From Candidatus Latescibacterota bacterium (lineage in GTDB: Bacteria > Latescibacterota > UBA2968), in NCBI GenBank assembly GCA_965222605.1, contig OZ244960.1, positions 1,344,001-1,408,000 on the forward strand: a stretch of 64,000 bases of DNA, in the 5' to 3' direction. This document shows positions 1 through 64,000 of this stretch, in pieces. The position numbers were made by a program, and so were the translations under genes. The notes beneath the pieces were generated by a model. That model was not told the origin of the DNA. It saw nothing but the letters and a program-made list of their open reading frames with translations, and did no database searches. Within the stretch, counting starts at the first letter, position 1; every line of letters begins with the position of its first letter.

Positions 1-109
1 AGCGCAAATTTTGGTCTTCGGGCGATTCGTACCACAGGCCAACATCATCCGGCATCATTTCCAGGTCTGATTGATCTAATTGAACTTCCCAAAAATCAGG
101 ATTGTACAT
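1..109 (-). CDS. 5' part of a CDS running off the window (MYNPDFWEVQLDQSDLE...), possibly a sigma-70 region 4/HTH-type protein
   Basis: ATG at 109 with GGAGGAG Shine-Dalgarno at 122-128; frame open to the window edge; product is a guess from recalled similar N-termini. Confidence 0.45.
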   Translation of the reverse strand, partial: MYNPDFWEVQLDQSDLEMMPDDVGLWYESPEDQNLR

Positions 110-232
110 TTGTCCGTTCGTCTCCTCCAGGGAATGAATATGTCGGGCGAAAAACTACCACACATACCAGACCCGCGGCTCCGGAGGAACGACAATGCTA
201 CGACGGACAGATTGTGAACGACCAAACCGCCG

Positions 233-298
233 TCAGCACCTTACCGGAGGCGAACCGGGTATGTTATTTGTCGTAACCGCGAAAATTAAAGCCTTCAT
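233..298 (-). other. small 21-aa ORF (MKALIFAVTTNNIPGSPPVRC) with strong RBS; possible leader peptide
   Basis: AAAGGAGG 4 nt upstream of ATG at 298. Confidence 0.3.
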
Positions 299-426
299 GT
301 TGCCTCCTTTCAAATAGACATGCTGATAAATAAACAACCACCCCAAAAACTGCGGGAATCTTGCTGCATTGTCAAGACATACGTCTCCGCCCTTACACCA
401 GCATGGATGCACTTTTGGGCGCGTTA

Positions 427-1758
427 TCAAAAAGATTTTTTCTTTTTCAATTCATCCCACCAATCCATAAGTGCGCGAATGTGTTTTTCATAGCCGCGAT
501 CTGTGGGATGATAATAAGTGCGGTCTCTCAAGTTATCGGGAAAATACACTTGCTCAATATAGCCATCCGGATCGTCATGTGCGTATTTATACCCCTTGCC
601 GTAATCGAGATCTTTCATGAGCTTTGTCGGCGCATTGCGAATATGCAGGGGCACGGGCAGATTAGGATGCTTTTCAACATCGGAAAGTGCGTTATTATAC
701 GCGGTATAAACAGCATTGCTCTTGGGAGCTGTGGCGAGATAAACCGTCGCCTGAGCAATGGCTAAATCGCCTTCGGGACTGCCCAGAAAGTCGTAGGCTT
801 CGCGGGCATTGAGCGCAACTTGCAAAGCGCGCGGGTCGGCAGTGCCCACATCTTCAGAAGCAAAGCGGATCATGCGCCTCAAAATATAATGCGGATGCTC
901 ACCCGACGCCATCATACGAGCGAGCCAATACAGCGCGGCATGTGGGTCGCTACCGCGAAGACTTTTGTGAAAAGCCGAGATGATATTGTAGTGTTCTTCG
1001 CCAGTTTTGTCGTAAAGATGAGCCTTGCGACCGAGGATTTCGCGTACCATTTCGGGCGTGGGGTCGCAACCTGTAGCTTCAACAGCCGCAGCAACCGTTT
1101 CAAGCGCATTGAGAGATCGGCGGGCATCGCCCTCCGCAGTCTCGGCGATGAGATCCAAAGCCTGGTCATCAATCTGCAAATCGGGAAACCCGTGTTCCGA
1201 ATCGGCAATTGCGCGGTCCAGCACCTGGCGAATATGGGACGTATCGAGCAAATTGAGCACAAAAACGCGAGTGCGTGAAAGCAGGGCTGAATTGACCTCA
1301 AAAGAGGGATTTTCAGTAGTGGCGCCAATGAGCGTGATAACACCATTTTCGACATGGGGCAAAAAAGCATCTTGCTGCGCTTTGTTAAAACGGTGAATCT
1401 CATCTACAAAAAAGATGGTGCGCCTACCCAGGCGCCGTTCTTCTCGCGCCCGTGCAATAATTTCTCGCGCCTCTTTGACACCCGCGGTAACCGCGCTAAA
1501 GGATACAAAACGACTCTGCGTCGTCCCGGCAATAACCCGAGCCAGCGTTGTCTTGCCCGAACCCGGTGGTCCCCAGAAAATCATGGACGGCAAGCGGTCG
1601 CTTTCGATAAGCACGCGAAGGGGCGCACCCGGCCCAACGAGGTGATCCTGCCCCACAATATCGTCCAGCACCTGGGGACGCAGGCGTTCGGCCAAAGGCG
1701 CGTCTGTAATCTCCTGCGCGGTTTGTGATACGGGTTTAATAAAAAGGTCTTCGTTCAT
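427..1758 (-). CDS. rarA: replication-associated recombination protein A (AAA+ ATPase MgsA/RarA)
   Basis: PLAERLRP, Walker A GPPGSGKTT, Walker B FVDEIHRF, ATTENPSFEVN, MgsA C-terminal HLRNAPT-like motif (HIRNAPT); start moved to MNEDLF (GAGGTG RBS). Confidence 0.95.
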   Translation of the reverse strand: MNEDLFIKPVSQTAQEITDAPLAERLRPQVLDDIVGQDHLVGPGAPLRVLIESDRLPSMIFWGPPGSGKTTLARVIAGTTQSRFVSFSAVTAGVKEAREIIARAREERRLGRRTIFFVDEIHRFNKAQQDAFLPHVENGVITLIGATTENPSFEVNSALLSRTRVFVLNLLDTSHIRQVLDRAIADSEHGFPDLQIDDQALDLIAETAEGDARRSLNALETVAAAVEATGCDPTPEMVREILGRKAHLYDKTGEEHYNIISAFHKSLRGSDPHAALYWLARMMASGEHPHYILRRMIRFASEDVGTADPRALQVALNAREAYDFLGSPEGDLAIAQATVYLATAPKSNAVYTAYNNALSDVEKHPNLPVPLHIRNAPTKLMKDLDYGKGYKYAHDDPDGYIEQVYFPDNLRDRTYYHPTDRGYEKHIRALMDWWDELKKKKSF

Positions 1759-1887
1759 AGCTCTCACCTCTCGCCAAAATATACTCAGATTTCCATACTT
1801 TCGCCAATACTCGGAAAAGTGCTTGTGAACGCATCTGGTTTCGCTATTTTGAAACCTATTCTCCCATCCCAATTCTGAAAGGACCTT

Positions 1888-4065
1888 ATGATAGAAAAAC
1901 ACGACATGACCGAAGAACAAATTCGCAGCTATTACGGCTGGGCAGAAATTGACCCAGACCGAGCGGTTGTCGCCGGAGAAACGGGCACATGGCGCATTGT
2001 ATATCACGTGGGCAAATACGGAATAGACGATGGCGGTGTGATCAAAATCGCTTGGCGCGACGTAAGCGACTGGCAACGACCGCAATTTGAAGATCCTGCC
2101 GCGCCTGCTTATGCATCGGTCTCGACCACAGGACCGGCGACCTTAAAAGCCGTATTTGACAGACAGCGCTATATTCGACCGTGGCGATATTGCGTGACCA
2201 TCGATGTATTTGACGATTCGTTATCCGAAGGCGATACCGTAACGCTGGTATTGGGTGATACATCGGGCGGAGGTAGCCGCGCGCAAACCTTTTGCAAAGA
2301 TGCGTTTGAATTTCGGGTATCGGTTGACTGGTGCGGCACATGGGTATATACAGAAGTACCATCCCCCAAAGTACCAATCGTAAGCGGCGCGCCCAATAAA
2401 ATCATCGTACTGGGACCTTCTGAAACAACGCCGGGAGAAGCGACCTGGATCGGTATAAAAGCCGAAGACATGTGGGGCAATCCGTGTGCGAAATACAGGG
2501 GCACGGTAAAAATCGACGCCGATGGACTGGACGGACTACCCGAAACATTTGCATTTCAGCCAGAGCATCGCGGCGCAATGCGATTTGAAAACGCGACAGC
2601 ACCGACAACGGGCATTTATCGCGTACGGGTTCGGGATGAAAACAATGGATTTGAGGCAGAGTGCAATCCGCTAATATGCATTGAAACGCGCAAAGACGCG
2701 CAACCCTTTTGGGGAGATCTACACGGGCAAAGTGAAGAAACAGTGGGAACCAATCCAGTATCGTCATACTTTCGTTTTGCGCGAGAAAAGGCGTGGATGG
2801 ATTTTGCAGGACATCAGGGGAATGACTTTCAGATTACAGAAGCAGTCTGGAATGAAATCAAACACCAGGCCAATACACAAAATACTGCGGGCAAATTCGT
2901 GGCCTTTGTCGGTTGGGAATGGTCGGGCAACACACCTTTGGGTGGCGATCACAATGTCTATTATCCCGGCGATGATGGACCATTGCACCGCTCCAGCCAT
3001 GTCTTGATCGAAGACAAGTCAGATATAGATACAGATTGTCAGCACATAACCGACCTCTACCGCGCACTCAAAGGAAAAGACGCGCTGCTAATACCGCATG
3101 TGGGCGGGCGCTATGCCAACCTGACCTGGCATGATCCAAATCTGGAGACTGTGATTGAGGTCCTATCGGAATGGGGCGAATTTGAATGGTTCTTAAAAGA
3201 AGCCCTTGAAAAAGGCTATCGCATCGGATTTACCTGTGGCAGTGACGATCACAAAGGCCGCCCGGGTGCAGCACATCCAGGCAGTGGTGCATTCGGTATT
3301 TACGGTGGAATCACATGTGTATATGCAAAAGAACTGACGCGAGAAAGCTTATGGGAGGCAATAAAAACAAGGCGATGTTATGGCACCAGTGGACAGCGCA
3401 TCCTCATAGATGTCACCGTAGGTGGACAGCCCATGGGATCGGACCTATCAACGAATACGCCACCCGAAATCGCCGTCAAAGTTTGGGGCACTGCGCCAAT
3501 AGAAAAAGTGGATATCTTCAGAGGCACACAAATTATTTATACACATCCCCAAACCATTCCCCGGCAACAAAATCGCATACGCATCGCGTGGTCGGGGCAA
3601 CGCATCAGGGCGCGCAACCGACTCGTGCGCTGGGATGGCGAGATAACGATAGACAAAGGGAGAATCGCAAATGCCAGAGGCTTTGCCTTTGACTCGGCAT
3701 CCGAAGGCATTCAATCTGCCGACGACCAATCGGTCGCGTGGACATCGGTGACAACCGGCGATGCCGACGGTGTGATTTTAACTCTAGATGCTCCGCCCGA
3801 TGCAACAATCAATTTTGGAACACCCGTCCTATCACAAGCGTTAAAACTTACAGAAATAGCAAAAGGGCCGGTTGTAATCGACGCAGGTGGTATTGATATG
3901 CAGGTGGTATTTGAACAAATGCCCATAGGCATTGGACGCGACATCGCATTTACTTATACCGAAAACCAGTTACATCCCGGCTGTCATCCCTATTGGGTGC
4001 GCGTAACGCAAATAGATGGTGGAAAAGCGTGGGTGAGTCCGGTGTATGTGCAGAACGGTGTATAA
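1888..4065 (+). CDS. DUF3604-like / PHP-fold metallohydrolase-domain protein
   Basis: WGDLHGQS, GWEWS, GSDDHKGRPG, RRCYGTSG, C-terminal AWVSPV; AAGGA RBS. Confidence 0.75.
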   Translation: MIEKHDMTEEQIRSYYGWAEIDPDRAVVAGETGTWRIVYHVGKYGIDDGGVIKIAWRDVSDWQRPQFEDPAAPAYASVSTTGPATLKAVFDRQRYIRPWRYCVTIDVFDDSLSEGDTVTLVLGDTSGGGSRAQTFCKDAFEFRVSVDWCGTWVYTEVPSPKVPIVSGAPNKIIVLGPSETTPGEATWIGIKAEDMWGNPCAKYRGTVKIDADGLDGLPETFAFQPEHRGAMRFENATAPTTGIYRVRVRDENNGFEAECNPLICIETRKDAQPFWGDLHGQSEETVGTNPVSSYFRFAREKAWMDFAGHQGNDFQITEAVWNEIKHQANTQNTAGKFVAFVGWEWSGNTPLGGDHNVYYPGDDGPLHRSSHVLIEDKSDIDTDCQHITDLYRALKGKDALLIPHVGGRYANLTWHDPNLETVIEVLSEWGEFEWFLKEALEKGYRIGFTCGSDDHKGRPGAAHPGSGAFGIYGGITCVYAKELTRESLWEAIKTRRCYGTSGQRILIDVTVGGQPMGSDLSTNTPPEIAVKVWGTAPIEKVDIFRGTQIIYTHPQTIPRQQNRIRIAWSGQRIRARNRLVRWDGEITIDKGRIANARGFAFDSASEGIQSADDQSVAWTSVTTGDADGVILTLDAPPDATINFGTPVLSQALKLTEIAKGPVVIDAGGIDMQVVFEQMPIGIGRDIAFTYTENQLHPGCHPYWVRVTQIDGGKAWVSPVYVQNGV

Positions 4066-4090
4066 CTGGTCGCAGTCCAGACCAGTTCAC
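4064..4090. repeat. 27-bp palindromic REP-like element, copy 1
   Basis: AACTGGTCGCAGTCCAGACCAGTTCAC is the exact reverse complement of 37211-37237. Confidence 0.75.
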
Positions 4091-4110
4091 TAAAAAAAAG
4101 GAAATATAAC

Positions 4111-5082
4111 ATGAACGAATACGCCGTAACATTCACCGAACGCGAAACCGCAAAATTGCTACCAGTTGAAATCGATACAGACGCGATCGGTGCAGACGAA
4201 GTCGCAGGTCATACCCTTGCGACCCTCATCAGCGCGGGCACGGAATTAAACAGCGGGTATCTCGGCAACAATTTTCCCAGACAGTCGGGATACGCAGCGG
4301 CCTTCAAAGTTGAAAAAGTAGGGGGAAATGTCGCGGGTATTTCGCCGGGCGATCTCGTCTTCTGCCCGGGCAATCATGCATCCTATCAGCGAAAGCCCGC
4401 CTCGCAGGTGATTCGCCTGCCCGACGGCCTCGCGCCAGAAACATCTGTATTTGCCCGCATGATGGGTGTCTCAATGACCACTCTAACAACCACCTCGGCG
4501 CGGCCACCCGCCAAAATTCTCATCACTGGGCTCGGCCTCGTCGGCCATCTGGCAGCCAAAAACTTTCAGGCCTGCGGCTACGAAGTCTATGCCTGTGACC
4601 CGGTTGCCTCGCGGCGGCAAATTGCCTCAGAAACGGGGATTCACAATGTGCTGGATGCCGTGCCATTGGAAAATCCCGACCTCTTGGGCCAATTCCAACT
4701 CGCCATTGAATGCTCGGGACACGAACAAGCCCTGCTCGATGCAGCAGGCGCCGTGAGAAAACGTGCCGAAGTCGTTTGCATAGCCTCCCCCTGGCGTCGA
4801 TATACAGATCTGCTCATACACGATTTGCACCGCCTCATCTTCTTTAACTACGTCGCCATCCGCAGCGGCTGGGAATGGGAACTGCCGCGCCAGCCAGAAG
4901 ACTTTCGCACCAACAGCGTTTTTGAAAACTTTGCCGGTGCCCTCAAATGGTTGGCCGAGGGCAGCGTCACTGTCGATGGCATCTACACAACATACGATCC
5001 CGAAAGATGCCAGCAAGCATATCGTGACCTTTTGCACAAAAAAACTGAACGCCTCGCGGTCGTCTTTGACTGGACGACTTGA
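4111..5082 (+). CDS. medium-chain (zinc-binding ADH-like) dehydrogenase
   Basis: ISAGTE, Rossmann GLGLVG, IECSG. Confidence 0.8.
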   Translation: MNEYAVTFTERETAKLLPVEIDTDAIGADEVAGHTLATLISAGTELNSGYLGNNFPRQSGYAAAFKVEKVGGNVAGISPGDLVFCPGNHASYQRKPASQVIRLPDGLAPETSVFARMMGVSMTTLTTTSARPPAKILITGLGLVGHLAAKNFQACGYEVYACDPVASRRQIASETGIHNVLDAVPLENPDLLGQFQLAIECSGHEQALLDAAGAVRKRAEVVCIASPWRRYTDLLIHDLHRLIFFNYVAIRSGWEWELPRQPEDFRTNSVFENFAGALKWLAEGSVTVDGIYTTYDPERCQQAYRDLLHKKTERLAVVFDWTT

Positions 5083-5256
5083 GATTGGCGATTAGAGATA
5101 ACTTCAAAAAATAGGGAGGGATAACCGAACCGACTCCAGGTTTGTTTTTCACAGTTCACCGTTGGGCGACTTGAGATCCGCGGTTAGACACAACCTTAAA
5201 AAATAGTGAGGTGACAACCGAATTGACTCCGAGTTTGTTTTTCGCAGTTCACCGTT
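5075..5256. repeat. two imperfect tandem copies of a ~92-bp unit
   Basis: copies start at 5075 and 5167; both contain CGACTTGAGAT, AAAAAATAG, AACCGAA, GACTCC and GTTTGTTTTTC(A/G)CAGTTCACCGTT. Confidence 0.85.
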
Positions 5257-5291
5257 AGAGCCGGGGGAACCTTAGTACAAGGAGGGTTGTC

Positions 5292-6896
5292 ATGTCGAGA
5301 TGTATTCGCAGTATCGTCGCGATCTCACTCGCCGCAGGCGTGATGTGGAGCTGTAGTGGCGAGCGCGTGACCCAGTCGCAGGTACCAGATGAGGCGGACC
5401 ACCATATATCATCCGCTGTGGTGATGGCTACTTTGCGACAGGATGACGCGCTCGTAAGCGGTGCCACAGTCGAACTTTCGCGTTCTGTTGCAGGTCAGAC
5501 CCCAGATTACGCATGGTCTGGGACCACCGACGACAATGGTCGGGCGCGAGTGGAGATTATGTCACACAATGTGACGGGTTATTACCAGGCACGCGCCATG
5601 AAGGACGGGAACACAATCGGTTCCTGGTCGAGCATACCAATTAAAGGAGGCTACGAGGTGATGCTCGACTTGTCCGTTGAAGGAAAAGCACAGGTGATGG
5701 GTTCGGTCCCAATAAAACCAGAGGAACCGCCAACCCAATTTACCGTGCGTATTGAGAACATTTCACCTGTTTTTCCCTATATAGCGAGCGGGATTTTTAT
5801 CGTACCATCGGGCGCTGCCGGTCCCGGTCCACTCCCGCCGGGCCAATCTTATGGATTCTCGTTTGAAGCACCGCCGGGAACCAGATTATTCTTTGTCACG
5901 AAGCTTGTACAGACCGACAGTCTGTTCTATGCCCCCAGTACAGATGGCATCGCGCTTTGGGACGATGCGGGCAATCGCATCTCGGGCGATGTGACAGATC
6001 AGATAATGGTGTGGGATATCGTCGCAATATTGAATCAAGCGTTCGGCAGGGGTGCAGACCGCATCATCATGGGCGACGACATTCCCGCAGTTGACAGCGT
6101 TATCCGCGTAACAATCACGCCGTCTGAAGATTCTGCTACGGGTTTTGGCGTGCAGATTGAGAATGTGTGGAGCGGAGAGCACCCGCAACTACTGACACCA
6201 GGCGTATTTGTTATCCATACGGAGTCTGCACCGCTATTTACACCGGGTTCGCCCGATACGGGCATGGAAGCACCCGCTGAAAATAGAAACCCGGATCGCC
6301 TCACGGAGATGTTCAGCATGCACACAGGCGTGACCGGAATACTGGCACCGGGCGTGTTTGCCGTACATCGGGAAGCTGGCGTGTTATTCACATCGGGTTC
6401 GCCCGATCGGGGCGAGGGCCTCGAAGCACTCGCCGAAGATGGCAACCCGGGTGGTCTGGCAGAGGCACTGGCAAGAAATGACCGCGTATCGACCAACGAG
6501 GCATTTGCCGTGCCCGAAGGAGCAGGTGGTCCCGGACCTTTGCCCCCTAACGGCGCGTATGTCTTTAGCTTCAGCGCGTCAGCGGGCGACCGCCTGTCCT
6601 TTGCCACGATGTTTGTCCACTCCAATGACCTGTTCTTTGCCCCCGGCGAGGAAGGTATCGCTCTCTTTGGAGAAGACGGATCGGCAATAATGGGCGATAT
6701 TACGTCAATGGTCCAGTTGTGGTATGCCGGTACAGAAGTCAACCAACCCCTCGGTGTTGGTCTCGACCAGGCGCCGCGTCAATCTGGCCCCAACACGGGT
6801 GCTCCAGACCCGGACAATACCGTGCGCCTTGCCACGGGCGACCACATTCCCGAGGTTGGCAGCATAATCCGCGTGACGATCACACCGGGTAATTAA
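5292..6896 (+). CDS. lipoprotein with duplicated spondin_N-like domain
   Basis: signal peptide ending MWSC; SFATMFVHSNDLFFAP, LEALAEDGN, AGTEVNQ; the GPGPLPP...Y.F.F block occurs twice. Confidence 0.75.
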   Translation: MSRCIRSIVAISLAAGVMWSCSGERVTQSQVPDEADHHISSAVVMATLRQDDALVSGATVELSRSVAGQTPDYAWSGTTDDNGRARVEIMSHNVTGYYQARAMKDGNTIGSWSSIPIKGGYEVMLDLSVEGKAQVMGSVPIKPEEPPTQFTVRIENISPVFPYIASGIFIVPSGAAGPGPLPPGQSYGFSFEAPPGTRLFFVTKLVQTDSLFYAPSTDGIALWDDAGNRISGDVTDQIMVWDIVAILNQAFGRGADRIIMGDDIPAVDSVIRVTITPSEDSATGFGVQIENVWSGEHPQLLTPGVFVIHTESAPLFTPGSPDTGMEAPAENRNPDRLTEMFSMHTGVTGILAPGVFAVHREAGVLFTSGSPDRGEGLEALAEDGNPGGLAEALARNDRVSTNEAFAVPEGAGGPGPLPPNGAYVFSFSASAGDRLSFATMFVHSNDLFFAPGEEGIALFGEDGSAIMGDITSMVQLWYAGTEVNQPLGVGLDQAPRQSGPNTGAPDPDNTVRLATGDHIPEVGSIIRVTITPGN

Positions 6897-6920
6897 CTGA
6901 CGTTACGCAGCAGATATATC

Positions 6921-6950
6921 AAGGGGCGAGTCTTCGGACTCGCCCTTTTT
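6921..6950. terminator. intrinsic terminator between convergent genes
   Basis: GGGCGAGTC-TTCG-GACTCGCCC followed by TTTTT. Confidence 0.85.
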
Positions 6951-6957
6951 GCGTATA

Positions 6958-7719
6958 TCAGATGTGCATACGCAACATAGGACGGCTGAATGAAACAGGC
7001 ATGTAATCCCCAGTTCTTTTGCGTTTTGTACCGGGGATCATAAAGTGGATGGCAAAGGCGCGACGCTGGCGGTCTGTGTGATTGGGCGGTGTGTGATGCA
7101 GGGTTTGGCAATGGTGAAACATAACGCCACCGGCGGGCAACTCGATAATTTTGGCTTTGGATATATCCACCTGATCTTCGATATCAAACAGCGCATCGGT
7201 TTGAGATGAACGCTCATGGGTGAATGGGCGAAGATGAGAGCCGGGGATGACGTGCATAGCCCCGTTTGTCACATCGGCATCATCCAGAGTGAGCCAGCAT
7301 GAGACGAGATTGGCAGGCATACATTGCCAGTACCCATTGTCTTGATGCCAGAAAACCGCATCTCCATTATGTGCGGGTTTGAAGAGCGCCTGATCGTGGA
7401 AGAGTTGAATATTTGGACCGATGAGTGCCTCGGCAATATCGAGTATGGGGTCATAGTAAATGAGTTCCCTGTAGTGCAGATTGCGCTCACACATTTGCAT
7501 GATCTGCAGCATTTGTGTGGACGCGTTGTTTTTTTCACTGAGATCATCGGTATTGCTAATGGCGAGATTGCGAAAGCGGTTATTCTTCCGCGCGGCTGCA
7601 AATTCGCGGTCGTATTCCCGGCGCAATATCTCGATGTGTTCATCCTCGAGAATTTTGCCAATCGCGATATAGCCATTCTGGTGAAAAAATTCGATTTGCT
7701 CCGAGGTTAATGCAGACAT
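6958..7719 (-). CDS. phytanoyl-CoA dioxygenase (PhyH) family Fe/2OG enzyme
   Basis: FFHQNGY, WHQD, NGAMHVIPGSH, HHTPPNHTDRQRR. Confidence 0.9.
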   Translation of the reverse strand: MSALTSEQIEFFHQNGYIAIGKILEDEHIEILRREYDREFAAARKNNRFRNLAISNTDDLSEKNNASTQMLQIMQMCERNLHYRELIYYDPILDIAEALIGPNIQLFHDQALFKPAHNGDAVFWHQDNGYWQCMPANLVSCWLTLDDADVTNGAMHVIPGSHLRPFTHERSSQTDALFDIEDQVDISKAKIIELPAGGVMFHHCQTLHHTPPNHTDRQRRAFAIHFMIPGTKRKRTGDYMPVSFSRPMLRMHI

Positions 7720-7738
7720 TGTGTACTCCTGATAAAAA

Positions 7739-8761
7739 TTAACTCAACAATTCCTCTGTATAAGCAAATAGCGCAGGCGTCCCGCCCGTATGCACCATCA
7801 CCACAGTTTCATCTTTGCCAATCTCGCTGCGGTTCACCATATCAATCAACCCCGCCAGCGTTTTGCCCGTATAAATTGGCTCCAGCAAAATCCCCTCTGT
7901 TCGCGCCAATAGCCTTATCGCGTCATTGCCCTCGGGTGAACAATACCCATATCCCTGCTCGCCGACATACCGATCCACATTTTCAATCATAGATTCATCA
8001 AACGCGACATCCACATCCAAAATCTCCGCCATTTGTCTCAATACACCCAAAAATGCGTCTTTGAGATCATAAGACCACAAAATGGGCCTCACGCCCACAA
8101 TCCGCACATCCAATCCCAAAACGGTCTTTCCAAAAATCAAACCCGGTTGTGTACAACTGCCCGAACACAAAACAATGGTTGTGGGCGTTTCACCTATTGC
8201 ATCGAACTGATCCATCATCTCGGCCATACACAGCGCGTAACCCATTGCGCCAAACGGGCGATTGGCCGCTTGCATCACCACAAAAGGCTTTCGCCCTTTT
8301 CGCTCAAATTTTTCTATCAGTACCTGCTTGGCATCGTCCAATAACTCCTGCGTTTCAACATCGATCAGTTCAAAGTATGCACCCAATAAATTATCCAACA
8401 GCAAATTGCCCTGCGTACTGCCACTCTTGTGATCCTTCACCAGAACCAGCCCACAATCCACCCCCAGCTTTGCCGCTGCCGCCGCCAACTGCCGGCTGTG
8501 ATTGGACTGAGACCCCGCACCGCCGATGAGCACATCCGCACCGCGAACCAACCCCTGTGCAATCGTAAACTCCAACTGCCGCGTCTTATTGCCGCCAAAC
8601 GCCAGGCCCGTACAATCATCGCGTTTGATATAAATCTTTGGACCTCCAACCGCCTCTGTCAACCGCTCGCAAAACTCGAGCGGCGTGGGCAAATGCCCCA
8701 GCGACACACGCGGGACCTTCTCGATGCGTGCTCTCAATTCGTCACGGGAAATAACAGCCAT
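7739..8761 (-). CDS. D-cysteine desulfhydrase / ACC deaminase family PLP enzyme
   Basis: PTPLE, KRDDCTGLAFGGNKTR, QSNH, EGILLEPIYTGK, HTGG. Confidence 0.9.
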   Translation of the reverse strand: MAVISRDELRARIEKVPRVSLGHLPTPLEFCERLTEAVGGPKIYIKRDDCTGLAFGGNKTRQLEFTIAQGLVRGADVLIGGAGSQSNHSRQLAAAAAKLGVDCGLVLVKDHKSGSTQGNLLLDNLLGAYFELIDVETQELLDDAKQVLIEKFERKGRKPFVVMQAANRPFGAMGYALCMAEMMDQFDAIGETPTTIVLCSGSCTQPGLIFGKTVLGLDVRIVGVRPILWSYDLKDAFLGVLRQMAEILDVDVAFDESMIENVDRYVGEQGYGYCSPEGNDAIRLLARTEGILLEPIYTGKTLAGLIDMVNRSEIGKDETVVMVHTGGTPALFAYTEELLS

Positions 8762-8964
8762 TATAGACCTCCAGTAAAATCACAGTCAGATGTGTATATC
8801 AGCGCAATCGCAAGCCTATGGAAACGAATATACACGCATGAAGCAAGCGAAAATGCCATTGACATTTCTCAAGATAGCGAATTATTTGTTAAGGGCAGTG
8901 CATACGGGGTTTACATCACAAAAAACCATCGATCAAACATCCAAACCGCAGCAAGAGGCTCCCC

Positions 8965-9942
8965 ATGAAAATACTCATCACCGGAATCACAGGGCGTATC
9001 GGCGGCAATTTAGCAGCGCAGCTCGTTGAACAGGGGCATCGGGTTCGCGGGCTTGTGTGGCCCAAAGATCCGCGCGTAGAAAAATTTGAGGGCATCGACC
9101 TCGAACTCATCGAAGGCAGTCTCACCGAATACGAAGACGTGCAAAAAGTCACCGACGGCATCGACGTGATCTATCACCTGGGCGCGGCCTTTCAGGGTGG
9201 TGGCCCATTTACGGACAACGACTACTTCGAAATCAACCTGCGCGGCACATTCCACATGCTCAAAGCCGCAACCCAACAGGATAACCTCAAACAATTCATC
9301 TTTGCAAGCACAGACGCGCTCTACGCCAAATATCCCCCTGAAGGAATGGACAAACCCATCCGAGAAGACGCAATGCCCCGAGAACCGCGCGGCTGGTACG
9401 CCCTATCCAAATCCGTCGGAGAAGAAATGTGCTACGGGTACTGGCGCACCCACCAACTGCCCATCACCATCTTGCGCTTTTGCATGGTCGTTGGCGCGGG
9501 CGAAATCCTCGACTTCCGCCAATTTTACCTGAGCAAACTCAAAGAACTTCCCGAACTCAGCGCCTTATGGCGAGGGGAAGAACGCCTCCTCCTCCTCAAA
9601 GACATGAAAGGCCGTTCCTACAAAAAACACATCGCCGACGTGCGCGACATTGCACACGGCTGTATCTGCGTATTGAACAAAACACAAGCCGCCGGACACG
9701 TCATTCAACTCGGCGGACCGCGTCCATTCACATGGGCCGAAGCCATCCCGTATCTGTCACAACGCCTGAACATCCCCTATCAGGAAGCCATTATACACGG
9801 CGCGCCCACACATTACGAATACGACCTGACCAAAGCGCGCGACCTGATCGGCTTTAATCCACAATACGACATCATCCGCATGATCGAAGACGCCATTGCC
9901 TATCGAGAGGGGAAAACCATCGACGTCTTGCCCACGGAATAG
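8965..9942 (+). CDS. NAD-dependent epimerase/dehydratase (extended SDR)
   Basis: TGITGRIG, YALSK catalytic motif. Confidence 0.85.
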   Translation: MKILITGITGRIGGNLAAQLVEQGHRVRGLVWPKDPRVEKFEGIDLELIEGSLTEYEDVQKVTDGIDVIYHLGAAFQGGGPFTDNDYFEINLRGTFHMLKAATQQDNLKQFIFASTDALYAKYPPEGMDKPIREDAMPREPRGWYALSKSVGEEMCYGYWRTHQLPITILRFCMVVGAGEILDFRQFYLSKLKELPELSALWRGEERLLLLKDMKGRSYKKHIADVRDIAHGCICVLNKTQAAGHVIQLGGPRPFTWAEAIPYLSQRLNIPYQEAIIHGAPTHYEYDLTKARDLIGFNPQYDIIRMIEDAIAYREGKTIDVLPTE

Positions 9943-10012
9943 GATCGGGATGGGCAGGATGAAAGGATAGACAGGATACACCCTGCCTCCCACCAAAACC
10001 AAGAGGAAGTAA

Positions 10013-11518
10013 ATGTCTCAACCCAACATACTCATGATCATCTCAGACCAGATGACGCCCTTTCTCACGGGTGCTTATGGACATTCCGTCGTCCAAACAC
10101 CTGCGCTAAACTCATTGGCAGAAAACGGCATTCGCTTTGATGCGGCCTATACCCCCTTTCCGCTCTGTTCACCTGCACGTGCCTGTTTCATGACAGGAAA
10201 CAATGCCGCAAAAATCGGAGCGTATGACAACGGTGCTGAACTCCGCTCAGACATCCCCACTTTTGCCCACCATCTCACCCGCGCCGGATATGACACCGTC
10301 CTATCTGGCAAAATGCACTTCATAGGCGCAGATCAACTCCACGGCTTCAGCCGCCGCCTCACCACAGACATCTACCCGGAAGATTTCCGGTGGGTCAAAC
10401 CCGAATGGATTCACATCAAGGAAACCAGAGGGCAAAATTACCAGGCCATCATGGAACAGCGGGGCAGGTATAACGCCGCCAATTACGACGGTCACAAGCT
10501 CCAAATCGACACATGGCACGGCCCCCTCAGCTACGACGAAGAAACGCATTTCCGTTCACTGGAATACCTCCACGCGGTCGGCACGCAAAAAAATCCCAAA
10601 CCCTTCCTCCTGTGCGCGTCTTACCACCATCCCCACGAACCCTTTTGGCCGCCCCAATCCTATTGGGATATGTACGAAAATGCGGACATCGAAATACCCA
10701 CCCTGCCAGACAACCTGGACGACACATACTCCATGATGGACAAATGGCTCAACGCCTATCACGGCACGCGCAAACACGACCTGCGCGACCCGGACGCACT
10801 CTACAAACTGCGCCGAGCATATTACGCACTCGTCACATACATGGACGACAAAGTGGGAGAACTCCTCGCCTCCCTAAAAGAAAATGGCCTGGACGACAAC
10901 ACCATAGTAATCTTTTTTTCCGATCACGGCGATATGCTCTGCGAAAAAGAAATGGTACAAAAACGAACCTTCTACGACTGGTCCAGCCGCGTACCCTTCT
11001 TTATCCGCTTTCCAGATCAGTACAAAGCCGGCAGCACAATCGACCAGCCCGTCTCGCTCATTGACCTGTTGCCCACCTTATGCGATATGGCGGGATTGGA
11101 AGATCACTACCCCTGCGATGGCACCAGCCAGATGCCACTCATTGAAGGCACAGAAACAGAAGATCGAGAAATTTTTGTTGAAGCCCACGAAGCTGTTGGC
11201 GCGCCCTGCGTCATGATTCGCAAAAATAATTACAAATACAATTATATCCACGGGCACGAGCCGCAACTTTTTGACCTCGACGCTGACCCCGGCGAATGGA
11301 ATAATCTCAGCGGTCAGCCAGACCATGCCGAAATCGAAACCTATCTTCGCACGCGCATCCTCGACAGCTATGACCTCGACGCCATAGCCGAAGCCAATTT
11401 AGACAGCTTGTATCGCAGGCAACTCATCCATCAAGCAATGCAAGCCAATGGTACATCCTGGGCGTACAATCCCAGCTTTGACCCAACCAAAAACGCGCAG
11501 GCACAATATCTTCCATGA
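10013..11518 (+). CDS. sulfatase, choline-sulfatase-like
   Basis: PNILMIISDQ, CSPAR FGly motif, GKMHF, SDHG. Confidence 0.9.
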   Translation: MSQPNILMIISDQMTPFLTGAYGHSVVQTPALNSLAENGIRFDAAYTPFPLCSPARACFMTGNNAAKIGAYDNGAELRSDIPTFAHHLTRAGYDTVLSGKMHFIGADQLHGFSRRLTTDIYPEDFRWVKPEWIHIKETRGQNYQAIMEQRGRYNAANYDGHKLQIDTWHGPLSYDEETHFRSLEYLHAVGTQKNPKPFLLCASYHHPHEPFWPPQSYWDMYENADIEIPTLPDNLDDTYSMMDKWLNAYHGTRKHDLRDPDALYKLRRAYYALVTYMDDKVGELLASLKENGLDDNTIVIFFSDHGDMLCEKEMVQKRTFYDWSSRVPFFIRFPDQYKAGSTIDQPVSLIDLLPTLCDMAGLEDHYPCDGTSQMPLIEGTETEDREIFVEAHEAVGAPCVMIRKNNYKYNYIHGHEPQLFDLDADPGEWNNLSGQPDHAEIETYLRTRILDSYDLDAIAEANLDSLYRRQLIHQAMQANGTSWAYNPSFDPTKNAQAQYLP

Positions 11519-11532
11519 GAATAGGGGGAAAA

Positions 11533-12447
11533 ATGTCCAACAACACACCATTTATCGTCGATAAAAACCTCGGCGCCAACATGACCGTCGAACCGGAAGA
11601 CCTCACGCAAACCAACGCCGATGGAGAACCTGTCATCGCGCCAACGCAAGAAGAAAAATATCTCTTTGATGCGCGCGGTTGGTTGCTTTTTCCGGGCGTC
11701 CTATCCGATGACGACATACGCGACATGCGCGAATTTGCACTACGGGTCAAACACAACCCGCAATCGCTACCAGAACACGAACAATCCTACGTGGCCGGCC
11801 CATTACAAAAACTTGCCGACCACCCCATAGTCGTTGGCTTTATGAACGAATTTGTCGCACATCCCCATCTCGCCAGCCCCGATGGCTATGGCTTTCGCAT
11901 GGAGGCATCCGGCATTCGATTCCGCTCGACGCGCACCGGCGAAGTCGGTGGATTTCGCCCGCACAATGGCAACGGCCTATTTCGCTTTGCAATCGACTCG
12001 CACCATTATCAGTGCATCCCCGGCAAAGCGTATAGCGGTCTAACCCGCGTGGTTTGGGAACTCGCCCCCGTACAAAAAGGCAAAGGTGGAACCCTCGTGG
12101 TCAGCGGCAGCCACAAAGCAGCCTTTGCCGCGCCAGAATCCATTCACGACCCGAACTCACCCATCTGGGACACCTACGAATGCCCAGCCGGCTCACTGCT
12201 CTTCTTCACCGAAGCCATCACCCACAGCGCCACCCCCTGGACGGATGAAACAACCGACCGCGTCGGTATCTTCAACCTCTACAACACCATCGGCTGCAAA
12301 TGGAGCAACTGGCATCCACACCCGGACCTCCTCGCATCCATGCCGTCCAAACGCCAGAGCCTGTTTCGAGATGTCCGCTGCTCAAACAACCGCATTGGCG
12401 GCAACGGCCACTATCACGGTGCAAATCTCAGTGAGATGAAAAAATAA
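11533..12447 (+). CDS. PhyH-like Fe/2OG oxygenase with HxG instead of HxD
   Basis: KYLFDARGW, PHNG, GGTLVVSGSHK, TEAITHSA; start at MSNN after GGGGG RBS. Confidence 0.75.
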   Translation: MSNNTPFIVDKNLGANMTVEPEDLTQTNADGEPVIAPTQEEKYLFDARGWLLFPGVLSDDDIRDMREFALRVKHNPQSLPEHEQSYVAGPLQKLADHPIVVGFMNEFVAHPHLASPDGYGFRMEASGIRFRSTRTGEVGGFRPHNGNGLFRFAIDSHHYQCIPGKAYSGLTRVVWELAPVQKGKGGTLVVSGSHKAAFAAPESIHDPNSPIWDTYECPAGSLLFFTEAITHSATPWTDETTDRVGIFNLYNTIGCKWSNWHPHPDLLASMPSKRQSLFRDVRCSNNRIGGNGHYHGANLSEMKK

Positions 12448-12482
12448 GCAGGTCGTTAAAACAAAAAATTCTGGAGACTTTT

Positions 12483-13799
12483 ATGCCGAATCTATCTAAT
12501 CGTCCCAACATCCTCTTCTTTTTTCCCGACCAACTTCGCTTTGATTGGATCGGCAGCAATCCCGACATTGCCGTACGCACACCCAATTTGGATCGCCTGG
12601 AAAAAAACGGAGTAACATTCTCCAAAACCGTCTGTCCCGCGCCAGTATGCGCGCCCAGTCGCGCTTGTGTTGCAGCCGGCACAGAATACGACAACTGTCC
12701 GGTCAAAGGAAACAGCGACGACTATCCCACAGACCGCGCCACCGTTTACAGCCTGCTCCGCGACAGCGGGTACCACACAATGGGCTGTGGCAAATTCGAC
12801 CTCAACAAAGGCACCTGCACATCCAACTTGCCAGCCTGGGGACTGGCTGGCAAACACCATTTGAAAGAATGGGGATTCTCGGACGGCATCAACAACGAAG
12901 GCAAAATAGACGGCGCCAACAGCGGACGCGAAAAACCGCAAGGACCCTATTTGCAATACCTCGAAGTGCGCGGCCTGCGACAAATACACCTCAAAGACTT
13001 TTCCAACCGCAAGGGCCAGAGGAGCACATTTGCCACGCCACTGCCCGATGACGCCTATTGTGACAACTGGATCGGACAAAATGGCCTGGACCTCATTCAA
13101 GCGGTCCCCGCGGACAAGCCCTGGTTCATACAGGTCAATTTCAACGGCCCCCACTTGCCCCTGGACATCACGGAAAGCATGGCAAAACTCTACGAAGGCG
13201 TTGACTTCCCGCAGCCAAACCGCAACGACCAACTCACGCCCGATGAACACCTCGGAGCCAGGCGAAACTACTCCGCCATGGTCGAAAACATCGACCGCTG
13301 TGTTGGTCTCTACCTGGACCTGCTCGAAGAAAGGGGCGAGTTGGACAATACCCTCATCGTCTTTTCCTCGGACCACGGTGAAATGCTCGGCGACCACAAC
13401 GCCTGGGGCAAGGGCAAACCCCTGCACCCCTCGGCCAGCGTGCCCCTCGTCATCTCGGGACCGGGTGTACAACAGGGCATAACCCATGACATGCCCACGA
13501 CCAACCTGGACCTCACTGCCACCTTCCTCGACTACGCAGGCTTAGACATTCCCGACGACATGGACAGCCGCTCCCTCCGCAATCTCCTCGAAGGCAATAC
13601 CGCCACGCATCGGGACATCGTCCTCTCCGGCCTTGGCAACTGGCGCATGGCTTATGATGGCCGCTACAAATACATCGAAGGATTTGGCGACACACCCATG
13701 CTCTTTGATCTCGACACCGACCCACTCGAAAACAACAATCTCATCGACGACCCGGGCGTCTCAGCGCATGTTGAGCGGCTGAAAGCAGAGTTGATATAA
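12483..13799 (+). CDS. sulfatase
   Basis: RPNILFFFPDQ, CAPSR, GPH, SDHGEMLGDH. Confidence 0.9.
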   Translation: MPNLSNRPNILFFFPDQLRFDWIGSNPDIAVRTPNLDRLEKNGVTFSKTVCPAPVCAPSRACVAAGTEYDNCPVKGNSDDYPTDRATVYSLLRDSGYHTMGCGKFDLNKGTCTSNLPAWGLAGKHHLKEWGFSDGINNEGKIDGANSGREKPQGPYLQYLEVRGLRQIHLKDFSNRKGQRSTFATPLPDDAYCDNWIGQNGLDLIQAVPADKPWFIQVNFNGPHLPLDITESMAKLYEGVDFPQPNRNDQLTPDEHLGARRNYSAMVENIDRCVGLYLDLLEERGELDNTLIVFSSDHGEMLGDHNAWGKGKPLHPSASVPLVISGPGVQQGITHDMPTTNLDLTATFLDYAGLDIPDDMDSRSLRNLLEGNTATHRDIVLSGLGNWRMAYDGRYKYIEGFGDTPMLFDLDTDPLENNNLIDDPGVSAHVERLKAELI

Positions 13800-15139
13800 T
13801 GAATAACCATCGTCCCAATATCCTCTTCTTCTGCTCTGACCAGCACCAGACCGCTGCGTCGGGATGTTATGGTCACGCAGAAGTACAAACCCCAAATATC
13901 GACCGCATTGCAGCATCTGGCATCCGCTTTAACAGAGCCTACTGTCAGTCTCCCGTCTGTGTGCCCGCACGCGGCTCGATCATCACCGCGCAATATCCCC
14001 ACACGCACGGCGCGCGCATCTTACAAGATGCCCTATCCCCCGACACGCGCACCATTGCCCATCACTTTGCCGAACACGGCTATCAAACCGGTGCCATAGG
14101 CAAAATGCACTTTGTGGATGAAACGCAAAAACACGGATTTGATTATCGCCTGGAAATGGGAGACTTCCGAAAATCACTCACAGATAGAGAATGGCGGGAA
14201 CTGCGGCGAGATCAGGGCGGTGGAGGTGGCACCTCGGGACGACCGTCCAAATTGTCTGCGCGCTATTTTCAAGACACGTATTACGCCGACGAAACCGTGC
14301 GGTATTTGCGCGAAAAAAGGGATCCCGACAAATCCTTTATCCTCTGGTCATCCTACTTCATGCCGCACACGCCACTCGTCCCCATGCAGCAATACTTCGA
14401 CCTCTACCATCCCGAAACCCTCACCTTGCCCCAACGCAGTGACAACGCGCTTGAAACCGGCTTTGAAGGCCATTCCATTCGCGCCAAACAGCGGGGGTGG
14501 TACACGCAAACAGACGAGGAACTCGGCCGCGCACTCGCCGGATACTACGGCAACATCAGCCAGATGGATGCGTGCATCGGCAAAGTACTCGACGCACTCT
14601 ACGACCTGGGCCTCGACCAGGACACCATCATCGTCTATACCTCCGATCACGGCGAAATGGCCGGCGCACATCGCATGTGGACCAAACACAACATGTATGA
14701 ACAATCGGTCTGCGTGCCGCTCATCATCCACCTGCCCGGAGACATCGACGCCAACACCTCGCACAATCACCTCGTCGAACATGTGGATATCTATCCCACA
14801 CTCGCCGAATTGTGCAACTTGCCCATCCCGGAAAATATCCACGGACGCAGTTTTGCCCCTTTGTTTGACAACCGAATCTACCAGCCGCGCGAATGCGTTT
14901 ACTCCGAATACGATTTTTGTCACGGCGTCTTCACGCGAGACAATCGGTATGTGGGCAAACCGCCAATCCTCATGGTCCGCACAGATCGATGGAAACTCAA
15001 TTATCTGAGCTGGGCACGCTCTGAACTCTTTGATCTCGAAAACGATCCGAATGAATTTCGCAACGTCATTGACGACCCCGCAAATGCCAGTATCGCACGC
15101 GAACTCATCGCCATAGCGAAACGGATGTATGAAAACTGA
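13799..15139 (+). CDS. sulfatase
   Basis: RPNILFFCSDQ, CVPAR, GKMHF, SDHGEM; TAATG stop/start overlap with upstream gene. Confidence 0.9.
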   Translation: MNNHRPNILFFCSDQHQTAASGCYGHAEVQTPNIDRIAASGIRFNRAYCQSPVCVPARGSIITAQYPHTHGARILQDALSPDTRTIAHHFAEHGYQTGAIGKMHFVDETQKHGFDYRLEMGDFRKSLTDREWRELRRDQGGGGGTSGRPSKLSARYFQDTYYADETVRYLREKRDPDKSFILWSSYFMPHTPLVPMQQYFDLYHPETLTLPQRSDNALETGFEGHSIRAKQRGWYTQTDEELGRALAGYYGNISQMDACIGKVLDALYDLGLDQDTIIVYTSDHGEMAGAHRMWTKHNMYEQSVCVPLIIHLPGDIDANTSHNHLVEHVDIYPTLAELCNLPIPENIHGRSFAPLFDNRIYQPRECVYSEYDFCHGVFTRDNRYVGKPPILMVRTDRWKLNYLSWARSELFDLENDPNEFRNVIDDPANASIARELIAIAKRMYEN

Positions 15140-15166
15140 CGCATCAACACAACAAAGGAGCGCATT

Positions 15167-16090
15167 ATGCCTACTTTTCAAATACCCGACGGCACAAAAG
15201 TCAGGATGAGCGGGAAAGAACTCACATTTGGGGAAACCATCTTCTCGCCGAGGGAATCCAACGATATCCTCACAGACACGGAAGCATTGAGACAGCGAAT
15301 GGAAGAAGACGGATATCTCATCATTCGCAACTTCCACAACCGCGAAGACATCATGAAAGCGCGAAAAGAAATTGTCGATCACATGGAAAGTCAGGGCCTG
15401 CTCGCCGCGGGATCCGCACTTGAAAATGCCATCATAGGCGATAAAAATCGCTCCACGCGCTTCAAAGACAGCCTGGTCAAAACATGGCCCGGCTTTCTCA
15501 ACATTGTAGATGGTAAAAACACAATGGACTTTTTTGGGCGCTTTTTGGGCGGTCCCGCTCGCTCGCTCGATCACAAATGGCTGCGCGCCATCAGAACGGG
15601 GGGCAATGCGGGGATGCACTGCGATATTGTATATATGGGCGCGGGCACCAATAATCTCTATACCATGTGGACAGCTCTGGGCGATATCACGCTCGACATG
15701 GGACCACTCGCCCTCTGCATGGGATCGCACAAACTCGAACGCCTTCGCAATACCTACGGCGCATCGGATGCACACGACGACTTGATCCAGGGCGCGTTCT
15801 CCAACGACCCCTACGATGTCATGGAAACCCTCGACATCAAATGGGCCTCCACGCCATTTCAAGCCGGTGATGTCGTCATTTTTGGCATGTACTTCATGCA
15901 CGCCTCTCTCGAAAACACCACCAACCGCTTTCGCATCAGCAGCGACACGCGCTATCAACTCGCCACAGAAGTCACTGACCAGCGACACATGGGCAAAAAT
16001 CCCGACGAAATACCCAAAGCAGATCTATCCGAACGCAAGTCCATCGAGGAATACCGCGTGGAATGGGGATTGGTTAAGGAGACCTCTTGA
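15167..16090 (+). CDS. PhyH family Fe/2OG dioxygenase
   Basis: MEEDGYL, MHCD, GSH, AGDVVIFGMYFMHAS, RISSDTRYQ. Confidence 0.85.
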   Translation: MPTFQIPDGTKVRMSGKELTFGETIFSPRESNDILTDTEALRQRMEEDGYLIIRNFHNREDIMKARKEIVDHMESQGLLAAGSALENAIIGDKNRSTRFKDSLVKTWPGFLNIVDGKNTMDFFGRFLGGPARSLDHKWLRAIRTGGNAGMHCDIVYMGAGTNNLYTMWTALGDITLDMGPLALCMGSHKLERLRNTYGASDAHDDLIQGAFSNDPYDVMETLDIKWASTPFQAGDVVIFGMYFMHASLENTTNRFRISSDTRYQLATEVTDQRHMGKNPDEIPKADLSERKSIEEYRVEWGLVKETS

Positions 16091-16091
16091 A

Positions 16092-17162
16092 ATGTCAGGT
16101 ATCACACAACACAAACCCGACAAAGCTTATGAAGGATACACCCTCTTTTCAGAAACCTTCTCGGAACCAAACTGGGAAGTCGGCAAAGAAGCCGTGGTGT
16201 ACCTCATCGACATGAACGGAGAACCCGCCCACAAATGGCACCTCACGCAGCACACCGTCCAGTCCCACTGTCGATTGCTACCCAACGGCCATCTTCTCGT
16301 GCCCACCCACGATCGCTCGGGCGTCACGCAGTGCAACAATGTCGGCATTTTTGAATACGATCCCGATAGCACACTCGTCTGGCGCGTGCGCTGTCGCACC
16401 GACCACGACTATCAGGTGCGCGACAACGGCAATCTGCTCATCCACACGCTCAACGAAACCATGTGCCCGCCCCTGGGACCTGAACTCAAGCGCCACCCGT
16501 ATATGATTGAGATTACGCGAGACAAAGAACTGGTCTGGGAGTGGAAAGGCGAAGAGCATTTGGAAGACCTCGAAGCATGTCTGTCTCCCGAAGCATGGCA
16601 ACACGTTCTGGACCGCGCCACCGGACGGTTTGCCTTTGACTGGGCGCACAACAACACACTCCAGCTCATCCAGCCCAATAAAAACGAAGGTGACGCGCGC
16701 TTCAAACCCGGCAACATCTTCTTCTCCTATCGCAGCAACGACGTCATCGGCGTAATTGACTACGACACTGGCGAAATTGTCTGGGCATGGGGACCCGGCA
16801 TCATCGACGGACAACACAAACCCCACATGCTCGCAAACGGGAATGTACTGATCTTCGACAACGGCACCCTGCGCGGATATTCTCGCGTAATTGAACTCAA
16901 TCCCCTCACCGAAACCATCGAATGGGAATACGTCGCAGAACCCAAAGAAGCGTTCTTCAGCGCGGCCATTTCCGGCGCCCAGCGCCTGCCCAATGGCAAT
17001 ACCCTGATATGCGAAGGCGGCAAGACCCGACTTTTTGAGGTCACGCCAGATGGGGAAATTGTCTGGGAGTTTATCAACCCCTATCGCCATGAAAACGGAC
17101 GCCCCGTCATCTATCGCTGCTTGAGATATTCACCCGAATACGTAGCCCCTCTTCTAGCCTGA
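16092..17162 (+). CDS. aryl-sulfate sulfotransferase (ASST)-like beta-propeller protein
   Basis: AYEGYTLF, DWAHNN, GQH, LIFDNG, SGAQRLPNGNTLI; true start MSGITQ lies inside ORF 15816..17162. Confidence 0.8.
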   Translation: MSGITQHKPDKAYEGYTLFSETFSEPNWEVGKEAVVYLIDMNGEPAHKWHLTQHTVQSHCRLLPNGHLLVPTHDRSGVTQCNNVGIFEYDPDSTLVWRVRCRTDHDYQVRDNGNLLIHTLNETMCPPLGPELKRHPYMIEITRDKELVWEWKGEEHLEDLEACLSPEAWQHVLDRATGRFAFDWAHNNTLQLIQPNKNEGDARFKPGNIFFSYRSNDVIGVIDYDTGEIVWAWGPGIIDGQHKPHMLANGNVLIFDNGTLRGYSRVIELNPLTETIEWEYVAEPKEAFFSAAISGAQRLPNGNTLICEGGKTRLFEVTPDGEIVWEFINPYRHENGRPVIYRCLRYSPEYVAPLLA

Positions 17163-17198
17163 GTGATCTTACTGCGCCATAAAACCAAGGAAAGTAGC

Positions 17199-18770
17199 AT
17201 GCGCTTCTTCAACACTACCGGTCCCGTCCGCCCCAAGGAACATTACAGCATCCCGCCGTTGGACCGCCTGGACCTCGAAAATATGCTGACCCTCATCCGT
17301 CAACAAAAGTACTTCGCGATACACGCACCGCGGCAAACGGGCAAGACATCCGCCCTCTTAGCGTTGCGCGATCTGCTGAACAGCGGCACCGAAGGGGACT
17401 ACCGCTGCGTGTACGCAAATGTCGAGGCCGGGCAGGCAGCGCGAGAAAACATTCAGGAGGCCACGCGGGCGATTCTAGACGAACTGGCCTTGCGCGCTCA
17501 GTTGACACTCAGAGACGACTTTGTAGATGAGAGATGGTTCGATATCTGGACGCAGTCCGGACCCAATAGCGCGCTCAGACGGGTCTTAATCCAGTGGGCG
17601 CAAGCCGACCCGAGGCCGCTGGTACTGCTCATCGACGAAATCGACGCGCTGGTGGGCGACACGCTGCTGTCCGTACTGCGCCAGTTGCGGTCCGGCTATG
17701 ACCTCCGTCCAGAGGCTTTTCCACAAAGCGTCATCCTGTGTGGGGTGCGCGACGTACGAGACTACCGCATCCATTCGAGTTCCCAAAACGAAATTATCGC
17801 TGGCGGCAGCGCGTTCAACATCAAGGCTGCCTCTCTGCGCCTCGGCGACTTTTCGCGGGCCGAAGTCACGTCATTGCTGGCGCAACACACAGCGGAAACG
17901 GGGCAGGCATTCAGGCCAGAAGCTCTGGATAGGGTGTGGACGCAATCACAAGGCCAGCCGTGGCTGGTGAACGCGCTCTGCGCCGAAGCCTGCTTTGGGA
18001 ACAAACGTGACCGCGACCAACCAATCTCGGAGGACGACATCCTTGAGGCGCAGGAGCAACTCATCCTTCGCCGCGAGACGCATCTGGACCAACTCGCGGA
18101 CAAGTTGCAGGAGGACCGCGTGCGTCGCGTGGTCGAGCCGCTGCTGAGCGGTGGTGACAAGCGCGATTTTTCCGCCCGCGATATCGAGTACGTCCGCGAC
18201 CTCGGTCTGATCGCACACGAAGATCCGCTTCATATCGCCAATCCGATTTACGCGGAAGTCGTACCGCGAGAACTTAACTACTTCGCCCAAGCGGGTCTCG
18301 TTCAGGACACTGCCTGGTATGTAGATGCCGATGGCGGCCTGGATGTGGTCAAGTTGCTGACCGACTTCCAGGCGTTTTTTCGCGAGCACTCCGAGCATTG
18401 GGTTGAGCGATTCGAGTACAAGGAGGCTGGCCCGCAACTGCTCTTACAAGCGTTCCTGCAGCGCGTGGTAAACAGCGGCGGTCGCATTGAGCGCGAGTAC
18501 GGCCTGGGCCGGGGGCGCACGGACTTGCTCATCGTCTGGCCGCAAGGGAACCGGACGCGCCGGTTCGTGATTGAGTGCAAAATTCTGCACAAAAGTCTGG
18601 AGCAAACCATCGCCGAGGGAATCGAACAAACCGCTGGCTACATGGACCGTTGCGCGGCAGAGGCGGGCCATCTCGTGATTTTCGACCGCGGCGACAGCCC
18701 ATGGACAGACAAAATCTTTCATCGCCATGCGCTGGTGAACGGTGTCCGCATTGATATTTGGGGTATGTAA
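17199..18770 (+). CDS. AAA-like ATPase with C-terminal PD-(D/E)XK nuclease-like domain
   Basis: MRFFNTTGP, Walker A APRQTGKT, Walker B LLIDEID, GRGRTDL...VIECK, QTAGY. Confidence 0.85.
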   Translation: MRFFNTTGPVRPKEHYSIPPLDRLDLENMLTLIRQQKYFAIHAPRQTGKTSALLALRDLLNSGTEGDYRCVYANVEAGQAARENIQEATRAILDELALRAQLTLRDDFVDERWFDIWTQSGPNSALRRVLIQWAQADPRPLVLLIDEIDALVGDTLLSVLRQLRSGYDLRPEAFPQSVILCGVRDVRDYRIHSSSQNEIIAGGSAFNIKAASLRLGDFSRAEVTSLLAQHTAETGQAFRPEALDRVWTQSQGQPWLVNALCAEACFGNKRDRDQPISEDDILEAQEQLILRRETHLDQLADKLQEDRVRRVVEPLLSGGDKRDFSARDIEYVRDLGLIAHEDPLHIANPIYAEVVPRELNYFAQAGLVQDTAWYVDADGGLDVVKLLTDFQAFFREHSEHWVERFEYKEAGPQLLLQAFLQRVVNSGGRIEREYGLGRGRTDLLIVWPQGNRTRRFVIECKILHKSLEQTIAEGIEQTAGYMDRCAAEAGHLVIFDRGDSPWTDKIFHRHALVNGVRIDIWGM

Positions 18771-18871
18771 GCGGCGCAAAGAAATTTCATGAAGAAATCC
18801 CAAAATCTGCCTCAAACGGAATAGTGGTCAGTGCTTTGCTGCACCATGCATTTTATATAAGGAGTTTATCT

Positions 18872-20584
18872 ATGCCTTCTCCCAACGTAGTCTTTGTAAT
18901 TACCGATGATCAGGGCTATGGCGATCTTGGATGTCACGGCAACAACATCATCCAGACGCCCAACCTCGACGAGCTTTATACCGAAAGCGTGCGCTTTACC
19001 AATTACCACGTCGGCCCCACCTGCGCGCCCACCCGAGCGGGCATTATGACGGGACGCTATTGCAACTGCACAGGCGTATGGCACACCATTGCCGGACGCT
19101 CGCTATTGCGCCAGGACGAAACCACCATCGCCGATTTTTTCAAAGCAGCGGGATATCGCACCGGCATGTTTGGCAAATGGCACCTGGGCGACAACTACCC
19201 ATTTCATCCACACAACCGGGGCTTTGACACGGTAGTTTACCACGGCGGCGGCGGCGTACACCAGACCCCTGACTACTGGGGCAATACCTATTTCAATGAC
19301 ACGTACTTCCGCAATGGCGTACCTGAAAAATTCAGAGGCTACTGCACGGACATCTGGTTTGACGAAGCCAAAAAATTTATCGAAGACTGTGACGACACGC
19401 CCTTTTTCTGCTATATCCCCACCAACGCGCCGCACGGTCCCTTCAACATAGCCGACCACTACCGCGAACTCTACAACGGCGAGGGCTTGCCCGGCCAGCG
19501 CGACCGCTTTTACGGCATGATCACCAACATCGACGAAAACGTCGGCCTCATGCGCGACTTCCTCCGCGAAAAAGGATTGGAAGAAAACACCATCTTCATC
19601 TTCATGACTGATAATGGCACGGCCAATGGCTGCAACCTCGACGGCAATGGCTATGTCACAGATGGCTTCAACGCTGGACTACGCGGAAAAAAAGGCTCGG
19701 AATACGAAGGCGGACATCGCGTACCCTTCTTTTTTCACTGGCCCGCGGGTGGATACACCAGCGGACGGGACATCGATACCCTCATTGCCAACATCGACTT
19801 CTTGCCCACCCTTTGCGACCTCTGTGACGTTCCCATCTCCGATGACGCCCGCGAACGCATCAATGGCATCAGTGTCAAACCCCTTCTCGAAGACACGGAC
19901 GACTGGCCCGACCGCACAATCGTCACAGACTCACAGCGCGTGGAAAATCCCATCAAATGGCGCAAATGCGCGACCATGACACAGCGCTGGCGGCTCATCA
20001 ACGGCGAAGAACTCTACGACATGGACATCGACCGCGAACAACGCCACAATGTCGCCGAGCAGCATCCCGAAGTCGTCGCCGAACTGCGCCAACACTACGA
20101 AGACTGGTGGACACTTGTCTCCGAACGCTTTGGCGAAGACGTGCCCATCATCGTCGGCTCTGAACGCGAACCCGTCTCTGTGATCACCACCCACGACTGG
20201 CACAATGAAAACAGCGAATCGGCCTGGAATCAGGCCGCGATCCGCCGCGGGATGGAATGCAATGGTCGCTGGGCAATTGACGTGGCCGAAGCGGGTGATT
20301 ACACCTTTGAATTGCGCCGATGGCCCCGCGAAGAAAACCGAGCCATCACCGAAGGCATCCCCGGCAAACTCACGCCCTACTACGGCGGCAACGCGATTGT
20401 CGTCAGCACCGCCCACATCAAAGTCGCGGGAGAAGAACAAGCGCAATCCATCGGCCCAGAAGACAGAGACATCGCCTTTACCTACACCCTCCAGGCCGGT
20501 GAAACGAGCCTCGAAACCGAACTCACTGATGAGAACGGCATTTCGCTGGGGGCGTATTACGTGTATGTGGAAAGGGTGGGATGA
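18872..20584 (+). CDS. arylsulfatase
   Basis: PNVVFVITDDQGYGD, CAPTR, GKWHLG, TDNG; AAGGAG RBS. Confidence 0.92.
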   Translation: MPSPNVVFVITDDQGYGDLGCHGNNIIQTPNLDELYTESVRFTNYHVGPTCAPTRAGIMTGRYCNCTGVWHTIAGRSLLRQDETTIADFFKAAGYRTGMFGKWHLGDNYPFHPHNRGFDTVVYHGGGGVHQTPDYWGNTYFNDTYFRNGVPEKFRGYCTDIWFDEAKKFIEDCDDTPFFCYIPTNAPHGPFNIADHYRELYNGEGLPGQRDRFYGMITNIDENVGLMRDFLREKGLEENTIFIFMTDNGTANGCNLDGNGYVTDGFNAGLRGKKGSEYEGGHRVPFFFHWPAGGYTSGRDIDTLIANIDFLPTLCDLCDVPISDDARERINGISVKPLLEDTDDWPDRTIVTDSQRVENPIKWRKCATMTQRWRLINGEELYDMDIDREQRHNVAEQHPEVVAELRQHYEDWWTLVSERFGEDVPIIVGSEREPVSVITTHDWHNENSESAWNQAAIRRGMECNGRWAIDVAEAGDYTFELRRWPREENRAITEGIPGKLTPYYGGNAIVVSTAHIKVAGEEQAQSIGPEDRDIAFTYTLQAGETSLETELTDENGISLGAYYVYVERVG

Positions 20585-20589
20585 AGCGA

Positions 20590-20650
20590 GGGGCTGGGGA
20601 CTGGGGACTGGTGGGTTGGGACTGGGGACTGGTGGGTTGAGTGGTTGGGC
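20590..20650 (+). repeat. G-rich heptamer-based tandem repeat
   Basis: exact 21-bp unit GGGACTGGGGACTGGTGGGTT at 20597 and 20618; related inverse copy at ~22661-22687. Confidence 0.8.
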
Positions 20651-20721
20651 GGGCTGACTGCTGACCGCTTGGGATGGATGGCGGAGGGGTTGAGTGAGCT
20701 TTCACCTATAAGAGAAACACA

Positions 20722-21135
20722 ATGGGCAAAGGGTTATTACTCATCTTCGCGCTTTTCTTCGCGAGTTCACCTTCATGGAGTGCGGAATCTCAGCCCGATT
20801 CTCTCTCATTGGACCGCCGCGTGCGCGGTGCGGTCTTGCGGTCTATCGCGCTGCCTGGTTGGGGACAATTTTACAATGGCAAGCGCGTAAAAGGCAGTAT
20901 AATTGCGACCGCCGAGGTAGCTTCGGCTATCGCATGGGTGGTGCGTCGCAAACAAATCAAAGATCAAGGTACTCAGGAGCGGAACCTGTACCTCTTCTCG
21001 ACCATTGGAATTGTGCTCTATAGCGTGGCGGATGCTTATGTAGATGCCCATCTCAGTCGGGTAGATTGGGCTGAAGTGGAAGCGGGTATTGGTGAAAATG
21101 GCACAGCAAAATTTCGGTTAAAGTTTAAGTTTTGA
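20722..21135 (+). CDS. small membrane protein, DUF5683-like
   Basis: signal peptide; RSIALPGWGQFYN, DAYVDAHL. Confidence 0.7.
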   Translation: MGKGLLLIFALFFASSPSWSAESQPDSLSLDRRVRGAVLRSIALPGWGQFYNGKRVKGSIIATAEVASAIAWVVRRKQIKDQGTQERNLYLFSTIGIVLYSVADAYVDAHLSRVDWAEVEAGIGENGTAKFRLKFKF

Positions 21136-21149
21136 TGGCATTACGTCCC

Positions 21150-22121
21150 TTAGACATACCGGATATTCTTCCCCAAAGTCGCCACCATCTCGCCACTTGA
21201 TACCATTGGCAGCAAATTCTCCGACCAGAAAATCGATTCCTCTGGCGCGCGCAATGTCTCGAGCACAGTGCCAAATGGATCGGTAATATCTGCAACGGGA
21301 TCGCCCTTTTGCAAATGATCGTAGTGTTGCGCGTGAAACTCTATAAATCCCCCTCGATTGGCCAACACCGTCAAAAACCCATCCACCACCACTTGCTTCT
21401 TGGGTATAAACGGCTCGCCCGGTATGACCCCGTAATACTTCAACACATTCTCAACACCCGTAATACCCTTTTGAATGCTCTCTCTATCCCAGCCGAGACA
21501 CCCACCGAGTTCGGGGTCAATCGTCGGGATCCCCTCATCGGGTGCAGATCGCGCGAGTTGACCTGCGGGACCGCGCTGGTCGAGAATATAGCCAATGCCA
21601 AACACCTGAGCCATCTCCATACACGCGCGATGAATGCGCTTGCGCCGATCCACGCGCACGCGCACCTCGTCAATCATTGGTCGGCGCCCCCCCTGGTGCA
21701 AATCAACACAATAATCGGACTGCAACACCGCATTGTGAAATAACCGATAGGCAATGCGCTCGCTCGACGTGCCATCTTTCCGCCCGGGAAAACACCGATT
21801 CATCTTTTTTTCATCCACCGGACTAAATGCCTGATGCGCGTGAAACGCGTGGAAATTGACAATCAACACCGCAATAACCCGCCCGCTCATCACAGTCGGG
21901 TCCAGCCGCTTCAACACCTGCCGAATCACGCTGATGCCATTTAACTCATCCCCATCGCTAATCGCCTGTAAATAAAACGTTGGACCTTCCTGAGCACCAC
22001 TGACCAGGGATACCGGAACACGCACAGGCGACCCATCCTGCATCTCGGCCACCTTCAAATAGCCATCCGTGCGCTGCCCCGGCTCAGCCCGAAGATGTTC
22101 AACGCGAAGCAATTCACCCAT
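21150..22121 (-). CDS. succinylglutamate desuccinylase/aspartoacylase family protein
   Basis: DGDELNG, MNRCFPG, DLHQG, PELGG. Confidence 0.85.
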   Translation of the reverse strand: MGELLRVEHLRAEPGQRTDGYLKVAEMQDGSPVRVPVSLVSGAQEGPTFYLQAISDGDELNGISVIRQVLKRLDPTVMSGRVIAVLIVNFHAFHAHQAFSPVDEKKMNRCFPGRKDGTSSERIAYRLFHNAVLQSDYCVDLHQGGRRPMIDEVRVRVDRRKRIHRACMEMAQVFGIGYILDQRGPAGQLARSAPDEGIPTIDPELGGCLGWDRESIQKGITGVENVLKYYGVIPGEPFIPKKQVVVDGFLTVLANRGGFIEFHAQHYDHLQKGDPVADITDPFGTVLETLRAPEESIFWSENLLPMVSSGEMVATLGKNIRYV

Positions 22122-22269
22122 AATATTTATTGCTCCTCAAAAAAGCCTAATGCCTCTTTAATTCTCCGTGTAAAAAAACGAGTGAAACCATGTGATGTCA
22201 ACCGAAAAGAACCTGATATTTTTTTGTTTAAATTTGACAACTGTCATGTGGCGCATTACATTAAAAATT

Positions 22270-22586
22270 ATGACTATCCCCAACATCCACAAACGCGAAA
22301 TCCCGCCAACGCATCCCGGCGAGATGCTCCGAGAAGATTTCATGACCGATTATCATTTGACCCCAACCTCTCTTGCCTCTGCTCTGGGCGTTTCGCGTCA
22401 GACAGTTCATGACTTATTAAAAGAAAAACGCGCTGTAACACCTCTTATGGCCCTTCGATTATCTCGTTTATTTGGCAATTCCCAGAATTTTGGTTGAAAG
22501 CACAGCAGGCAAGAGATCTGTGGGGATCTGAACAACAATATCTCGATGATCTCGATCACATTCATCCGCTTACACCGCAGTATTGA
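22270..22586 (+). pseudogene. higA: HigA-family antitoxin, frameshifted (or sequencing error)
   Basis: PTHPGEMLREDF, ALRLSRLFGNS; adding one C at ~22481 gives the canonical PEFWLKAQQARDLW ending at TGA 22586. Confidence 0.8.
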
Positions 22587-22595
22587 AGTAAATAT

Positions 22596-22631
22596 AAAAA
22601 GAGCCGATCCATTTCCTGATCGGCTCTTCTT
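22596..22631. terminator. bidirectional intrinsic terminator
   Basis: AAAAAGAGCCGATC...GATCGGCTCTTCTT between convergent genes. Confidence 0.75.
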
Positions 22632-22739
22632 GCGTTCAGCATTCAGCGGGCAGCCTCCCAACCAGCCCCCAGTCCCCAGCCCCCGCCTTTCATCTACGCG
22701 GGCTTCACCAGCGTATCGCCTCAGAAATTTTTTAACGCA

Positions 22740-24986
22740 TCAAAACGCAAATCCGACTGCGGTATAAATCCGGATATCTTTTTTTTCTGTGCTCACAATA
22801 TCAATGCGAATGGGGCCAAAAATCTTTGTGTTGATATAACCACCAATACCAAAACCGTGAATACGGGTATTTGGCTGATCCGTCTTGGGAGGCCTGTACA
22901 GACCGCCCTGATAGAAAATGCCAACAGCACTGCGCGGTATGGATTCCCAAAATTTCAGGTGGCTCCAAATAGAAATCCCCGCCGATACGAACCTGGAAGC
23001 TGCCAGTTCATCTCGTTTGAGACCGACAACGCGCAATGCCGCGTTACTAAAGTGTCCTGCACCGCCTAATAAGAAATTTTCATCAGCCGGTGCAGGCTGT
23101 GTCACATAGCCTCCGTGAGACCAGAGGCCCACACTCAATTGCGGATGGGGGCTGGCGAAGTACGCGAGTTGTGTTTGCACCTGCTTGTGTGAAAATGTCC
23201 GATGAACCCATTTCCCCCAGGTTTGAAAATAGACGCCGTGTCTCGGCATAAACACATCGTCTCGCGTGTCAATACCTGCAGATAACCAAAAGGCGGGTAG
23301 ATAGTCAGACGCATAGTCTATTGAATAGACCTCATTGCGAATGAGCATATGCTCAACTTGATACCCCACGTTGAAACCTCCCCAACTGTGGAACAAAACC
23401 TGCATGCCCAATCGCGCGCGAAGACGCCTCTCATTATACGTATCCTGGGGTTGCTCATCAGAATCAATATAAGCCACCCGATCTTGATTCCAGCCTTGAA
23501 TCTCCCCGAGAAAACTCAGGCCCTTAAATGAGCGAAAAATTAAATTCATTTCAGCAAAATTCATAGTAGTGCCCAACAGGCCGCGCAAATAAAACTCTAC
23601 TACGCGGTCATAAACATTTTGATGTACAAGCTCGGCCAATGCCGAAACTCCAAAATCGTTGTCGTAACGAAGTCCCATTTTCAACTCACTGGGATGGGTT
23701 TCAAGCACCTGAAAAACCAATTCGGTATAGTCTTCATGGTAGAGAACCTGGTAATCCACTGTTTGAAATAATCCGGTCGCATATAACCGGCCAGATTCGT
23801 TTTCCAGTTCCCGAAACGATGTCGGCTTATTGATGAACTTTTCCAACCGTGCAATGGAAATACCTCTTGTGTAGCGCTCTAAACCCTCAATCCGAACCCG
23901 ATCAATCACAATATCCGATGGTATATCCGCCCAGGTTCTAAAATCAAAATCATCTGGCAATATCGACGGTCTCGACTTTTCAACGCGCTTTGAAATTCCG
24001 TGCTCTTGCAGAGCCTTCCTGATCTCATCTATATGTTTTTCGGCTTCTTTTTCACCAATCGGGATCACTGTATGTGACCGATTAAAATTGCCGCTATCAA
24101 ATCCTTTTAAATCGGGCACCATCAACACATGGGCGAGTTTTCGATGTGCCATTTTTTTTTCTTCAATTCGAAAACTAACAGCCTGATCGATAACGTCGAT
24201 AAAATCTTCAAATTCGTGCTTTTGAGTGCGCAAAGGCGTGGCACAATCCACGGCAATCACAAAATCAGCGCCAGCATCTAATGCGACATCTACAGGCAGA
24301 TTATTGACAATGCCGCCATCTACGAGAAGGGTTTGTTCTGTACTCACTGGCACAAATATCCCTGGGATAGAAATACTCGCTCTGATTGCCGTGCCGAGCG
24401 AGCCATTTTTAAGCACGACTTGTTCGCCAGCTACAATATCTGTTGCAATTGCGCGAAAAGGCGTTGGAAGCCGATCAAAATCGTTTCGCGCCCGATAAGT
24501 TGCGCCAATGGTCAATTGATAGAGAAAATGCTGGATTTTTTTTCCGGCAAAAATTCCATAAGGCAATTTTAGATCGAATTTATCAAGGCGCAATGCAAGC
24601 ATCTGGCGATCAACTATTGGTTTGCGATGCAAATTCAACAGACGGCGGTCAGGGCTATTGCGGGTCATTTCCGACCAGTCTGTTTCTACAACAATGCGTT
24701 CGAGATCATCAACAGAGTATCCGGCAGCGTACAATCCTCCCACCAGAGCGCCATAACTCGCGCCCACGATCAAATCAATGGGTATGCCTTCGCGCTCGAG
24801 CACGCGCAACACGCCGATATGTACCCCTCCACGCGCGCCTCCCCCACTGAGCACCAGTGCGACCTGGGGCCTTTGTTTTGCAAAAGAAGGAAGCGTGATA
24901 GACAGGGCAAAACCAAAACAAAAAACAAAAACAAATAGGCTTTGAACTATGCCGCATTTTGTTGCGTATAACTTTTTGTCCGTCAT
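22740..24986 (-). CDS. patatin-like phospholipase with POTRA and C-terminal outer-membrane beta-barrel (PlpD-like)
   Basis: signal peptide, LSGGGARG, GASYG, DGG, barrel ending in F (VGFAF). Confidence 0.85.
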   Translation of the reverse strand: MTDKKLYATKCGIVQSLFVFVFCFGFALSITLPSFAKQRPQVALVLSGGGARGGVHIGVLRVLEREGIPIDLIVGASYGALVGGLYAAGYSVDDLERIVVETDWSEMTRNSPDRRLLNLHRKPIVDRQMLALRLDKFDLKLPYGIFAGKKIQHFLYQLTIGATYRARNDFDRLPTPFRAIATDIVAGEQVVLKNGSLGTAIRASISIPGIFVPVSTEQTLLVDGGIVNNLPVDVALDAGADFVIAVDCATPLRTQKHEFEDFIDVIDQAVSFRIEEKKMAHRKLAHVLMVPDLKGFDSGNFNRSHTVIPIGEKEAEKHIDEIRKALQEHGISKRVEKSRPSILPDDFDFRTWADIPSDIVIDRVRIEGLERYTRGISIARLEKFINKPTSFRELENESGRLYATGLFQTVDYQVLYHEDYTELVFQVLETHPSELKMGLRYDNDFGVSALAELVHQNVYDRVVEFYLRGLLGTTMNFAEMNLIFRSFKGLSFLGEIQGWNQDRVAYIDSDEQPQDTYNERRLRARLGMQVLFHSWGGFNVGYQVEHMLIRNEVYSIDYASDYLPAFWLSAGIDTRDDVFMPRHGVYFQTWGKWVHRTFSHKQVQTQLAYFASPHPQLSVGLWSHGGYVTQPAPADENFLLGGAGHFSNAALRVVGLKRDELAASRFVSAGISIWSHLKFWESIPRSAVGIFYQGGLYRPPKTDQPNTRIHGFGIGGYINTKIFGPIRIDIVSTEKKDIRIYTAVGFAF

Positions 24987-25012
24987 CTGGTTTTCTCGGC
25001 TTTGAAAGATTG

Positions 25013-25045
25013 AAAAGAGCCAATCCATTTCCGGGTCGGCTCTTT
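25013..25045 (-). terminator. intrinsic terminator of the DUF1080 gene; near copy of 22596-22631
   Basis: AAAAGAGCCAATCCATTTCCGGGTCGGCTCTTT. Confidence 0.65.
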
Positions 25046-25073
25046 AATTTATGACACCAATAATAGACCCTCT

Positions 25074-25820
25074 CTAACCCTCATCATAATCAGTCAATGG
25101 ACGGATCCAGATATTGCGATAGCGCACTGGATCGCCGTGATCTTGCAGCATCAACGGCCCGGTAGGCCCGTGCGGCGTGTCATAAGACGACACATTTCTG
25201 TGCCCGGTCGGTCCCATAGCCTCTTTGCGGTTGTGCAGCACAACACCGTTCAAAAACACCGTCAAATACGCGGGCTTCACCAGCGTATCGCCATCGTATT
25301 CCGGTGTTTCAAAAACAATATCATAAGCCTGCCACTCACCCGGTGGGCGCGTCGCATTCACCAGCGGTGGAAACTGACTGTAAATCGCGCCTGTTGTGCC
25401 ATCGGAATACGTCGGATTGTCATATCCATCCAGCACCTGCACCTCGTACTTTCCGATCAAAAACACACCGCTATTTCCCCGCCCCTGACTGCTGCCGCGC
25501 ACTTCTGAAGGACAAGCAAATTCTATGTGCAACTGCGCGCTATCAAACTCATCTTTTGTCCGGATATTCCCCGTTCGAGGATTCACCTCTACATACCCAT
25601 TCTCCACTGTCCAGGTCGGATCCCCACCATCGAGACTCTGCCAACTGGACAAATCTGTACCATCAAACAGCACCACGGCATCCGATGGTGCATCACCTGC
25701 ATTGGCACCCGGCGTCACCACGCGCGGAGCTGGACGATTCTTATCGTGGACGCGCCACGGTTGATTGGGCAACATCGGCGTATCGTCATACCCCACCGGC
25801 GTGTGTTTTTCTGCTGCCAT
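25074..25820 (-). CDS. DUF1080 / 3-keto-disaccharide hydrolase family protein
   Basis: LFDGTDL, RGNSGVF, YEVQVLD, LQDHGDPVRYRNIWIR. Confidence 0.9.
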   Translation of the reverse strand: MAAEKHTPVGYDDTPMLPNQPWRVHDKNRPAPRVVTPGANAGDAPSDAVVLFDGTDLSSWQSLDGGDPTWTVENGYVEVNPRTGNIRTKDEFDSAQLHIEFACPSEVRGSSQGRGNSGVFLIGKYEVQVLDGYDNPTYSDGTTGAIYSQFPPLVNATRPPGEWQAYDIVFETPEYDGDTLVKPAYLTVFLNGVVLHNRKEAMGPTGHRNVSSYDTPHGPTGPLMLQDHGDPVRYRNIWIRPLTDYDEG

Positions 25821-25955
25821 TTTGTTTCCTTTCTAAAATGAAGTGGACATTTTATCGTAAAGCCATGATCATAAAAATACAGGAACGTGTCAAGCGGGAT
25901 TGCAAATATCAATCATGATCTGTCAAAAAAATCTGCTAACATTTTTCCTGATAGA

Positions 25956-26030
25956 CTGGATTGCGGCTAAAACCCTGCCGCAATGACAACCGTCGTTCGT
26001 CACGCCTGCATGTTTTAAGCAGGCGTCCAG
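25956..26030. repeat. inverted pair of REP-like palindromes
   Basis: CTGGATTGCGGC..GCCGCAATGAC (25956-25987) and GTCACGCCTGC..GCAGGCGTCCAG (25999-26030); third copy at 37159-37191. Confidence 0.7.
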
Positions 26031-26187
26031 TGGATTCAGTCAAGAAACTTATTTGACAAACCAATCAAGCTCGCAATTTATCACCCAAAAAACCATAAAA
26101 TGAATCATAAACCCGTATTTACCTGTCCATATATTGAGACACCCAAAATAATTTGGTTTATTGCCCAAACGTACGTAAGGAAAAATC

Positions 26188-27162
26188 ATGACAATTCTCC
26201 GCACAGAACAAAACGTTCCATCTCTACCCAAACCCAACCAGTGTCGCGTTGTGTACTCCGATGAAATCCCGCCCGTTGAATTAATTACCGCAACATTTGT
26301 ATATGCGTTCGACGGAGATCGCTTGCTCATGACACATCTCAAATCGCGCGGCTGGGACCTGCCCGGCGGCCATGTTGAACCTGGTGAAACGCCTGATCGC
26401 GCCGCTCGTCGAGAAGTCTATGAAGAAACAGGTGCCCGTTTAAATCAGATGGACGTTTTTGCCCATATCCACATGCACATTGACGGGCCTAAACCCGGTG
26501 ATTATGCTTACCCTTATCCCGATTCCTATATGGTCTTTTACTGGGCACATATTGACACACTTGAAAATTTTAAAGAAACCGACGAAGTACGCGAACGCGA
26601 TCTATTTTTTCCAGAACAAGCGCGGCAAACTCATTATATCACGAACAACCGTGAACTCTATCGCGCTGCATTTGAATGCGCCGTTGACCTGACCCCTAAA
26701 CCCGAAGCCCCATGGAAACACAAAGCCTTTGCCCTCATCCTTCGTCCAGATAATTTGGGATACAAACTCCTCGCTCTTCACTTTGACGACACACCTGCGA
26801 TGCCCCTGCGTTTTTCCGGCGGAAATTTGGATTCGGGCGAAACACCAGAAGAAGCTATGTATCGCGAACTCTATGAAGAATCGGGCCTGGGACGCTTAAA
26901 AATCCTTCGCAAACTCGGCATTCACCATTATTACAAATACTACATCCAATCCAATGTCGAACGGCATGACTATCTACTCCTCGCCTCGCGCAACACCCCC
27001 GACCAATGGTCTCATGTTGTCACAGGAGAGGACGCCGACGCCGATTACACCTTCAACTACCAATGGATAGGAGCAGACGATATCGATTGCCTCTCCGACG
27101 AACTCAACACATTTGTCACACCCGAACATATTCCCGAACTGTTTAATAATAAATCCCGCTGA
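26188..27162 (+). CDS. tandem (double-domain) Nudix hydrolase
   Basis: two Nudix boxes: [23 protein letters not shown] and [23 protein letters not shown]. Confidence 0.85.
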
Positions 27163-27931
27163 TATCCCACCCAAAGACAGACACATCCACCCATCCCGTA
27201 CCGGTCACCCCCCCTGTATTGATCTCAACACCCTCGCATTCCAGCAACACCCGCTGATTATCCACATGCGGAGTCAAACACCCTTTTGAATCCAAAATGC
27301 GATGCAGGGGATACGTCTGGCCCGCCACGCGCTTCATATAGGTGGGCAACACGCGGTAATGCGAATGCGACACCCCTAGAACATCTACAATCTGCTTATA
27401 CGTCATCACCTTCCCAAAGGGAATCTGCTTTACAACCCACAAAAATCGATCAGAGGTGCGATCGGACACAGGATCATAACGCCTGGACAAAACCCTGACC
27501 GGATCGCCTTCACAAACTATACCGCCGGTCAACACCACTGCCAAAAACCCTCTCTGATTCTCCAACGACTGGATCGGCTTCACTCCCAACGTCCCGATAT
27601 ACTTGCACACCTCGCAATGATACGTCAGCCGAACTGTAGCGGAATCGCCGAGTTGCAACACCGAACCCGATGGCAAATCGTCCAGCGACAACCCCGCGAC
27701 GACGACATTCTCTCGCAAATCACCCGGCTGCAACTTGAACTCCTGCAGAGTCTCCATCGCAACCAAAAGCACCTGCCGTGGACCAACGCCACCTGCATTC
27801 GCATCGCCTTCAATGCCAAACCGAGCACGCAGCAAAAATTTACCATCACTCGGTTTGGACAAAGGCAACCCCTTCTCTATCTTCATAAACAGAGATATGA
27901 CGCGCCCCTGTGTATTTTGCGCTTTTTCCAT
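27143..27931 (-). CDS. MOSC domain fused to alkyltransferase-like (ATL/MGMT) DNA-binding domain
   Basis: GIEGD, RQVLL, ENVVV, HCEVC, RGFLAVV (MOSC); [26 protein letters not shown] (ATL). Confidence 0.75.
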
Positions 27932-28452
27932 AACAAAGCCGACCCGCCTCTACCTCGACATCCATCCGTACGCAACTCGTGCCACCTCTTCCATCACGGG
28001 TTCATCGGTATTGCGCCGTTTCAGGATCTTAAAACCGTGATCCGCGGTATCCACCACATGAAGCGTCGCATTCTTCAGATTATCCACCACCGGCTGCAAC
28101 AGTTCTAAATTCGCCATCTTATCCCGCTGACCCGATAAAAACAGCATCGGCACGCGTACATCCCTCAAATGCTCGGCGCGCTCTGTACTTGGCTTACTCG
28201 AATACAGCGGAAAAGCGAAAAACACAATACCCTCCAGCCCGTCAACAGGTTCTTCGGCACAAGCCATCGATACCATCCGCCCGCTCATCGAATGCCCGCC
28301 AGCAAAAACCGGCAACCCGCGCGCCTGCTTCATCCCCATCTCTATAGCCGCACGCACAGTAGCCAACCGCACCTTCTCGCCATCCATACCACCACCGCCC
28401 CTCTCGGAATAGGGATAATTGAAGCGCAAAGTCGCAATCCCTACATCATTCA

Positions 28453-28650
28453 ACGCATCGCTCAGTTCCTGCGTGACTACTCCCAACGATAGAGCAGTTG
28501 GGCTTCTTGGCGGTTAGGTCGCCTGACGTTGTAGCCCCAACGTCAAAATGTTTATGGCAGCATTGAGGTCTCTGTCTGCTGTATAGCCACACGCCTTGCA
28601 ATTGTGTACACGATCAGAGAGTGCTTTTTTCTCTCTATGTCCGCATGCCG
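28453..28650 (-). ncRNA. predicted TnpB omegaRNA (scaffold over the tnpB 3' end and right end; guide from the flank, GCAGGAACTGAGCGATGCGT)
   Basis: inferred from known TnpB biology; right-end boundary at 28473 is seen, 5' limit is approximate. Confidence 0.5.
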
Positions 28651-29638
28651 AGCAATCTTGTGAGGTGTATTCAGGATTGACAGCCTTGAATCCAATACCA
28701 GCCTCTTCCGCTTTGTATTCGAGACAGTGCCGAAACAGTGACCATGCTACGTCTGCTATTGATTTAGACAATCGCCTGTTCTTTTGCATCTTTTTTACTT
28801 TCAATTTCTCGACGGCTATGAAGCCGTGACGATTGACAATTTTTCTTGATTCTTGATGGGCAAAGTTATATCGCTTATTACGGATACGCTCATGCACTCT
28901 GGCAATGACTTTACGACGCTTTTCTCTTACGGCGTCGGTCTTAGGTCTTTTTTTCACCGCGTCCCATTTGTGCTGTGCTTTGGCAAGCGTTTTTTGCTCT
29001 TTTCTAAAGAATCGCTGGTTGGCTATTGTCTGTCCGTCACTGGTGATAGCAAAGGAATTGAGACCCACGTCAATGCCAACGGCAGAGCCAGCGTCTGCTT
29101 TCTTACTTATGTCGCCTATATCGCAAGAGATAGTAGCGAACCACTTGCCCGTGGCTGTGCGCGTGACGGTGCAAGACTTAGGCATACCCTCAAGTGGCCT
29201 GTGCTGGACAATGCGAATACAGCCTATTTTGCCTAATCGCAAGCCCTTATCGTCCAATCGGCATCCATTGGAAAACTGAGGATAGGTGATAGAATCATAG
29301 CGATTTTGACCCTTGTATCTGGGAAAGCCTGCTTTCTCGCCCGTCTTTGCACGCTCTTTGAGACGACGAAAGAATGCTTTGAATGCCCAATCTACTCTTG
29401 TGGACACCTGTTGCAATACCTGACTATATACTTGCTTGAATGCAAGATGCTGCTGCTTCAGCAATGGTATTGTTTTGGTCTGTTCATAACGAGACAAACT
29501 TTCTTTATTCTTTTGCCATGCTTGGACTCTCGCACAGACAAGCTGGTTATATAGCAAGCGACATTCTTCAATATGTGCCAGCAAGATTTTCTCTTGCTTT
29601 TTCGTTGGGCGCAGTCTGTATTTGAAGGACTTAAGCAT
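28514..29638 (-). CDS. tnpB: RNA-guided endonuclease TnpB
   Basis: N-terminal KYRLRPT HTH, RuvC residues GIDVG, AVEKL and DRDLNAA, zinc finger CSAC/CKAC. Confidence 0.95.
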   Translation of the reverse strand: MLKSFKYRLRPTKKQEKILLAHIEECRLLYNQLVCARVQAWQKNKESLSRYEQTKTIPLLKQQHLAFKQVYSQVLQQVSTRVDWAFKAFFRRLKERAKTGEKAGFPRYKGQNRYDSITYPQFSNGCRLDDKGLRLGKIGCIRIVQHRPLEGMPKSCTVTRTATGKWFATISCDIGDISKKADAGSAVGIDVGLNSFAITSDGQTIANQRFFRKEQKTLAKAQHKWDAVKKRPKTDAVREKRRKVIARVHERIRNKRYNFAHQESRKIVNRHGFIAVEKLKVKKMQKNRRLSKSIADVAWSLFRHCLEYKAEEAGIGFKAVNPEYTSQDCSACGHREKKALSDRVHNCKACGYTADRDLNAAINILTLGLQRQAT

Positions 29639-29644
29639 AATAAA

Positions 29645-29673
29645 AATATATACTTATGAGCATATTTTGTCAA
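29645..29673 (-). promoter_or_regulatory. sigma70 promoter of tnpB, probably giving a leaderless mRNA
   Basis: TTGACA-17 bp-TATATT, then 6 nt to the ATG; no Shine-Dalgarno. Confidence 0.7.
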
Positions 29674-29997
29674 GCTATTTTTCGTAGAATTAACGGACGA
29701 ATCACAATGATGAAGTGCTGGCGCACTTGTACACCGCTCCACCGCCCATATCGCCTTGAGCGATATGCCCAATGCTAAAGCACCACACCATAAAACCAGA
29801 AGCCCTTCGCCATGCGGCCCACACCTGAAGGGTGAGGGTTTTACGGGCTGTTTGATAAAACGATGCCGCATATTCGTCCCCGACCCGTGCCCCAACACCA
29901 ATAATGCCTTTGCCCCGCGCGGTCGCGCGTACAAAGCCGACACATCACCCTTTTCTTCGGTCGCAATAAATTTCAACTCTCTGGATTCAACAGCCAT

Positions 29998-30480
29998 TTA
30001 TGTCTCCTTTTGCCAGGTAATATGAGAAGCGCACGGCGTAGCGCAAAGTGGACCACCGCGATCATCCGTCAATTTTAACCTTACAACAATGGGATCACCC
30101 GATTCAAGCGCCCGATTAACCTGCGCCCAATCGAGATGCCCAAGGCGAATTTTGAGCCGCCGAAACATCTCAAAATCACCCGAATTTTGCACCACACCCC
30201 AGGAAAGATAAAAAAAGCGATCCGCGGGCCTACCCTGTGCATAAGGACCCAGAAAATTGGGCGAACCATCGGGTTTCTCACCAACCCTGAACTCGGGAAA
30301 AAATACGACCTCGCGGCGATCTGCAGGAACCTGTTCAACAACCTCTTTGCCACACTGTATGCCGAGGTAAACAGGTTCTTTAATTTCGGGATCATGACTA
30401 TATGGATCTTCAAACCGCGTACCGGGCAATTGAGTACAAACCACTTTTAGTTTCAAGTATGTGTTGGTTATTTTTCGCAT
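29998..30480 (-). CDS. DUF5990-like protein
   Basis: LGIQ, PNFLGPYAQG...RFFYLSW, MFRRLKI, LTDDRGGPLCA; GAGG RBS before MRKITN. Confidence 0.7.
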   Translation of the reverse strand: MRKITNTYLKLKVVCTQLPGTRFEDPYSHDPEIKEPVYLGIQCGKEVVEQVPADRREVVFFPEFRVGEKPDGSPNFLGPYAQGRPADRFFYLSWGVVQNSGDFEMFRRLKIRLGHLDWAQVNRALESGDPIVVRLKLTDDRGGPLCATPCASHITWQKET

Positions 30481-30505
30481 ACATAGCCTCATTAATCTAC
30501 TGAAA

Positions 30506-30832
30506 TTAGAAAACAGCGACCTGGATATATCCATCTTTTTGATTTTTGGGTTTCTGCTTTACGGTCAAGGTAACATTTTGATCCAGTTTGGTGAGCCAGC
30601 CCATCAAACGATCAAAAGTAAATCGTCGAAGTTCACGGCCTTGTTTCAGTTTTGAGATGTAAGACTGATCGGTGCCGAGAATTTGGGCTGCTTCAATTTG
30701 TGTTAGCCTTCGTTCCTCGATAAGCCTGAGAATGGCCACCGCGAGTTTGGCTTTTGCCTGCATACCATCTGAATCTTCGACATTGAGATCGGCAAAAATA
30801 TTACCACTACTTTTTTTTATTGTATTTGCCAT
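30506..30832 (-). CDS. XRE-family HTH protein (orphan antitoxin-like)
   Basis: SSGNIFADL, LTQIEAAQILGTDQSYISKL, FTFDRL; AAGGAG RBS. Confidence 0.8.
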   Translation of the reverse strand: MANTIKKSSGNIFADLNVEDSDGMQAKAKLAVAILRLIEERRLTQIEAAQILGTDQSYISKLKQGRELRRFTFDRLMGWLTKLDQNVTLTVKQKPKNQKDGYIQVAVF

Positions 30833-30940
30833 AGTTTATGCTCCTTTTCCATATTTAATTATGGCCTAAAAGACATAAAATAGCAAGTAAGAAAAGAGCT
30901 ATTTTGCCGTTCCTTTATAATTCCCGCGTAACTTCAAAAC

Positions 30941-30969
30941 TTGCATCAATTGATAGAACTGCGTATAGT
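30941..30969 (+). promoter_or_regulatory. putative sigma70 promoter
   Basis: TTGCAT-17 bp-TATAGT upstream of the sulfatase. Confidence 0.5.
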
Positions 30970-31020
30970 GTGTATCTAAAAATTCGGAGTAGGCTCGGCG
31001 CAATCATCGAAAGGAGACGC

Positions 31021-32379
31021 ATGCAACCCAACATCATCTTGATCAACTGTGACGACCTCGGCTACGGTGACCTCGGCAGTTACGGCTCTAAAATTAACAA
31101 AACACCAGCACTCGACAAAATGGCTGCAGAAGGCATCAAATTCACCGACTTCTACATGGCATCTCCCGTGTGTTCGCCCTCTCGAGGAGCCATGCTCACG
31201 GGCTGTTATCCCCCGCGCATTGGCTTTGGCTCTTTCGACGGGCGCTGGGTCCTCTTTCCCGGCCAGGGTGTGGGATTAAATTCCAGCGAAATCACCATCG
31301 CCAAACTCCTAAAGAACAAAGGTTACGCCACCAAAATTGTCGGCAAATGGCACTGCGGAGACCAGCGAGAATTTCTGCCCACTCGTCACGGATTCGACAG
31401 CTATTACGGCATTCCATATAGCAACGACATGGGGATACAAAAAGAAGACGACCACAATCCACCTCTGCCCTTATTGCGCGACGAGGAAGTCATCCAGGCA
31501 CAACCCGACCAGCGCGGCATCACCGAACGCTACGTCGAAGAAAGCGTCCGCTTCATGCGCGACAACAAAGACCAGCCCTTCTTTCTCTACCTCGCCCACA
31601 TGCACGTCCACCTGCCCCACTATCCCCCCGAAGCCTTTGTCCGCGAATCTGAAAACGGCGTATATGGTGCAGCAGTCGCCTGCATTGACTGGGCGGCCGC
31701 CGTCATTTTCGACGAACTCAAATCTCTGGGACTTGACGACAACACCCTTGTCATCTTCACCAGCGACAACGGCTCTCGCGCCCGAGACGAAGGCGGCAGC
31801 AACAGCCCTTTGCGCGCCACCAAAGGCACCACATGGGAAGGCGGCCAGCGCGTGCCGTGCCTTATGCGATGGCCCGGCAAAATTCCCGCGAGCGAAGTGT
31901 GCAACGAACTGACATTATCCATGGACTTTTATCCCACGCTTGCAGCCCTCGGCGGTGCAGAAGTGCCTACCGACCGCATCATCGACGGCAAAGACATCCG
32001 CGCGCTCATGTTCGCAGAAGAAGGCGCGACATCGCAACACAAATCCTTCTTTTACTACAAACGCAACAGCATCGAAGCCGTGCGGAGCGGCAAATGGAAA
32101 CTCCACATCCGCAAAGACGATCAGGAAATCCAGGAACTTTACGACCTCGAAGCCGACATCGGTGAAACCAATGACATCAGTGATCAACACCCCGACATTG
32201 TGCAGAACCTCATGGCGCAAATTGACGCCTGTCGCAAAGACCTCGGAGACGATGCCGCCGGCATAACAGGCGAAAACATCCGCCCTGCCGGCCGCGTTGA
32301 AAACCCCGACACCCTCACACATCTCGACCGCGACCATCCCTACATGATCGCTATTTACGACTTGAAAGAGCGGGGTTAA
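31021..32379 (+). CDS. arylsulfatase A-like sulfatase
   Basis: [28 protein letters not shown]; AAGGAG RBS. Confidence 0.92.
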
Positions 32380-32380
32380 T

Positions 32381-32552
32381 ATGGCTCTTACACCCGAACA
32401 GAGTCTTCTGGCACTGCAACATCCTGCACGCAACCTCTCAAAACACCAGCAACAACATCCGCTATGGCCTTTTCGCCCGCCTGCCTCATAAAGACCAGGA
32501 GACATTCCGAGATGAAATTCCCGATGACCTCTGGAAACGCTGGCGGATTTAA
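32381..32552 (+). pseudogene. internally deleted PhyH-family gene remnant
   Basis: MALTPEQ start joined out of frame to VFWHCNILHATSQNTSNNIRYGLF...DDLWKRWRI*. Confidence 0.65.
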
Positions 32553-32569
32553 CAAAAAGGAGATTTGAC

Positions 32570-32920
32570 ATGTCAAAAATCACCATCTACCACAACCCCA
32601 ACTGAAGCAAATCCAATGGCGCAATGGACATTTTGCGCGCCGACAACGTCGAGTTCGACGTGATTGAATATTTAAAAACACCATTGAGCGAACAGGACCT
32701 GAGAAAATTTCTCGCACTCCTGCCCGGTGAACCCAAAGACCTGATTCACCCCAGTTCTTTTGAAGACTTAGGACGCGACATGGATGACTACAATACGCCC
32801 GATGCACTCATCGATTTGCTCCTGGAACACCCCGAAGTCATGAATCGCCCCGTGTGTATTCGCGGGGACCGTGCAGTCATTGCCCGTCCCTCAGAAGCCG
32901 TGCATGAACTCCTCACTTAA
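32570..32920 (+). CDS. arsC: ArsC/Spx-family (arsenate reductase-like) protein with in-frame UGA, probable selenoprotein
   Basis: AAGGAG RBS; MSKITIYHNPN[TGA 32603-32605]SKS in frame with ORF 32624..32920; IEYLKTP, HPEVMNRP, ARP. Confidence 0.8.
32607..32636 (+). promoter_or_regulatory. candidate bacterial SECIS hairpin
   Basis: GCAAA/TTTGC and TCCA/TGGA stems with a G-containing apex immediately 3' of the UGA. Confidence 0.5.
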
Positions 32921-32922
32921 AA

Positions 32923-32958
32923 AAATAGCCGCCGAGACCTGAACCTCGGCGGCTATTT
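32923..32958. terminator. bidirectional intrinsic terminator
   Basis: AAATAGCCGCCGAG...CTCGGCGGCTATTT between convergent genes. Confidence 0.85.
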
Positions 32959-32977
32959 CTACTACAGCTTCTTTAGC

Positions 32978-33766
32978 TCACGCACCCTCCATCGCTTTTC
33001 TCAACTCGTCGCCGCTGTTTCGCCACCACGAATGCAAAATTGAGATATCCACCCCGATATTGAAATGCCGCACACCCATATCGAGATATTCCTTCGCCTC
33101 ATCGGGAGACATAATCTCTGCGCGAGGATGCACACCCATACTCAGCGCAGTCTTAAACACCTCATTCTTCGCATCTGCCACAGCAGGATCACCCCGCTGC
33201 CCCGCCTTGCCAACACTCATCGAATAATCCGAAGGCCCCCATTGCACCATATCCACGCCCGGAACCGATAGAATCGCCTCTATATTTTCCACCGCCTCCT
33301 TCTTTTCAATCATCAAAACGACAACCGTCTCCCGCATGGCTTTGACATAATCAGCCCCCCCGCCATATCCCATATACGTGTTGCGCCGCGTGTACACACT
33401 GTACAAACCGCCATCTTCCGGCGTATCTGGAAGCGTAACGCGCACACACGCTTTGGCGTCTTCTTCTGTGCGACAATCCGTAAACAAAATACTCCCAAAA
33501 CCAGACCCTATCGCCCTTTGCGACAAATAGTGCTGATGGCTACGGTCAATTTTGAACATCATGCCCATATTGTACAACTCGGCTGCACGGCACATATTGT
33601 CCAGATCGTAGAGGTCAAACGTACCGTATTCACCAACGTACTCGACATAGTCGTAAAGTCCCGTATGCCCAATCGCCTCGACGATCGCCGGCCAACTCGA
33701 ATGAATGCGCGTGCCAATAGTGGGTTCGCCCGCATCCAATTTTTCTCTAATTCTATTGGGTTTCAA
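32978..33766 (-). CDS. HpcH/HpaI aldolase family protein
   Basis: LMIEKKEAVENIEAILSVPGVD, GPSDYSMS; TTG start after AAGGAG. Confidence 0.85.
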   Translation of the reverse strand: MKPNRIREKLDAGEPTIGTRIHSSWPAIVEAIGHTGLYDYVEYVGEYGTFDLYDLDNMCRAAELYNMGMMFKIDRSHQHYLSQRAIGSGFGSILFTDCRTEEDAKACVRVTLPDTPEDGGLYSVYTRRNTYMGYGGGADYVKAMRETVVVLMIEKKEAVENIEAILSVPGVDMVQWGPSDYSMSVGKAGQRGDPAVADAKNEVFKTALSMGVHPRAEIMSPDEAKEYLDMGVRHFNIGVDISILHSWWRNSGDELRKAMEGA

Positions 33767-33808
33767 AATAAACTCCTTTGTTAGTGGTTAGTTTTCGGTT
33801 ATCCGCTA

Positions 33809-34699
33809 TCACCCAAACAACGACTGAAAAACCCGCTTTGTTTTGTCCAGCACATCTTCGGGTAATACTTCTCCATCTGAAATTTTCACATTCTCCGCAA
33901 GATGATCCATGTTGGTCGATCCCACAATCGCAGTACACACATCTTCGTGAGACAGCGTAAAACGCAACGCAAATTCAATCAGCGGCATATCGCCCGCCAA
34001 TTCCCGCAACGGTATCTGCTGTGCCCGATTCCACGGATCGCCCATATACGAACCGTCTGGACGCTCGGATCTGAGATATACCCCGTTGGCAATCGGACGC
34101 TTGATAATCGTCCCCATATCCCGATCGCGCAAAGTGGGCATCAAATTTTCAGCAGAATCCTGGAACAACACATTGTACGTAAATTCCTGCGTATCCAAAT
34201 CCCACCTCTTCGCCGCCTCAGCCGCTGCCGATCCATCAGCCGATACACCGATAAACTTCGTCCATCCCCTATCCTTTGCCTCCAACAACGCATCAAACGC
34301 CGCGTTCCAATCGTCCGCTTCTCCCGGCAACCCGTGAAACTGCACAATATCGATCACATCCATCTTCAGCTTTGATCGACTCGTATCAATCGTCTTCAAA
34401 ATACCCTCGGGCGAATAATCCTTCACAATCTCGCGCTTACCACCATTGATCACCCGATAATCGCCGCACTTTGTCGCCAGAACAAACTCGTCCTGCCGAT
34501 GGGCGATAAACTTCCCGATCCGCTCTTCGCTATCGCCATACATCGCAGCCGTATCGATAAATGCGATACCCAAATCGAGCACCTTGTTCAGCACCGCTTC
34601 GACCTGCGATTCCCGCAGCGATGGATTTCCGATCTGCGCCGCGCCAAAACCGATTTCCGAGACCTGCAACCCCGTCTTTCCCAGCGTCCGAAATTTCAT
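33809..34699 (-). CDS. aldo/keto reductase
   Basis: RTLGKTGLQVSEIGFG, IDTAAMYG, LATK, IDIVQFH. Confidence 0.9.
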   Translation of the reverse strand: MKFRTLGKTGLQVSEIGFGAAQIGNPSLRESQVEAVLNKVLDLGIAFIDTAAMYGDSEERIGKFIAHRQDEFVLATKCGDYRVINGGKREIVKDYSPEGILKTIDTSRSKLKMDVIDIVQFHGLPGEADDWNAAFDALLEAKDRGWTKFIGVSADGSAAAEAAKRWDLDTQEFTYNVLFQDSAENLMPTLRDRDMGTIIKRPIANGVYLRSERPDGSYMGDPWNRAQQIPLRELAGDMPLIEFALRFTLSHEDVCTAIVGSTNMDHLAENVKISDGEVLPEDVLDKTKRVFQSLFG

Positions 34700-34835
34700 T
34701 TCACTCTGCCCTCACGCATTCCGATATTTGCACAAGTCACCCAAATGTCGTATATAATACAACCAAAATCCACTAAAACCACCAAAAAATCTCCAGGACA
34801 AACCACGGATATAAACTCGCTTGAGGAGAATTGAT

Positions 34836-35618
34836 ATGGACCTTGGATTGAGAGGAAAAGTTGCGGTTATTACGGGCGGCAGCGAGGGAATCGGCAAGGG
34901 AATCGCATTGCGGTTCTTGGAAGAGGGAGCGAAGGTCGCGATTTGTGCGCGACGCGATGATGTCTTGCAGCAGGCAGCGGAGGAACTTCGTGCGTTGACT
35001 GGTGGTGATATCCTTGCTATCTCTGCTGACGTGACCAAACCGGAAACGCTAACGAACTTCATCGACAGAGCGGTCCAGCATTTCGGACGGATTGACATCC
35101 TGGTCAACAGCGCCGGCCGGTCTGCCACGGGCGCCTTCGATGAGCTGATCGACGATGATTGGTATGCGGATTTAGATCTGAAACTGATGGGGGCTGTGCG
35201 TTGTGCGCGCCTGGTCATTCCTCAGATGAAACTTGTCGGCGGAGGACGGATTATCAACATCACGCATCCGGGGGGCAAACAGCCTGGAGCAGCTTCTTAT
35301 CCAACCTCCGTGAGTCGCGCAGCGGGGATAGCGATGACCAAAGCACTATCTAAGGAACTATTGCCTTACAATATCCTCGTAAACACCGTGTGCTTGACTT
35401 CTATCAAGAGCGCGCAAGGAGAACGCGCCTGGAAAGCGGAAGGTTCTCGTGGCACTTTAGAGGAGTATTGGATTGAGCGGGCTGAAGAGCATCCGTTAGG
35501 ACGTTTAGGTGAACCTTCTGATGCCGGAGCTCTTGTCGTCTTTCTTGCTTCGGAATGCGCTTCTTTCATTACAGGCACGGCGATTAACCTTGATGGCGGA
35601 TTGTCCAACGTAGTATAG
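34836..35618 (+). CDS. short-chain dehydrogenase/reductase
   Basis: TGGSEGIG, LVNSAG, FITG..INLDGG; GAGGAG RBS. Confidence 0.9.
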   Translation: MDLGLRGKVAVITGGSEGIGKGIALRFLEEGAKVAICARRDDVLQQAAEELRALTGGDILAISADVTKPETLTNFIDRAVQHFGRIDILVNSAGRSATGAFDELIDDDWYADLDLKLMGAVRCARLVIPQMKLVGGGRIINITHPGGKQPGAASYPTSVSRAAGIAMTKALSKELLPYNILVNTVCLTSIKSAQGERAWKAEGSRGTLEEYWIERAEEHPLGRLGEPSDAGALVVFLASECASFITGTAINLDGGLSNVV

Positions 35619-35625
35619 ACGCGTG

Positions 35626-36426
35626 TCAATATCCTATGCTTCGCAGATAATCGCGGTTAGACTTTGCCGCTTCTGCCGGGGGTTTGGGAGGATACGGGCG
35701 GTCGAGCTCTACAGACACCCACCCATCGTAGCCCACTTCTTCCAATTTCTCCAACGCCGCCCGCGCGTCAAACCCCATATTCCCCGCACCGAGTTCTGCA
35801 AATCGCGCTTCCTCATTAAACTGCCCCGTGCGGTGATTCCACGTCGCGGGATCATTGGCATGCACATCCTTCAAATGCACATGTCCGATCCGATTCCGCA
35901 ACACATCGCGTTCAAAAACCTGCATCGGATCGCTACCCGCCGCCAGCATATGTCCCGTATCGTAGAGCAACCACAAATCGGGCGCAGCCGTCATCAATCT
36001 TTCGGCATCCTCAACCGTCTCGATCAGCGTCCGCATGTGTGCGTGGTGAAAACCCTTCACATTGTGCGCCTTGCAATATGCCAGCACCTCATCGAGCGAG
36101 CGAGCCGCATTTTCAACATCTTCATCGCTCGGATCATCGCCACCCCACATCGCACGACGACACGACGGCACCTCTGCCGCATCATTGCCCAAAGCGATAT
36201 TGTACCGAACCCGATCGAGCGGAGTCGGTCCCCCCACATTGACCAGATGCAAACCATTCTTCCTCGCCAGATTGGCTTTATAAACCAGATCATCGCCGCT
36301 ATCAATCTTCAACCCCTCAACCCCATCCCACCCGGCCTCGGCCACTTCTGCCAACACCTTCTCGGGATTTTCGTGCTGCTCACCCCGAAACTGAATCAAA
36401 TGACAAGCCACTCTAAATTTGCCCAT
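35626..36426 (-). CDS. sugar-phosphate isomerase/epimerase, TIM barrel (IolE-like)
   Basis: FHHAH, YDTGH, HVHLKD, GWVSVELD. Confidence 0.8.
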   Translation of the reverse strand: MGKFRVACHLIQFRGEQHENPEKVLAEVAEAGWDGVEGLKIDSGDDLVYKANLARKNGLHLVNVGGPTPLDRVRYNIALGNDAAEVPSCRRAMWGGDDPSDEDVENAARSLDEVLAYCKAHNVKGFHHAHMRTLIETVEDAERLMTAAPDLWLLYDTGHMLAAGSDPMQVFERDVLRNRIGHVHLKDVHANDPATWNHRTGQFNEEARFAELGAGNMGFDARAALEKLEEVGYDGWVSVELDRPYPPKPPAEAAKSNRDYLRSIGY

Positions 36427-36465
36427 ATTTGCGTCCTTTCTGTAAGAGGAAAATCCTTTTCCCGA

Positions 36466-37098
36466 CTAATCTACCGTCCGATGCGCGAAAGCATTCCACA
36501 CACCCGCCAACTCGTGAACGGCCTTAAACATCGGATACAGCGCGTCCCACATCTCATCTCGCGCTTTGAATGCGGCATCTATATCGCCCTCTGCAAATGC
36601 CTTCTTAAAAGCTGCAACCTGCGCGCGCTGCGTCTCTGCTGTCTCCTCTACACACGCAACAAAATCTTCCACAGATTGCAAGTGTTCATCTGCTCTTGCG
36701 TCTGAATCAACGCTCAAATCCAGCTCCTGATCATAAGAAGAAGAGTTCGCAAATCGCGGTGGCTCCTTCTCTCCCCCTGCCGTCCAATAAGTATGCGTAG
36801 GCAAAATATGTGGCGTCACCGACAAATACATAATCACCTCGTCATCGCCCACATTGCGTACCGTATGCGCCTCATCTGTCAGAGCAATACACATCTGTCC
36901 CGGACCCAACACTTCCTTGTGCCCTTCGATATCAAACTCTGCCTGCCCTTGTAAAATCAGAAAGATCTCCTGCCCCAAATCATGCGTATGGCTCTGATTG
37001 AACTGCCCCACCTCCATCTTCAAAAATCGCGAACGAATCTGGGGTGTCACCAGCATATTGGTAATATCTTTGCGATAGTCAAAAACTTGAAATGGCAT
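36466..37098 (-). CDS. cupin domain protein
   Basis: SHTHDLGQEIF, AHTVRN. Confidence 0.75.
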   Translation of the reverse strand: MPFQVFDYRKDITNMLVTPQIRSRFLKMEVGQFNQSHTHDLGQEIFLILQGQAEFDIEGHKEVLGPGQMCIALTDEAHTVRNVGDDEVIMYLSVTPHILPTHTYWTAGGEKEPPRFANSSSYDQELDLSVDSDARADEHLQSVEDFVACVEETAETQRAQVAAFKKAFAEGDIDAAFKARDEMWDALYPMFKAVHELAGVWNAFAHRTVD

Positions 37099-37158
37099 GA
37101 TACCCTCCTTATATTAAAAGTTAGAAGTAAGAAGTTAGAAGTCCACCCAACACCCCCA

Positions 37159-37191
37159 CTGGATCGCGGCTCAACACCATGCCGCGATGAC
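37159..37191. repeat. REP-like palindrome, same family as 25956-26030
   Basis: CTGGATCGCGGCTCAACACCATGCCGCGATGAC. Confidence 0.65.
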
Positions 37192-37210
37192 AATTGCCTT
37201 TCACTTCACC

Positions 37211-37237
37211 GTGAACTGGTCTGGACTGCGACCAGTT
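37211..37237. repeat. 27-bp palindromic element, copy 2
   Basis: exact reverse complement of 4064-4090. Confidence 0.75.
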
Positions 37238-37283
37238 GTACACCGCTCCACACTTCACCCTTCACCCCAACTGAAAGAAATGC

Positions 37284-39230
37284 ATGAGCTTACCCAATCC
37301 CGCGTCACAGCCTGACCCCGCGTCACACATCACCACCCGCGCCATTATCGTTGGCCTGATCCTGACCATTATTATCTGCTATTTCGCCACCGACACGACC
37401 TATCGCCTTCGCGCATCCCGCGTATCTCTGGGCCACATGCCCATGTCATTGTGGCTGCCTTTTCTCCTCATCTTCCTGATCAATCCCCTGCTCAAAAGAA
37501 TCCGGAAAAACTGGATGCTTCGCCCGCATGAATTGGGCCTCATCCTATGCATGGGATTTATTGGCAGTGTTTTTCCCACCAAAAACGTCGCAGGCCGCCT
37601 GATCGCCGTTCTCGCCAGCCCCTATTACAAAGCCACGCCGGAAAACCGATGGGCGGAATTTACCCACGAACACATCCAACCCTGGGCTGTACCCAGCAAT
37701 CGCGCGGGTGACATCACCTATTTGTGGGAGGGATTGCCAGCGCATCTTTCCACCCCCTATCACGTCTGGGCCGCGCCGCTCTTCTGGTGGTTCACATTTT
37801 TCTTCGCGCTATTTATCGCCTGTTTGTGTATCACCGTCATCTTGCGCAAACAATGGGTCGAACACGAACGCATCACCTTTCCCCTCGCACAATTGCCCAT
37901 ACTGATGATTCAGGATACAGCGTCGGGACAAATCGGATTTTTGAAAAACAAATTGTTCTGGACGGGATTTGGCATCGGCTTATTCATCTTATCCTGGAAT
38001 ATCCTGCCCCTCTTCTGGCACAATCTCCCAATCATTCCCATTGGTCCCACCCATAGCACCACCATCTCATTTGGGCACGACTTTCCCCCACTCCAAATCA
38101 AATTCAACTTTGTCATGACGGCCTTTGGGTATCTCACCAACCTCGAAGTCCTGCTCTCCATCTGGTTATTTCACGTACTCTCGCTTATCGAAATCGGCGC
38201 ATTAAACCGCTTTGGCATCACAGTGGGCAGAGACTTTGGCAGCGGCCTATTGCTACAACAAGTCGGTGGCTTCATCGCGTTTGCCCTGTTTGGCCTCTTC
38301 ATGGCACGGCAACATATTGGAACCGTCATCCGCGCACTCTGGCAACCCGATGCCCAGGACAAAACCGAACTCCTGTCTTACCGCACGGCTGTGATCGGCT
38401 TGATCATCTCGCTCATCTATGCCAGTGCCTGGATGTACGCACTGGGCATTTCCCTGCTGGGCATTGCAATACAACTGAGCCTGCTCTTGATCTACTTCAT
38501 CGGCCTGGCCAAAATCGTCGCGGAAACCGGCCTCGTATATGTCGAAACCCCACTGCGAACCCAGGAACTCGCCGCTGCCGCGCTCGGCACAACCGTGCAA
38601 ACCCCCGACCACGTCGGCATGGCACTATCGGCCAACAGCGTGGAAAGCCACCGCGAATACATCCTCCCATCTCTAACTCACACCGCCAAAATCCACGACG
38701 TATTTCGCTGGCCGCGCAATCGCATGGTCGCGGCCTTAATGCTCGCCTTTATCGTCGGCTTTGCCATCTCAATTATCTATACCCTCAACCTCTGTTACGG
38801 CGCGACCGGTGCCGCCAACATCCGCCACGTCTTTGTATTCGGCGGATACAGCCAGCGCATGTTTGACCGCGTTGTCTCCTGGGCATCAGAGCCGACCTCT
38901 TTTGGTCGCGTTGAATGGCAATTCCTCGCCGCGGGCGCGCTCGGCACCCTGTTTTTGAGCCTCATGCGCCTGCGCTTTGCGTGGTGGCCTCTCCATCCGG
39001 TGGGATTTACAGTGGGATATGTCTATCCCGTCAGAGTCACAGCCTTCACCGTCTTTCTCGTATGGGCATTCAAATCCATCGTACTGCGTATCGGCGGCAT
39101 TCGGCTCTACCGCAATTTGCAACCCTTCTTCATCGGCCTCTTGATCGGCTACACCCTCGGCGTTGGCCTTTCCACACTCGTGGATCACATCTACTTCCCC
39201 GGCAACGGCCACATGGTGCATTCGTGGTAA
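37284..39230 (+). CDS. large polytopic membrane protein (DUF6785/DUF6784-like, putative transporter)
   Basis: many TM segments; ILRKQWVEHERITFP, AETG, WWPLHPVG, GGIRLY, PFFIGL. Confidence 0.75.
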   Translation: MSLPNPASQPDPASHITTRAIIVGLILTIIICYFATDTTYRLRASRVSLGHMPMSLWLPFLLIFLINPLLKRIRKNWMLRPHELGLILCMGFIGSVFPTKNVAGRLIAVLASPYYKATPENRWAEFTHEHIQPWAVPSNRAGDITYLWEGLPAHLSTPYHVWAAPLFWWFTFFFALFIACLCITVILRKQWVEHERITFPLAQLPILMIQDTASGQIGFLKNKLFWTGFGIGLFILSWNILPLFWHNLPIIPIGPTHSTTISFGHDFPPLQIKFNFVMTAFGYLTNLEVLLSIWLFHVLSLIEIGALNRFGITVGRDFGSGLLLQQVGGFIAFALFGLFMARQHIGTVIRALWQPDAQDKTELLSYRTAVIGLIISLIYASAWMYALGISLLGIAIQLSLLLIYFIGLAKIVAETGLVYVETPLRTQELAAAALGTTVQTPDHVGMALSANSVESHREYILPSLTHTAKIHDVFRWPRNRMVAALMLAFIVGFAISIIYTLNLCYGATGAANIRHVFVFGGYSQRMFDRVVSWASEPTSFGRVEWQFLAAGALGTLFLSLMRLRFAWWPLHPVGFTVGYVYPVRVTAFTVFLVWAFKSIVLRIGGIRLYRNLQPFFIGLLIGYTLGVGLSTLVDHIYFPGNGHMVHSW

Positions 39231-39245
39231 GTTATATAAACGCCA

Positions 39246-39279
39246 AAAAGGGTCGCCATCGCGCGATGACAACCCTTTT
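39246..39279 (-). terminator. intrinsic terminator of the minus-strand operon
   Basis: minus strand GGGTTGTCATCG-CG-CGATGGCGACCC-TTTTT (G-U pairs). Confidence 0.7.
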
Positions 39280-39283
39280 CAAT

Positions 39284-40789
39284 TCAGGCTGGTTCTCGAA
39301 GTGCCAGTTCCCTGATAGTATTTACATACGGATGCCCCGTCTCCTCCAACCAACTCAGAATGCGGTCTCGCATTGATGCGGCACGCGCGCGATCTCGATA
39401 CGCCAGATTGTGTTCCTCATGGGGATCATCCGCCAAATTGTAAAGCTCGTCCAAATCGCGCTCGCCATCTGAAGGCTTCCAATTCAGCACAAATTTCCAC
39501 GCTCCCTGCCTGAGCATCACGCCTCGATTCATCAAATCCGTAAAAATCTCCTCACGCACGACATCGCGCTCCCCCCTCAAAATACCGCCCATACTCTCGC
39601 CATCTACCCTCTCGGGAATATCCACACCCGCCAGATCCAGCAGCGTGGGCATCACATCCACACTGCTATTCAAAGAAGTGTTCACAGACCCCGCTTCAAT
39701 TCGCCCGGGCCACCGCACCAAACACGGCACCTTCATCAACGTATCATAGCCACAATACGTCAACTTATACACCATGCCAAACTGCCCCACCATATCGCCG
39801 TGATCCGACACAAACATCACAATCGTATTCTCCGCCTGCCCATTGGCATCCAGCGCGTTGAGCACCCTCTCGATTTGTGCATCGATATAACTCACATATC
39901 CCCAATAACGCCGAATATAGTCCCGAACCTCATCTCTTGACCAGATATCGCGCACATAAGTGCGATCATGACCCGATTGAAAACGCGGCTTGTCCTCCAA
40001 TGGCGCGTCGTAATTATCGGGCAAGGCTACATCGTCCAAATCGTACATCGAATCCCACGGTTCGGGCGGACAGACAGGCAAATGCGGTCCGTAAAAAGAC
40101 AACACCGCACAGAATGGATTGTCCCGATTTGCATTGAGAAACGACACCATCTCATCGGCAAAAAAGTGCGCCATGTGGTGATCCTCCCCCAACAAACTCA
40201 CGCTGTGCTCCCGGTCTGGGGCACTCGGCGCTGCCTGATGATTGCCCACGCGGGGCAAATTTTTAACCTCATCGGGCAAATCGGTCGTCTGCAAATACGC
40301 TTTGAAATGATTCCATCCCCCAACCCAGTGATCAAATCCACTGCGGGGGACATCTTCGCCCGTGCCGCCCTCCACTTGCACAAATTCAAAATCGCGTGTG
40401 CTATCTACCCGCTTCTTTACCCAGCAATTGTCAAACGGACCGCGTCCCGCAATCCCGCGATACATCTGCCCTCCCAAATGCCACTTGCCAATCCACGCGG
40501 TTTGATAACCCGCATCGCGAAATGTATTGCCTATTGACGGCAACGCATCATCCAATTCCACATCGTTGACCATCACCCCGTGGTTGTGCGTATAGCGACC
40601 GGTCAAATACGTCGCTCGAGACGGCGTACACGCAAACGCCGCAATATAAAAATTGTCAAAACGCATGCCCTCGCGTGCCAGGCGGTCTTGCGCGGGTGTT
40701 TTTACAACCGAATTGCCATAACAACCGATAGTCGATACCGGTTGCTGATCCGTCATAATCAAAAGCACATTTGGACGATCACTGGACAT
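39284..40789 (-). CDS. sulfatase
   Basis: RPNVLLIMTDQ, CTPSR, GKWHLG, SDHGDM. Confidence 0.9.
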   Translation of the reverse strand: MSSDRPNVLLIMTDQQPVSTIGCYGNSVVKTPAQDRLAREGMRFDNFYIAAFACTPSRATYLTGRYTHNHGVMVNDVELDDALPSIGNTFRDAGYQTAWIGKWHLGGQMYRGIAGRGPFDNCWVKKRVDSTRDFEFVQVEGGTGEDVPRSGFDHWVGGWNHFKAYLQTTDLPDEVKNLPRVGNHQAAPSAPDREHSVSLLGEDHHMAHFFADEMVSFLNANRDNPFCAVLSFYGPHLPVCPPEPWDSMYDLDDVALPDNYDAPLEDKPRFQSGHDRTYVRDIWSRDEVRDYIRRYWGYVSYIDAQIERVLNALDANGQAENTIVMFVSDHGDMVGQFGMVYKLTYCGYDTLMKVPCLVRWPGRIEAGSVNTSLNSSVDVMPTLLDLAGVDIPERVDGESMGGILRGERDVVREEIFTDLMNRGVMLRQGAWKFVLNWKPSDGERDLDELYNLADDPHEEHNLAYRDRARAASMRDRILSWLEETGHPYVNTIRELALREPA

Positions 40790-40803
40790 AGGAAATACTC
40801 CTT

Positions 40804-41874
40804 CTATCCCAAAAACTTCAGACAAACGGGCATGGGCACTTCCACGACATGCCCTGTCTCTGTCAACTTTCCGGTCTCTCGATCAATGGCGAAAGACACA
40901 ATCGTATCGCTACTCTGATTCTCTGCGAGCAAGTAGTTGCTATCGGGCGAAAGCGCGATATTGCGAGGCGTTTGTCCACCAGTGGAATGAATATCGACCA
41001 GCGTCAAATGACCGCTGGACTCATCAACCGCAAAAATGGCGACACTATCGTGACCGCGATTTGATCCATACACAAACAGGTCATCAGACGAAACGTGAAT
41101 ATCCGCCGTATGGCTCGTATCTGAAAAATTGCCGGGCAATGTGGCGATGGATTGCAACTCGGTTAACGCACCGGTCTCTGCATCATAGGCATACGCATTG
41201 ACGGTATTGCCAATTTCGTTGATCAGATAGGCGTATTGTCCCCCGGGGTGAAAAGCAAAATGGCGCGGACCCTGGCCCGGCGCGACAGATACAGACGGCG
41301 GGTCATTTGCAACGAGTTTGCCATTTTCGAGATCGAGCTCAAAAATCAACACCTTGTCCAAACCGAGATCGGCAACATAAACGCGTTTGTTATCCGGCGA
41401 AATATTCGCAGAATGGGCGTGGGGACCTTGCTGCCGTTGCGGATTGACACTACCGCCCTCGTGCTGAATAAAATCCGACGCCTCGCCCAACGCGCCGTCT
41501 TCCCCAATGGGCAACATACAGGTACTACCCCCGCCGTAATTTGCCACAACAGCATAACGACCCGTTGCATCGATATTCAAATGGCAGGGACCAGTACCCC
41601 TTGTCGATTGCCGGTTGATAAATGTGAGATCTGCGGCTTCTGCATCAATAGCAAACGCGCTAATCGCCCCGGCGCTCTCGCCATTGTATTCACTAATTTC
41701 ATTGACTGCATAGAGAAATCGTCCATTGGGATGAATGGCGAGAAATGTCGGATTCTCACTCTCGATGCTATTAGCCGGGGCGAGTTCACCGGTCTCGGTA
41801 TTGAATCGGTGAATGTAAATGCCTTTGCTACCAGTGCGGGTATAGGTACCAATAAAAGCGATGATATTGCTCAT
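40804..41874 (-). CDS. pgl: 6-phosphogluconolactonase (beta-propeller lactonase)
   Basis: IGTYT, VANYGGG, PHAH, DLGLD, GPRH, SNRGHDS, TPRN. Confidence 0.85.
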   Translation of the reverse strand: MSNIIAFIGTYTRTGSKGIYIHRFNTETGELAPANSIESENPTFLAIHPNGRFLYAVNEISEYNGESAGAISAFAIDAEAADLTFINRQSTRGTGPCHLNIDATGRYAVVANYGGGSTCMLPIGEDGALGEASDFIQHEGGSVNPQRQQGPHAHSANISPDNKRVYVADLGLDKVLIFELDLENGKLVANDPPSVSVAPGQGPRHFAFHPGGQYAYLINEIGNTVNAYAYDAETGALTELQSIATLPGNFSDTSHTADIHVSSDDLFVYGSNRGHDSVAIFAVDESSGHLTLVDIHSTGGQTPRNIALSPDSNYLLAENQSSDTIVSFAIDRETGKLTETGHVVEVPMPVCLKFLG

Positions 41875-41886
41875 GGAAAATCTCCT

Positions 41887-42981
41887 TTAACGACTTAAAA
41901 TATCGACGACCATATCGCCAAAATCACTGGTCGATAGAACATTTTTCGGATCGGTTATTTCCGAGGCAAGCTCAGAAGTGGCATATCCTCTTTCGAGAAT
42001 ATCAAACATAGCGTTCCACAAAGCGTCGGACTCCTCTTTGAGACCCAGACATTTATCCAGCAGAAATGCAATACTGCCAATCATCGAATAGGGATTGGCG
42101 ATATTTTGCCCCGCGATATCGGGTGCCGAGCCGTGCGCCGGTTCCACATAGCCCTTTTCAGGTCCCATACACGCCGAAGGCATCAGACCGAGAGAACCGA
42201 GCAAACCACCTGCCTGATCGGTGAGAATATCGCCCTGCATATTTTCCAAAAGCATAACCCCGTTGAATTGCGTGGGATTTTTGACAAGTTGAAAAGCCGC
42301 GTTGTCAACGATAATTGAGACGCACTCGACATCGTCGTATTCTCTTGCCATATCTTCGATAATCGCATCCCAAAGCCGGGATGTCGCCAGCACATTGGAT
42401 TTGTGAACATGGGTCATCTTGGTGCCGAGGCGTCGGGCTTCATCAAACGCAATCTTTCCAATAGCGCGCACCTGCTCTTCGGTATAAACACAATCATCAC
42501 GCGCGTATTTCATACCCGTGGCAGTACCTTCTTCTTTCTCACCAAAATAAATACCACCAACCAGTTCCCGAATCATGAGAATATCAATGCCCTCTCCGAC
42601 GACGCTATCGCGCAGGGGTGAAAATGACGCGAGGGACTTGGGCAGCCTGACCGGGCGATAATTGGCATACGTATTAAAACGCTTTCGCAAAGGCAGAATA
42701 GCACCGAGTTCTGGGCGCGACTCCTGTGGAATTTTCTTCGTCTCTTCAATGGAAAGCCCCACCGGACCTTTGATAATCGCGTCTGCCCGATCACACAGGG
42801 CTTTTGTCTCATCGGGAAATGGACTGCCCTCGTCAAAATACGACGCCGCACCAAAAGGCGCGTATTCCAGCACAAATTCGTGATCGAACTTTTTTTCAAT
42901 CGTGCGAAGAGCTTTAATCCCTTCGCGCATAATCTCTGGCCCAATGCCATCGCCTTCAAGCACGGCGAGGGTTTTTTTCAT
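41887..42981 (-). CDS. leuB: 3-isopropylmalate dehydrogenase
   Basis: GDGIGPE, RELVGGIYFG, NMQGDILTD, GSLGLMPS, EPAHGSAPDIAG. Confidence 0.85.
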   Translation of the reverse strand: MKKTLAVLEGDGIGPEIMREGIKALRTIEKKFDHEFVLEYAPFGAASYFDEGSPFPDETKALCDRADAIIKGPVGLSIEETKKIPQESRPELGAILPLRKRFNTYANYRPVRLPKSLASFSPLRDSVVGEGIDILMIRELVGGIYFGEKEEGTATGMKYARDDCVYTEEQVRAIGKIAFDEARRLGTKMTHVHKSNVLATSRLWDAIIEDMAREYDDVECVSIIVDNAAFQLVKNPTQFNGVMLLENMQGDILTDQAGGLLGSLGLMPSACMGPEKGYVEPAHGSAPDIAGQNIANPYSMIGSIAFLLDKCLGLKEESDALWNAMFDILERGYATSELASEITDPKNVLSTSDFGDMVVDILSR

Positions 42982-43007
42982 GGTAAACCTTTCTGTTTAA
43001 TTAAAAA

Positions 43008-43754
43008 TTACGGATTAAGAACAGGACTAACCACCGATGCCGCCTCTCTATCTAAAATAAACGTACAATCTGAATGTGTCTGTAAAAAACTCGCCGGACA
43101 GGCCGGATGTTGGGCATCATGAACAGCGCGGGCAATCGCTCTCGCCTTATCCTTACCCGTCGCCAGAAGGAGAATGCGTTTCGCCTCGCAAATCGTCGCA
43201 ATCCCTGCGGTGAGTGCCTGTTTGGGCACATCTTCGAGACGATCAAAAAAGCGACTATTCGCCGCAATCGTGCTCTCGGTCAAATCGACCAGACGGGTGC
43301 GAGAATCGGACCCGCTGCCGGGCTCATTAAAAGCAATATGCCCATTGCGACCAATGCCGAGCAACCACAAATCCACACCGCCACACGCCCGTATCTTAGT
43401 TTCAAAAGCCTCGCACTCGAGATCGGCATCCACTGCCATGCCATTGGGTACATGCGTATTCCACAGTTGGATATCCGTACTCGCAAAAAACGTGTGATTC
43501 ATAAAATAGCGATAACTCTGCGGATACGTGCCATCAAGCCCCCAATACTCATCGAGATTAAAGGTGGTCAAGCGCGAAAAATTCAGACCCTCCCGATTTG
43601 CTCGCACGAGTTCGGCATACGTCCTCACCGGCGTTGACCCCGTCGCCAAACCGAGCACAGCATCTGGCTTCTGGCGAATAAGCGCGGCAATTTCCGATGC
43701 GGCGGCGCGGGCCACATCGTCGGGAGTATCGCAAATTTTCACTTGAATAGGCAT
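43008..43754 (-). CDS. nagB: glucosamine-6-phosphate deaminase
   Basis: LGLATGSTP, FNLDEY, LGIGRNGHIAFNEPG. Confidence 0.92.
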   Translation of the reverse strand: MPIQVKICDTPDDVARAAASEIAALIRQKPDAVLGLATGSTPVRTYAELVRANREGLNFSRLTTFNLDEYWGLDGTYPQSYRYFMNHTFFASTDIQLWNTHVPNGMAVDADLECEAFETKIRACGGVDLWLLGIGRNGHIAFNEPGSGSDSRTRLVDLTESTIAANSRFFDRLEDVPKQALTAGIATICEAKRILLLATGKDKARAIARAVHDAQHPACPASFLQTHSDCTFILDREAASVVSPVLNP

Positions 43755-43763
43755 AGTTCGAAA

Positions 43764-45308
43764 TCACGCTCGGCGCAGCACCTGGCCGGGCAACGCACCT
43801 GTGGGTTCCCCATTAGCAATGACAGACTGACCATTGACAATAACATGCGAAATACCGACTGGCGGCAGCGTGGGGTTTTCAAAAGTAGATCTTGCAGCCA
43901 CCGTATCGGGATCAAAAACAACGAGATCCGCAGCCTTGCCCACAGCGAGTTCGCCCCGGTCGGGAATATTGAAACGCCGCGCGGGAAAACCGCTCATCTT
44001 GTAGATCGCTTCCTCAAAGGTCAGCAACTCGCGCTCGCGCACAAAATGCCCCAGCACGCGCGCAAAACACCCAAAACCCCGCGGATGTGGATGCGGAATA
44101 TTAAAAATGCCATCACTGGCAATCATCATACGCGGATGTGTGGCCGTGCGCGTCACAGTCTGCGCGGCATCTTTGGGATCAACCTGCCAGGGAAAAATAA
44201 CAGCATGGTATTCGCGCTCCCGAAGCATCAGATCGTAAGCAAAATCTTCGATAGATGTATTTGCCCGAGCCGCGAGATCGCACAGGCGTTCTCCCGCGTA
44301 CTTGCCCGAGGCAGTGTAACCCACGATTTGATCGCCGCGCCCGAGCCATGTTTTCAGTTCGGCGACGGACTCAGCGCGAATACCCGCGTCTTGAAGACGC
44401 GCGTTGACCTCATCTGGGCTACCGACCTGAAATTTCATGGGCAACATCAGGTACAAATGGGTCATCCCTGCCGGATAGAGATAAGATTCAAATGTCAAAT
44501 CGATATCTTCGCGCTCGATTCTTTCCAGCAAATCGGCATTCTCGTCATTGACCCGCTCGTGCGAGATATGAACTGGGATATTTGCAGCGCGGGAAAGCGC
44601 GATGGTCTCTTCCCATGCGGCAACGCGCCCAATCGTGTGATAGCGCACATGAGCCGCGTAAATACCCCCGTATTCCGCTGCGACTTTGCAAAGAGCAACA
44701 AGCTCCCGAAAATCAGCATTGGCACTCGGCTGATAATCCAGACCCAGATTGAGCGCGCCAGCCCCCGCCTCCATCCATTGGCGCGTGAGATCCGCCATTT
44801 GTACAATCTCATCATCTGTTGCTGACCGCGCATCCCATCCACATGCAGACAAGCGAACCGCGCAATGAGGAACTTGCGGATACACATTTGCCGCGCTGTT
44901 ATTGGGAAATAAACGCAAATAATCCTCAGGCGTTTGCCAGCCGATTGGTATATCGACATCGCCAACAGAAAAGCGCGTATATGCCCACAATTCGCGCGTG
45001 CGATCGGGCGACAGACCCGTCCACCCAAACCCATCGGGCGTCAAAAGTTGCGTGGTAATACCCTGCTGCACTTCGGCATAACGGTGAACACCTGTGAGAA
45101 GGGCGATCTCCGAGTGGACATGCACATCGATAAAACCGGGACAGACGATATGTCCCGTCGCATCAATAACCATATCGGCCTCTGCCTGAGACAAATCGCC
45201 AATAGCTTCAATGCGATCCCTGCAAATGCCAACATCCGCCCGAAAACCGGGCGTTCGGCCCGTGCCGTCTATCACTGTGCTGTTGCGAATGAGGAGATCA
45301 AAAGTCAC
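43764..45308 (-). CDS. N-acyl-D-amino-acid deacylase family amidohydrolase
   Basis: PGFIDVHVHSE, IASDG, PHPRGFG, ADLVVFDP. Confidence 0.85.
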   Translation of the reverse strand: MTFDLLIRNSTVIDGTGRTPGFRADVGICRDRIEAIGDLSQAEADMVIDATGHIVCPGFIDVHVHSEIALLTGVHRYAEVQQGITTQLLTPDGFGWTGLSPDRTRELWAYTRFSVGDVDIPIGWQTPEDYLRLFPNNSAANVYPQVPHCAVRLSACGWDARSATDDEIVQMADLTRQWMEAGAGALNLGLDYQPSANADFRELVALCKVAAEYGGIYAAHVRYHTIGRVAAWEETIALSRAANIPVHISHERVNDENADLLERIEREDIDLTFESYLYPAGMTHLYLMLPMKFQVGSPDEVNARLQDAGIRAESVAELKTWLGRGDQIVGYTASGKYAGERLCDLAARANTSIEDFAYDLMLREREYHAVIFPWQVDPKDAAQTVTRTATHPRMMIASDGIFNIPHPHPRGFGCFARVLGHFVRERELLTFEEAIYKMSGFPARRFNIPDRGELAVGKAADLVVFDPDTVAARSTFENPTLPPVGISHVIVNGQSVIANGEPTGALPGQVLRRA

Positions 45309-45311
45309 TTT

Positions 45312-47240
45312 TTACCACCTGTTGAGTTTGTGTCCATCGCCTGGAAAAAAAAGCGCATCTACAACAACGCCCAATGCAATACCGGCAATTTGACCGGCCA
45401 GCATCCCCAGAAACAAAGGCGCGATTTTGCGATAGTATTCGAGACCGCCAAATTTGAGCACGAGTGATTTGATCGCCCAGATAAAGAAAATAGAAAAAAA
45501 GCTACTCCGCAAGACGCCCGACGATGAAATCGTAAATCCAATCGGATGAATAGGAAAGTGGGGAAAACGATAGCGAATGTAGAGCAATATACCTGTAAAA
45601 GCGGCGCCAATACCCAAAAAACGCACGCGATTCCAGTCCGTACTCATCGTCCCGGCGTGTACGCGGTTGGCGGTATAAGCCCACGAACCCACGGCACCGT
45701 CACCGGACCCATTAAAACTAACCACCCCAAAATTATAGCTGCCAATACCGTAATAACCCTGATAAAGGGTAAACGCAATAACAGTGGTCGCGCCGATCAA
45801 AGCACCTGTGGCAATCGCGGGAACAAAAGCGCGGCGGCGTTCGGCGGGCACAACAGCGGCCAGACGCGGAACATGCGCGAGTGTTGTAATCGCAAATGTT
45901 TTGGCATCACAAAAAAATGTGTAAGTCAGCCCCAGTGCAACCGCACTCGGTGCCCCCATACCCGCAATACCCAGTACGTGCCAGGTAAATGCCTGAGCAG
46001 TAATAGGACCGCGCAAAAAGACCAGGCCACTCTCGGCAATAATATGCGAAAGACCGAGATAGAGAATCAGCGTGGCACCCCAAAAGGTGAGTAAAGTAAG
46101 GACATTCATACCCGATTGCACGAGAAAGAAAACCATGTATATACTGCACAAGATCAGAATAATAAATGCCGTGCGGTAGGATAAAAGTTCCCCCCCATCA
46201 TCTATCTGCGCGTTGCGAGACCACACCTTGTGCCAGACATCGCGCAAATGTGCGCGCGCCATCCACAGCCCCCACAAAACGAGAATAATAAAACCGCCAA
46301 AACTCTGCCACCCAATAGCCGGGGCCATAGAACACCACATATCGGAAGCGCCAAAATCCAATCCAAAGCGATTGAAAATGCCAACCTGAAAAATGGCGAG
46401 CAGGTGAAAAAACCAGATGCTGTATAACACATCTGATTTCGTAAAATAGGCAAATGCAATCGTCATCGGTTGAAAGACAAACCACAGCGGTGGGAAACCG
46501 CGACCAATGGGGATATTGATCTGCCTCATAACATCCAAACGGGGCAAAGCCGTGATAAACCATGAGGCGACATTCCAGCAGAAAATGCCAAAAATGAGCG
46601 CAAATCCAATCTGAAAAAAGCGCGAGCGAATAAGGTTGGCAAACGCATCTTTTGAATCAGACGTACCCGTCAGCTCGAGAAGTGCCGTGGCAATGGGAAA
46701 CGAGAGCCGTTCGTGTTCCATCCACTGTTTGCGAAGGAGAATGACCACACAGAAATTGGCGAGAAATACAGCACCCAAAAATAGGACCCAGCCGGGAAAA
46801 AACGAGATCCATGCATTCCAGGGAAAAGGGGCACCGGGCGGTAGCCCTTCGTAAAATCCCGTAGCCGCAGCGCGGTCTGTCAGCACATTCCACTCGGCAA
46901 AATACGGCCACAGCCTTTCTGCCCACATATTTTGTGTTGAAGCGAAATAAATGGGCGCAGTAACAACGCCGAGGAAATAACCCGAAAGCCACTCGCCTTG
47001 CATATTGGCAGCCACCATGCCCATGCTACATATCGCGATAAGTTCAAAGGATGAGAGACCCCTGAATCTGTGCGAAAAGATGTAATTGAAAGCGAGCACG
47101 GCAAAAAAGGGGATGAGAAAAGCCACTGACAGATGGGCAAAATCCCCACGAGAAGAACGCAGAATCAGGCTGCTATATGCAGGCCAAAAATTCACCCAAA
47201 CAGATAGACAAAGGCCAATGATGAGAGCGCGAATGGTCAT
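45312..47240 (-). CDS. large polytopic membrane protein (DUF6785/DUF6784-like), paralog of 37284..39230
   Basis: LRKQWMEHERLSFP, ELLSYRTA, AESG, FPIHPIG, FGG. Confidence 0.75.
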   Translation of the reverse strand: MTIRALIIGLCLSVWVNFWPAYSSLILRSSRGDFAHLSVAFLIPFFAVLAFNYIFSHRFRGLSSFELIAICSMGMVAANMQGEWLSGYFLGVVTAPIYFASTQNMWAERLWPYFAEWNVLTDRAAATGFYEGLPPGAPFPWNAWISFFPGWVLFLGAVFLANFCVVILLRKQWMEHERLSFPIATALLELTGTSDSKDAFANLIRSRFFQIGFALIFGIFCWNVASWFITALPRLDVMRQINIPIGRGFPPLWFVFQPMTIAFAYFTKSDVLYSIWFFHLLAIFQVGIFNRFGLDFGASDMWCSMAPAIGWQSFGGFIILVLWGLWMARAHLRDVWHKVWSRNAQIDDGGELLSYRTAFIILILCSIYMVFFLVQSGMNVLTLLTFWGATLILYLGLSHIIAESGLVFLRGPITAQAFTWHVLGIAGMGAPSAVALGLTYTFFCDAKTFAITTLAHVPRLAAVVPAERRRAFVPAIATGALIGATTVIAFTLYQGYYGIGSYNFGVVSFNGSGDGAVGSWAYTANRVHAGTMSTDWNRVRFLGIGAAFTGILLYIRYRFPHFPIHPIGFTISSSGVLRSSFFSIFFIWAIKSLVLKFGGLEYYRKIAPLFLGMLAGQIAGIALGVVVDALFFPGDGHKLNRW

Positions 47241-47288
47241 AGGGCACAAAATATGAAGAGAAGATTGAGACCAAAAAAACGGGCGTCT

Positions 47289-47317
47289 ATGATAACACGG
47301 AAGATAGGGCTGGTCAA
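47289..47317 (-). promoter_or_regulatory. putative sigma70 promoter with extended -10
   Basis: TTGACC-17 bp-TATCAT with TGn before the -10. Confidence 0.55.
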
Positions 47318-47347
47318 GCTGAGTGAGGGGCTGGAACTGTTGGGTGG

Positions 47348-47378
47348 CCCTCTCACCCCTCGCCTTTGGGTGAGAGGG
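47348..47378. repeat. 11-bp-stem hairpin (REP-like or terminator)
   Basis: CCCTCTCACCC...GGGTGAGAGGG just downstream of the zinc-ribbon gene. Confidence 0.55.
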
Positions 47379-47403
47379 GTAAATGGCTACTGACCACTGG
47401 CTA

Positions 47404-48321
47404 CTATTTCAATGCCAGATCATCGAGCCATTGTGCCACGCTGTGTTGATTGCCCTGGATAAAAACAGGCGCAAGAGATCCACGGGCGTGCAGGGCGTGG
47501 ATGAGGCGGTCAATGGCGATGAGTTGCTCACCGGGGGTTTTGCACCGAGGCCATTGGCTCACAAATTGGCGAATGGGCGCGAGATTTCCCGTGTGTGCAT
47601 ATCTGTCGTATTGTTTTTTCCACGATTGCCATGTGAAAGCGTGACCACATGCCGCGCAGTTTAAGTATTCGACCTTGCGTTTCTGCCGTTTTGTGAAAGC
47701 CTGCCATTTTTTTTCATAACCACAGTGCGTGCAACAAAACATAGCGGACTTGTGTTGGCCTTGCCTTTTGCATTTGGGACATGTGAGATTCCAATGAGAA
47801 GACGCCTTTTTTGTATTGGATGATCCCGATTTTGAAGATGGTGGCTTGCGTAAGGTGTTGCTACAATGCGGGCAAGGGAGTCGTACGCGGTGTTTGATGG
47901 ATTGACGATATTTCTGCCATGTCCAGATCTGTTTGCAGGAAGAACAGGTGAGCGTGTTAGTGCTATAATTCCATGCCAATATTTTGCGACAATCAAAGCA
48001 ACGCGGGTGGTTGCGAAGTGCGTCTCTGCAGTCGCGCCAGGTTACTTTTTCGGCACAGATTGGACATGAAAATTGTGATGTGGATGGTTGAGCAGATGGT
48101 CGTTGCCGATAGAAGTTCCGCCGATAGACAATTTGGTCGCACTGTGGACAGGGTACTTGACCTCGCATGGCCTGTCCAAACATCAAGACTGCTTCGCCGC
48201 GTGCGTAGAGGCCCCACCCAATGTGCAGGAGTTTGTCTTCATCGAAAATACCATGGCGTATGCACTGGTAGAGTTGGCGGACGCGCCATGGTTTAAGACG
48301 AGGTACCCATTGCATGGTCAT
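47404..48321 (-). CDS. basic hypothetical protein with eight CxxC motifs (multi zinc-ribbon)
   Basis: CPQC, CPIC, CFDC, CSSC, CPHC, CPKC, CTHC, CAAC; AAAGGA RBS before MTMQW. Confidence 0.75.
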   Translation of the reverse strand: MTMQWVPRLKPWRVRQLYQCIRHGIFDEDKLLHIGWGLYARGEAVLMFGQAMRGQVPCPQCDQIVYRRNFYRQRPSAQPSTSQFSCPICAEKVTWRDCRDALRNHPRCFDCRKILAWNYSTNTLTCSSCKQIWTWQKYRQSIKHRVRLPCPHCSNTLRKPPSSKSGSSNTKKASSHWNLTCPKCKRQGQHKSAMFCCTHCGYEKKWQAFTKRQKRKVEYLNCAACGHAFTWQSWKKQYDRYAHTGNLAPIRQFVSQWPRCKTPGEQLIAIDRLIHALHARGSLAPVFIQGNQHSVAQWLDDLALK

Positions 48322-48413
48322 ATCCTTTGTTTGTCGCGTAAAGAGGAGGTTCTGATTTGAAGATACAGCGCAAAAAGTCCTCGCACAAGTCCCCCCCTTC
48401 CTACGCCGATACC

Positions 48414-48442
48414 TTGACAAGAGAGAAATGGCGATTTATCAT
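48414..48442 (+). promoter_or_regulatory. putative sigma70 promoter
   Basis: TTGACA-17 bp-TATCAT upstream of the creatininase operon. Confidence 0.6.
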
Positions 48443-48487
48443 GAGCGTCCCACCATTCAGCAGCAGTACACATAGACGAGGCTTATT

Positions 48488-49267
48488 ATGCGCCAGAATT
48501 TCTCGGGCATCCTGGAAGAAATGACCATTGACGACGTGCGAGCACTCGCGCCCAATGTAGCGGTCATCCCCATAGGCTCCACTGAACCACACGGACTTGC
48601 ACTGCCCTATGGAACGGACAGCTTTCAAGTGGAATACGTCGCTTACGGGGGCACGCGCAAAGCCAATGAATTGGGCGGACGCATCGTGTGTTTGCCCACA
48701 CAGAGGATGAGCTTAAACAACAATTTTCGCGCCTTTCCATTTGCGTGCCGCATGCAAGTACCCACATTTATGAACCTATTAAAAGACCTCGTGGCAATGT
48801 GCCGTGCGGAAAATGTACACCGCATTGTATTCATCAATGGTCACGGCGGCAACCCCGACGTCATCCGCGCAGTACAGCGCGATTTGGCCGCACAAGATAA
48901 CCTCTTCACATGCTTGATCAGCACGGGATCCTGTGCATCGGAAGACGCAAAAGCCATTTGGGAAAATCGCAGCGATCACGCCGGCGAAGAAGAAACCTCC
49001 CAAATCATGTTCTTGCGCCCCGAACTCGTGCGCGAAAACCTGATTACCAACAACCCTCCCCAATATCCCAAACTGAAAACACTACGGGAATTTAACATAG
49101 ACTTTGTGCGCCCCTGGCATTTGTATCTGCCCGCATCTGCTGGCGGCGATGCGCGAAAAGCCTCAGCACAAAAAGGCGAGACCGTCTTAAACTCAGCCGT
49201 GGAAGGAACCGGGCGATTCCTAACCGAACTATCACAGGCAGAGGACTCAGAGACGTTTCCTTATTGA
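48488..49267 (+). CDS. creatininase family amidohydrolase
   Basis: PIGSTEPHG..LPYGTD, NGHGGN, DHAGEEETS. Confidence 0.9.
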   Translation: MRQNFSGILEEMTIDDVRALAPNVAVIPIGSTEPHGLALPYGTDSFQVEYVAYGGTRKANELGGRIVCLPTQRMSLNNNFRAFPFACRMQVPTFMNLLKDLVAMCRAENVHRIVFINGHGGNPDVIRAVQRDLAAQDNLFTCLISTGSCASEDAKAIWENRSDHAGEEETSQIMFLRPELVRENLITNNPPQYPKLKTLREFNIDFVRPWHLYLPASAGGDARKASAQKGETVLNSAVEGTGRFLTELSQAEDSETFPY

Positions 49268-49289
49268 TCTCATAGAAAGGACCTTACAA

Positions 49290-50378
49290 ATGATCACCTA
49301 CGACACACTCGGCGTAAAACCATTTATCAACGCGAGTGGCACCATTACCACACTCGGCGGTAGCTTAATGCCAGATGAAGTGCTGGAGGCGATGTGCGTG
49401 GCGGGAGGGTCATTTGTCGATTTGAACGACCTGCTTGTAAAAGCAGGTGAATATCTGGCAAAACGCATTGGCGTACCTGCGGCCTTTATTTCGTGTGGCG
49501 CCGCCAGCGGTGTACAATTATCCGCTGCGGCGTGTTTGACAGGACCTGACATAACAAAAGCGCGCCAGTTGCCACATACACAGGGATGGAAAAACGAATT
49601 TGTAATCAGCCTGGTCGATAGCCATACGTACATCCATCAGGGCATTGAAGTCTGCGGTGGCAAACTCGTGCGGGTTGGCAGCGAACATGCGGTAACCAGT
49701 GAAGACCTCATTGGCGGAATCGGTGAAAAAACAGCGGCTGTGGTACATTTCCTGGGCAAACAGAGCAAAGAACAGCTTGCAGAAATCATTGTCGGCGCCA
49801 AAAAAAAAGGCGTACCCGTCATGGTAGATGCGGCTGCACAGTTGCCTCCCCGTTCAAACTTAACCGAATTCGTCGAAATGGGCGCAAGCCTGGTGACATT
49901 CAGCGGCGGCAAAGGATTGTGCGGGCCTCAAAACAGCGGTCTGGTCGTGGGCAAAGAGGATTACGTAGAAGCCGTGCGGATCAATGCGAGTCCACATTCG
50001 GCCATTGGACGCGGCATGAAAGTAGGCAAAGAAGAGCTCCTGGGATTAATCGCGGCTGTAGATCTGTTTTTGAGCCGAAGCGATCGCGAAGATCACCAGC
50101 GCTGGCACGGACAAGCTCGCGTTGTCGTAGATGCGGTCAAACATATCGCAAACGCTTATGTGATGACCGAAGGACAGGACGCCGCGCCCGAGTTCGCGCC
50201 GCGCGCATACATAGACCTGCCGGATGAACAGCGCGATGCCGTGATACATGCATTAAAAGAAGGCGAGCCGTCAATTGTCGTGCGGCGAAGTGCCAGAGGG
50301 ATTTTGATCGACCCGATGACCATGCAAATGGGTGAAGAGGCCGTAGTCGCTAAAAAATTGCAGGAGGTATTGACATGA
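49290..50378 (+). CDS. SelA-like PLP enzyme (DgaE / D-glucosaminate-6-P ammonia-lyase-like)
   Basis: INASGTITTLGGS, VDAAAQLPP, FSGGKGLCGPQ, IGRGMKVGKEE. Confidence 0.8.
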   Translation: MITYDTLGVKPFINASGTITTLGGSLMPDEVLEAMCVAGGSFVDLNDLLVKAGEYLAKRIGVPAAFISCGAASGVQLSAAACLTGPDITKARQLPHTQGWKNEFVISLVDSHTYIHQGIEVCGGKLVRVGSEHAVTSEDLIGGIGEKTAAVVHFLGKQSKEQLAEIIVGAKKKGVPVMVDAAAQLPPRSNLTEFVEMGASLVTFSGGKGLCGPQNSGLVVGKEDYVEAVRINASPHSAIGRGMKVGKEELLGLIAAVDLFLSRSDREDHQRWHGQARVVVDAVKHIANAYVMTEGQDAAPEFAPRAYIDLPDEQRDAVIHALKEGEPSIVVRRSARGILIDPMTMQMGEEAVVAKKLQEVLT

Positions 50379-51202
50379 TCGACGCACATTTGCATCTCAC
50401 GCACAACGGCAGATCGGTTGAAGAAACCATCACACATATCGAAGCCATCGGCGCAAAAAAAGCCGTGATGCTACCCATTGAAGATGGCGACGACGAGTTT
50501 GGTTGGATGACCGAAGACATCGTAAAGGCGCATCGGGATCATCCGGATACCATCATTCCCTTCTGCCATGTAGATGTCACGCGAGAAGACGCCGTGCCCG
50601 AACTGGAAAAACGCGCCGCCAGTGGCATTTTTAAGGGCTATGGCGAACAAAAACAGCACCTGCGACTGGACGATCCGCGATTGGAAAAAGTATTGGCAGT
50701 CTGCAATGAATTGCATTGGCCCGTAACATGGCATTTTCAAGAAGGCAAGCGGGGATATAATCAGGGGATTGAACACCTCGAAGTGCTCCTAAAAAAATTC
50801 CCAAATATTAAGTTCATCGGCCATGCCCAATCGTGGTGGACGCATATCAGCGCCGACGTACCCGCTCCCGAAGAGACCCTGTATCCCACAGGCCCGGTCA
50901 AACCCGGCGGCTTAATAGATCGGCTATTGGCAGACTATCCCAATATGTTTGCCGATTTATCAGCGGGTTCGGGTTTGGGTGGCCTCACGCGAGACGAAGA
51001 TTTTACCGCAGGATTTCTGGAGCGGCATGGCAAAAAACTGATGTTTGCCACAGATTGTCCATGCAGGGATGGCAAAGGTGCAGGCCTCTCCCGCGGCGCG
51101 TGTTTCGCGCAATTGAGCCTTCCATTCCTCAACCGCATGCTCGCCCCCGGCGCACTGGAGGATATCTTGCACAACAATGCGGTGAGGATTTTAAATCTGT
51201 GA
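50375..51202 (+). CDS. amidohydrolase family 2 protein
   Basis: IDAHLH, FIGHA, ADLSAGSG, FATD. Confidence 0.8.
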   Translation: MIDAHLHLTHNGRSVEETITHIEAIGAKKAVMLPIEDGDDEFGWMTEDIVKAHRDHPDTIIPFCHVDVTREDAVPELEKRAASGIFKGYGEQKQHLRLDDPRLEKVLAVCNELHWPVTWHFQEGKRGYNQGIEHLEVLLKKFPNIKFIGHAQSWWTHISADVPAPEETLYPTGPVKPGGLIDRLLADYPNMFADLSAGSGLGGLTRDEDFTAGFLERHGKKLMFATDCPCRDGKGAGLSRGACFAQLSLPFLNRMLAPGALEDILHNNAVRILNL

Positions 51203-51230
51203 AAAGCAGACTATCATACAGGGGCGTAGT

Positions 51231-52142
51231 TTGAAAAAAGTTTATGTGTTGCTGACAATGGACTGCGAGACGGCCAAGTCCGACGTGGCCCCCCATGCCA
51301 GGCGGATGTCGGGCAGTGGCCCTGCGGATTACCGGGAGAGTGAACGGTCAATCTATTTTTACGTTGAGACAGCAAAGGCGTACGGGTTTCCTGTCACGCT
51401 TTTTGCGCACCCGGAGGTAGCGCTGGAGAATGCGGATCTGCTTCAGACGCTGCAGGATCAGGGCGCGTGTTTGGGGCTGCATTTACATCCATACAAGCTC
51501 AGAGGAGGAAGATACAGATACGATCTGGGCGCATATTCTGCGCGTGCGCAGCGCGAGATTATTCAAGAGGCAATGCAGGTATGGGCGTCTGCGCTGGGCA
51601 AGACGCCCCGTTATTTCAGAGCGGGTTATTTTTCGGCCAATGATTGCACATTCGGCGTGCTGCGCGAACTGGGATTTGTGGGCGGCAGTCTTTCAAATCC
51701 GGGACGGATTTTGCCCGCGCACTGCAGTGTTTGGGCCGGTGCAGAGCCCTATCCCCACCGGGCGCATCTGGGGTTTCGTTTGATTCGAGGAGATAGCGAC
51801 TTTATCAATGTGCCGGTATCTGCAGCATTTGGCAGACCAGTTGCGCAAGGCCATGCGGGCGAACGGGGTTATGAGTGGTCCTATGTTCCGCACACGTACG
51901 ACCACAGGGCGGTTATTCGGGATGTGCTGAATCGTTTTCGGACCGAAGATTCCCAGTTCGGCACCCTTGTGACGGACAGCCATAATGATCAGGATTATTC
52001 CGACCCCAGGCATCCCGCAAGGCAGAACCTGGAGTTGATACTCAGATCGATTGGAGATTTCTGCGGGCAGATGGAAATGATCCCCAGGGGGATTACGCTC
52101 GATGCCCTGTGTGAGCTTGTTCTGGCGGATGGGGATGCGTAG
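51231..52142 (+). CDS. polysaccharide deacetylase-like protein
   Basis: LTMDCE, LGLHLHP, FRAG. Confidence 0.65.
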   Translation: MKKVYVLLTMDCETAKSDVAPHARRMSGSGPADYRESERSIYFYVETAKAYGFPVTLFAHPEVALENADLLQTLQDQGACLGLHLHPYKLRGGRYRYDLGAYSARAQREIIQEAMQVWASALGKTPRYFRAGYFSANDCTFGVLRELGFVGGSLSNPGRILPAHCSVWAGAEPYPHRAHLGFRLIRGDSDFINVPVSAAFGRPVAQGHAGERGYEWSYVPHTYDHRAVIRDVLNRFRTEDSQFGTLVTDSHNDQDYSDPRHPARQNLELILRSIGDFCGQMEMIPRGITLDALCELVLADGDA

Positions 52143-52166
52143 CGCGTTATTGAACAGGAGGAGACC

Positions 52167-52979
52167 GTGCGAATCGATTCTCACGTACACGTATGGACAA
52201 TGGGGGCACCGCCGTTTACCCATAATGATGATATGACCACGCAACGGCCCGATTATCCAGGGCTGGTGGAAAATCTCGTCAGGTACATGAACCTCAATGA
52301 AATCGACCGCACCGTGCTGATCCAGTGTATGTATCACGGGTATGACAATCGCTATATGTGCGATTGTTTGAGGCGATTTCCAGATCGCCTGCACGGGGTG
52401 GCGCTGATCGATCCCCTGAAAACCGACGCACCCGAAACGCTGGCGCGCCTGCACCGGGACCACGGGGTGCAGGGGATGCGATTGTATCCGATTAAAGATC
52501 GGGATGCGTCGTGGTTGTCAGGCCCTGGGCAGCATGCGCTTTGGGAGACGGCACAAAGGCTGGGCGTGCCGTTTACATGGTTTGGACGCTGCCATCAGAT
52601 TCCACTACTGGAGCCGATGTTGCAGCAATTTCCCGAGGTAAATGTAATTGTAGATCATCTGGGCGAACCGATCCTGTCCGAGGGGCTGGATTTCGGGATT
52701 TTGCTGGCAGCGGCAAAGTATCCCAATCTTTTTGTAAAAGCGACCCGGATTGATGGGATTTCCGAGCAGCCCTGGCCGCACGAGGATGTGTATCCCTATG
52801 TCAGAGCCGTGTACGAGGCTTTTGGGCCTGAACGGATGCTGGGATGTACGGGTTTTCCGGAGAATCCGCAGCGCGGGGAGGCAGTTGGTTTTCGCGTGGT
52901 TGAAGCGATGGATTTTCTGTCAGATGAAGACAGAGCATGGATTTTGGGCAAGACAACCGATGCACTCTATGGCGCATAA
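52167..52979 (+). CDS. amidohydrolase family 2 (lactonase-like)
   Basis: IDSHVHVW, YDNRY, VDHLGEP, AFGPERML; AGGAGGAG RBS. Confidence 0.85.
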   Translation: MRIDSHVHVWTMGAPPFTHNDDMTTQRPDYPGLVENLVRYMNLNEIDRTVLIQCMYHGYDNRYMCDCLRRFPDRLHGVALIDPLKTDAPETLARLHRDHGVQGMRLYPIKDRDASWLSGPGQHALWETAQRLGVPFTWFGRCHQIPLLEPMLQQFPEVNVIVDHLGEPILSEGLDFGILLAAAKYPNLFVKATRIDGISEQPWPHEDVYPYVRAVYEAFGPERMLGCTGFPENPQRGEAVGFRVVEAMDFLSDEDRAWILGKTTDALYGA

Positions 52980-52992
52980 GGGAAAGGACAAC

Positions 52993-55794
52993 ATGAAAAG
53001 CGCGTACAAACCCGGGGATATCGAAAACGCCCGGCAAAATCTATCTCGCTACAGTTGGGCGCAGGAAATCGTGAATAGCTGGGCGCAAAGCGTTGCATTT
53101 GCCATGCAGCAAGATCGAGCGTTTTTCGACACGATGATCCCCGAATTGACCCCTGGCACGGATTACGGTCAAAACTGTCCAAATTGTGTGGGCAAGCAAT
53201 CGTTAATGGGCGGCGTACTCTTTGACTGGCACATTGACAGTCCAGATGAAATTACGTGTCGCGCCTGTGGCGCAGTTTACCCCAATGCGCAGTATCCAGA
53301 GACCGGCGTACTCGTATGCCCGCGGATGGGTCAACAGTTCACCTATTACGAGACGCCCGAAGAAGTAGCCGATCCCGAAAATCGCGCAAAGCACGCGCTC
53401 AAATGGCTCGGGGACCGCCCTACAATGACGAGCTTTAGCGGTCATATTCGAGATCGCAAAGTGGGCTGGGCACGAAGCCAGGCATTAACACTCGCCAAGC
53501 TGTACGCGGTGACAGGTGAAATTGGATACGCGGAGCGCGCGATGTGGATTCTCGACCGCATCGCCCGGGTATTCCCGAATTATCTCTACCATTCCTACGA
53601 CGGAAGTGTTGCGGACTGGCCGCCTGCAGAGGTGGCGGCCAACATGGGCAAAGAAGAGGCAGAGGGTGGCCCTCGCGGGGGGCGTTTTCCAAAAGATGCG
53701 ATCTGCCATGCCTATGGTTTGCACCAGTTTGAGGATTATTCGACGATGAACAATGGATTCTGGGGTGCGGGCCGCATGAACGTCCACGGAAAGGGAAGCG
53801 ATGCCGGGGCACTATTTGTATTGACCGTTGCCTACGACCTGATCCGCAATGCAGAATACGCGCCTGGCCGCCGACTGATAGACAGGGATACAGAGCGGCG
53901 CATAACAGAGGACTTAATTCTGGCCGGATGTGCGGACATGATGCATTGGAACTCCCTCAGCAATAAGGGCACAGCCGTTTTTGTATTGAGCGCCGCAGTG
54001 GGAATGCTTCTAAATCATCCGCAGAAGGTGCGACACGCACTGGACGGCTTCAATCGGATGCTGGCGGAGCGATATCATCACGATGGCTTTTACTCGGAGT
54101 CGCCAGCCTATTCGGCTCACAATCTTTCCAACGTGCATGAACTGGCCGATTTGCTACACGGCTATAGCGATCCTCCCGGTTATCAGCCAGAGGAAGGCGA
54201 GCGGATTGAACACCTGGACATGTTTTCAAGCGGACGTTACCCGCTTTCCCTCCTATCTCTGGCGAGAATGCTCGCGCCCGGCAACCGCATGCCAATAATT
54301 GGCGATACGCGGTACGATACCGAAGCGGACCTTCTTTCCGCTGAGATTCTCGCTGCCCGTCTCGGTGGTGCGTACGCCGGTTTACTGGAACTTGTTCAGG
54401 GGGCGCCTTTATCCGAAAAAGGCCGAGAATACGCGCTGTGGTACCGCCCTTATGATCTACGATCAGAGGCAACGACGCTACCCATGCATACCGAGTGGTT
54501 CCCCGGCTGGCATGTAGGCGTCTTGCGCGGCGGTCGAAATGACACCGCGCTTTATCTAAATGGCAATGAGCACCTGTGGACTCTGCAAACCAGTCACCGG
54601 CAGCAAGATATCTTGAGCCTGAGCTATTACGCTTATGGGGAGGAACTCGCCTCGGACCGCGGTTATTTTTCCGGCAGCAGCCAGCAGCTTCCAGACGGAC
54701 GCAGTGGACAGGTCTGGGTGAAAAGCAGTCTGTCGCACAATCTGGTGGTAGTCGATGAAGAAGAGCAGAACAACACAGCTTGCGGTTCCAACCTGGAGTT
54801 ATTTGGCACAGCACCCGGCATTGAAGTCGTACAGGCTTCGGGCGTAAATGTGTACCCCCAATGCCAGGAATATCGACGCACCTGCGCGATGGTGACAACG
54901 CCAGAGGGGCACACTTATAGTGTGGATCTTTTCCGGGTCAAAGGCGGGCAGATCCATCAATACAATTTCCACTGCAATGGCTCACCAACGGGCCTGAAAC
55001 CATCAAAGCCATCGCCGCAGGCAGTAGCTTTAGGAGACGCCTGGAATATGTGGCTCGAAAATCCACAGGCGATTGCGCCCCAGAGACCGACCACATTTAC
55101 ATGGCAATTTCGGGATGTGAATCTGGATCTGATGTTGCTGAATGTGCCACACCGCATTATTCTCGCAGATGCGCCGGGCTGGCGGGTTGGAACACCTGAG
55201 GAATTGGAAAAACCATTGATCAGACAAATTCTGGCGGAACACTGCGCCGCGGAAGGCAATGAGGCACTTGCAAGCCAGTATGCCGCTGTGATTGCGCCCT
55301 ACAAAACCGAAAGTTCTCCACTACTTGGGGCGCGGTTGCTCACAGACGATTCAGACGCTGGTGTTCTGGCGATTGAAGTAAAATTATCGGACCGCACCGA
55401 TTATATTATTTCGACAAAGGACGAAAAAGAGCGACAATTCGGCCCCGTAACCGCTGCCGCGCAATTTGCATTTGTGTCGGTAAATGATCAAGGCATACAG
55501 GGCTATTTGTTGAACGGCACAGTATTGTCGTGTGGCGATCTGAAAATTTCACTCACAGAGGCAAGCACCACTCTGAAGGTGCAGTCCGTGGAGGAAAGTG
55601 TATTTCATCTCGCAGAACCATTGCAGAACCCACATGCTGTCGTCGGCTCTTATTTGCTGGCCGGAGAGTCACCCCAGACGGGTTTTGAAATTGCATCTGC
55701 CACAGAAAACGCGATTACCGTGCGGGACTATCCCGCGATTATTTGTGACGAAGTCAGAATCTTAAATTCCGCCTGGGCGCATGTCGCGCCTTAA
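52993..55794 (+). CDS. heparinase II/III-like polysaccharide lyase with N-terminal Cys-rich insert
   Basis: DGFYSESPAY, HRQQD, DRGY, SHNLVVVD, YRRT, DLFRVKGG; CPNC/CRAC; start MKSAYK after AAGGA. Confidence 0.7.
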   Translation: MKSAYKPGDIENARQNLSRYSWAQEIVNSWAQSVAFAMQQDRAFFDTMIPELTPGTDYGQNCPNCVGKQSLMGGVLFDWHIDSPDEITCRACGAVYPNAQYPETGVLVCPRMGQQFTYYETPEEVADPENRAKHALKWLGDRPTMTSFSGHIRDRKVGWARSQALTLAKLYAVTGEIGYAERAMWILDRIARVFPNYLYHSYDGSVADWPPAEVAANMGKEEAEGGPRGGRFPKDAICHAYGLHQFEDYSTMNNGFWGAGRMNVHGKGSDAGALFVLTVAYDLIRNAEYAPGRRLIDRDTERRITEDLILAGCADMMHWNSLSNKGTAVFVLSAAVGMLLNHPQKVRHALDGFNRMLAERYHHDGFYSESPAYSAHNLSNVHELADLLHGYSDPPGYQPEEGERIEHLDMFSSGRYPLSLLSLARMLAPGNRMPIIGDTRYDTEADLLSAEILAARLGGAYAGLLELVQGAPLSEKGREYALWYRPYDLRSEATTLPMHTEWFPGWHVGVLRGGRNDTALYLNGNEHLWTLQTSHRQQDILSLSYYAYGEELASDRGYFSGSSQQLPDGRSGQVWVKSSLSHNLVVVDEEEQNNTACGSNLELFGTAPGIEVVQASGVNVYPQCQEYRRTCAMVTTPEGHTYSVDLFRVKGGQIHQYNFHCNGSPTGLKPSKPSPQAVALGDAWNMWLENPQAIAPQRPTTFTWQFRDVNLDLMLLNVPHRIILADAPGWRVGTPEELEKPLIRQILAEHCAAEGNEALASQYAAVIAPYKTESSPLLGARLLTDDSDAGVLAIEVKLSDRTDYIISTKDEKERQFGPVTAAAQFAFVSVNDQGIQGYLLNGTVLSCGDLKISLTEASTTLKVQSVEESVFHLAEPLQNPHAVVGSYLLAGESPQTGFEIASATENAITVRDYPAIICDEVRILNSAWAHVAP

Positions 55795-55812
55795 AATAGG
55801 AAGGGATTTCAC

Positions 55813-56853
55813 ATGCAAATTTTTGATCAATATTCAGATCTCCTGCAATGGATTGAACAAAAGGGACACCCATCCCGCGTGCTCGGACATACGCCGGATG
55901 GGGCACCGCTGGTATGTCTCAGGACCGGAGGAGAGAAAACACCGGCTATTTTTATCAGCGCGGGCAGCCATTCGACAGAACAGGCCGGAGTCGGAGCGGC
56001 AATGGGACTTCTGGACGCGCTCGACACAAAACACCAGGTCTATGTGATTCCCAGCCGCGATCCAATGGGAATGAACGGATATGCGTACGCGCTGAGCTTG
56101 AGCCTCGGCGAAGAGCCGGAATTAAACTCCATAGAGGACGTCGAGAAAATTCTGAAGGCACGCGGCGAGGTGCTTTACGAAGAAGATGAAACAGTACTCG
56201 CGATTATAGGCGAATACGGATATTCAACGACGGGACTTCTGGGAAAATTCGAGGTAGGAGCCGAATTTCTAAAACCGCTCTTCGGGCGGCGCATTTTCTA
56301 TCCTTCGAGTGCCGAAGGCATTGAAGGCACTGCCCCCTGCCAGAGAGCCTATACGCTAATTGTCAGTCCAGAAGGCGAGGTATTGCACATCAATCGCTTT
56401 CACGATACAGCATGGTCACCTTTGGAACCGCGTTGTACGCGCAATTTGATGGCCGAAATTCAACCCGGACTGACGCTGGATCTGCACGAATACGGAGGAG
56501 ACGGCTTCTGGTTCTCTGCCCGCCACCAGCGCAATGAGGATGATGAAATATGGGAAAAACGGATGGCAGATGCGATAATTCGTTCGGTTGCCGATTCCGG
56601 AGCTAAACTATCTCCAGAAAATTATTCGCCCGGATCGTTTTTTGAGACAGGAGAACGCGGCGTATTCTGGTTGATCGCCCAGGAACGAGGAGAGGGTCTC
56701 AATCTGGCCGATTACGGAGCGCATCAGTACGGTCCGTCGTTTACAATTGAGACGGGAATGACCATGCAAGGCGGTTATCAGGAGCGAGTGCAAACGTCTA
56801 TGCTGGCAGCGCAAACCGCGATTTCGATTTTTGAAGAACGCTGGCATAAATAA
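55813..56853 (+). CDS. M14 zinc carboxypeptidase/deacylase-like protein
   Basis: GSHSTE, NRF, DLHE, TIET. Confidence 0.65.
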   Translation: MQIFDQYSDLLQWIEQKGHPSRVLGHTPDGAPLVCLRTGGEKTPAIFISAGSHSTEQAGVGAAMGLLDALDTKHQVYVIPSRDPMGMNGYAYALSLSLGEEPELNSIEDVEKILKARGEVLYEEDETVLAIIGEYGYSTTGLLGKFEVGAEFLKPLFGRRIFYPSSAEGIEGTAPCQRAYTLIVSPEGEVLHINRFHDTAWSPLEPRCTRNLMAEIQPGLTLDLHEYGGDGFWFSARHQRNEDDEIWEKRMADAIIRSVADSGAKLSPENYSPGSFFETGERGVFWLIAQERGEGLNLADYGAHQYGPSFTIETGMTMQGGYQERVQTSMLAAQTAISIFEERWHK

Positions 56854-56866
56854 GGCGATTGCATGT

Positions 56867-57124
56867 TCATGCAGGAGATCGCGATTCCGCGATTAACGAA
56901 CGGAGTGCTTTGTTTACAGAATTGGAATCGGGGAAATGTTGTTTTACATCTGGATCTAACATAATAGAACCGTCTTCCTCTATGAAACAGCGGGTTTCTA
57001 TTGAGCCATCCTCTTTTTTTATTTTAACCGTATGTCCTTCACGGTAAGCCTTAAAATGTTTTCCCCGAACCCCATCAGAGAAATCGTATTCCGATCGCAT
57101 TTTCTTATCTTTATTGTCCTTCAT
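56867..57124 (-). CDS. BrnA-like antitoxin
   Basis: EYDFSDGVRGK, LDPDV..FPDS.SVNKALRSL; overlaps brnT. Confidence 0.7.
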   Translation of the reverse strand: MKDNKDKKMRSEYDFSDGVRGKHFKAYREGHTVKIKKEDGSIETRCFIEEDGSIMLDPDVKQHFPDSNSVNKALRSLIAESRSPA

Positions 57125-57389
57125 AATTGCGTTGCTCCCTTCGGGTGGCTTCTCTACTGCTGATGAGACGTATTCGTGACCCTCTTTCTGTATAGGATAC
57201 TACGAGAAATCTTCCCTTTGATGAAAGTCCCAAATCAATATATCGATCTTCATTTATCGAATGATCTGGATCATAAACTGTAATAGCAAAAGGATCGTTA
57301 AAGATTGTCTTGGCTTCTTCGAAACTGACACCGTGTTTTCTCTCGTTTTTCCTGGATTTATTCTCATCCCATTCAAATATCAGTGACAA
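57111..57389 (-). CDS. brnT: BrnT-family ribonuclease toxin
   Basis: FEWDENK..N.RKHGVSFEEA, EDRY, IRLISSR.AT..E. Confidence 0.88.
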   Translation of the reverse strand: MSLIFEWDENKSRKNERKHGVSFEEAKTIFNDPFAITVYDPDHSINEDRYIDLGLSSKGRFLVVSYTERGSRIRLISSREATRREQRNYEGQ

Positions 57390-57488
57390 AGGTACATCTC
57401 CATTTTGCTTGATTTGTTACATTTGTAATATTTCAATAATAGCCAAATTTTACGCGTACTACAAGAGAAGAAATCAAAAGGGCGAATA

Positions 57489-57803
57489 ATGGACAATATC
57501 TTCACAGATATCCCGAAATCACCAAAAGATGAATTTTTTGAAGTCTTGCTAACTGACAAAAGCCTGAAAATAGAACGCATTGTTTCACGCGGGCATCGCT
57601 CACCTGCTTCAGGCTGGTACGACCAGGAGCAAAACGAATGGGTGATGGTCGTACGCGGCAAAGCCACCATTTCGTATAAAGACGGCTCGTCAGTCCACCT
57701 CAAAACAGGAGATTATATTAACATCCCCGCCCACACCGAGCATCAAGTGACATGGACGGATCCCGACAATGATACGATTTGGCTGGCTGTGCATTACCCG
57801 TGA
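57489..57803 (+). CDS. small cupin domain protein
   Basis: IERIVSRG, WYDQ..EWV, IPAH..HQV.WT. Confidence 0.85.
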   Translation: MDNIFTDIPKSPKDEFFEVLLTDKSLKIERIVSRGHRSPASGWYDQEQNEWVMVVRGKATISYKDGSSVHLKTGDYINIPAHTEHQVTWTDPDNDTIWLAVHYP

Positions 57804-57816
57804 GGGGCATCGCGTT

Positions 57817-59136
57817 ATGAATTTAATTCAAAAAATCGCGCTATATGCATTTGTCGCGCTTATCGCGTGTGGTGGAGATAATCCCGCAAGTCAAGAAGGC
57901 GGAGATAATCCCACAGATAGCGGTTTGGATGCACACCGCTTTGATATTACGGAAAATCAGACCAGCGATTTTGGCATGAACACGCCTGGGGGACGCGGGG
58001 GCAGGGTCATTCGAGTGACAAATCTGTTGGCGAGTGGACAGGGATCACTGGATGCGGCACTATCTGCATCGGGACCGCGTATTGTAGTATTTGAAGTGGG
58101 AGGGGTAATTGATCTGAACAAAACGCGGTTGAACATTCGCGAGCCGTATGTAACTGTGGCGGGACAAACCGCGCCGAGTCCGGGCATTACAATCATTCGC
58201 GGTGCAATTTTTATTCAGACACACGATGTAATTTTGCAACATATTCGGGTGCGCCCAGGCGATGCGGGGGAACTCAAGAGAAGCGGATGGGAGCCTGATG
58301 GCATCTCCACAGCGGGTGGTGATGCGTACAATGTGTTGATCGAGTACTGTTCGATTTCATGGGCAGTGGATGAAAATTTAAGCGCATCTGGTCCAAATAC
58401 CGAGGGACCAGATGCGACTTCCCGTCGCATCGCGTTTGTCAATTGCATTATCGCCGAATGCCTGAATGATGCATCGCACAGCAAAGGCCCGCACTCCATG
58501 GGATCGCTGATCCACGATTTTTGTCGAGAGATCGCCATTATCGGCAATTTGTATGCCCACAATGCAAATCGCAATCCGTATTTCAAGGCATTTACAACCG
58601 GGGTGATCGTGAACAATTTGATTTACAACCCGGGGTCTCGGGCGATTCAACTGAGTTTTTCAGATAGCGAGTTTAGCGATACCAATATTATCCCGCAAAA
58701 TGCGCGCGTGAGTGTGGTGGGCAATGTGATGATTCACGGTGGAAATACGCGGTCGGGACTGGCATTGGTGTCCTCAAAGGGCGATGCGTATCTCGAGGAT
58801 AATATCGCGCTGGATCGAACGGGTGCTGCTGTGCCTTTGACCTCGGGCAATATCCGCATTTTGAATGAAAAGCCGATCTGGGGTAATATCACACCATTGC
58901 CCGCATCGGCGGTTGTGGATCATGTAGTGCAGAGTGCGGGTGCGCGTCCGAAAGACCGCGATGAAATTGATAAACGGATTATAAGCGAGTTTCTCGCGCG
59001 CGAAGGTCGGATGATCGATAGCCAGCAAGAGGTAGGCGGCTATCCCCCGATCAATATGGTCAGGCGACCGCTGGATATTCCCGCGGATGTGGATGCGTGG
59101 TTGGCGCGACTCGCGGCAGAGCTTGAAGGGAATTAA
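57817..59136 (+). CDS. pectate lyase (PL1-like) lipoprotein
   Basis: lipobox LIAC, GGRGGRV, GPRIVVFEVGG, AGQTAP, SWAVDE, RNP. Confidence 0.85.
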   Translation: MNLIQKIALYAFVALIACGGDNPASQEGGDNPTDSGLDAHRFDITENQTSDFGMNTPGGRGGRVIRVTNLLASGQGSLDAALSASGPRIVVFEVGGVIDLNKTRLNIREPYVTVAGQTAPSPGITIIRGAIFIQTHDVILQHIRVRPGDAGELKRSGWEPDGISTAGGDAYNVLIEYCSISWAVDENLSASGPNTEGPDATSRRIAFVNCIIAECLNDASHSKGPHSMGSLIHDFCREIAIIGNLYAHNANRNPYFKAFTTGVIVNNLIYNPGSRAIQLSFSDSEFSDTNIIPQNARVSVVGNVMIHGGNTRSGLALVSSKGDAYLEDNIALDRTGAAVPLTSGNIRILNEKPIWGNITPLPASAVVDHVVQSAGARPKDRDEIDKRIISEFLAREGRMIDSQQEVGGYPPINMVRRPLDIPADVDAWLARLAAELEGN

Positions 59137-59169
59137 CCGTTAAAAAAGAAAGGATCGGAGAACACACAA

Positions 59170-60042
59170 ATGGAAAAACGAACACTTGGACGCACTGGAC
59201 ATCAGAGCACTGTAGCGACCTTTGGCGCATTCTCGGTGGGATATGTAGATCAGGACGAGGCAGACCGCGCCATACAACTCGTCCTTGACCACGGCGTAAA
59301 CCACATCGACATAGCGCCGAGCTACGGACACGCGATGGAGCGCGTGGCTCCGTGGATGCCCGACATACGGGACAAAGTATTCCTCGGCGCAAAAACAACC
59401 TATCGCACGCGCGACGAAGCGTGGCGAGATGTGGAACAAATGATGAAACGACTAAACGTCGAAAACTTCGACTTGTTTCAACTCCACTCAGTCGGCAATA
59501 TCCCCGAACTGGACAAAGCCATCGCATCGGGCGGCGCACTTGAAACCCTGATAGAAATGCGCGAACAGGGTCTGACCAAATGGCTGGGCATCACCGGGCA
59601 CGGACCGCAGGTTCCGAGTACCATCCTGGAAAGCCTGAAACGCTTCGACTTCGACACCATCATGTTCCCCCTGAATCCGGCAAGCATGCGGGACGCGAAT
59701 TATCGCCGGGACGCCGAAGCACTACTCGCCGAGGCAAACGCACGCAACATCGGCATCCAAACAATCAAAATGATCGCGCGCGGCGGCTGGGCTGAAAATT
59801 CAAAAGATTGCCACACCTGGTACGACCCGCACCGGGAACAAGAAGCCATTGACCGTTCCCTGTGGTGGGTCCTATCCCAGCCGATACACACCGCTCCCAC
59901 CTGCGGCGAAATCAGCTTACTGCCAAAAGTCCTCAACGCCGCCGAGCGATTCGTCCCCCTCACTCCTGACGAACAAGTAGCCGCCATCGCCGCACAGCGC
60001 CCACCCCAACCGCTTCCCGCACTGGCGATTCCCGAAATGTGA
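59170..60042 (+). CDS. aldo/keto reductase
   Basis: RTLGRTG, IDIAPSYG, GAKT, FQLH, GITGH. Confidence 0.9.
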   Translation: MEKRTLGRTGHQSTVATFGAFSVGYVDQDEADRAIQLVLDHGVNHIDIAPSYGHAMERVAPWMPDIRDKVFLGAKTTYRTRDEAWRDVEQMMKRLNVENFDLFQLHSVGNIPELDKAIASGGALETLIEMREQGLTKWLGITGHGPQVPSTILESLKRFDFDTIMFPLNPASMRDANYRRDAEALLAEANARNIGIQTIKMIARGGWAENSKDCHTWYDPHREQEAIDRSLWWVLSQPIHTAPTCGEISLLPKVLNAAERFVPLTPDEQVAAIAAQRPPQPLPALAIPEM

Positions 60043-60135
60043 AGATCCATCCGTAAGGACGCAAACTTTGCGTTGCCAACCGAGCAAAACTTTGGCATCA
60101 TGCAAAACCATCCTTAAAACAGAAAGGAGTTTATC

Positions 60136-60237
60136 ATGCTCAAGCAAATAATCGGCGCAATTCTCACTATTGTGGGAGTGGCTGTTGCCATCCACACCAT
60201 CGCTGAACCACTCTATCACGCCTCCAACGACGAGTAA
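60136..60237 (+). pseudogene. 33-aa single-TM ORF, probably a truncated membrane-protein gene
   Basis: AAAGGAG RBS; MLKQIIGAILTIVGVAVAIHTIAEPLYHASNDE*. Confidence 0.45.
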
Positions 60238-60238
60238 C

Positions 60239-60607
60239 GTGACGCAGCTACTATTCATAGCCGGCGGAGGTGCCCTGGGAGCCGTATTGCGCTACGGGAT
60301 GTCTATGGGCATACACATCCTGTTCGGACGCGGCTTTCCCTATGGCACACTCACGGTCAACGTCACCGGATCGATCCTCATGGGGTTACTTTACGTATGC
60401 CTGTCTGAATATATGGATATGCCCTGGCGCGATGGCCTGATAATAGGTCTCCTGGGGGCGTTCACAACTTTTTCGACCTTTTCCATCGAAACCCTGTACC
60501 TGCTCGAAACAAATCACCCTGTACTGGCATTGATGAACATCATCTTAAGTGTCACCCTCTGCATCGCGGGGTGCTGGATCGGCATTGTAATCGGGCGAGC
60601 AATATAG
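60239..60607 (+). CDS. crcB: fluoride channel Fluc/CrcB
   Basis: GGGALGAVLRY, FPYGTLTVN, GLLGAFTTFSTFSIE; GTG start. Confidence 0.92.
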   Translation: MTQLLFIAGGGALGAVLRYGMSMGIHILFGRGFPYGTLTVNVTGSILMGLLYVCLSEYMDMPWRDGLIIGLLGAFTTFSTFSIETLYLLETNHPVLALMNIILSVTLCIAGCWIGIVIGRAI

Positions 60608-60718
60608 AGGAGTTATCATACTAAAAAAATTAAATCCAAAAGAACGCCCTGGCGAATAGCGTGTAAAAATAGAACAGACAGAAGCGATTTACAGATATTT
60701 ACACAAGGGAGAAATTTC

Positions 60719-61939
60719 ATGGTCAAACGCATTACCGCCATCGGCGTCATCTATTTCTGCATCGCAGTAGGCTGGATTATTCTGAGTGCAACCGTCCACT
60801 TCCGCACTGAGGAACAGGACGACAAGCTCAAAAATGCTGTGGGGCAACTCTGGGGCACAGCGCAGACCCAGCGAGTACCTCAAATCTACTGGCTGGACCG
60901 CGTCACCCGTATCGAAACCAACGCCGACGAGTCTGTCTCACGCACGGTAGATGAGAAACACTTCCTGAATCTAAAAGCCAGTCGCATTGAAGTTGACCTG
61001 TCTCTGGAGCACCGGCGCAAAGGCTTGCTGTGGTACTCCACCTACCAGGTGCAATTCGCAGCCTCGTACACCCTGATCAACCCCACCGACCAGAACCGGC
61101 ACCTGTACTTCGACCTAAAACTGCCCGCCCCTCGCGCTGTGTACGACGACTTCACTTTAACCGTTGACGGTCAGTCCATTGCCGAGCTCCCGATCCGCAA
61201 CGGTCATTTAATCCAACCCATCCATCTATCACCAGGGCAGGAACTCTCCATTGACCTATCCTATCACTCCCAGGGCCTGGACGAATGGCGGTACAGTTTT
61301 GGAGACCATGTCAACCAGGTATCAGACTTCGAACTCGTGATGCACACGGACTTCGCCGCCATAGACTTCCCCCCAGATAGCATGTCTCCCACCTCAAGGA
61401 CCCGCGATGGCGACGCCTGGACTTTGACGTGGAAATACAATCATCTCCTCACCGGCACCGATCTGGGAATGACCCTCCCGGCCCGCCTCAATCCCGGTCC
61501 CTGGGTCGGCAAAGTCGTCATCGCCGCCCCCATCTCCCTCTTTCTTTTTTTCTTTTTGCTCTTTATTTTTTCCATTGTGCGCCGCCTCGACCTGCACCCG
61601 ATGCACTATTTCTTTATCGGTGCCGCCTTCTTTAGTTTTCACCTGCTGCTGGCTTATCTGGTTGACCACCTGATCATCCACTACGCCTTTGTCCTATCTT
61701 CGGCGGTCTCCATTGCCCTCGTCACCTCGTACATGAGATTGGTCCTGGGTACGCGCCTGGCCTTTGTCGAAATTGGTCTGGGACAATTTGTCTATCTCGT
61801 GCTATTTTCCTACACCTTTTTCTTTCCCGGTTATACCGGACTCGCTGTCACCCTCTTGTGCATTACGACCCTGTTCGCCGCCATGCAATTCACTGGCCGC
61901 ATCGACTGGAATGCGGTATTTAACAAGGAACCATCTTGA
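60719..61939 (+). CDS. CreD-like inner membrane protein
   Basis: RRKGLLWY, LHPMHY, LLAYLVDH; several C-terminal TM helices. Confidence 0.7.
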   Translation: MVKRITAIGVIYFCIAVGWIILSATVHFRTEEQDDKLKNAVGQLWGTAQTQRVPQIYWLDRVTRIETNADESVSRTVDEKHFLNLKASRIEVDLSLEHRRKGLLWYSTYQVQFAASYTLINPTDQNRHLYFDLKLPAPRAVYDDFTLTVDGQSIAELPIRNGHLIQPIHLSPGQELSIDLSYHSQGLDEWRYSFGDHVNQVSDFELVMHTDFAAIDFPPDSMSPTSRTRDGDAWTLTWKYNHLLTGTDLGMTLPARLNPGPWVGKVVIAAPISLFLFFFLLFIFSIVRRLDLHPMHYFFIGAAFFSFHLLLAYLVDHLIIHYAFVLSSAVSIALVTSYMRLVLGTRLAFVEIGLGQFVYLVLFSYTFFFPGYTGLAVTLLCITTLFAAMQFTGRIDWNAVFNKEPS

Positions 61940-63375
61940 TGGGTATTTCAGTAGAAAAAATCGATCTCAATGTTTTGAACATGCACACGCGATTTCCGTT
62001 TAAGTACGGGATCGCATCGCTCGTGGCATTGCCCCATTTATTTGTGCGGGCGCGGGTCAATATCGATGGAAAAAAAGAAATCGGGTTGGCCGCAGAGGGA
62101 TTGCCGCCAAAGTGGTTCACCAAAAATCCAGACGCGCCGTTTGAGTCCGATCTCGATGAAATGCTCACCGTTATTCAAAATGCCTGTGATATCGCCCTGC
62201 AAAGCGATGCAGAAAATTCGGTATTTGATCTCTGGCAAGCGATTTATACCAAACAGCGCGCCTGGGCAAAAACAACAGCCTATCCGCCGCTCCTATGGGC
62301 ATTCGGCGTCAGCATGGTCGAACGCGCACTGATCGACGCCTTCTGTCGGGCAAAAGGCGTGACATTTGCACAAGCTATAAAAGAAAATGTGCTGGACATT
62401 CGCCTTGCAGATATCCACAGCGAATTGCACGGCAACGAACCCGGCGACCTCTTGCCACACGCGGCGCGGCGATCAATCACCGTGCGGCACACCGTGGGCC
62501 TGGCCGACCCATTGACCGATGAAGACATCGCAGACGAAGATCGCGTAGATGATGGCCTGCCCCACTCACTGGCAGCAAATATCGAAGCCTATCAGTTGAC
62601 ACATCTAAAAATTAAGCTGTGCGGCGATGCAGAACAGGACCTGAATCGGCTCCGGCAAATAGCGGACTTGATGCCCGATCAATGCGCTTTCACACTCGAT
62701 GGCAACGAACAGTACACAGAGGTCGAACCCTTCAGAAAACTCTGGAACACCATTCAAGGCGATACGGTGCTCTCGTCTTTTATGAAAGGACTGATCTTTG
62801 TCGAGCAACCACTCCATCGCGACATGGCCCTCAGCGCAACCGTCAAAGCCGTACTAACAGATTGGACCGATCGCCCCCCGATGATCATCGACGAATCGGA
62901 CGGCGCCCTCAACAGCGCAACGCAGGCATTGGATTGTGGCTATGTGGGCACGAGCCACAAAAATTGCAAAGGCATTTTTAAGGGCATTGCCAATGCGTGC
63001 TTAATAGCCCATCGCCAACAACGCGACCCCTCGGGAACATATATCTTGAGCAGTGAAGATCTCGCCAATGTCGGTCCTGTGGCTTTGTTACAGGACCTCG
63101 CGGTACTGGCTGTATTGGGCGTGGATCACTCGGAGCGCAACGGGCATCACTATTTTGCGGGCTTGGACATGTATCCCGACGCAGTACAGAAACAGGTGAT
63201 GGCGCATCACAGCACCCTTTATCGCCAACACGCGCGGGGCTTTCCCATTCTAAATGTGCGCGAAGGCTCGCTCAACGTAGATAGCGTAGTCAATGCACCC
63301 TTCGGCTATGGCTTCGAACTGGACACCCTTCAATTTACCCCCCTCGCGAACTGGACCATAGATGAACTGGCCTGA
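61939..63375 (+). CDS. enolase-superfamily-like protein
   Basis: KIKL, TLDGNEQY, VEQP, IDESD, SHKNCKG. Confidence 0.65.
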   Translation: MGISVEKIDLNVLNMHTRFPFKYGIASLVALPHLFVRARVNIDGKKEIGLAAEGLPPKWFTKNPDAPFESDLDEMLTVIQNACDIALQSDAENSVFDLWQAIYTKQRAWAKTTAYPPLLWAFGVSMVERALIDAFCRAKGVTFAQAIKENVLDIRLADIHSELHGNEPGDLLPHAARRSITVRHTVGLADPLTDEDIADEDRVDDGLPHSLAANIEAYQLTHLKIKLCGDAEQDLNRLRQIADLMPDQCAFTLDGNEQYTEVEPFRKLWNTIQGDTVLSSFMKGLIFVEQPLHRDMALSATVKAVLTDWTDRPPMIIDESDGALNSATQALDCGYVGTSHKNCKGIFKGIANACLIAHRQQRDPSGTYILSSEDLANVGPVALLQDLAVLAVLGVDHSERNGHHYFAGLDMYPDAVQKQVMAHHSTLYRQHARGFPILNVREGSLNVDSVVNAPFGYGFELDTLQFTPLANWTIDELA

Positions 63376-63386
63376 GAGTTAAAACA

Positions 63387-64000
63387 ATGATCATAAACTG
63401 GCACCATATCGAAAAAGAAGTAACGAATTTTTTACAGCACCTGATTCGGTGTAATACGACCAATCCCCCGGGCAATGAAATCCTGTGTGCAAATTATATT
63501 GCCGATGTATTGAAGCACGAGGGCATTGACCCCTTGATTACAGAATCAGAACCTGGACGCGGAAATGTCACAGCGCGCTTAAAAGGTGGAAACGCGCCCG
63601 CGCTCATGCTATTGGGACATACAGATGTCGTCGCAGTAGAACCCGATAAATGGTCGCGCGATCCCTTTGGCGGGGAATTGCACAACGACTATATCTGGGG
63701 ACGCGGCGCACTGGACATGAAAAACATGGTCGCAGCAGAACTCATAGTCTTCTTGCTCTTGAAACGGCAAGGTGTGGCACTAAACCGCGACGTGATCTAT
63801 GCGGCAACCGCAGATGAAGAGGCCGGCAGAGGAAACCACGGCATTGGTTGGCTCATCGATCACCATCCCGAACAGGTCAATGCAAAATACGTATTAACAG
63901 AAGGCGGGGGCGGCGATTTTTATGTAAATGGAAAACACTTTTATACGTGTCAAACTGGACAAAAAGGCATTTTTCGCTTTCGTCTGAAGGCAAAAGGACA
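63387..64000 (+). CDS. M20/M25/M40 metallopeptidase, 3' end outside the window
   Basis: TTNPPGNE, GHTDVV, WGRGALDMK, ADEE read from the sequence; frame open to the window end. Confidence 0.88.
   Translation, partial: MIINWHHIEKEVTNFLQHLIRCNTTNPPGNEILCANYIADVLKHEGIDPLITESEPGRGNVTARLKGGNAPALMLLGHTDVVAVEPDKWSRDPFGGELHNDYIWGRGALDMKNMVAAELIVFLLLKRQGVALNRDVIYAATADEEAGRGNHGIGWLIDHHPEQVNAKYVLTEGGGGDFYVNGKHFYTCQTGQKGIFRFRLKAKG

Follow-up and report, generated by a model that had tools for sequence, protein, structure and literature searches.

The 64,000-nucleotide stretch of Latescibacterota DNA analysed here (the window, to which positions refer unless another contig or locus is named) carries a short gene for an ArsC-fold protein of 116 residues; its codon 12, an in-frame UGA, very likely encodes selenocysteine (Sec), likely with the help of a hairpin whose loop lies 46 nt downstream. 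The protein is likely a redox enzyme with one working selenol and an anionic substrate that is not arsenate, and we put the probability of this reading as a whole at roughly 0.6.

In the table-11 list of open reading frames the gene begins at 32624 instead and encodes 98 residues. A hidden start upstream of that frame had been proposed in the preliminary description, and the proposal holds: an ATG at 32570, preceded by a Shine-Dalgarno-like sequence, opens a frame of 116 codons that ends at a TAA (32918-32920), and translation with TGA as U gives 116 residues with the N-terminus MSKITIYHNPNUSKS (Table 1). A purine-rich stretch similar to the Shine-Dalgarno-like sequence lies 5' of the gene in most of the 30 homologous loci compared. 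That the TGA occupies the position of the catalytic cysteine was likewise borne out, phmmer placing codon 12 on Cys12 of E. coli ArsC. The gene is mis-annotated without its catalytic residue, and the N-terminal active-site segment is missing in 57 of the 120 database homologs listed.

Table 1. Features of the selenoprotein gene and its flanks
Feature	Position in the window	Strand	Basis or remark
PhyH-family dioxygenase gene remnant, ~580 bp deleted and a frameshift	32381..32552	+	comparison with L015; outside the selenoprotein gene
Shine-Dalgarno-like AAGGAG	32557..32562	+	7 nt 5' of the ATG
ArsC-fold selenoprotein gene, 116 aa, motif HNxxUxxS	32570..32920	+	frame with TGA as U; profile and structure matches
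In-frame UGA, predicted Sec12, codon 12	32603..32605	+	aligned to Cys12 of E. coli ArsC
Hairpin 1, UGA-to-loop distance 19 nt	32619..32638	+	fits bacterial SECIS consensus; loosely conserved; also in Cys homologs
Hairpin 2, stem of 6 bp, AGUU loop, UGA-to-loop distance 46 nt	32646..32661	+	frozen in Sec-coding homologs
His60 codon, replacing Arg60 of the arsenate-site triad	32747..32749	+	alignment, orthologs
Arg93 (Arg94 of E. coli ArsC), retained	32846..32848	+	202/202 loci
Arg106 (Arg107 of E. coli ArsC), retained	32885..32887	+	202/202 loci
Terminator-like 14-bp hairpin	32923..32958		z -7.2; between the selenoprotein gene and a convergent HpcH/HpaI aldolase gene

The selenoprotein translation matched PF03960 at 41.8 bits (cut-off 24), and its best family was TIGR00014, at 88.5 bits, below the curated cut-off of 106.05; elsewhere the same profile gave 93.4 bits for an ortholog (L034) and 137.3 bits for a copy with Cys (L153). 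Scores were 41.6 bits against a cut-off of 75.05 for TIGR01617 (Spx/MgsR), the motif being UxxS with CxxC absent, and 19.4 bits against a cut-off of 121 for NF008107 (YffB). An AlphaFold2 model, built with C in place of U, had a pLDDT of 87 and superposed on ArsC structures with TM scores of 0.82-0.85, and ArsC structures were the closest solved folds.

The genome, a single contig of 6.34 Mb, encodes the machinery for Sec. A search for selA, selB, selC and selD, whose lack had been set beforehand as grounds for abandoning Sec recoding, found all four, with profile matches of 490 bits for selA, 78 bits for wing 3 of selB and 365 bits for selD and, as selC, a tRNA-SeC(TCA); selD itself has an in-frame TGA. 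It is followed directly by selC (G000:C1:3613020-3614142), and selA and selB adjoin elsewhere (1084528-1087559).

Matches at E <=1e-25 were present in 99 of 168 genomes of the phylum. Across these 168 genomes, an upper tier of 51 matches (>=168 bits) had one TGA each, and a lower tier of 56 matches (<=105 bits) had no stop at all. Codon 12 is TGA, in an intact frame, in 51/51 orthologs, the most distant of them 62% identical, and the TGA is therefore not an error. A nonsense mutation or sequencing error, the alternative considered at the outset, was rejected on this conservation; with the intact frames, the frozen hairpin described below and the complete Sec machinery also standing against it, its probability is virtually nil. 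As judged from the sequences, Sec is very likely inserted at this UGA.

A codon-model scan gave further probable selenoprotein genes in the same genome. There is a second candidate of the ArsC superfamily, Spx/MgsR-like with UxxC (G000:C1:6123675, minus strand; L038:2359-2709, minus strand), which scores 82.6 bits with TIGR01617, above the cut-off, has the TGA in many relatives within the genus and carries a proximal hairpin with its loop at 23 nt. Other probable Sec TGAs on G000:C1 lie at 2204388(+), 3554541(-), 4752139(+), 5997329(+), 5974347(+), 2857984(+), 113400(-) and 2304521(+). Going by their motifs, we take these eight to comprise a Prx/Bcp protein (TGGU), a deiodinase-like protein, an amidohydrolase (GHGU), two thioredoxin-like proteins (GCxU), a UGSC protein, an AhpC-like protein (UxxC) and a DUF1223-like protein (UxxC).

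Two hairpins follow the UGA, and their support comes from conservation, because folding energy alone is not striking for either (z of -1.1 in the region of hairpin 1 and -2.2 in that of hairpin 2). The bacterial SECIS consensus, as given in the available text of PMC13188914, has a loop of 3-9 nt with a G within its first two nucleotides, 16-37 nt from the UGA, and an MFE <=-7.5. Hairpin 1 agrees with it in loop size, in the G within the first two loop positions, in distance from the UGA and in MFE (-9.5 kcal/mol). All five of its pairs are present in 62 of 79 loci that encode Sec and His60 (Sec/His60), in 16 of 30 that encode Sec and Arg60 (Sec/Arg60) and in 7 of 14 close Cys loci; it is not conserved specifically with the UGA, and its loop sequence varies, some orthologs having no G.

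Hairpin 2 behaves differently in this respect, the AGUU loop and 6/6 pairs being present in 109/109 TGA loci and the AGUU loop in 0 of 14 close Cys homolog loci, where the stem is partly kept (6/6 pairs in 6 of the 14). Among 28 representatives less than 90% identical, 7 of 69 degenerate codon columns use a single codon, and five of these seven are the consecutive codons 26-30 that make up hairpin 2. The unpaired loop G belongs to a Glu codon that is GAG in 28/28, and elsewhere the Glu columns contain both GAA and GAG. The VEFDV stretch that hairpin 2 encodes is missing from three Cys-bearing His60 proteins, for which the comparison used protein sequences alone. No compensatory double changes were found in hairpin 2 (0 pairs), covariation was no higher than in shuffles, and the only changes were single ones tolerated through G-U pairing. 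Hairpin 2 agrees with the consensus in its small loop with G-[G/U], its stem (4-16 bp) and its conservation with the UGA, and departs from it in spacing, with the loop at 46 nt against 16-37 nt, behind the looser hairpin 1; the hairpin loops of the 10 other putative selenoprotein genes analysed from this genome lie 18-32 nt from the UGA. The terminator-like hairpin beyond the stop codon was not listed by the consensus scan.

The preliminary description had taken the stem-loop directly after the UGA as the SECIS; this is the weaker candidate, and the Sec-linked hairpin is the second one. It is nevertheless conceivable that recoding is real and hairpin 1 is the SECIS, hairpin 2 being a separate element such as a translational pause, an enhancer or a protein-binding palindrome. 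The agreement of hairpin 1 with the published consensus (PMC13188914, available text), its full pairing in most Sec/His60 loci and the proximal hairpin in the selD of relatives are all consistent with this, against which stand the variable loop and the equal frequency of intact stems in Sec/Arg60 and Cys loci. Moreover, the sequence of hairpin 2 occurs once in the genome at <=1 mismatch, which argues against a regulon palindrome. We hold this alternative to be possible and somewhat doubtful, and prefer hairpin 2 as the probable SelB-binding element, with hairpin 1 probably serving to shorten the spacer. Should the SECIS be the distal hairpin, programs that look for bacterial selenoproteins with the 16-37 nt rule overlook a class of them.

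The residues around Sec12 were compared with those of E. coli ArsC, whose numbering was fixed by the R60K/R60A mutant chains. The phmmer alignment, which has no N-terminal gaps, places His60, Arg93 and Arg106 on Arg60, Arg94 and Arg107, and equivalents of His8, Ser15, Arg94, Arg107 and Pro108 are all retained. Arg60, Arg94 and Arg107 form the arsenate-site triad (PMC3169414, available text) and are reported, in the accessible parts of PMC3169414 and PMC5593903, as essential for arsenate reduction. Two arginines had earlier been thought replaced. The loss of Arg60 stands, with His in 51/51 orthologs and both His codons in use; the supposed loss at position 16 does not, that residue being R in 33 of the 79 Sec/His60 loci (N in 45, L in 1) and lying outside the triad according to the available text of PMC3169414.

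Pooling genomes and metagenomes gave 226 loci, of which L052 was dropped (motif absent) and 202 were distinct. By residues 12 and 60 these comprised 79 TGA/His60, 30 TGA/Arg60, 92 Cys/Arg60 and one TCA/His60 locus, and the Cys/His60 combination was seen in three database proteins. The single TCA locus (L203:1317-1661) is a gene of the His60 clade with a Ser codon at position 12 and hairpin 2 kept, which reflects either an error in the reads or Sec having been lost recently. The dropped locus (L052:2900-3300) is a Thermoanaerobaculia homolog whose N-terminal motif and remainder lie in different frames, a possible frameshift or assembly error.

In a quick IQ-TREE run on 131 representatives and an outgroup (117 columns) the His60 sequences formed one group of 46 rows (SH-aLRT 97), whose sister was a group with Arg60 drawn from Binatia, Deltaproteobacteria, Actinomycetota and other taxa. 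Since that sister group mixes Sec and Cys members, the alternation of TGA and Cys that the preliminary description had looked for among homologs is seen. His60 appears to mark one clade, nearly all of it Sec-encoding, and likely arose after Sec was gained. The clade would offer a natural panel of Sec/Cys by Arg/His combinations for studying the role of "arsenate reductase" selenoproteins.

Genes that would place the protein in arsenic metabolism were sought among its neighbours and across genomes. The earlier remark that no ars genes lie nearby was confirmed, none being found next to the Sec/His60 gene among the neighbours scanned in its own and related loci. We found no acr3, arsB or LMWP-type ArsC in the genome itself, and no acr3, arsM or arsB in 21/21 genus genomes, each with the Sec/His60 gene; this search for an arsenite exit covered acr3, arsB and arsM. 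Among 61 relatives 11 have acr3, and an LMWP-type ArsC motif lies within 1.5 kb of acr3 in 3 of 6 acr3 loci examined. In seven genomes a Cys/Arg60 copy accompanies the Sec/His60 gene. Given the lack of acr3, arsB and arsM in the 21 genus genomes and the Cys/Arg60 copy in these seven relatives, arsenate detoxification by the Sec/His60 protein is unlikely. The Cys/Arg60 copies were also without ars genes beside them in the loci scanned, and most genomes with such copies lack acr3 and arsM too; missing ars genes therefore do not single out the His60 clade.

The supply of thiols was surveyed in the same genomes. Searches of 61 genomes gave no gshB, and searches of 21 gave neither an E. coli-type gshA (PF04262) nor bshC; a GCS2-family ligase was present in 21/21 genomes, and there was one Grx-like gene. 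The genome under study, for all its numerous predicted thiol/selenol redoxins, has no gshB, gshA (PF04262) or bshC, and no thioredoxin reductase in it passes the TIGR01292 cut-off; it encodes a short TrxB-like FAD protein of 186 aa at C1:4968223.

Judged by Arg60, by the profile cut-off and by efflux genes, the protein falls outside the R773-type arsenate reductases. It could still be a genuine arsenate reductase, the higher reactivity of Sec making up for the change from Arg60 to His, a proposal that draws on the retained His8, Ser15, Arg94, Arg107 and Pro108 equivalents, on the ArsC-like fold of the model and on the sister clade, where Arg60 is kept with Sec or Cys. We consider this unlikely in view of the lack of acr3, arsB and arsM to remove arsenite in the genus genomes searched, the lack of gshB in 61 genomes and of E. 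coli-type gshA in 21, the separation from ars genes in every locus scanned and the reported requirement for Arg60 (PMC5593903 and PMC3169414, available text). The doubt about arsenate expressed in the preliminary description is thus shared here, the substrate being a prediction. The exchange of Arg60 for His and the invariant distal hairpin together make a non-arsenate substrate likely.

A second proposal, that the protein serves sulfate-ester or sulfur metabolism within a sulfatase operon, was suggested by the gene order. The gene had been described as the end of such an operon, which is not supported: the PhyH-family remnant intervenes between the sulfatase gene (30904-32379) and the selenoprotein gene, and within the genus the sulfatase context is found at only part of the loci, other genera having different surroundings. 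The PhyH-family gene is intact in L015, L018 and L019, and a contig of run X21 spans the remnant without a gap; RNA run X7 has another joint at the remnant (47 skipped, 140 letters between). Favouring the proposal are a sulfatase gene that lies upstream, at most 1.5 kb away, in 9 of the 21 loci from the genus, the others having nuclease-like, PIN-like or transposase inserts, and the two such loci of family f3 scanned (L140 and L148), both with a sulfatase upstream and a cysD-like gene (PAPS reductase domain) downstream. Opposed to it are the other genera, which place the gene among leuB/HMGL-like, metF/ahcY, phosphoesterase, peptidase or other genes, and the fact that Cys copies adjoin sulfatases too. 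Furthermore, the genome holds ~136 sulfatase-like and 87 PhyH-like loci, so adjacency to a sulfatase says little, and we regard a role in a sulfatase operon as improbable.

The site just upstream of the gene is an apparent insertion hotspot in the genus, with varied inserts (a PD-(D/E)XK protein, a PIN-like pair, a transposase-like ORF) at L009, L010, L012-L014, L016 and L022-L024. Farther upstream in the window, an ORF on the minus strand (28514-29638) is presumably TnpB/IS605-like and seemingly interrupts an alpha/beta-hydrolase gene, whose N-terminal part we take to lie near 29860-29997 and whose remainder at 27950-28486.

A mechanism can be sketched for the preferred reading, a one-selenol redox enzyme with a non-arsenate anionic substrate. 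During translation SelB would bind the AGUU loop of hairpin 2, while hairpin 1 would fold up 20 nt of the spacer and so bring hairpin 2 within reach. In the protein, His8 and Ser15 would position the selenolate of Sec12 for attack on a substrate held by Arg93 and Arg106, for which our guess is an oxidised sulfur species, for example a mixed disulfide or an S-sulfonate, in line with what has been proposed for YffB, a relative of ArsC. His60 may act as an acid/base or alter specificity. The selenenyl adduct would then be resolved by an external thiol or redoxin, because Cys96 is not universal (59 of 79 Sec/His60 loci). More tentatively, and with less confidence than an even chance would warrant, the His60 clade may be a distinct Latescibacterota selenoenzyme subfamily that has left arsenic chemistry and turned to another redox substrate, within a Sec-ArsC family that as a whole uses a two-hairpin SECIS, with SelB on the distal hairpin, whose strong constraint would fix five residues (N/G/D-VEFD) of the protein.

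Of the known systems, ArsC of E. coli plasmid R773 (PDB 1I9D, 1JZW), which is glutaredoxin-coupled, shares the fold (TM 0.84-0.85), ~35% identity and His8, residue 12, Ser15, Arg94 and Arg107 with this protein. Here, however, Sec replaces Cys12, His replaces Arg60, the C-terminal extension is absent, there is no ars operon, and glutathione synthetase was not found in the genomes searched. The YffB/ArsC-related thiol reductases (PDB 1RW1, 2KOK) share the ArsC fold and an incomplete arginine triad, and a non-arsenate thiol-reductase role has been proposed for YffB-type relatives (PMC3169414, available text). They differ in that identity is ~20%, two arginines and HNxxUxxS are kept here, the NF008107 score is far below its cut-off, and the Lys93/Asn60 signature, which the accessible text of PMC5593903 assigns to YffB, is absent.

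The gene appears by its sequence to belong to a selenoprotein family predicted since 2005. In the available text of the studies concerned, Sec "Arsenate reductase (ArsC) 1" with UxxS (COG1393/pfam03960/TIGR00014) was represented by 14 Sargasso Sea sequences (PMC1088965), and Sec arsenate reductase with UxxS by 77 GOS sequences (PMC2398784); the family also figures in a review, in whose accessible text such families are functionally largely uncharacterised (PMC13188914). Neither His60 nor a 46-nt hairpin is discussed in the available text of these three papers, and we found no publication that describes either a clade with His60 or a distal SECIS for the Sec-ArsC family, subscription journals and BSepDB being outside the scope of the search. 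With the Sec ArsC 1 family the present gene shares UxxS at Cys12, the ArsC fold, an in-frame UGA followed by hairpins and truncation by gene callers; what sets it apart is His60 in place of Arg60 across a Latescibacterota clade and a Sec-linked hairpin with its loop at 46 nt.
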